From: Idiomarina loihiensis L2TR
Lineage (GTDB): Bacteria; Pseudomonadota; Gammaproteobacteria; Enterobacterales; Alteromonadaceae
Direction: 5' to 3'
Length of the DNA stretch: 32,000 bases
Assembly (NCBI RefSeq): GCF_000008465.1
Contig: NC_006512.1
Coordinates: forward strand, 2,160,001 to 2,192,000
Shown here: positions 1-32,000 of the stretch, one piece after another
Layout of the letters: each line of letters starts with the position of its first letter
How positions within the stretch are numbered: position 1 is the stretch's first letter
Made by a program: the position numbers and the translations under genes
Notes under the pieces: model-generated
Databases searched by the model: none
The model's input: the letters and a program-made list of their open reading frames with translations, nothing else
What the model was told of the DNA's origin: nothing

Positions 1-638
1 TTGAAACTCTGGCTGTTAATGCTGCCCTGAAAGTCTAACCCTAAACTGTTATTACCATTCATGGCTAAGCCCACCGAGTTATCGTCGTTACAGCTAAGTT
101 CTACCGGAAAATCTCCCAGCGACTGCCATTGATTATTAACCAACACCCGAATCTGCTCGCCCCGGGCCTGACCTTTCAACTCGTCGCACCAACGTACCGG
201 GCCGGGCGCAGTAACGACAAAACTGTCTAAGGACAAACGCCAGTTACCTCCGGTTTTTAAAGGCAAGCGGGTGTTTGCCAACTGCAGCAGAGCATTAACA
301 TCACCACTGGCTGTTATATTTTTGGCTCCAACTTTGGTGGACCCTGCCAGTAAGCGTCCATTCAGCGCAAACGGGTTACTTTTGGCAGGCAAGTTAACAT
401 CCATGACCAACTCTCCCAGAAATACAGAAGACACCTGCCAGTTCCAGCTAAGATTATTCAGTACGATATCGTCAACTGCGACCTGCCCGGCAACGCCATT
501 CCATAAGCTTCCGCTGACCTGAGAGAGCCTGATGTTATCCGGTAAAGGAAACCAGTAAATAACCCTTGCCGGTAACATCACCAGCATGGCAACCAGATAC
601 ACGACCACTAACCAGGGTATCCAGCGTTTTAAGTTCAT
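1..638 (-). CDS. gspN: Type II secretion system protein N (GspN), N-terminal ~212 codons; ORF is open to the left window edge
   Basis: Hand translation from ATG at 638 gives MNLKRWIPWLVVVYLVAMLVMLPARVIYWFPLPDNIRLSQVSGSLWNGVAGQV..., with no stop down to position 1. The ATGA overlaps the gspM stop (635-637). It has an N-terminal TM anchor and sits last in the canonical gspC-N order. Confidence 0.75.
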   Translation of the reverse strand, partial: MNLKRWIPWLVVVYLVAMLVMLPARVIYWFPLPDNIRLSQVSGSLWNGVAGQVAVDDIVLNNLSWNWQVSSVFLGELVMDVNLPAKSNPFALNGRLLAGSTKVGAKNITASGDVNALLQLANTRLPLKTGGNWRLSLDSFVVTAPGPVRWCDELKGQARGEQIRVLVNNQWQSLGDFPVELSCNDDNSVGLAMNGNNSLGLDFQGSINSQSF

Positions 639-1153
639 GAAGCCTCACTTACTAATAGTTTACGTAAACGCACCTGTCCGGGCGTATTTAATTTCGCAAT
701 ATCAACAGCTTTTAGTGATAACCCCTGGCGTTGCTCCAGTTCGGCTAAAAAGCTTAATAAATCAGAAAAAGCCACCTCATCAACACTTAACAGATACTCC
801 TGCCCCTGAGGCTGCAAACGCGCGATTTGAATATCCTGCGCAGCTGCAGCACGGTTGATACGTTGACTGACAGAGCCTGATGCACTTTGTTGTTCAGAGC
901 TGCTCTCTTCCAGTTTTTTATAGCGCGCTATTGCCTGCTGAACCCATTGGTATTGCTGCTGTTGAGCTGCAAGCTGACGCTCTGCATTGGCTACTGCCTG
1001 GGAGCTGGGCTGCCAAATGACAAAGTACAGAAAAGCAATAAACAGTACTCCTGCCAAAACAGCTAACAAGCTCTGCTCGCGCTGGTTAAACTGTTGCCAG
1101 CGTTGCTTGCCTAAGTCCAGATAAGGCATTAACTGACGAGTAATTCTGTTCAT
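635..1153 (-). CDS. gspM: Type II secretion system protein M (GspM)
   Basis: 172-aa ORF with a single TM (LLAVLAGVLFIAFLYFVIW). It has 4-nt overlaps with gspL upstream and gspN downstream, and sits in the expected operon position. Confidence 0.8.
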   Translation of the reverse strand: MNRITRQLMPYLDLGKQRWQQFNQREQSLLAVLAGVLFIAFLYFVIWQPSSQAVANAERQLAAQQQQYQWVQQAIARYKKLEESSSEQQSASGSVSQRINRAAAAQDIQIARLQPQGQEYLLSVDEVAFSDLLSFLAELEQRQGLSLKAVDIAKLNTPGQVRLRKLLVSEAS

Positions 1154-2370
1154 GACTGCGCTCCCTGACCATCAAGCTGCACGGTTAAAGAACCCGAAAC
1201 TTGTTCACCACGGTTACTCATTGAACCCGCTTCAACAGTTAGCCCTTCGGCTTTCGCCGCCTGTTGGAAAGCCTCAAATTGAGAAAAGCTACTGGCAGTT
1301 GCCTGTAAGCGCAACTCGTTGTTCTGAAAGCGCAGTAACTCAAGCTGCAGTTCAGGCTGCGACTTAAACGCCGGAGCCAGTTGCTGCAAAACCGCAAGCA
1401 CTGAAGCTTCATCCGCACTGCCTAGTCCAAGGCTTTCCAATTGTCGTTGCAACTGTACTTTTAAATTCACAATACGAGTCTGACCCGGAAAGGCATCACG
1501 ATAAAGTTGCTCAGCCTGAGCTTTTAAAGCGCCCCGCTGAGACTCCAGTTGCCAATAGCGTACGCCGTTTAACAACACGGCCAAAACAAAGAGTACACTC
1601 GCAGCAGTAGCCAGCCCCTTCCAGGGTAAATCAACTGAACGTTTTGCCCGTTGTGAGCGATAAGCCCCCTGCCTTAAGTTAATACGATTTCCTGTCGCGA
1701 TACTTTGCACCGCGATAGTAAAAGGCACTTCAATATCAGCAGGGATTAAAGGTGCTGGCGATTGCGGCCAGTTTAGCGCGCCATAGTGAATAATTTCTGT
1801 TGGACTGTTCTGTTCAGCAGCAAAAGCTGGTGCTAACTGAGCAAACTGCTCTTTTTCTATGGTAAAGCCCTGCCACTCACCAGTTCTGACAATAACACTG
1901 TCGGCAAGCTCAATGGCCTGCCAGGTATCGTTCTGATGCGGCAACAAGAAGCAGTCGGGTACCCAGAAAGCAGAATCAATGCCGGCTTCGGTTAATACCT
2001 GCAGCCAATAATTCATTCGTTCTTTGGCGACTACAGCAACTGGCAATTCTGTGTTTTTTAGATCCGGCCAGGCAAAGTGCAGTTGCTCAATGTCTGTCGC
2101 CAGCTCTTCTTCCAGAGCATAAGGAATAATGCGCTGCAGATGCCTTTTTGTGCCTGCGGGCAAAGTCACTCTTGTCATCGAAACATCTTGCCCGGGCAAG
2201 GCCACAATGACTTCGCAACGGTTGGCCTTATCTTTTAACTGAACAAGCTCTGCTACCGAACTCAGCTCTCCACTGGCTATTAACTCTTGCTGCCCTTTAT
2301 GCCAGACCAACCAGGGTATGGGTTCTTCGGTACCATAAGCCGGTAACCGCAGAATCAGTGTTTCATGCAT
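1150..2370 (-). CDS. gspL: Type II secretion system protein L (GspL)
   Basis: 406-aa ORF with a cytoplasmic domain, a central TM (LATAASVLFVLAVLLNGV) and a periplasmic domain. ATG at 2368-2370. It lies between gspK and gspM. Confidence 0.85.
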   Translation of the reverse strand: MHETLILRLPAYGTEEPIPWLVWHKGQQELIASGELSSVAELVQLKDKANRCEVIVALPGQDVSMTRVTLPAGTKRHLQRIIPYALEEELATDIEQLHFAWPDLKNTELPVAVVAKERMNYWLQVLTEAGIDSAFWVPDCFLLPHQNDTWQAIELADSVIVRTGEWQGFTIEKEQFAQLAPAFAAEQNSPTEIIHYGALNWPQSPAPLIPADIEVPFTIAVQSIATGNRINLRQGAYRSQRAKRSVDLPWKGLATAASVLFVLAVLLNGVRYWQLESQRGALKAQAEQLYRDAFPGQTRIVNLKVQLQRQLESLGLGSADEASVLAVLQQLAPAFKSQPELQLELLRFQNNELRLQATASSFSQFEAFQQAAKAEGLTVEAGSMSNRGEQVSGSLTVQLDGQGAQS

Positions 2371-2373
2371 AAA

Positions 2374-3360
2374 CTAATCTCCCATCGCCCGGTACAGGGT
2401 TTGTACTCGACCTTCGTTTAAATGTAATACCGAGCGCGCTCTCATTTCTACCTCGCCCCACTGAATCATCGCAACCAGCTGAAAATACTCACTACTCACG
2501 GTCAGTTCCGGCAACTCACCTTCTAATTCCGACCTCACTCCCGAAAGCTCAGCCAACTCAGCGAGTTCCTCATCGGATTCGTAGCCTTGAGGCGGCCGGT
2601 TATTCAACAAAGCCATAGCATCAGCAAGTGCTAGCTTACCTTCGGTAACCCCGGTTAAAACCGCAGCCTGATCCTGTTCCAGAGTATTAATATTAATTTT
2701 TAAGTCTGTCTCATTGGGAATAACGCAAGCAACAGAGTTTAAAGAATTGACAACTTTAGCGCTGTATCCACGCACCATTCTTAGTTCACTCATCTCAAGT
2801 AGTTGACTGTTTGCGGCCAAATAAGGCTTAGGTAGACTCTCGTAATCAGGGTCTTCGGCACCGTTACTGCCCGACAACTGACTGTCTTCATCCAGCCAGT
2901 CTACCAGACTGTCGGTTAAAATTTCGGCCTGATAGTTATCAATTTCCAGTGCTTCCAGCAGCGCTTTGTATTGTCGTTTGCGCTTTTCCAGAGTTCCGGG
3001 ATCTTCTGCATCGGTAACCAGGCTATTAAGGTTAAAGCAACTGTATAAATCCCTGACTTTCGCGGCAATCTGCCCACCTTCTACCGGAAAAGGTCCGCTG
3101 CGCTGAGCCCAGTTTTGCTCTTTGTGCGCAACTCCATCGTTCTCTTCCAGCTCAGTTTGCAGCACTTCTTTTAGCACATCCTCTGCGCTTAACCACATCC
3201 AGTAGCTTTGTTCAGCTTGCTGCAAGTTGCCCATACGGGTTATTTGCAACTGCAGTTTGCCGCCTAAATTCACTGCAATAACCGACACAATAGCAATAAC
3301 CAGCAAGACGGTTATCAGTGCCGCTCCGGCTTGTGATGACTTACGCGGGCTAATTGGCAC
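2374..3360 (-). CDS. gspK: Type II secretion minor pseudopilin GspK
   Basis: 328 aa with an N-terminal hydrophobic pseudopilin-like segment (GAALITVLLVIAIVSVIAV). Size and position are typical of GspK. It overlaps the gspJ 3' end. Confidence 0.85.
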   Translation of the reverse strand: MPISPRKSSQAGAALITVLLVIAIVSVIAVNLGGKLQLQITRMGNLQQAEQSYWMWLSAEDVLKEVLQTELEENDGVAHKEQNWAQRSGPFPVEGGQIAAKVRDLYSCFNLNSLVTDAEDPGTLEKRKRQYKALLEALEIDNYQAEILTDSLVDWLDEDSQLSGSNGAEDPDYESLPKPYLAANSQLLEMSELRMVRGYSAKVVNSLNSVACVIPNETDLKININTLEQDQAAVLTGVTEGKLALADAMALLNNRPPQGYESDEELAELAELSGVRSELEGELPELTVSSEYFQLVAMIQWGEVEMRARSVLHLNEGRVQTLYRAMGD

Positions 3361-4033
3361 GTTGCAGCCCTCCGCTATTACTTTCCACTTGCTGTCCTAC
3401 TGCGGCTATCAAAAACACGCGTCTGATGGTGCCAAAGTTTTTGCTACGAATGGTCACTTCAACGGCTTGAGGCAAATCACCTGCGCTTTCCCAGTTGTCG
3501 CTCCAGCCTTGTTCTAACCCCTGATTCGCGTTACTCACGCCATCACTGCGGTAAAACCGAAAAGACAGTTCTTCAACGCCTTCTAATAAGGTCTGAACGG
3601 ATGGCTCTGAGGAGCGATCGTTAACGAAAGTCTCGGTTACCCGTTGCAAATTCCCATCCCATAAACGGTAAACTACCGGCTGCAATTCGCTGCGGGGCAT
3701 CATGTTACCGGGGTTATCAAAACCACTTCTGACAAAGGCCAGCACACCGCCGTCAGAATCGAAGTAACTCGGATCATTACTCAGGTATTGATGAGTCACT
3801 TCGACACCCGATGGTCGTGTTGGTTTAGCGACCATTTGCCGAATATCCTGCTGTATCAGCAACTGGCTAAACTGCAAACGTTCCAGTTGCTCGCGCTGTT
3901 TTTGAGATTGCTCTTCGGTATTGACCATTTGGTTCAGAACCTGAAAGCTGGCAATACCGATAATGGCAAATATCACCATGGTCACCAGCACTTCTACTAA
4001 GGTAAAACCCTTGTTTGCGGAGTTAACGACCAT
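3350..4033 (-). CDS. gspJ: Type II secretion minor pseudopilin GspJ
   Basis: Prepilin-type N-terminal motif KG/FTLVEVLVTMVIFAIIG. I prefer the ATG at 4033 (SD GGGAGG 8 nt upstream, MVVNSANKGFTLVEV) over the track start at 4069. Confidence 0.85.
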   Translation of the reverse strand: MVVNSANKGFTLVEVLVTMVIFAIIGIASFQVLNQMVNTEEQSQKQREQLERLQFSQLLIQQDIRQMVAKPTRPSGVEVTHQYLSNDPSYFDSDGGVLAFVRSGFDNPGNMMPRSELQPVVYRLWDGNLQRVTETFVNDRSSEPSVQTLLEGVEELSFRFYRSDGVSNANQGLEQGWSDNWESAGDLPQAVEVTIRSKNFGTIRRVFLIAAVGQQVESNSGGLQRAN

Positions 4034-4415
4034 TGCTCGTTCCTCCCGCTGAATCCGGTTTACGCACATAGCGGGTTAGCCGAAAGTGCTCACGACCGTC
4101 CTCGTTTTTCATCACTTTCACCGTCACTGCAACAACATTCGGCGTGACGGTTTCAGTCACTTGTTGCTGCCAGTACCAGGTAACATCGGCCTGTTCCTGC
4201 TGGCCGCTCCGTTTATCTTCAAGTGGCCACTTTTGTTCAAGCGACAATTCTGCGAGGCGGTTAGAAGCTACGTACTGAGCAAAGGTTTTATCCTGCAAAG
4301 CACTTAACCCGGTCAGATGCCCACTAGCGGCCTGTAGTGCAGCAAGTGCCGCCAGACTGAACACCGACAAGGCAACCATCACTTCAATTAAGGTAAAGCC
4401 ACGCACCCACCGCAT
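4023..4415 (-). CDS. gspI: Type II secretion minor pseudopilin GspI
   Basis: 130 aa with the prepilin motif MRWVRG/FTLIEVMVALSVF, in the expected operon position. Confidence 0.85.
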   Translation of the reverse strand: MRWVRGFTLIEVMVALSVFSLAALAALQAASGHLTGLSALQDKTFAQYVASNRLAELSLEQKWPLEDKRSGQQEQADVTWYWQQQVTETVTPNVVAVTVKVMKNEDGREHFRLTRYVRKPDSAGGTSNGR

Positions 4416-4417
4416 AG

Positions 4418-4984
4418 TTACTCCGGAGCCTCGGCAGAAATACTGACTTGCCAGCTGTTTTCAGCAATAAGCCAACGTTCAGCATCGGGGTCGTTTAAAT
4501 GCTCAATATGAACTTCAAATAGTGTCATTTCACCACTAGGTAGAATCAGAATATCGGGAATGATGCTGTCTTCGTCACTTTCCTCAGCAAACAACCCGCT
4601 ACTCAGCGATTCGTTTTGTTCCAATATCTTCAGCCCCCGGCTAGTAAACTGCCAGCGTAGTGGCCATTCTGTTTCCTGCGCCCGCAAACCACGAGCGTTT
4701 TGTTCGCGCCATTGCTCATCTTTCCAGAATAAGAAACGATAGCCATCTTCTTGAAACTTTAATCCGAGAGGTTGTTGTCGAACCATGGCGTATTCGCGTG
4801 CATAGTTTAGCTGTTGACGTAAACTCACGGCCGCATTTTGAGGAGAGTCCTGCCCACGATCACCACCGGGCAGTGTAAACATGACAGCGCTGGCGATGAG
4901 ACCAAGAATGGCCATCACCAGCATGACTTCAATTAAAGTAAAACCAACTGAACAACGCTTATTGATCACGATTGTTGTTGCCAA
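4418..4984 (-). CDS. gspH: Type II secretion minor pseudopilin GspH
   Basis: Prepilin motif SVG/FTLIEVMLVMAILGLI. The start is uncertain: the track start at 4984 is a TTG, and a GTG at 4969 is an alternative. Either start overlaps the gspG 3' end. Confidence 0.8.
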   Translation of the reverse strand: MATTIVINKRCSVGFTLIEVMLVMAILGLIASAVMFTLPGGDRGQDSPQNAAVSLRQQLNYAREYAMVRQQPLGLKFQEDGYRFLFWKDEQWREQNARGLRAQETEWPLRWQFTSRGLKILEQNESLSSGLFAEESDEDSIIPDILILPSGEMTLFEVHIEHLNDPDAERWLIAENSWQVSISAEAPE

Positions 4985-5396
4985 TCATCCAGTTGCCAAA
5001 ATCATCATCTGTTCCGGGCTGACCGTCCGGGCCCGGGGAAAAAATATCAACATCATCGTACTGACCCGGGTTCAGGAGTAAATAGTCATTGCCGTAAGGA
5101 TCCTGCGGTAAACGACGAATATAACCGCCGCTGCGGTAGCTGCGAGGCTGCGGATCCATGTTCGGTTCATTGACTAAAGCCTCAAGTCCCTGCTCGGTCG
5201 TTGGAAACATACCGTTGTCTAAGTGATACTGAGCCAGTGCGTTTTCTAAAGCGACAATATCGGCTATCACTTTTTGCTCGTTGGCCTTTTCCTGATTACC
5301 CAGTACATTTGGTAACACCATAGTGGCCAAAATACCGATAATGGCAATAACCACCATTACTTCGACCAATGAAAAACCTTGTTGATTACGTCTCAT
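4959..5396 (-). CDS. gspG: Type II secretion major pseudopilin GspG
   Basis: 145 aa. MRRNQQG/FSLVEVMVVIAIIGILA...DIVALENAL..Y.LDNG.FPTTEQGLEALV...RLPQDPYGN is collinear with EpsG/GspG over the full length. Confidence 0.95.
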   Translation of the reverse strand: MRRNQQGFSLVEVMVVIAIIGILATMVLPNVLGNQEKANEQKVIADIVALENALAQYHLDNGMFPTTEQGLEALVNEPNMDPQPRSYRSGGYIRRLPQDPYGNDYLLLNPGQYDDVDIFSPGPDGQPGTDDDFGNWMIGNNNRDQ

Positions 5397-5398
5397 AC

Positions 5399-6625
5399 CT
5401 AAAGCCCTACACTATTATTTAATTGTAAAATGGGTTGAATGATAGACAGCACAATAAAGAAGACGATACCTGCCATCGTCACTATCAACACCGGCTCAAA
5501 TACTTTTAAGCTGACCGACACCAAGTTTTCAAATTCTTTGTCCTGATTATCGGCTGAACGTTTTAACATTTGTTCCAGTTCACCGGACTTCTCACCTGCC
5601 GCTATCATGTGCAGCATCATTGGTGGGAACAACCCCGTTTCCTGCAACGCACCGCGCATTGACGCCCCTTCGCGAACGCGTCCGGCCGCTTCATCTACCG
5701 CCTGGCGTATGGCCAAATTACCGATAACTGATGAAGTAATACGTAGTCCATCAAGCAAAGGAACCGCCGAGGACGTCAGTATACTTAAAGTCCGGGCAAA
5801 ACGGGCGGTACTCACACCTCTTATGACCTTACCCAGCATGGGAAGTTTTAACAGCCTTCGATGATATTTCAGGCGGTTCTTTTCATTTCTCAACCACTGG
5901 TTAAAGGCCACCAGTACCAAAGCAATACCAATAAGTAACCACAGCCCCCAGTTTTGCAAGAATTCACTAATGGCTATCATCGCCAGAGTGGTTGGCGGCA
6001 AGTCCTGGCCCATGGTTGAAAAGTTATCCACTATTTGCGGCACAATAGAAACCAACAGAAAAACCACAATGCCAATGGCAACCAAAGTCAGCATAAGCGG
6101 ATAAATTAGCGCCTGAGTCAACTGGCTTTTCATGTGCTGCCGCTGCTCGGTATAGTTTGCCAGCTCATCCAGTACGGTGTCTAAATGGCCGGATTTTTCA
6201 CCTGCAGCGACCATTGCGGTATATAAAGAATCAAAAACACCGGGAAACTCCGACATAGCTTCGGCAAGGCCATAACCTTCAACCACTTTACTGCGTACCG
6301 ACATCAGTAACTTTTTCAGGCGCGGCTTTTCGGTTTGATCAGCAACCGCTAACAATGCCTGCTCAATGGGCAACGCTGAACCTACTAAGGTGGATAACTG
6401 ACGGGTAATTAATGCCAAGTCCTGCGCTTTAACCTTACGCTGTGGAAGCCCAAATCGGGGCTGTAAGGTTTTCTTTCTGTCTTGATCAGCGGCAGGTTCA
6501 ATGGTTAAAGGCATTAAGCCTTTTTCACGCAATAACTGACGTACCTGTCGCTCAGTATCGGCTTCCAGTACACCTTTTTTCTTTCTGCCATTAGCTTCAA
6601 CGGCTTGGTACTCAAATGCTGCCAC
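5399..6625 (-). CDS. gspF: Type II secretion inner-membrane platform protein GspF
   Basis: 408 aa with a duplicated GspF-type domain, each half followed by TM segments. Size is the same as EpsF, and it lies between gspE and gspG. Confidence 0.95.
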   Translation of the reverse strand: MAAFEYQAVEANGRKKKGVLEADTERQVRQLLREKGLMPLTIEPAADQDRKKTLQPRFGLPQRKVKAQDLALITRQLSTLVGSALPIEQALLAVADQTEKPRLKKLLMSVRSKVVEGYGLAEAMSEFPGVFDSLYTAMVAAGEKSGHLDTVLDELANYTEQRQHMKSQLTQALIYPLMLTLVAIGIVVFLLVSIVPQIVDNFSTMGQDLPPTTLAMIAISEFLQNWGLWLLIGIALVLVAFNQWLRNEKNRLKYHRRLLKLPMLGKVIRGVSTARFARTLSILTSSAVPLLDGLRITSSVIGNLAIRQAVDEAAGRVREGASMRGALQETGLFPPMMLHMIAAGEKSGELEQMLKRSADNQDKEFENLVSVSLKVFEPVLIVTMAGIVFFIVLSIIQPILQLNNSVGL

Positions 6626-6628
6626 CCT

Positions 6629-8113
6629 CTACTCCTCGCGGGTAACCCGCAGCACTTCTTCCAGCGTTGTTTTGCCTTTCAGTACTTTTGCTAAGCCGTC
6701 CTGGCGAATACCTGGGGTCGACTGCCGAATATACTTTTCAATAGACTGCTCACCGTGACCGTTATGGACTAACTCACGTACGTGGTCATCCACCAGCAGC
6801 AGTTCGTGAATACCGGTTCGTCCACGATAACCGGTGTGATTGCATCGTTCACAACTCCCTGCACGATAAATCACACTCGTATCTGAAGCATCAAGGCCCA
6901 GCATATTCTTTTCTTCGTCATCAGGCTGGTGCGGCTGTTTGCACTCGCTACAGAGTGTCCGCACCAGGCGCTGTGATAACACCGCCAATAAGCTCGATGA
7001 AAGCAGGAAAGGTTCTACGCCCATGTCTTCCAGACGAGTAATAGCGCCGGCGGCTGTATTGGTGTGCAATGTAGACAAGACCAGGTGACCGGTGAGCGAC
7101 GCCTGCACAGCAATCTGCGCGGTTTCGACATCACGTATCTCACCAACCATCACTACGTCCGGGTCCTGGCGCAAAATAGCGCGTAAGCCGCGGGCGAAGG
7201 TCATATCCACCCGAGGGTTAACCTGAGTCTGCCCAATGCCATCAATGGCGTATTCTATAGGGTCTTCGACGGTCAGAATATTACGGTCTTTAGAATTAAT
7301 TTCGCTAAGCCCGGCATACAACGTCGTACTTTTACCTGAGCCCGTCGGGCCGGTTACCAAAATAATGCCGTGGGGTTTGTAAATCAGTTCCTGGAAAATT
7401 TTTCGGTTCCCGTCAGTCATTCCCAGTTCAGTCAAGTTAAGCCTTGCGTTGTTCTTATCCAGCAAACGCAGTACCACCCGCTCGCCATGATTAGACGGCA
7501 TGGTAGAAACCCGTACATCCACTGCCCGACCGGCAATCAACAAAGAAATACGACCATCCTGTGGAACACGCTTTTCGGCGATATCCAGCTGCGCCATTAC
7601 TTTTATGCGCGACACCAGCAGCGATGACAACTTACGGTTTGGTCGTAACACTTCACGTAAAACACCATCTATGCGAAAACGTATAAGCAAAGCTTTCTCA
7701 AAAGTCTCAATATGAATATCTGAGGCGCCTTCTTTTATCGCTTCACTCAACATCGCATTAATTAGCTTAATAATAGGCGCGTCGTCTTCGCTTTCGAGCA
7801 AATCTTCGGTCTGCGGCAGCTCATCAGCAAGAGAGAATAAATCGGACTCATTGCCAATGTCTTCCATTAACTGCTGGGCTTCCGATGAGTCTCGTTGATA
7901 AGCACGAGTTAACAGGCTTTCAAAGTCGCTTGCGGCATGCTCCTGAAGAGTGACAGGTTGACCCAACGCGCGCCTAACTTCTTTTAACGCAGCAGCCGAA
8001 ATACCTGCACGGCAATGCAAAATTAACGGCTCACCCTGCTCAACCACCACGCCAAAGCGTTTAGCAAAGCTGAAAGGAAGGCGAGCTGTTGCAATGGCAC
8101 TGGCTTCAGTCAT
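6629..8113 (-). CDS. gspE: Type II secretion ATPase GspE
   Basis: Walker [10 protein letters not shown] and a tetracysteine zinc motif (CSECK...CERC). The N-terminus [24 protein letters not shown] resembles EpsE, so I prefer the ATG at 8113. The track ORF extends to the ATG at 8128. Confidence 0.95.
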
Positions 8114-10232
8114 TTTGCTGCTCTTCATTTTGTTCGCCGATTTCTTTATCGCTTTCTTCGCTATTCTTCTTGTCGCTCTTCTCGCTACCTTGTTTTTTCA
8201 GATATTCGTCAAAGCCCGGCGGTAACGTCAGTTCACTGTCCCAGTCGTTAAGCAACGGTGAATCCTCAGAAGGCATTAGAGAGATACCGCGCGAACGTTC
8301 ATCCAATTGCAGTGCCCGCATATAATTGTACTTTGCCGAACTTAACTCACGCATACGGTTACCGTCACGGACTATGGTTGGACGGATAAAAACCATCAGG
8401 TTGCGCTTTTGTTTAGAGGTTGACGTAGAGCTGAATAATTTACCTAAAATTGGTATGTCGCCTAATAAAGGAACTTTAGAGACCGACTCCTGCACGTCTT
8501 CGTCAATTAGACCGCCCAGTACAATGGTCTCGCCGTCGTCAGCCATAACCGTGGTTTTCAGTTCCCGCTTATTAATAATCACGTCAACCGCAGTGGCACC
8601 GCTTAAACTGGACACTTCCTGTTCTATCGTCATTTGCACGGCGTCCCCCTCGTTAATTTGAGGCGTTACCTTTAACTTAATACCTATCTCGGTGCGATCA
8701 ACCGTCTGAAAAGGGTTGTCATTGTTATCCCCCGTAGTAGAGCCACTAATCGTAGGGACTTCCTGACCGACCAGGAAGCTCGCTTCTTCGTTGTCGACGG
8801 TAACAATACTTGGCGTGGCCAGAATATTTGAGCGAGTATCCTGAGTAACGGCCTGAACCACCGCTGCCCAGTCGTTCTGAATGGTGCCGAACATCATGCC
8901 GTTTACCGAGCCCAGTAAATTCGCCAGCAACGAGACATCACCAGGCTCATCCGGTTCTGTCGTCGTCACCTCGACTCCTCCATCTGTTATCCGGGTCGTC
9001 GTTGTACCTTCCCTTTCACGTGCTTGATAAGCACCCGCGGCCAAACTCCCGATAGGTACCTGATTACCATTATTATATTGAACCATACCGCCGTCTTCAC
9101 TGATCCACTGCACGCCAAAGTCAACGTTATCGCCTTCCATAATTTCGACAATAATAGCTTCAACCTGAACCTGAGCACGGCGAATGTCTAAGTCCCTAAT
9201 CACTTTTTCCAGCGACGCCAGCATGTCTTTTTGAGCGGTAATGACCACCGAGTTTGTCGGCTCATGCGGGCTGATACTGACCGTTTCATCACCTCCGGTA
9301 CGACGGCGCTGAGTTGCATTACCGGTACCGGACTGTTGCTCGACTTCGGCCTGAATAGAACGGCTGACATCTTTCAACACCTCAACTACTTCAGGTGCTT
9401 TCGCATATTTTAAGTAGAAAACACGAGTGTTACCTTCGGTTTTTAAGTCCTGATCAAGCTGTTTAATCAACTTAACGACGCGGGCACGGGCACGGGGCTC
9501 ACCGCTAACAATAACGCTATTACTGCGCTCATCAGCAACAATTTTAGGAATAAGTAACGCCGGTACGCCTTCATTATTTTTCTCGAACAGCGACTGAGCT
9601 ATACGAACAATTTCACTGGCTGACGCATACTCCAGACTAATCATATCAACATCTTGATCGCCAGCCCGATCCACCCGCTCAATAATCTCTACTAAACGCT
9701 GCACGGTTTCAGCGCGCCCGGTCATCATGATCACATTTGATGGGTCATAACTGACGACCATACCGCCACCGCTTTGGTCATTTAGCTGACGCAATAAAGG
9801 AGCAAGCTCCCTTACGGAGACATTCTCTACCGGCACAACCCGGGTCACCATTGTGTCGCCCAGCATTTTTGTGTCACTACCAATAACAGGCAACGAAGAG
9901 GTTTTTGCGTCTTTATCACGAATGACTTTCAGGACACCGGACTCCATTTCAACAGTGGCAAATCCGTAGACCTCAAGAACATTAAGAAAAAACTGATAGT
10001 ACTGCTCTTCATCCATCACATCATAGCTGCGCACATCTATTTTGCCCCGCACGTTAGGGTCGATAATGATGGTTTTACCTAAGTTTCGGCCGACAACCTG
10101 AATAAACTCGTTAATATCAGTATTTTTAAAACTGGCGGCATATTCTTCGCTGCTTAATGGTGAACTCATCAGTGTTAATGCCAAACCGAGAGCTCCCAAC
10201 CATGCTTTTAAGCCACTCTTTGCCACTGTCAT
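8106..10232 (-). CDS. gspD: Type II secretion outer-membrane secretin GspD
   Basis: 708 aa with a signal peptide, N0-N3 domains and a C-terminal secretin core ([14 protein letters not shown]). It ends in an acidic/lysine-rich tail. Confidence 0.95.
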
Positions 10233-10233
10233 A

Positions 10234-11148
10234 TCAATTATCCTGTTTTACCGGTAGCTCAAACGACAGTTCCATCCTTTCACCGCCGCGCTCAATTTCT
10301 ATGGTGACTCGCTCTTGTTCCGACAGTTCCTGACTAGCAAGCATGGCCTGCTCCATGTCGGTCAAATCGTAGCCGTTAATAGCCACTGCAAGATCACCAT
10401 TCTGGAATCCAGCATCCCGAAATAACTCGGGGTTCTTGCCTGAATTCAGTTTGTATCCTTTTAACTCGCCATTAATTTGTACTGGCGAAATATTCACGTA
10501 ATCGAGTAACGACGAAGGATTATCAGCAACCTGGGCCAACTGTTGTTCAACAGTCGCATCATCATTAACCGGATTGCTGTCATCACTATCGACAGGTACC
10601 AGCGCACCAGAGTTATCTGAGTCACCTACAATTAAAGACAGTGCAGGCCTGTCCTCACCAATGTCTTCCATTTTCAACGTTTCTAATCGGCCGTTATTAT
10701 CAAGAATAACGCGATCGGCATGAATCTCTTCTACAGTCACCGATGAACTGCCCAGGCTCTCACCAATAATGTAGGTTTGTTGCTTGCTGCCTTGCTGAAT
10801 AATAGCTGCTGAACGTTCAGGGTTAGAGCTGGCAGAGACGCCTATCAGACGGACGTTTAATGATGTTTTCGGCGCATTTTGAACGCTTTTAGGACGGTTC
10901 CCCCGCTCTGCTGCTCCGAAAAGATTCAGCGTCGTTAAAGTCTCTAAATTCATCGAGCCAGTTGCAGTAGAATCAACCGTAACTATAGGTAACACCGCGC
11001 TGTCGTCGGGCTCTGCAGGGTTAATCAGTGACCAGGTAAACCGAGCCAGCAATACCGCAACCAAAAACCATGCGAAAGCCGTTAGCGCTTGCATTAAGCG
11101 GCGCCACATTTGAGTATCTTTAAATATTTGTTGGAGTCGGGCAGTCAC
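10234..11148 (-). CDS. gspC: Type II secretion protein GspC (TM anchor plus C-terminal PDZ-like domain)
   Basis: 304 aa with a TM (LTAFAWFLVAVLLARF) and a C-terminal PDZ-like stretch (GYKLNSGKNPELFRDAGFQNGDLAVAINGYDL). It is the first gene of the operon. The start is ambiguous: GTG at 11148 or ATG at 11109. Confidence 0.8.
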   Translation of the reverse strand: MTARLQQIFKDTQMWRRLMQALTAFAWFLVAVLLARFTWSLINPAEPDDSAVLPIVTVDSTATGSMNLETLTTLNLFGAAERGNRPKSVQNAPKTSLNVRLIGVSASSNPERSAAIIQQGSKQQTYIIGESLGSSSVTVEEIHADRVILDNNGRLETLKMEDIGEDRPALSLIVGDSDNSGALVPVDSDDSNPVNDDATVEQQLAQVADNPSSLLDYVNISPVQINGELKGYKLNSGKNPELFRDAGFQNGDLAVAINGYDLTDMEQAMLASQELSEQERVTIEIERGGERMELSFELPVKQDN

Positions 11149-11259
11149 TTTATTCTTATTCTTGTTACACTGACAAAAGGCGATTCATGCATTCTAGCGC
11201 AGGCGACATGAGTCAACAATCGGTTAACACAAAGTTTATAACGAATTCGTTGCGGTTTT

Positions 11260-11661
11260 ATGACAAAAACTCGAAAAGAAAGTCCCATTCGTCTGGATAA
11301 ATGGCTGTGGGCTGCAAGATTCTACAAAACCAGAGCACTTGCCCGACAAATGATTCAGTCAGGCAAAGTACATTATGATGGGCAGCGTAGCAAGCCTTCT
11401 AAGGTTGTTCAGCTTGGCGCTATTATCACTTTGCGTCAGGGCTTCGATACAAAAGAAGTTGAAGTCATGGAATTAAGTGAACAACGCCGCGGTGCCAGCG
11501 AGGCGCAATTACTCTATAGGGAAACCCCTGAGAGCATAGAAAAGCGCGAAAAAAATGCGGAAGCAAGAAAGCTTAATGCGTTGTATAATCCGCACCCGGA
11601 TGGACGGCCAGACAAAAAGCAGCGCCGTCAACTTATCAGAATGAAAGACAGCGGTGAGTAA
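11260..11661 (+). CDS. hslR: Ribosome-associated heat shock protein Hsp15 (S4-like RNA-binding)
   Basis: 133 aa. IRLDKWLWAARFYKTRALARQMIQSGKVHYDGQRSKPSK is nearly collinear with E. coli HslR. Confidence 0.93.
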   Translation: MTKTRKESPIRLDKWLWAARFYKTRALARQMIQSGKVHYDGQRSKPSKVVQLGAIITLRQGFDTKEVEVMELSEQRRGASEAQLLYRETPESIEKREKNAEARKLNALYNPHPDGRPDKKQRRQLIRMKDSGE

Positions 11662-11691
11662 ACCGCTTGTTGTCGATAAACAGGAGTGCCC

Positions 11692-12516
11692 ATGGAATAC
11701 CCAACTGATCAATTGTCACGCTACACCTTTGAAGAGCACGATGTGCGGGGTGAGCTCGTTCAATTGACCAGCAGCTACCAAACTTTGCTCCGTGGCCATG
11801 ACTATCCTGCGCCAGTTCAGGAGTTGCTTGGGCAAATGATGGCTGCAGTATCATTATTAACTGCCACTTTAAAATTTGAAGGTCATATTGCAGTGCAACT
11901 TCAGGGCGATGGACCACTTAACTTTATAGCAGTTAATGGCAACCATAATCAGGAACTTCGGGGTATAGCCCGGTTAAGAGCCGAAATTGACAGCGCTGAT
12001 TTGCAATCAATGATAGGCAAAGGCCAACTCATTATAACCCTGACTCCCGATACCGGTGAGCGTTATCAGGGCGTTGTCAGTGCCAGCGCCGATTCAATTG
12101 CAGCCATGCTGGAAGACTATTTTGAACAGTCAGAACAGCTACACACTCGGGTCTGGCTGCACGCCGACGGCGAACATGCAGCAGGAATGCTGTTACAGCG
12201 CCTGCCTGCAACCGGCATGGACTTAACCGGGTTCGAACATCTGGCCACTTTAACCAACACCATTACAGCCAAAGAAATTTTCACACTACCGGCTGAAGAG
12301 CTATTGCATCGTCTTTATCATGAAGAGCAAGTGCATCTGTATCCGTCACAGGAAGTCACTTTTGTTTGCGGCTGTTCACGTGAGCGCACGCTGGAGGCAC
12401 TGGCCTCAGTAAGCCCGGAAGAAATTCAGGAAATTTTAGCCGAGGAAGGCGAAATTATGATGACCTGTGATTACTGCCTGACCGAGTACCGTTTTAGCCC
12501 CTCAGACTTTAATTAA
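11692..12516 (+). CDS. hslO: Redox-regulated chaperone Hsp33
   Basis: Collinear with E. coli HslO, including the C-terminal zinc motif CGCS...CDYC. I prefer the ATG at 11692 (AGGAG 5 nt upstream) over the GTG at 11686. Confidence 0.93.
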   Translation: MEYPTDQLSRYTFEEHDVRGELVQLTSSYQTLLRGHDYPAPVQELLGQMMAAVSLLTATLKFEGHIAVQLQGDGPLNFIAVNGNHNQELRGIARLRAEIDSADLQSMIGKGQLIITLTPDTGERYQGVVSASADSIAAMLEDYFEQSEQLHTRVWLHADGEHAAGMLLQRLPATGMDLTGFEHLATLTNTITAKEIFTLPAEELLHRLYHEEQVHLYPSQEVTFVCGCSRERTLEALASVSPEEIQEILAEEGEIMMTCDYCLTEYRFSPSDFN

Positions 12517-12526
12517 TAGATAAAGA

Positions 12527-12551
12527 AAAGCCTGCTCAATTAGCAGGCTTT
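12527..12551. terminator. Bidirectional stem-loop between convergent hslO and der
   Basis: AAAGCCTGCT (12527-12536), loop CAATT, AGCAGGCTTT (12542-12551): a 10-bp perfect stem flanked by A-rich and T-rich tracts. Confidence 0.7.
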
Positions 12552-12562
12552 CTCGTTTAAAA

Positions 12563-14002
12563 CTATTTTTTCTTCTTCAGAAACTTCATCAAGCGTCTGC
12601 GTTTTCGCTGCTGCGACAAAGTAAGTTGGTTTTTCTTACCTTCATAAGGGTTAACCGGTTCACGGAATTCTACTTTTATTGGCGTACCCATAACGCCCAG
12701 AGATTTCCGGAAGTAGTTAATTAAATAGCGCTGATAAGCCCCCGGTAAATCCTTTACCTGGTTGCCGTGAATAATAATACGTGGTGGATTATAGCCACCT
12801 GCGTGCGCATATTTAAGTTTCACCCGGCGACCGCTTACCAGTGGCGGCTGATGCTCTTCCTGCGCCATTTCCATTATTTTCGTCAGCTTAGAGGTACTAA
12901 TGCGTTGCGTTGCGCTGGCATAAGCCTCTTCAACCGACTCAAATAAATGACCAACACCTGTACCGTGCAGCGCTGAAATAAAATGCAAACGGGCGAAGTC
13001 AACGAAGCCTAAGCGTCTATCCAGCTCGCGCTTTATCTCTTCTTTGTGGTCGTTTTGCAAACCATCCCACTTATTCACCGCAATAACAATTGAACGACCG
13101 GCATTTAATGCAAAGCCAATTAAGTTGAGATCCTGATCACTAATGGTTTCACGTGCATCAACCACAATAAGGACAACGTTTGCGTCCTCAATTGCCTGCA
13201 GGGTCTTAACCACCGAAAACTTCTCGATAGCCTCACCAATACGCCCACGACGACGGACTCCTGCGGTATCAATCAGAACATATTCCCGCTCGTTCCGCTG
13301 CATAGGAATATACACGGAATCGCGAGTAGTGCCTGGCATGTCATAAACGACAACCCGCTCTTCACCTAATATGCGATTGATTAAAGTTGATTTACCGACG
13401 TTCGGACGACCAACAATAGCCAGTTTAAGTGGCAGCTTATCGTAGTCAATTTCATCATGCTCCAGCTCTTCAGAGGCAACGTCCTTGGGCACGATAACAT
13501 CGGGGTATTCTTCCGCTATTGGCTTAAAGCAAATTTCCAGTAACTGCTCAACACCACGGCCATGAGCCGCCGCAATACCGTAAAGTTCGCCTAAAGATAA
13601 CGAATAGAAGTCGGCCATTGCCGAATGGGCATCAATACCGTCAATTTTGTTACAGACCAGGTAAACTTTCTTATTCTGCTTACGCAAATGGTCAGCAATG
13701 GCTTGATCACCAACGGTAACACCGTCACGCGCGTCCACCATGAAAAGAACCACATCGGCTTCGTCAACAGCAAGCAGCGACTGCTTTGCCATTTCTTCGT
13801 CAATGCCTTCTTCATCACCATGAATACCACCGGTATCAATAACAATAAATTGATAACCGTCGTAATTTGCCTGACCGTATTTACGATCCCGGGTTAACCC
13901 GGGAAAGTCCGCTACCAGTGCGTCGCGAGTTCGCGTTAAACGATTAAAAAGCGTGGATTTCCCCACATTTGGGCGCCCGACGAGCGCGACAACAGGTAAC
14001 AT
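12563..14002 (-). CDS. der: Ribosome-assembly GTPase Der (EngA), two tandem GTPase domains
   Basis: 479 aa with two G1 motifs (GRPNVGKST twice) and a basic KH-like C-terminus. Confidence 0.95.
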
Positions 14003-14005
14003 CTC

Positions 14006-15247
14006 TTATTCATTTCCTGATTGAGTATCGAGCGCGATGATATCACCGTCCCGAGTTTGTACATACATAATGTTGTTATCCACGACAGGAGCAACATAGA
14101 CTCCATCGCCGCCAACGTCGTAACGACCAACAATGTTGCCGGTTTCACTGTCCAGCCAATGCAAGTAGCCATCAAAGTCACCAACAACAATATTACCGCG
14201 ATGCCATGCGGGCGCGCTTAGCTTACGCCCAAACAGCTCGGTGTTACTCCAACGCTCAATACCACCGCTCTGGTCAAGTGAGTAAACGTGGCTGTTCACA
14301 TCGGTTAAGAAAATTCGGCCACTAGTCACCAACATGTTTTCAAATGCTTTGTAGTCGCGTTTCCAGCGTACTTCGCCACTCATGAGTTCAAGCGCGACCA
14401 GCTCTCCGTTAAACGCAACCATATACAGGGTAGTTCCCTGCGTAGCGGGTTTTGCGTCAACGTCGGCTAAACGTTCCAGTTCTGTACTTCCACTGGGCTT
14501 ACCAATAGGCTGACTCCAGGCTTGCTGCCCACTGTCTGCAATTAGTACCATACCAGAACCGTTGCTATCACCAACGACAACACCACCACTAATAATCGCC
14601 GGAGCGGAGGCACCACGAACAGTCAGCATGGGTGTCTGATATTCATATTCCCATTGCTCTTCACCGGTTTCGGCGTCCAGACTAATAACTTTCCCACCAC
14701 CAGTGTGAACGACGACACGGCCTTCGCCGACGGCTGGGTCTGACATGACCTCGTTGTTCACCTCGGTATGCCAAACAAGATCGCCAGTTTCAGCATCCAG
14801 AGCAACAACATCACCATTTTCAGTGCCCAAAAAGACACGATCATACTGAGCAACTAAGCCACCAGATATGCGCGCCGGGAAAGGGCTAGCAAATAAGCCG
14901 CTGAACCAACCTTCATCCGTAGCTTCATCAAATGTAATACGCTGACGCAAATCAATTCGCCAAAGGCGTTCACCTGTGGACTTATCAAATGCGCTGACGA
15001 TGCCATTTCGGTCGGCGGCGAAAACCTTGCCATATTCAACCACAGGATTCAGTCGGGAGAAGTGCTCACCTATACCGCTTCCAACTGAGGCGTCCCATAA
15101 AACTTTTGCTTGTACTTGCTCGGAAATAGGCTGAAGTACAGCAAACTTAGGCTCTTCATCATCGTCGCCGAATATAGAGCAACCACTAACAAGAACTGCA
15201 GCAGTCAATAACAAACTGCCTTTGGTAAAGCGTTTAATCAATTGCAT
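14006..15247 (-). CDS. bamB: Outer-membrane protein assembly factor BamB (lipoprotein, PQQ-like beta-propeller)
   Basis: 413 aa with a lipobox LVSGC and repeated beta-propeller blades. It sits in the conserved yfgM-bamB-der position. Confidence 0.9.
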   Translation of the reverse strand: MQLIKRFTKGSLLLTAAVLVSGCSIFGDDDEEPKFAVLQPISEQVQAKVLWDASVGSGIGEHFSRLNPVVEYGKVFAADRNGIVSAFDKSTGERLWRIDLRQRITFDEATDEGWFSGLFASPFPARISGGLVAQYDRVFLGTENGDVVALDAETGDLVWHTEVNNEVMSDPAVGEGRVVVHTGGGKVISLDAETGEEQWEYEYQTPMLTVRGASAPAIISGGVVVGDSNGSGMVLIADSGQQAWSQPIGKPSGSTELERLADVDAKPATQGTTLYMVAFNGELVALELMSGEVRWKRDYKAFENMLVTSGRIFLTDVNSHVYSLDQSGGIERWSNTELFGRKLSAPAWHRGNIVVGDFDGYLHWLDSETGNIVGRYDVGGDGVYVAPVVDNNIMYVQTRDGDIIALDTQSGNE

Positions 15248-15861
15248 TATGACTTAACCAGGCTGTTGAGTTTCATTTGCAGCGCCGGAGTCAATGACTC
15301 ACCAGCCTGCAATGCGCGTTCGTATGCGGCACGAGCTTCTTCGGTATTACCCTGCTCAGCCAAAATGTCGCCTTCAAGCTCTGCGGCAAAGCCCGCATAA
15401 GCTTCTGGCAACGGTTTCTTAACCAGACTTAAAGCAGCGTCAAGCTGTTCCTGAGCAATTAATACCCGAGCTAACCGGATACTGGCTAAGGCCGACATGT
15501 TTTCGTCTTCAGCGCTGTCGACTACCGACTGTAACGCAGTAACCGCTGTTGCTAAGTCAGCGCGCTCCACCGAGTGCTGAGCCAACTGCAAAGCCACCAA
15601 CTGCGCGTAAACATTTTTGGGGTTCTCGCTGACAAACTCTTGCGCTTCCAGTACCGCGTTCTCGCTACCTTCAGAGAGTTCGGCCGTCAATTGCTCGTAA
15701 TTTGCTGAAGCACGCTGCTGAGTTTCCAGCGTATGCTGGTCATAATAACGCCAGCCATAAAACAAACCAAAGCCAATAACCACGCCGGCAACAATACCTT
15801 TACCGTGTTCTTTCCAAAACTCTTTTAAACGTTCTACTTGTTGTTCTTCGGTATTATCCAC
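15247..15861 (-). CDS. yfgM: YfgM-family TPR-like membrane-anchored protein
   Basis: 204 aa with one N-terminal TM (IVAGVVIGFGLFYGW) and a helical repeat domain. GTG start. It has a 1-nt overlap (TAATG) with bamB and lies in the conserved position after hisS. Confidence 0.75.
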   Translation of the reverse strand: MDNTEEQQVERLKEFWKEHGKGIVAGVVIGFGLFYGWRYYDQHTLETQQRASANYEQLTAELSEGSENAVLEAQEFVSENPKNVYAQLVALQLAQHSVERADLATAVTALQSVVDSAEDENMSALASIRLARVLIAQEQLDAALSLVKKPLPEAYAGFAAELEGDILAEQGNTEEARAAYERALQAGESLTPALQMKLNSLVKS

Positions 15862-15865
15862 CTGA

Positions 15866-17143
15866 CTACCCTCTTGTCAGCGGCTGCAGAAACTCAATAA
15901 GTGCCTGCCAGCCCAGAGTTTGTTGTTCTTCAGCAGTGCGTAACGGTTTTACGGTTACCAGCTGCTGAGCGATTTCATCTGCACCGATAATGAGTGCCAC
16001 TTGTGCACCCGACTTATCGGCTTTTTTCATTTGTTTCTTCATAGAACCGCCACCACAGTGGCTTACCAGTCGCAGTTCCGGTAATTCATTTCTCAGCTGT
16101 TCGGCAATTCGCGGGGCATTTAGTTCCGCTTCTTCGCCTAGCGGCATTAAGTAAGCATCAACCACTCGTCTTGGGGTGAGCTTACCTTGTTCCTGTAGCA
16201 ACAGCACCAAACGTTCCATGCCCATGGCAAAACCGACTGCAGGCGTAGCCTTACCGCCTAATTGTTCAACCAGACCGTCATAACGACCACCGGCACAAAC
16301 GGTACCCTGAGCGCCCAGAGCCGTGGTGACCCATTCAAACACGGTACGGTTGTAATAATCCAGACCACGAACCAAACGTTCGTTTAAAGTATATGAAATA
16401 CCAGCCGCTTCCAGACGAGCCGTTAATTGCTCAAAGTGCTCTTTCGATTCAGCGTCCCAGTATTCGGATAGACTAGGCGCACCTTCCAGAATCTTCTGAG
16501 TCTTTTCGTCTTTACTATCCAGAATACGCAACGGATTGCTTTCAAGCCGGCGTTTACTGTCGTCATCCAGCTCGCTTTCATAGTCAGACAAGTAAGCTTT
16601 TAACGCATCACGGTAATTCGCCCGAGCTTCATTAGATCCCAGAGAGTTCAGTTGCAGCTCGACCTGATCGGCAAGACCAAACTCGCGCCATAATCTGGCT
16701 GAAAGCAGAATGACTTCCGCATCGGCATCGGCACTTTCTAAACCAAAGGTTTCAATGCCAAATTGATGGAACTGACGATAACGCCCCTTTTGTGGGCGTT
16801 CGTAACGGAACATAGGCCCCATATACCACAAACGCTGAATTTGGTTGTACAACAAACCGTGCTGATTACCCGCGCGCACGCAGCTTGCTGTCCCTTCCGG
16901 ACGCAAGGTTACGCTTTCGCCATTGCGGTCATCAAAGGTATACATTTCTTTTTCGACAATATCGGTAACTTCACCAATAGAGCGTTTAAACAGTTGTGTG
17001 CTTTCCAGCACCGGCATACGGATTTCGCTATACCCGTAGCTTGCAGCAACGCGTCGTATTACTGCTTCAACCTGTTGCCAGGCCGGACTCTGCTCTGGCA
17101 ACAAATCATTCATGCCACGAATTGCTTGGATTGTATTCGCCAC
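15866..17143 (-). CDS. hisS: Histidine--tRNA ligase
   Basis: 425 aa. [18 protein letters not shown]... is collinear with E. coli HisRS. GTG start with a GAAGG SD. Confidence 0.95.
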
Positions 17144-17185
17144 GGAACCTTCTCGTCTGGTTATCGATACAGAAAATAAGCGGGT

Positions 17186-17214
17186 ATTATAGGGACTTTG
17201 TCGATGCGGGTAAA
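17186..17214 (-). promoter_or_regulatory. Putative sigma70 promoter for hisS (TTTACC-17 nt-TATAAT on the minus strand)
   Basis: The reverse complement of 17186-17191 is TATAAT and that of 17209-17214 is TTTACC, with a 17-nt spacer. The element lies between the ispG stop and the hisS start. Confidence 0.4.
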
Positions 17215-17215
17215 A

Positions 17216-18334
17216 TCAACCGTTAATTTCTTTTACATCAATTTTATTAGCTTCAATGAACTTAACCTGCTCGCGAATTTGGGCTTCCAGTTCATCCACT
17301 AAATTCTGGTTATCCAGTCGGAGTTTTTGACGTGCTCCGCCAATGTACAAACCACTTTTGTTTTTTGCGCCGGCAAGACCGACATGCGATACCAGAGCTT
17401 CGCCCGGACCATTCACCACACAGCCTATTATTGAAACATCCATTGGAATAGTAATATCTTCCAGGCGCTCCTCTAAAGCATTAACAGTGTTAATAACATC
17501 GAATTCTTGTCTGGAACAACTTGGGCAGGCAATAAAGTTGATACCCCGCGCGCGAATACGCAGTGACTTTAATATATCAAAACCCACTTTAATTTCTTCA
17601 ACCGGATCGGCAGCAAGGGACACCCGCAACGTGTCGCCAATACCTTCAGCCAGCAACATGCCTAAACCAACTGACGACTTCACCGCACCGCTGCGCTTAC
17701 CACCGGCTTCTGTAATGCCTAAGTGCAAAGGCTGATCAATTTTTTGTGCCAGTAAGCGATACGATTCAACGGCTAAAAATACATCGGAAGCTTTAACGCT
17801 GACTTTAAAATCGTAAAAGTCCAGCTTATAGAGAATATTGACATGCCGCATTGCGGATTCAACTAACGCCTCAGCTGTCGGTTCTCCGTATTTTTCTTGC
17901 AGATCTTTTTCTAGTGAACCGCCATTAACCCCAATACGAATTGGAATGTTACGTTCACGTGCTGCATCGACTACGGCTTTAATTCTGTCTTCGTGACCAA
18001 TATTGCCCGGATTAATACGTAGGCAATCCGCGCCATATTCGGCAACTTTAAGCGCAATACGGTAATCAAAATGAATGTCAGTAACTAAAGGCACTGGGCT
18101 GCGCTGCTTTATTTGCTTAAAAGCTTCGGCGGCTTCCATTGTTGGTACAGACACACGAACAATATCGGCACCAGCTTGAGCCAGCGCTTCGATTTGCGCT
18201 ACGGTCGCATCAACATCGGTTGTTTCAGTATTTGTCATGGACTGCACAGCAATCGGTGCGCCATCGCCAATAGGCACATTACCTACATACAAGCGGCGTG
18301 AAGGACGGCGTTTAATTGGATTTTCGTGCATCAT
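17216..18334 (-). CDS. ispG: 4-hydroxy-3-methylbut-2-en-1-yl diphosphate synthase (flavodoxin)
   Basis: [36 protein letters not shown]... is collinear with E. coli IspG. The track ORF start at 18439 is an upstream extension overlapping rodZ, so I use the ATG at 18334 (or 18331). Confidence 0.95.
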
Positions 18335-18350
18335 AACCTTAAATTGACCT

Positions 18351-19448
18351 CTACTGCTCTTCTGACGGTACGGTAAAGCGCGCGACACGACCAGTCCGGA
18401 ACTGGTCCATATTAAAGGCATTACCGTTAAAGCTGACATTAACAGCTTCAGGTTTACACAGTGTTACTGAAAAAGGCGCTTCGCCAGGGACTGGCATACG
18501 GTAGCCTGCAGCTTTTACACCAACAGCCTGAGTTTCACCGGAAGCATCATCAATTTTAACCCAGCATTCTTCATTAAACTCTAACACCAGGCTGGCTGAA
18601 ACCGCTTCTGGTTGCGGCGACGGCTCAACAGCTTCTGACTCGACCGAAGTTTCAGCTTGGTTATCTGTCTGCTCGGCAGTTTCAGTTGGTAACTCTTGGG
18701 TATCGTTAACATCATTAGCCGCCGAATCAGTGTTAGCGGCCTGCGATTCGTCGTTATTCTCGTTGTCATTCTCGCCGCTTTCACTAACGGGTTCTTGTAC
18801 CGACTCGACCGCAACATTCGTGTCATCAGCTTCAACTTCTGACTCTAATATAGCTTCATCTTCATTCGGCGCAATTTGTGGCTCTGTCGGCTGGTTTGAA
18901 ATTTCAATATCACCGACGTTATCAGCTTCATCATCAGTATTTACCGGAGAAACTTCTGAACTTTCCTGCGTGCCAGTTTCGCCTTCACTAAAACCAAGAT
19001 CCGGCTCTTGCCACCACCAAATAACCAAGGCCACAACAATAATGATAACCACATAAGTAATTAACATTAAGCGGTTGTCGCTTTCTTCATGCTTTTTACG
19101 TCTTGAGAAGCTCTGCATCTGGCTGCTTTCAACTTCTTTATAGCCTCTGGCTTTATAAGCCTCAAACAGCTCGGTATCGTCTAAATCAAGCAGTTTGGCG
19201 TAAGAGCGTAAATAACCTTTAATAAAGGTTGCCGTAGAGAAAGTTGAATAATCATCGGCTTCCAGTAATTCAATAATCTGCTTTCGCAAACGCAACTGGT
19301 CTGCAACCTCGCGTTGCTCTAAACCTTTAGCTTCACGGGCTTCTCTCAGAATTTCACCAGGACCTTTACTCGGCTTTTGCTCTGTTTCTTGTGCCGCTTC
19401 CGATTCTGGCTTTTTGTTATCTTGTGTTGATTCGTTTTCAGCAGTCAT
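18351..19448 (-). CDS. rodZ: Cytoskeleton protein RodZ
   Basis: It has an N-terminal XRE-type HTH ([22 protein letters not shown]), a TM ([20 protein letters not shown]), a long acidic linker and a C-terminal DUF4115-like domain. I use the ATG at 19448 (MTAENEST); the track start at 19508 overlaps pilW. Confidence 0.85.
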
Positions 19449-19468
19449 GATTGTAAGGGGTTTCCCTG

Positions 19469-19924
19469 TTATGGTTGAGCTGCGTCGTGACCTACCCGAG
19501 CCAGACATTCGGCTTTATTGGCCTCAGCTCTGGCATGATGTGGATACACTGGATCCAATGTCACTTTATCAAAATACCTGAGTGCTTTTTCCCAGTCACC
19601 AGCCACACACAGTGCAACCGCATAGTTATTGTACAATGCACCGCTCATAGGTTGCCATGATAATGTCTGTTGGTAAAGTGACAAAGCAGAATCAACGTCA
19701 TTTGTCGCTAAATACCATTGCCCTAAGGCAAGATTGGCATCCAGAGACCGGGGATTGTTCGTCAATGCGGTTTGCAAATGCGGATGCGCAAGCTTCAATT
19801 TCCCTTGCGCCAAATAAGCAAGTCCAAGCTGCAACCGTACATCATTACCCACAGATACCGACTGTTCAGGGTTAGCGGTACAACCATATAGCGCTGCGGC
19901 TATCAATAATAAAGCGGTTCGCAT
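19469..19924 (-). CDS. pilW: Short TPR lipoprotein, PilW/PilF-like (type IV pilus biogenesis/stability family)
   Basis: Lipoprotein signal MRTALLLIAAALYGC followed by TPR-like repeats. It occupies the conserved slot between rlmN and rodZ, as Pseudomonas pilF does. ATG at 19924 with AAGGAG 7 nt upstream. Confidence 0.55.
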   Translation of the reverse strand: MRTALLLIAAALYGCTANPEQSVSVGNDVRLQLGLAYLAQGKLKLAHPHLQTALTNNPRSLDANLALGQWYLATNDVDSALSLYQQTLSWQPMSGALYNNYAVALCVAGDWEKALRYFDKVTLDPVYPHHARAEANKAECLARVGHDAAQP

Positions 19925-19957
19925 TATCACACTCCTTGTGCCTGCGATTCTGTTAAT

Positions 19958-21094
19958 TTACGTGGTCTTTACAGCTATTGCTTCCCCACCACGCTGTTTC
20001 TGCTGACGTTTCAGTATACGTTTTGTACGATCGATGACATCGCCCACTAATTGCCCGCAAGCTGCATCGATATCATCCCCACGAGTCTTCCGTACCATTA
20101 CCGTCAAACCGTACTCCATAAGCACTTTGGCAAAACGGTCAATTCGCGAGTTACTGGAGCGTCCGTAGTCCGAACCCGGGAAAGGATTAAATGGAATAAG
20201 ATTAATTTTACTCGGGGTATCTTTTAAGGTTTTTGCCAGCGCATGTGCCTGATCGGTTGAATCGTTCACATGGTCCAGCATGACATACTCTACCGTTACT
20301 TTACGCTGAGCTTTTGACTGCTCAACATAACGACGGCTGGATGCCAGAAATTCTTCAATATTGTACTTCTTATTAATAGGTACAATCTCGTTGCGCAACT
20401 CATCGTCTGGCGCGTGCAACGAAATAGCCAACATCACATCAATGCGTTCACGCAGTTTTTCCAACGCAGGAACAACACCTGAAGTACTTAACGTAACGCG
20501 GCGTTTGGATAAACCGAAACCCAGGTCATCTAACATTAGCTCCATTGCCGGAACTACATTGTTTAAGTTAAGCAAAGGTTCCCCCATGCCCATCATAACC
20601 ACGTTCGTTACGGGTTTAATTCCGGTCTTGCCATAAGCCCCTAACAGCTGATTCACCCGCCATACCTGACCGATGATTTCTGCCACACTGAGGTTACGGT
20701 TAAAGCCTTGAGCCCCGGTTGAGCAGAAAGTGCATTCTAATGCACAACCAACCTGAGAAGACACGCACAAAGTAGCGCGATCACCCTCGGGTATCCATAC
20801 TGTTTCCACGTCCTGACCGTCAAACAGGGTCATGGCGAACTTAATCGTACCGTCCGATGACTGCTGCTGTTCGCGAACTTCAGGCGCGCGTATTTCAGCG
20901 ACTTGCTTGAGCTTTTCACGCAAGGCTTTATTAAGATTGGTCATCTCATCAAAGTCATCGACACAAAAGTGATACAGCCACTTCATTACTTGTTCAGCAC
21001 GAAATGGTTTCTCACCCATTTCACGAAAGAACTCTTTAATTCCCTCACGATTCAGGTCGAGTAAGTTCACTTTTTTATCTATTGCGTTGGTCAT
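19958..21094 (-). CDS. rlmN: 23S rRNA/tRNA adenine-C2 methyltransferase RlmN (radical SAM)
   Basis: 378 aa with the radical-SAM CxxxCxxC motif (CALECTFC) and a conserved C-terminal Cys (DIDAACGQL). Confidence 0.95.
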
Positions 21095-21115
21095 AAAGCT
21101 CCGGTTTTCTGATGC

Positions 21116-21161
21116 AGCCTGACGTTTCCGTCAGGCTCTCACCTGATGCAATAGCATCAGG
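21116..21161 (-). other. Two adjacent 8-9 bp stem-loops in the ndk-rlmN spacer
   Basis: AGCCTGACG/TTTC/CGTCAGGCT (21116-21137) and CCTGATGC/AATA/GCATCAGG (21142-21161). Neither is followed by a U-run on either strand, so they are not canonical intrinsic terminators. Confidence 0.5.
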
Positions 21162-21179
21162 CTACATTCGAATACAGTC

Positions 21180-21611
21180 TTAGCGAGTGCGCTGGCAAAC
21201 TTCTTCGTCGCTGAAGAAGTAAGAGATTTCACGTGCAGCAGATTCAGTTGCATCTGAACCATGTACCGCATTTTCGTCTATAGTTTCAGCATAGTCGGCA
21301 CGAATAGTTCCTGCCAGTGCTTCTGCAGGATTCGTAGCACCCATGATGTCGCGGTTCTTACGTACAGCGTCTTCACCTTCAAGAACCTGAACAACGATAG
21401 GGCCTGAAGTCATGAATTCAACCAAAGCGCCAAAGAAAGGACGTTCTTTGTGTTCTGCGTAGAAACCTTCTGCCTGTTCTTTGCTTAAGTGCATCATTTT
21501 AGCACCAACAATGCGAAGACCAGCAGATTCAAAACGGTTATAGATAGCGCCGATTAAGTTTTTTGCAACTGCATCAGGCTTGATAATTGATAGAGTGCGC
21601 TCTAAAGCCAT
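21180..21611 (-). CDS. ndk: Nucleoside-diphosphate kinase
   Basis: [28 protein letters not shown]... with the catalytic NAVHGSD motif. The ATG at 21611 gives the canonical 143 aa; the track start at 21626 adds 5 residues. Confidence 0.95.
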
Positions 21612-21777
21612 GGTTATAAACTCCAATAAAATTAAGGGATAAATCAGTCGCGCGGATTATACGTGAGATCGGCGCAGAAATCGAATACCCAGTGATTGTT
21701 TTTTCATTCATTCTCAGCTAGGATGAGAGAACTTATATAGCCATATAGACGTCTATTTGACGATAAGGAGTTCTGAC

Positions 21778-22323
21778 ATGGCGAACAATGAATATGAACA
21801 AGCCACTCTTGGTGGGGGTTGCTTCTGGTGTGTTGAGTCAGCCTTCCTTCAGGTAAAAGGCATTCAGTCGGTTAAATCGGGCTACACTGGCGGGCATACC
21901 ATCGATCCAACTTACGAGCAGGTTTGCAGTGGCGAAACAGGACATGCCGAAGTTGCACAACTCCAGTACGATCCAGAGCAGATCTCTTACCGTCAAATCT
22001 TAGAAATCTTTTTCACTTTGCACGATCCAACTCAGGTGAATCGTCAGGGTAACGATGTGGGTACTCAATATCGCACATCAATTTTTTATCATAACGACGC
22101 GCAAAAACGTGAAGCGGAAAGTATTATTGCGGAACTTGAAGCCGATGCAGCATTTGCAGCTCCTATCGTAACGGAAGTGACTGAGTTAGGGACTTTTTAC
22201 CCGGCAGAGAATTACCACGAAAACTACTACGCCAGAAACCCGGAAAACCCGTATTGTCAGGCGGTAATTTCACCGAAGCTGGCTAAGTTCCGTAAAACCT
22301 TTGCTGGCCTGCTTAAGGACTAA
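21778..22323 (+). CDS. msrA: Peptide-methionine (S)-S-oxide reductase MsrA
   Basis: GGGCFWC active-site motif near the N-terminus. ATG at 21778 preceded by AAGGAG (21765-21770). The track start at 21757 is a TTG. Confidence 0.93.
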
Positions 22324-23477
22324 GCAGCGCCTCTTAAGGTTCCGATAGTGCGGTGGATAAGCTCTACCGCACTATCGATATCTGCTTCGGACGTGTAACG
22401 CCCAATACTAAAGCGCAATGAACTCATTGCCAGCTCATGTTCAACGCCTAATGCTCTTAACACATACGAGGGTTCAACACTGGCCGACGTACAGGCCGAG
22501 CCCGATGAGAGCGCAAGATCTTTTAACGCCATTAGCAACAGTTCACCATCAACTCCGGCAAAACTGATGTTAGTAATATGCGGAACCCGTTGCTGGTCAG
22601 AGCCATTCAAAGTTACACCTTCTAACTGGCTAACCCCTTTCCATAGTCGCTGACGCAAGTTTTCAATTCGTGCGGGCTCCAGTTCCAGCTCGTTAAGAGC
22701 CAGTTCCGCCGCTACACCCATACCGACAATTTGGTGAGTTGGTAACGTGCCTGAGCGCATGCCACGCTCATGACCCCCGCCATGCATTTGCGCCAGCAGC
22801 CGAACTCGCGGAGTGCGGCGTACATACAATGCGCCAATACCTTTAGGGCCATACATCTTGTGCGCAGAAAGTGACATTAAATCAACAGGTAACGTGACCA
22901 TATTCATCGGAAGTTTTCCGGCGGCCTGTGCAGCATCAACATGAAATATTGTGCCATTTTCACGGCACAATTGACCTATAGTGGTTATATCCTGAAGCAC
23001 ACCTATTTCGTTATTAACCAGCATTACGCTCACTAACACCGTATCTTCGCGCAAGGCTGAGCGGAACAAATCCATATCCAGCAAGCCGTCTGTTCCGACA
23101 TCCAGATACGTCACTTCAAAGCCTTCTTTTTCCAGCTGCGCACAGGTATCTAAAACCGCTTTGTGCTCGGTTTTAAGTGTAATAACGTGTTTGCCTTTAT
23201 CTGAGTAATACTGAGCTGCGCCTTTTATGGCGAGGTTATCTGACTCAGTCGCACCTGAGGTAAAAACAATTTCGCGCGCGTCGGCATTAATAAGGTCAGC
23301 AACCTGATTCCGGGCAATATCGACAGCTTCTTCTGCCTGCCAGCCGTACTTATGCGAACGCGATGCCGGGTTACCAAACAAGCCATCCTGCGTTAAACAT
23401 CCCATCATTTTTTCTGCTACAACAGGGTCTACCGGCGTGGTTGCAGCATAATCAAAATAAAGAGGTAACTTAGACAC
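22320..23477 (-). CDS. iscS: IscS-type cysteine desulfurase (PLP-dependent), lacking the C-terminal ~20-aa tail of E. coli IscS
   Basis: 385 aa, collinear with E. coli IscS from [16 protein letters not shown] through SSGSACTS (catalytic Cys loop) and SxHK (PLP Lys, [10 protein letters not shown]). Homology ends at ...IGTLR, followed by GAA-stop. GTG start with an AGGAG SD. Confidence 0.9.
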
Positions 23478-23507
23478 TTGCTTGCTCCTGACAACTTAAA
23501 GGCAATA

Positions 23508-23987
23508 TTATAGGTGAGAGTTTAACTTAATCTCTTCTTCACTGTGGTTATGCAACGCATTCTGCCTATTCAGAACGTCACCGACGTCCTCTTTCTTCAT
23601 CAACTCGGCCAGCGTAATACCGTCGAGAAAGTCGGATATTCTGTCGCTTAACCCTTCCCACAAAGAGTGGGTCAAACAACGTTCGCCGCCCTGACAGTTA
23701 GCTTTACCCTGACAACGTGTTGCATCAATTGACTCGTCTACCGCGTGAATAACGGCACCAACAGAAATATCGTTTGCGGCACAGCCCAGACGATAACCAC
23801 CACCGGGACCTCGCACACTGTCCACCAACCCATGCTTACGTAAGCGCGAAAACAACTGCTCTAAATACGACAGAGATATTCCCTGACGCTCAGAAATATC
23901 CGCTAACGGCACGGGACCATTTGCCGTAAAAAGCGCAACGTCCAGCATAGCTGTTACTGCGTATCGACCTTTTGACGTCAGGCGCAT
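23508..23987 (-). CDS. iscR: Fe-S cluster assembly transcriptional regulator IscR (Rrf2 family)
   Basis: [19 protein letters not shown]... with the cluster ligands C-x5-C-x5-C-x2-H ([16 protein letters not shown]). It lies immediately upstream of iscS. Confidence 0.93.
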
Positions 23988-24029
23988 GGTGGTTTCCTCT
24001 GCTGTTTAATTCATCGTTAATGTATTGAG

Positions 24030-24061
24030 ATTCTACATTCCCGACTATTTTAGTCAAGTAT
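24030..24061 (-). promoter_or_regulatory. iscR promoter with an IscR type-1 operator
   Basis: The minus-strand sequence ATACTTGACTAAAATAGTCGGGAAT (24061-24037) matches the type-1 consensus as I recall it (ATASYYGACTRWWWYAGTCRRSTAT) at 24 of 25 positions. It contains the -35 TTGACT (24057-24052), then a 16-nt spacer, then the -10 TAGAAT (24035-24030). Confidence 0.6.
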
Positions 24062-24776
24062 TACCCGTTGATTTGTCCACAGAGGCTAAGATGCCACGTA
24101 AAATATTAATTTCATTTTCTTCCGGGCGGGCTCGGTTAAATAAACGACGCAATTTCGTCATGACTTGTCCGGGGTGCTGAGGAACAATGAACCCAGTCTG
24201 ACCCAGAGTCTTTTCAAGATGCTCATAAAACCGTTCTAAATCTTCAGCGCGCGGGTACTCCGGTAAATTTTCCGGAGCGCGTTGTTTCGATTCAAGCCAC
24301 TGCATGCGTAATTCATAACTCACAGTCTGCACCGCCATAGCCAGATTCAGTGAACTGTAATCGGGGTTAGTTGGTATGTGTAAGTGAAACTGACTTTGCT
24401 GTAGCTCTTCGTTGGTTAATCCACTGTTTTCACGGCCAAATACCAGAGCAACCTGATGCTGGCTGGTCTCCTCCAATACTTTTGCCGCACACTCTCGCGG
24501 GCCTAGCAGCGGCCAGTCTAAAGTTCGATTCCGGGCACTGGTGGCAATAACCAGACCACAGTCGGCAATCGCCTCCTGCAAAGTATCCACAATAGTCGCC
24601 GACGCCAGAATATCGGTTGCGCCAGCGGCCAACGCCGATGCGTGACTGTCAGGCTCCTGCACAGGGTCGACTAAGGTTAGTTTAGACAACCCCATAGTCT
24701 TCATGGCACGGGCGACAGAGCCTATGTTTCCGGTATGAGACGTATTCACCAGAACAATACGAATGTTATCAAGCAT
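24054..24776 (-). CDS. trmJ: tRNA (cytidine/uridine-2'-O-)-methyltransferase TrmJ (SPOUT)
   Basis: [30 protein letters not shown] is almost identical to the E. coli TrmJ N-terminus. I use the ATG at 24776; the track start at 24890 is a 38-codon extension running into the suhB start. Confidence 0.92.
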
Positions 24777-24884
24777 GGCGTTTCCCTTGAGTTTTTCTCG
24801 GCTTATGGAAAAGTTTGGCATGATACCGTAACACTGGTATGATCCGCGACCGAAAATTGTTCTTTTACAGCACAGGTAATTGGT

Positions 24885-25661
24885 ATGCATCCGATGTTAA
24901 ATATTGCGGTGCGCGCAGCGCGTGCGGCCGGCAAAATTTTAGTTAAAAATTTCGACCAGGGCAGTCCTGTTGAAGCCGAATCAAAAGGTTTGAACGACTG
25001 GGTTACTGATATGGATAAAGCCGCAGAGCAGGCTATTATCAACACCATCAAAAAGTCTTACCCTGATCACGGCATCATCGCAGAAGAAAGCGGTACTCAG
25101 GCTGGAAAAGAAAACGACTTCCAGTGGGTTATTGATCCGCTAGACGGCACGACCAATTACATGCGCGGTATCCCCCATTTTTGTATCTCTATAGCGTTGC
25201 TTCACAAAGGCTCTGTTCAACAGGCCGTTGTTTATGATCCTATGCGCGAAGAATTATTTACCGCTACCCGCGGCGCCGGTGCGCAGCTAAATGGTCGTCG
25301 TTTACGTATTTCACCTAAAGTGGAATTAAAAGGCGCTATTTTAGCAACGGGTTTCCCGTTCAAAATGAAAAACCGTTTACCGGAATACCTGGAAATGTTC
25401 AGCAAGTTGTTTGAGCACTGTGCCGACGTTCGTCGCGCAGGCGCAGCAGCACTAGATTTAGCTTATGTTGCGGCAGCACGCCACGATGCATTCTGGGAAA
25501 TGGGTCTTAAGCCCTGGGATATGTTGGCTGGCGAATTATTGGTTCGCGAAGCCGGTGGCATAGTCAGTGACTTTCAGGGTGGCCACAACTACATTCAGTC
25601 GGGCAATATAGCAGCCGGTGCGCCAAAAGCATTAAAACAAATGCTGGCACAAATTCGCTAA
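24885..25661 (+). CDS. suhB: Inositol monophosphatase family protein SuhB
   Basis: [16 protein letters not shown] matches the E. coli SuhB N-terminus. IMPase motifs [11 protein letters not shown] and [12 protein letters not shown] are present. Confidence 0.95.
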
Positions 25662-25700
25662 GCTCTTTCTAAAAACAAGAGCAGTAAGCCCAAAAGCAAA

Positions 25701-25736
25701 ACGCCGTCTGAGCTAACCCAGACGGCGTTCTTTTTT
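25701..25736. terminator. Rho-independent terminator after suhB (shared with the convergent small gene)
   Basis: ACGCCGTCTG (25701-25710), 8-nt loop, CAGACGGCGT (25719-25728), then TCTTTTTT. Confidence 0.8.
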
Positions 25737-25905
25737 ATAGTTCGATTTCTTCTAAATCGAGTTCAAGCGAGTAATCCATATCAGAGAGTTCTTCCCGCAA
25801 CCGGTACTTCTCTTTTAGTTGTTCTATTTCACGCCATTTACGTTTTGCCGCGCGACCCTTACCAGACTTGTCATTAACCTTTTGCAGTTCTTCTGAATGA
25901 TCCAT
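25735..25905 (-). CDS. Small protein (56 aa), DUF3545-like
   Basis: Not in the ORF track because it is under 60 aa. Hand translation: MDHSEELQKVNDKSGKGRAAKRKWREIEQLKEKYRLREELSDMDYSLELDLEEIEL. There is a GAGGG SD 6 nt upstream of the ATG at 25905. The KRKWREIE core matches my recollection of the DUF3545 family found next to suhB in Vibrio-like genomes. Confidence 0.6.
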   Translation of the reverse strand: MDHSEELQKVNDKSGKGRAAKRKWREIEQLKEKYRLREELSDMDYSLELDLEEIEL

Positions 25906-25971
25906 GTTATGACCCTCTGCTTTTTTGATACAACTTTTTTAATTATGGTATTTAGCGCTGCAGTTAATCTG

Positions 25972-25983
25972 TTTGTTAACAAA
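25972..25983. promoter_or_regulatory. 12-bp perfect palindrome TTTGTTAACAAA, copy 1
   Basis: Exact palindrome about 67 nt upstream of the DUF3545-like ATG. Confidence 0.5.
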
Positions 25984-26041
25984 AAAACCACAACTCATAA
26001 GTACCACACACCAGGCCACATTAAAAGAACTTTGTTACGCT

Positions 26042-26053
26042 TTTGTTAACAAA
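26042..26053. promoter_or_regulatory. 12-bp perfect palindrome TTTGTTAACAAA, copy 2
   Basis: Identical palindrome 70 bp from copy 1, with a half-site TTTGTTAC at 26031-26038. Confidence 0.5.
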
Positions 26054-26074
26054 TGATGGCGAAGGTGTGAAGAA

Positions 26075-26512
26075 TTAGGTGAGCAATTCAACTTGCGGAT
26101 AATGCGTTTTGAAAAATTCGCGGACTGAACCGAGCTGCTGAATGGGGAATAGATGGTCACTCGAGACTTGATAATTAAAAGGGAACTGTAAAATAGCGTA
26201 TTCCTCGTCGTATTCGCCCACCGCTACGCGTTTCAGCTTTTTATTGGGGACTTGTTCCAACCCAACACGTAACTTTTCACCATTAACATCCAACAAAGTC
26301 ATGATATTTTTAACTTTGTTCTGCTCTCGATCTCTGGGGCTAATGAGCGACGCAGAGGCAACGATTACGGCTACGAACAAAACTGCAAATCCCTGGCCGA
26401 TAAAGTGCAAGACCATAAAGTAACTAAGGTAAATGGTTAATAACCAGAGCCAAGCAGGAATGCCTTTGGTTTTCCGGGCCAGCCTCGCCCTAACGGTTTG
26501 TTCTTTATACAT
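26075..26512 (-). CDS. Small 2-TM membrane protein with an ~85-aa soluble C-terminal domain, family not recognised
   Basis: 145 aa. It has a basic N-terminus (RARLARKTKG), two hydrophobic helices (IPAWLWLLTIYLSYFMVLHFI and GFAVLFVAVIVASASLI), then a soluble domain. The ATG at 26512 is 3 nt after the stop of the upstream NERD gene. Confidence 0.7.
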   Translation of the reverse strand: MYKEQTVRARLARKTKGIPAWLWLLTIYLSYFMVLHFIGQGFAVLFVAVIVASASLISPRDREQNKVKNIMTLLDVNGEKLRVGLEQVPNKKLKRVAVGEYDEEYAILQFPFNYQVSSDHLFPIQQLGSVREFFKTHYPQVELLT

Positions 26513-26515
26513 CTT

Positions 26516-27223
26516 TCAGCTCGTCATTTGTTTAAGTTCTATTAATTGTTGAACGACTTTCTCAACATTTGACGGTGCCCGTTTGGGCTGATAATTCAAA
26601 ATATACTCGACCAATCCTTTACGTTCAAGAACGGGAACGCTGGGAGGTGAAGACAGCTTAACCCGTGCGCTGCGGTGTGAGAAAAACACAACGCCGTCTA
26701 TCCATATAGATGCGCGGTTTTTCTTCAAATGCTCTGCCAATACATGTATTTGCTTTTTTAACTGCTTTATTGGATTCCGAACTTTGGCTGTATACCGGCC
26801 ACCTTTGCGGCCCACTTTATGGGCTATCCAATTAGGAGATTGCTCATCTCCCGTTACTTTTGAGTTGTTGTTTTTCACTTCCACAACAAACACACCGTTA
26901 GGGCCCACCACGATTAAATCCAGCTCAGTAAAGCCTCGTTTTGCTCGTGGGTTGGGTACGTCAACCTGGTTAAACAAAATATAGCTATCAGGGAGCTTCT
27001 CTAAAAGCTGCAGTGTTTTTAATTCGCCTCTGGCACCCGAACGCCTAGTAGATGCCGCCCCAATAATACTGAAGAGGTAAATTAGCCCGACAATCCACCA
27101 GAAGTTTGGTAATTTGTACATTAAAAAGCCCGCAATAGGTGCGCCAATAATAGCGACCCATACGCGGGCTTTATTCACTTCTTGCGAAAGACGATTTTTG
27201 GTTATGTACTGCGTGTCGGCCAT
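26516..27223 (-). CDS. Membrane-anchored NERD (nuclease-related) domain protein
   Basis: 235 aa with two N-terminal TM helices (VWVAIIGAPIAGFLMY and FWWIVGLIYLFSIIGAA). The NERD-type signature follows in order: GARGELKTLQLLEKL, ELDLIVVGPNGVFVVEVKN (PD-(D/E)xK-like D..ExK), SPNW, RNPIKQLKKQ. Confidence 0.8.
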   Translation of the reverse strand: MADTQYITKNRLSQEVNKARVWVAIIGAPIAGFLMYKLPNFWWIVGLIYLFSIIGAASTRRSGARGELKTLQLLEKLPDSYILFNQVDVPNPRAKRGFTELDLIVVGPNGVFVVEVKNNNSKVTGDEQSPNWIAHKVGRKGGRYTAKVRNPIKQLKKQIHVLAEHLKKNRASIWIDGVVFFSHRSARVKLSSPPSVPVLERKGLVEYILNYQPKRAPSNVEKVVQQLIELKQMTS

Positions 27224-27261
27224 GACAATTTGACTGCTTTTCCTTGCGAATTAGGGGATAT

Positions 27262-27293
27262 ATTAAACCACCAAAGCCGTCATTCGTCAGCTT
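27262..27293. repeat. 32-bp perfect direct repeat, copy 1 (ATTAAACCACCAAAGCCGTCATTCGTCAGCTT)
   Basis: Identical to 28392-28423. It extends to about 38 bp with 2 mismatches. It ends 6 nt short of the stop codon of the RhuM/Fic gene (27300-27302) and lies 38 nt upstream of the NERD gene ATG. Confidence 0.95.
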
Positions 27294-27299
27294 CAATTC

Positions 27300-28382
27300 T
27301 TAGTTATCGGCAGGCTCCTTAAGGAGAATAAAATGTTCTACCAAACGAATCATCAACTCTTTTTGGTTTGGTAAGCTCTCGGCTACTAATAGTGCCAAAG
27401 CCACTAGCGTGTTGTCGTTAATCAATTTTTCAACGGGCTTAGCTAACAAGTGCTGATTTAATCGCAAATACCACAAAAATAGGAAAGAGCCCGAGCGTTT
27501 ATTACCGTCTGCTAAGGGGTGATTCTTGATAACAAAGTACAACAGATGGGCAGCTCGGCTTGCTATGTTGGGGTAAAACAACTCACCCGCAAAACCTTGC
27601 TCTATTGTAGCCAATGCCGAAGAAAGCCCGTTGCCACGAACCTGTCCGAATAACTCAGTGGCTTCGCCTTTAGTTATAAGTGTTTTTCTAAGCTGTTGAA
27701 TGGCATCGGTTGCGTTATCCGGATCCAGAGCCTGCATACCATTTTGTCTGGTACCTATTTCCGCTAAAACTTGCTCGTCATAACCTTGCAGCAGTGACCA
27801 GGAACGAGCGTACTCACTTATAACCTGAGCAACGGCTTCACCAGCTTCAGATACCAAGCCTTGGTTACTCAGTGTACGACTGAGTAGATTTAGAGCCTGC
27901 TCAAACTCAACGCCCCGCTCTTGCAGCCGACGTTGGTTTAGAGTGTAGCCTTCAACCAGGTGCTCTTTTAATATTCGCGTTGCCCATTGGCGGAACTGTG
28001 TCGCGCGTTTAGAGCTCACGCGGTAGCCCACAGAAATAATGGCATCAAGGTTGTAATGTTTTACGCGACGGCGGACTTGTCGTTTACCTTCTTGCCGAAC
28101 TACCGAGAAATCCTCGGTAGTTGCCATTGCTTCCAATTCACCTTCCCTATAAATATTCTTCAGGTGCAAACCAATGTTATCAGTCGAGGTATTGAATAGT
28201 AATGACATCTGAGTCTGGTTCAGCCAAACCGTATCCTGTTCCAAAGCCACTTCCAGTTGTGCCTGCCCATCCTGACTCTCAAATATCTGAACTTGCTTGT
28301 TGTTCATGCTTCGTTTCTCATCCTTGAGCTTGATGTTTTCACTAAACGTTCCAGCATAGTCAGCATTTCTTCTTTCGGCCAC
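27300..28382 (-). CDS. RhuM-family N-terminal domain fused to a Fic/DOC domain (Doc-type motif)
   Basis: The N-terminus QIFESQDGQAQLEVALEQDTVWLNQTQMSLLF...YNLDAIISVGYRVSSKRATQFRQWATRILKEHLVEGY is RhuM-like. The C-terminus has HPLADGNKR (27521-27495). The start is either the GTG at 28382 or, more likely, the ATG at 28307 (MNNKQVQIFES). Confidence 0.85.
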   Translation of the reverse strand: MAERRNADYAGTFSENIKLKDEKRSMNNKQVQIFESQDGQAQLEVALEQDTVWLNQTQMSLLFNTSTDNIGLHLKNIYREGELEAMATTEDFSVVRQEGKRQVRRRVKHYNLDAIISVGYRVSSKRATQFRQWATRILKEHLVEGYTLNQRRLQERGVEFEQALNLLSRTLSNQGLVSEAGEAVAQVISEYARSWSLLQGYDEQVLAEIGTRQNGMQALDPDNATDAIQQLRKTLITKGEATELFGQVRGNGLSSALATIEQGFAGELFYPNIASRAAHLLYFVIKNHPLADGNKRSGSFLFLWYLRLNQHLLAKPVEKLINDNTLVALALLVAESLPNQKELMIRLVEHFILLKEPADN

Positions 28383-28391
28383 AATGATTTC

Positions 28392-28423
28392 ATTAAACCA
28401 CCAAAGCCGTCATTCGTCAGCTT
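28392..28423. repeat. 32-bp perfect direct repeat, copy 2
   Basis: Identical to 27262-27293. It ends 7 nt short of the stop codon of the 99-aa gene (28431-28433) and lies 9 nt upstream of the GTG at 28382. Confidence 0.95.
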
Positions 28424-28430
28424 TAATCCC

Positions 28431-28730
28431 TTACTGCTTTTGCCTTATTGCCTCAATCAGTTCGTCTTTTGTCATTTCGCTGCGGTTAGCAATATCAAGC
28501 TGTTGCGCCCTATTGTATAACTCATCTTTGGTGCGCTCTTCCAGCCGGGTATTGGGGTTACCTGTCCCCTGAGTAGTGGTGTTATCGGTAAGCCCCTCTT
28601 CGCGTCGCTGCTTATTCACAGTGCGGCTGGCAATTTCCTCTGCTTCATCTTCACTTTTTCCGTCATCCAGCTGAGACTGCTTAATATGCTGATACATACG
28701 CTCGTCTTTGTCGCGCCAAACGTCTGGCAT
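28431..28730 (-). CDS. Small charged protein with a C-terminal Rho_N/SAP-like helix motif
   Basis: 99 aa with a perfect SD AAGGAGG 5 nt upstream of the ATG at 28730. The C-terminus LEERTKDELYNRAQQLDIANRSEMTKDELIEAI resembles the Rho termination factor N-terminal (SAP-like) motif. The N-terminal half is weakly ChaB-like (EEIASRTVNK). Confidence 0.7.
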   Translation of the reverse strand: MPDVWRDKDERMYQHIKQSQLDDGKSEDEAEEIASRTVNKQRREEGLTDNTTTQGTGNPNTRLEERTKDELYNRAQQLDIANRSEMTKDELIEAIRQKQ

Positions 28731-28759
28731 GGTTGCCTCCTTTCTCAGTCAGTCGTTAA

Positions 28760-28957
28760 TTACTGAGAGTCCCGGCCACGTTGCTCTGGGGCTATCTGCT
28801 TATCTTTCTGCGAGTGAGTGTCATGAGTTGAATTTGGCCGACGGTGGTCTTCACGGCTCTGGTTTTCTTTGTCCTGCTGTGATTGCAGCTTCCGCTTTTC
28901 TTCTTCGCTAAGATCTTGCTCGTCTTTTTTAATTTTCGGATTCATTGGCCCAGTCAT
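28760..28957 (-). CDS. Small, highly hydrophilic, probably disordered protein (65 aa), unassigned
   Basis: Perfect SD AAGGAGG (reverse complement of 28962-28968) 4 nt upstream of the ATG at 28957. Composition is dominated by K/E/D/Q/R/S. The gene ends 29 nt upstream of the 99-aa gene. Confidence 0.55.
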   Translation of the reverse strand: MTGPMNPKIKKDEQDLSEEEKRKLQSQQDKENQSREDHRRPNSTHDTHSQKDKQIAPEQRGRDSQ

Positions 28958-29052
28958 AAAGCCTCCTTAATCGTTAAAATGTCAGTGCGTTTTCTCAACT
29001 TCTTCATTATCAAGTGTAGTACAGCACATCTTAAAATAAAGATACGCGGGGC

Positions 29053-29095
29053 ATCTTTACGGTTTGTAGAATAGAGTCGGTGTAGCCGTAAAGAT
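29053..29095. promoter_or_regulatory. 10-bp perfect inverted repeat (ATCTTTACGG - 23 nt - CCGTAAAGAT) in a divergent intergenic region
   Basis: Arms at 29053-29062 and 29086-29095, lying between the 65-aa gene (-) and the TIGR03643-like gene (+). Confidence 0.5.
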
Positions 29096-29147
29096 CTGAT
29101 CCACAAAGGCTAACGTAATTCAGTAAAAGACATTAAGTAGCCTGTTT

Positions 29148-29399
29148 ATGAACCTGACTGAATCTGAAGTATCACGCGTTATTGAAATGGCGTGGGAAGA
29201 CCGCACGCCATTTGAAGCTATTGAAGAACAATTTGGCCTGCAGGAAAAGCAGGTTATTAAGTTTATGCGTTCGCAACTTAAGCCGGGCAGCTTCCGCTTG
29301 TGGCGGGAACGTGTATCGGGGCGCAATACTAAACATCGTAAACTGCGCCCCGCGGAAGTGTCGCGCGGCTACTGCCCAACACAATATAAACAGCGTTAG
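29148..29399 (+). CDS. TIGR03643/DUF2805 family protein
   Basis: 83 aa. VIEMAWEDRTPFEAIEEQFGLQEKQVIKFMRSQLKPGSFRLWRERVSGRNTKH matches the conserved core of this family as I recall it. Overlapping alternative-frame ORFs (29120-29326, 29172-29384, 29182-29406) have no recognisable features. Confidence 0.8.
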   Translation: MNLTESEVSRVIEMAWEDRTPFEAIEEQFGLQEKQVIKFMRSQLKPGSFRLWRERVSGRNTKHRKLRPAEVSRGYCPTQYKQR

Positions 29400-29410
29400 G
29401 CAATAACCTA

Positions 29411-29935
29411 CTAAAGCATACTTTTCAGAACCGTGTCCTTGCGAATAAAGTGATGATGCAAGGCAGCTGCAACATGCAAAGCAACCAGTGCCATAAGAGC
29501 TATTGCCAGCCAGCCGTGCAGTTCCCGGAATATGGCATAGTTCTCAATATTGACAGTAAGTGCCGACGGTAAGCGGAACCAGCCAAATACGTCAATTGGC
29601 CGCCCGGCAAAGTACTGCATTAAGTACCCTGAAATTGGCATGGCGAACAACAGCAAATAAAGCAGCCAGTGAGAAGCCTTGGCGACAAATGTCTGCAAGC
29701 TTGATAAGTCTCCGGGTAATGCCGGAATTTGATGGAACAAACGATTCATTAAACGTGCAATAACCAGTGCGGCCGCCACAACACCAAAGGCTTTGTGCAC
29801 GGTTAAAATGCTTAACTGCCAAGGTTCTAAAGAACGAACCATCAATAGACCAGCCGCCAGCATCGAAATAACCAAAGCCGCCATAGCCCAGTGGAACAAG
29901 CGCATCGACAAGGAAAACTGTTGTGTGTTATTCAT
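29411..29935 (-). CDS. Cytochrome b561 family protein (CybB-like, 4 TM)
   Basis: 174 aa. It has RLFHWAMAALVISML, a second His in TVHKAFG and a C-terminal HVAAALHHHF, the typical di-haem ligand pattern. It overlaps the upstream peroxidase gene by 8 nt. Confidence 0.85.
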   Translation of the reverse strand: MNNTQQFSLSMRLFHWAMAALVISMLAAGLLMVRSLEPWQLSILTVHKAFGVVAAALVIARLMNRLFHQIPALPGDLSSLQTFVAKASHWLLYLLLFAMPISGYLMQYFAGRPIDVFGWFRLPSALTVNIENYAIFRELHGWLAIALMALVALHVAAALHHHFIRKDTVLKSML

Positions 29936-30908
29936 TACCCTGGTCCTCCCGCTCGCCCATTAACGCTTCTTTTGCTCTGCGCCTATAAGACTCAGCATAA
30001 GCCGCGGAACGAGCCCGTAGTATGGGATCTCGGGTTGCCTCAATACCGGTTGGTAACACCAGAGGATCGTAATTTATACCGTGGCATTCACCCTGTAACT
30101 GCGGCGTTACCCCGGTAATAACAATTTGTCCCGCTGTAATCTTCTCACGGCTGTCCGGCCATGCTTTTGCTGGATTGTTCTCATCATCTTTCTCATTTGC
30201 CAAAGTAAAAACCCAGTCGAAAATGATATTTTCTTTCGCTACCCGGTTGGTAATTTCCTGGTGCAGAGCATCCACACCCTCTAAGTTGTCAGCAGAAACT
30301 GAAACCGTCGGCTGCATAGTCCAGCGCACGGCTTGCTTTTCACCGTTTGAATTCACCAGATAAAACGCGTTAATACTGTTATAAGTCTCGGCAGCAAAGC
30401 TTCCGCCGGGTTGATATTGCGCTTTCCAGCTTAAAAAGTCACTGCTCTCCGGGTGTTCGGCAAAAAACGTTTGTATTGCTTTGGGGCCTGCCTGAATCGC
30501 CTGAATTTGCTGATAAAAAGTATGCGGATCTTTAACCGCCATAACTGGCGGCGTATTCATTGCAATACGCCATTGCTCGGTCGAATTCATGGCAAAGCTC
30601 AGAGCTAAACTGCGTACCGGTGCTTTTAAGTCAGGCGCTGTTGGATTATTACCGGCTACCGAAAATCGGCCGATAAAAGACATGGATCCCGTTTCAAATA
30701 GTGCCGTTTTTGAATAGCTGGCTAACTGCCCGTTTGAACGAAACTCACCACTAACGCAAATGCCTTTTGCGTGAGCACGCCGAAAGCCTTCATGGGCGGT
30801 TTCTCCCTGCTGTAAATTCACAAACTCTTGCGCACTAACTTTGGGGGGATCATCGGCTGCCACGCTCATTATTGGCGCCAACAATAATGCCAGATATTGT
30901 TTTTTCAT
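29928..30908 (-). CDS. Catalase-related peroxidase (small catalase-family haem protein) with a signal peptide
   Basis: 326 aa with the signal peptide MKKQYLALLLAPIMSVAA, the distal motif FRRAHAKG and the proximal region RSAAYAESYRRR. Confidence 0.85.
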   Translation of the reverse strand: MKKQYLALLLAPIMSVAADDPPKVSAQEFVNLQQGETAHEGFRRAHAKGICVSGEFRSNGQLASYSKTALFETGSMSFIGRFSVAGNNPTAPDLKAPVRSLALSFAMNSTEQWRIAMNTPPVMAVKDPHTFYQQIQAIQAGPKAIQTFFAEHPESSDFLSWKAQYQPGGSFAAETYNSINAFYLVNSNGEKQAVRWTMQPTVSVSADNLEGVDALHQEITNRVAKENIIFDWVFTLANEKDDENNPAKAWPDSREKITAGQIVITGVTPQLQGECHGINYDPLVLPTGIEATRDPILRARSAAYAESYRRRAKEALMGEREDQGNE

Positions 30909-30949
30909 GTCGAAAGTACTCTTGTTATCATTCTTTCGGTTAGAGTATA

Positions 30950-31348
30950 TCAGTCAATCGAGCACTGCGAGCAGCGTTCTTTACCTGTTAATAGCTTGGA
31001 AATGCGGTTGCGGTAACGCGCGAAAAATAAGTACGCTTTATCGGCAAACCATCGAATCACAGGCCAGCGTAAAGGGGCAATCATCCAGCCTTTCCCCACC
31101 AGCGACCAGGCCGCATAGGTGACATCCAGACCATAAATCATTTCACCTGAACGGGTCTGTCCGTGTAAATACTGGTTAGCCTTAGCAACGTCTACTGCAG
31201 GATAGCGCTGATTAAAATCCGACTCGTTAATATTCTCAAATTGGATCTTTCTTTGTTCATCCAGCTTCCTTAAATGACGCATCTCTTTCACGCATAACGG
31301 ACATCCACCGTCGAAGAAGATAACAAGTTTCGAACTTTGCTCTGACAT
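30950..31348 (-). CDS. Thiol-disulfide oxidoreductase DCC family (DUF393)
   Basis: FFDGGCPLCVKEMRHLRKLD is the DxxCxxC signature of the family. I prefer the ATG at 31348; the track start at 31357 is a GTG. Confidence 0.8.
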   Translation of the reverse strand: MSEQSSKLVIFFDGGCPLCVKEMRHLRKLDEQRKIQFENINESDFNQRYPAVDVAKANQYLHGQTRSGEMIYGLDVTYAAWSLVGKGWMIAPLRWPVIRWFADKAYLFFARYRNRISKLLTGKERCSQCSID

Positions 31349-31542
31349 TAGAACCACCGTTTTGCGAATTACACCTTCTTATACGCTGTTTTTGCGTATT
31401 TGACTCATAATGTAATGCGAAAATCGGTCTGCTTATCTCACAATACGACATTGCCACGCAGCCAGACTTAATAAGCAGTGCTAGTCTCTTTATGATACTT
31501 GGCGCAGACGCGCTGCAACTCGCTCCAAAATAAGAGGCAAGG

Positions 31543-32000
31543 ATGCCAAAACTCTCTAGAATTCATCTTGTTTATTTAGTGGCATTTTTTATCGCTGCCT
31601 TTTGTACCTTGCCTGCAGCCGCATGGCAGAACTCAACGCAAACCCAGCTCGCAAAAGTGTATGAACAGGACAATACCATCCCCATTAGCAACTACTTAGT
31701 AAGTGAAAAATACGATGGTATCCGGGCCATTTGGACAGGATCGCAACTACTGACCCGACAAGGCAACCTGATATCAGCTCCGGAATGGTTTACTGCACCG
31801 CTACCCGCCGTTTGGCTTGACGGTGAACTGTGGACAAAACGTCAGAACTTTGAGGCGCTAAGCTCTATTGTGCGCACCCAAACACCAAAGGACAACCGTT
31901 GGCGGAAAGTGAAGTATATGGTGTTTGATATGCCTGACGCACAGCTACCTTTTGAGGAACGATACAAAAACTACTCAAAGTTAATTGAGCAAGTAAACGC
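31543..32000 (+). CDS. Minimal ATP-dependent DNA ligase with an N-terminal signal peptide (Lig E type), 5' part; continues past the window end
   Basis: Not in the ORF track because it has no stop in the window. AAGAGG SD, ATG at 31543. Hand translation: MPKLSRIHLVYLVAFFIAAFCTLPAAAWQ...YLVSEKYDGIRAIWTGSQLLTRQGNLISAPEWF...VWLDGELW. The adenylation motif I (KYDG) has its Lys at 31708-31710. Confidence 0.8.
   Translation, partial: MPKLSRIHLVYLVAFFIAAFCTLPAAAWQNSTQTQLAKVYEQDNTIPISNYLVSEKYDGIRAIWTGSQLLTRQGNLISAPEWFTAPLPAVWLDGELWTKRQNFEALSSIVRTQTPKDNRWRKVKYMVFDMPDAQLPFEERYKNYSKLIEQVN

Follow-up and report, generated by a model that had tools for sequence, protein, structure and literature searches.

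The gene pair and its surroundings

The window, by which we mean the whole 32,000-nucleotide stretch of the Idiomarina loihiensis L2TR genome analysed here, carries two adjacent genes on the minus strand which had been called in a first-pass annotation and which we were able to confirm in both strand and extent. The upstream gene (26516..27223) encodes a 235-aa protein which from its sequence is probably a membrane-anchored nuclease of the PD-(D/E)xK type, and which we refer to as 2TM-NERD, while the downstream gene (26075..26512) encodes a 145-aa membrane protein belonging to an orphan family, which we refer to simply as the partner. The tight junction noted earlier is also found in the sequence, where TGA-AAG-ATG (26510..26518, minus strand; ...ACG AGC TGA AAG ATG TAT... 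in context) leaves a 3-nt spacer between the NERD stop codon (26518-26516) and the partner ATG (26512-26510), and the two genes may be translationally coupled. This spacer is lineage-specific, with 12 nt separating the two genes in the related locus L083 and with the genes overlapping by 4 nt in L082.

Following the minus strand, the genes are arranged as a cytochrome-b gene (Ni_hydr_CYTB family), a DUF2805 gene in the reverse orientation, an ORF of 65 aa, a gene with a Rho_N domain (99 aa), a gene with RhuM and Fic/DOC domains, 2TM-NERD, the partner and a DUF3545 gene, and then an opposite-strand suhB, trmJ and the isc operon. Neither a tRNA nor a pronounced change in GC content is present here. 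The RhuM and Fic/DOC gene (27300..28382, minus strand; Pfam RhuM and Fic, and a match to the PADLOC candidate PDC-S23 with E = 2e-170) is missing from loci L001, L081 and L102, and is a variable insertion which forms no part of the NERD–partner pair. It is bracketed by a 36-nt direct repeat (27262..27297 and 28392-28427, with 97% identity in a repeat search) that is found as a single copy between the Rho_N-domain and NERD genes in loci lacking RhuM/Fic. We considered whether this repeat might be an attC-like structure or a terminator, but its predicted fold was no better than that of shuffled sequence (z = 0.37). We note that the NERD locus of Idiomarina, when viewed across strains, carries RhuM/Fic (PDC-S23), HicAB and a HipA-like gene.

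The 2TM-NERD protein

The assignment of the 235-aa protein to the NERD family made in the first-pass annotation is well founded, as the Pfam NERD model (PF08378, a family described by Grynberg & Godzik 2004, as cited in PMC9040797) is matched over its full length (model positions 1–111 of 111; E = 8.7e-26, with 91.1 bits compared to a cutoff of 22.1) by residues 62–182 (26678..27040, minus strand). The motifs quoted earlier, SGARGELKTLQLLEKL, TELDLIVVGPNGVFVVEVK and NPIKQL, are all present, and the GxxGE...D...ExK...Q signature is complete. In an alignment of 28 homologues with identities down to 28%, G63, G66, E67 (27023-27025, minus strand), D102, E115, K117 and Q154 are invariant, and the proposed catalytic arrangement D102...E115-x-K117 (26873-26920, minus strand) is therefore conserved in 28/28 sequences.

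A simple hydropathy scan places two hydrophobic segments at residues ~19–35 and 38–57 ahead of the NERD domain (the hairpin, residues ~19–57, lies at 27053..27169 on the minus strand), and this hydrophobic N-terminal region is kept across the family. There are three K/R residues in the N-terminal flank of the hairpin and four within the 15 residues which follow. Two-helix hairpins with K/R-rich flanks, as described in the earlier annotation, can be recognised in both proteins, and because K/R-rich sequence is found on both sides, a topology with the N- and C-termini facing the cytoplasm is predicted for each of them.

The closest relatives of the protein are from Idiomarina, including a ‘nuclease-related domain-containing protein’ from Idiomarina piscisalsi with 96% identity. 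Together with a set of orthologues sharing 45–50% identity, these form a subfamily which differs from other membrane-anchored NERD proteins in having its own N-terminal motif, MA(D/N)TQY(I/V)-NRL, and a conserved C-terminal extension of ~50 aa. Among the matches listed from a collection of 185,579 species, most NERD relatives were distant and a close homologue was found in one species-representative genome, at an Idiomarina locus. At least one hydrophobic segment was found upstream of GxxGE in 70/75 distant relatives (these counts come from a crude hydropathy analysis of longest-ORF models), and D...ExK was retained in all 75 of those having GxxGE. As these 75 proteins are from the Bacillota, Bacteroidota, Bathyarchaeia, Thermoplasmata and Gammaproteobacteria, the stand-alone NERD protein with predicted transmembrane segments is a widespread architecture in bacteria and archaea. 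No homologues were found in a search of phages, and among 72,556 plasmid records there were matches on three large plasmids. A profile search of PDB sequences using the NERD family alignment returned no match at E ≤ 0.01.

Comparison with characterised NERD proteins and defence systems

The nearest counterparts in size and layout are other single-domain, membrane-anchored NERD proteins, which are likewise ~210–300 aa long, have one or two N-terminal hydrophobic helices and the GxxGE...D...ExK...Q core, and are encoded by single genes; none of these has a demonstrated function. Two characterised proteins can be compared with 2TM-NERD in different respects. ZwsA (Zowangsin) is a stand-alone NERD RNA endonuclease which defends against RNA phages and loses activity when E535, D567, E580 or K582 is mutated (bioRxiv 10.64898/2026.04.06.716636). 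This pattern of catalytic residues corresponds to E67, D102, E115 and K117 in the Idiomarina protein, although ZwsA is soluble and large, with several domains (VHS, DUF647, NERD and S4), whereas the Idiomarina protein is 235 aa long with a transmembrane hairpin and no RNA-binding domain. SmdA of Staphylococcus aureus is an essential cell-division and morphology protein with a single transmembrane helix (PMC9040797), and is likewise membrane-anchored and monocistronic with a cytoplasmic NERD-like domain. SmdA differs in having one transmembrane helix and in lacking several of the most-conserved NERD residues, while the Idiomarina protein keeps all of these and is dispensable.

NERD domains are also found in Mokosh type I and Nhi-like systems (PMC10952713), and we observed matches between the NERD protein and PglW (4e-12) and MkoA (3e-7) in PADLOC and MAD6 (2e-18) in NCBIfam, as well as to PDC-M16A and a DRT helicase. 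All of these matches are restricted to the NERD modules and fall far below the full-length cutoffs (MAD6 scored 66 bits compared to a cutoff of 460, and PglW scored 41 compared to 990), and no full-length PADLOC model was matched. The domains in BREX PglW, MADS MAD6, Mokosh MkoA and the Nhi-like/PDC-M16 helicase-nucleases are homologous to that of the Idiomarina protein, but these are proteins of 600–1600 aa with kinase or helicase domains which belong to multi-gene systems, and only their N-terminal ~100–160 residues can be aligned. The partner has no PADLOC match and the pair falls within no single system, which agrees with the earlier remark that the pair was not recognised as any named defence system, since PADLOC and NCBIfam reach only the NERD domains of much larger proteins. 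Our search of the literature found no description of a single-gene defence system based on a membrane-anchored NERD protein, nor of a NERD–partner pair.

The partner protein

The partner has a basic N-terminus followed by a predicted two-helix transmembrane hairpin (~26342-26461, minus strand; hydrophobic segments at residues ~18–34 and 41–57 by hydropathy) and, in the AlphaFold2 model, a β-rich C-terminal domain with a terminal helix (~26078-26329, minus strand). The soluble domain of ~85 aa that had been left unassigned in the first-pass annotation is real, with 40 invariant columns across 17 sequences and a high degree of conservation (LRVGxEQVP-KKLKRVAVGEY...FPFNYQ...FPIQQL), while the transmembrane region is fast-diverging. 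No family was found for it in Pfam, NCBIfam, PADLOC or PHROG, and no precomputed Pfam domain is recorded for any member of the partner family. When 1.84 billion representative sequences were searched in full with HMMER, 28 members were identified, from Idiomarina, Aliidiomarina and the Chromatiales, and on these sequences the partner is a very rare gammaproteobacterial orphan family.

The AlphaFold2 model was obtained with an input of 31 diverse sequences and has a pLDDT of 87 overall and 90–98 in the C-terminal domain (with 17 close homologues as input the pLDDT was 52). It predicts an N-terminal amphipathic helix, two transmembrane helices, about seven short strands, a helix at residues 124–137 and a final strand. 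Foldseek searches of PDB and BFVD with this model returned nothing at E ≤ 0.001, and the weak, non-significant top matches were mostly PH-like (Spt16M, Pob3, the Sec3 PH domain, Rtt106 and talin F3). The modelled arrangement, in which a 2TM hairpin leads into a small domain made up of β-strands and a C-terminal helix, resembles that of bacterial PH proteins of the bPH, YcxB and DUF3093 types, and one UniRef record labels a partner homologue as ‘YcxB-like’. It should be noted that the partner differs from these proteins in having no profile match above threshold: none of the 17 family members matched the bPH or YcxB models in Pfam even at E ≤ 10, and DUF3093 reached 16.1 bits compared to a cutoff of 23. 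Bacterial PH, which had been offered as a guess in the first-pass annotation, is the closest idea we have for this protein and should be regarded as a lead rather than a result. A profile search of PDB sequences with the partner alignment produced only transmembrane-helix noise (E > 1). Two further suggestions were considered and rejected. A PilZ-like or c-di-GMP-binding role, which might be raised by the overlap of the partner with a GGDEF gene elsewhere, has no support from Pfam or from the fold, and a holin-like role is not credible as it would depend on a lone weak BhlA match in 1/17 family members.

Linkage of the two genes within Idiomarina

The first-pass annotation had interpreted the two genes as a unit in which the partner senses or gates the tethered nuclease, or serves as its immunity or antitoxin component. 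Several observations are in keeping with a two-gene membrane defence or abortive-infection module of this kind, at least in the lineage of the window: the genes are on the same strand and only 3 nt apart, both proteins are predicted to have a 2TM hairpin followed by a cytoplasmic domain, and the Idiomarina locus gathers toxin–antitoxin- and defence-like genes (the RhuM/Fic gene matching PDC-S23, HicAB and a HipA-like gene). Direct adjacency also recurs in L098 and in L083–L085, the latter with an added HicAB pair, and this is despite identities of 58% for the partner and about 88% for the NERD protein in L083.

Against this, the linkage between the two genes is broken in at least five ways within Idiomarina. 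At the same locus in I. abyssalis the order is Rho_N–NERD–DUF3545, with a NERD protein sharing 94% identity and the partner precisely absent. DNA alignment shows this to be a clean ~440-bp indel, with flanking sequences whose ~93% identity extends as far as the final codons of NERD and resumes exactly where the partner gene stops. In I. piscisalsi CP022133 the order is NERD–SDR–CHASE/GGDEF–partner, with a 4-nt overlap between the end of the GGDEF gene and the start of the partner; at loci L081 and L103 the partner overlaps a GGDEF gene instead. In L099, L102 and L104 an opposite-strand gene encoding a 187-aa multi-TM protein lies between the two genes (with a spacer of ~180 nt in addition in L099 and L102), and NERD and the partner therefore cannot share a transcript in these loci. 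Elsewhere it is the NERD gene that has been damaged or is missing: residues 77–151 are deleted in frame in I. aminovorans and residues 108–199 in L103, removing the catalytic core in both cases, and in L105 the partner is flanked by trxB and ald, and no NERD gene was found in 8.3 kb. The partner is intact in both of the loci with NERD deletions and is conserved where NERD is missing, and as it persists independently of NERD, its function does not depend on NERD.

Linkage and contexts outside Idiomarina

The co-occurrence proposed as a check in the earlier annotation was not found outside the genus from either side. In the contexts of six 2TM-NERD orthologues (45–50% identity, with the same length and N-terminal motif as the Idiomarina protein) the partner was absent without exception and all of the NERD genes were monocistronic, with the following gene on the opposite strand in five and on the same strand but 625 nt away in the sixth. 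A partner HMM run over 79 distant NERD loci from bacteria and archaea, taken from among the matches listed, found none, and no NERD gene was found near any of three distant partner relatives (P0058, P0061 and P0068), all of which are single genes.

The same six contexts are informative about the possible role of 2TM-NERD itself. Two are clear defence islands with integrases, the first having KwaA/KwaB (KwaB 6e-119) and a GajB-like UvrD helicase just upstream, and the second having AbiEii and a CBASS operon. One further context carries a resolvase, and the surroundings of the remaining three appear to be of the housekeeping type (enolase/DivIC/GH57, pntAB and LysR/MarR).

Selection and divergence

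Both genes are under purifying selection, with NERD at a dN/dS of 0.03–0.11 and the partner at about 0.24 (the neighbouring suhB has a value of about 0.02). The NERD gene of I. abyssalis, where the partner is absent, has a dN/dS of 0.05, so that an intact and selected NERD gene is maintained there alone, and the partner is therefore not an essential antitoxin. Against L098, NERD shows a dS of 0.60 and the partner a dS of 0.11, and these unequal values suggest that the two adjacent genes have had separate histories.

Interpretation

Given that the two genes are not consistently linked within Idiomarina and were not found together outside it, they do not form a conserved unit, and the earlier view of a nuclease that is gated or neutralised by its partner is not supported. 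The conserved co-occurrence and co-orientation by which two-gene toxin–antitoxin and abortive-infection systems are recognised were not seen, and the NERD gene persists without the supposed antitoxin in I. abyssalis, as a toxin gene would not be expected to do. We consider a two-gene module improbable, even if confined to the lineage of the window. Nevertheless, because short-spacer adjacency persists in three lineages which have diverged from each other (those of the window, L098 and L083–L085), there may be a lineage-specific functional link, and a deletion joining an orphan 2TM protein onto the NERD operon may have brought about a novel regulatory relationship in the lineage of the window.

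We favour instead the explanation that these are independent genes, a stand-alone membrane-tethered NERD nuclease and an unrelated orphan 2TM protein, to which we would give a probability of roughly two in three on the basis of the comparisons above. According to this explanation, the Idiomarina locus running from the cytochrome-b and Rho_N genes to DUF3545–suhB is prone to rearrangement, repeatedly gaining and losing cargo, and the 3-nt junction seen in the window would have arisen by the loss of intervening genes. Members of the partner family are usually encoded by single genes and would act independently of NERD. The NERD protein would be tethered to the inner membrane by its N-terminal helical hairpin with the catalytic domain facing the cytoplasm, where E67, D102, E115 and K117 would coordinate a divalent metal for the cleavage of nucleic acid in the vicinity of the membrane. 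The likeliest substrate would be foreign DNA or RNA entering or replicating at the membrane, and NERD would then provide a single-gene defence or exclusion function needing no dedicated partner. The topology, nuclease activity, substrate and defence role in this scheme are all predictions.

A role in defence or exclusion is the most likely one for the NERD protein, but it is weakly supported and far from proven. The hints come from the orthologues which adjoin KwaAB and an integrase, and AbiEii/CBASS and an integrase, from the use of NERD as the catalytic module of ZwsA and its presence in Mokosh and Nhi-like systems, and from the RhuM/Fic, HicAB and HipA-like genes carried at the Idiomarina locus in different strains. 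Set beside these are the three housekeeping contexts, the synteny and strong conservation seen in Idiomarina, the lack of matches in phages and the few on plasmids, and the lack of a match to any full-length PADLOC model. A more specific version of this role, in which 2TM-NERD alone is an as yet unlisted single-gene defence nuclease destroying phage or plasmid nucleic acid at the point of entry, is a tentative suggestion which we think doubtful; the family is conserved in Idiomarina and also in unrelated Gammaproteobacteria, in which it is found beside Kiwa, CBASS and AbiE.

The main rival to a defence role is that 2TM-NERD is a housekeeping or envelope factor similar to SmdA, or an enzyme processing host DNA or RNA close to the membrane. 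The gene is syntenic in several Idiomarina species with dN/dS values close to that of suhB, half of the orthologue neighbourhoods are of the housekeeping type, the protein is found in no phages and on few plasmids, and SmdA provides a precedent for a transmembrane helix and NERD-like domain being essential for cell division. However, NERD is dispensable, with the core having been deleted independently in two Idiomarina lineages, and its distribution is patchy, with the one close homologue among the species representatives in the matches listed. Other 2TM-NERD orthologues are in defence islands bounded by integrases, and SmdA lacks most conserved NERD residues, all of which the 2TM-NERD family keeps. 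On balance, we regard a housekeeping role as unlikely.

Significance

Two membrane proteins of similar build, encoded by genes which lie close together, seem to be translationally coupled and are next to a candidate defence gene, give the impression of a new two-gene abortive-infection system, but about a dozen related loci show that the pairing came about by chance through deletions at a locus which varies. The independence of the two genes spares the cloning of NERD and the partner as a unit. The partner itself comes from an orphan family which is very rare, and its domain, modelled with confidence, has no significant structural neighbour. Membrane-anchored single-domain NERD proteins are widespread and have a complete nuclease signature but no known function, and the 2TM-NERD subfamily, with its natural knock-outs in the form of two core deletions and its relatives in defence islands, may provide a test case for these proteins.

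Deletions and possible exchange within the NERD–partner pair

The predicted membrane-anchored NERD nuclease has lost its catalytic core in two Idiomarina loci, with an in-frame loss of residues 77–151 in I. aminovorans (L082 3537–4004) and of residues 108–199 in a second locus (L103 1984–2412). Both loci still encode the TM hairpin and the C-terminal tail, followed by the gene for the 145-aa orphan-family 2TM partner; the two deletions are independent of each other and constitute natural knock-outs of the predicted nuclease. The partner is also found behind another gene, a CHASE-GGDEF (diguanylate cyclase) gene in the Idiomarina strains L081 (2661–4456) and L103 (2636–4432, where a frameshift splits it), whose stop codon it overlaps by 4 nt in each case, and it is therefore tightly joined to any upstream gene.

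The two genes also differ in their divergence, as a comparison of window positions 26075–27223 with 3290–4438 of the Idiomarina locus L098 gave dS values of 0.60 for the NERD gene and 0.11 for the partner. Since these are some five-fold apart even though the genes are adjacent, this suggests that the partner gene alone has been recombined or replaced. We note that the pair is also linked by a 16-nt inverted repeat (94% complementary; window 26487–26502 and 26889–26904, with 386 nt between the arms). One arm is at the partner gene's 5' end and the other falls on the codons for GPNGV in the NERD core; a rough estimate puts the chance expectation for this 3.6-kb region at about 0.07 such pairs.

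Outside Idiomarina, at L088 2103–4699, a 2TM-NERD orthologue lies 69 nt downstream of the gene for a 609-aa UvrD/GajB-like helicase, and the two adjoin KwaA/KwaB and an integrase. By analogy, this helicase and NERD protein may represent a split pair equivalent to the fused Nhi-like/PDC-M16 proteins.

Variable cargo of the cytochrome-b to suhB interval

In the window, the RhuM+Fic/DOC gene (27300–28382; PADLOC candidate PDC-S23) lies between two copies of a 36-nt direct repeat with 97% identity (27262–27297 and 28392–28427), for which a check of RNA structure found none that was significant. Strains without this gene (I. abyssalis, L102 and L081) have one copy of the element in the Rho_N-to-NERD intergenic region, and the gene looks like a cassette-type insertion in which the target has been duplicated. 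Upstream of the island are two small, highly charged proteins (28431–28730 and 28760–28957, minus strand), the first of 99 aa with a C-terminal Rho_N/SAP-like domain and the second of 65 aa, and both are conserved in several Idiomarina loci.

The gap between the NERD and partner genes is filled in several Idiomarina strains by a conserved 187-aa multi-TM protein (L099 3240–3803, L102 3199–3762 and L104 350–913, minus strand), for which a PADLOC search returned no match. Within this interval, one lineage carries HicAB (L083 4455–5065) and another a 424-aa protein which appears HipA-like from its sequence (L102 44–1318). With HicAB, the putative HipA-like protein and RhuM/Fic, the stretch from cytochrome-b to suhB stands out in Idiomarina as a hot spot of toxin–antitoxin- and defence-type cargo.
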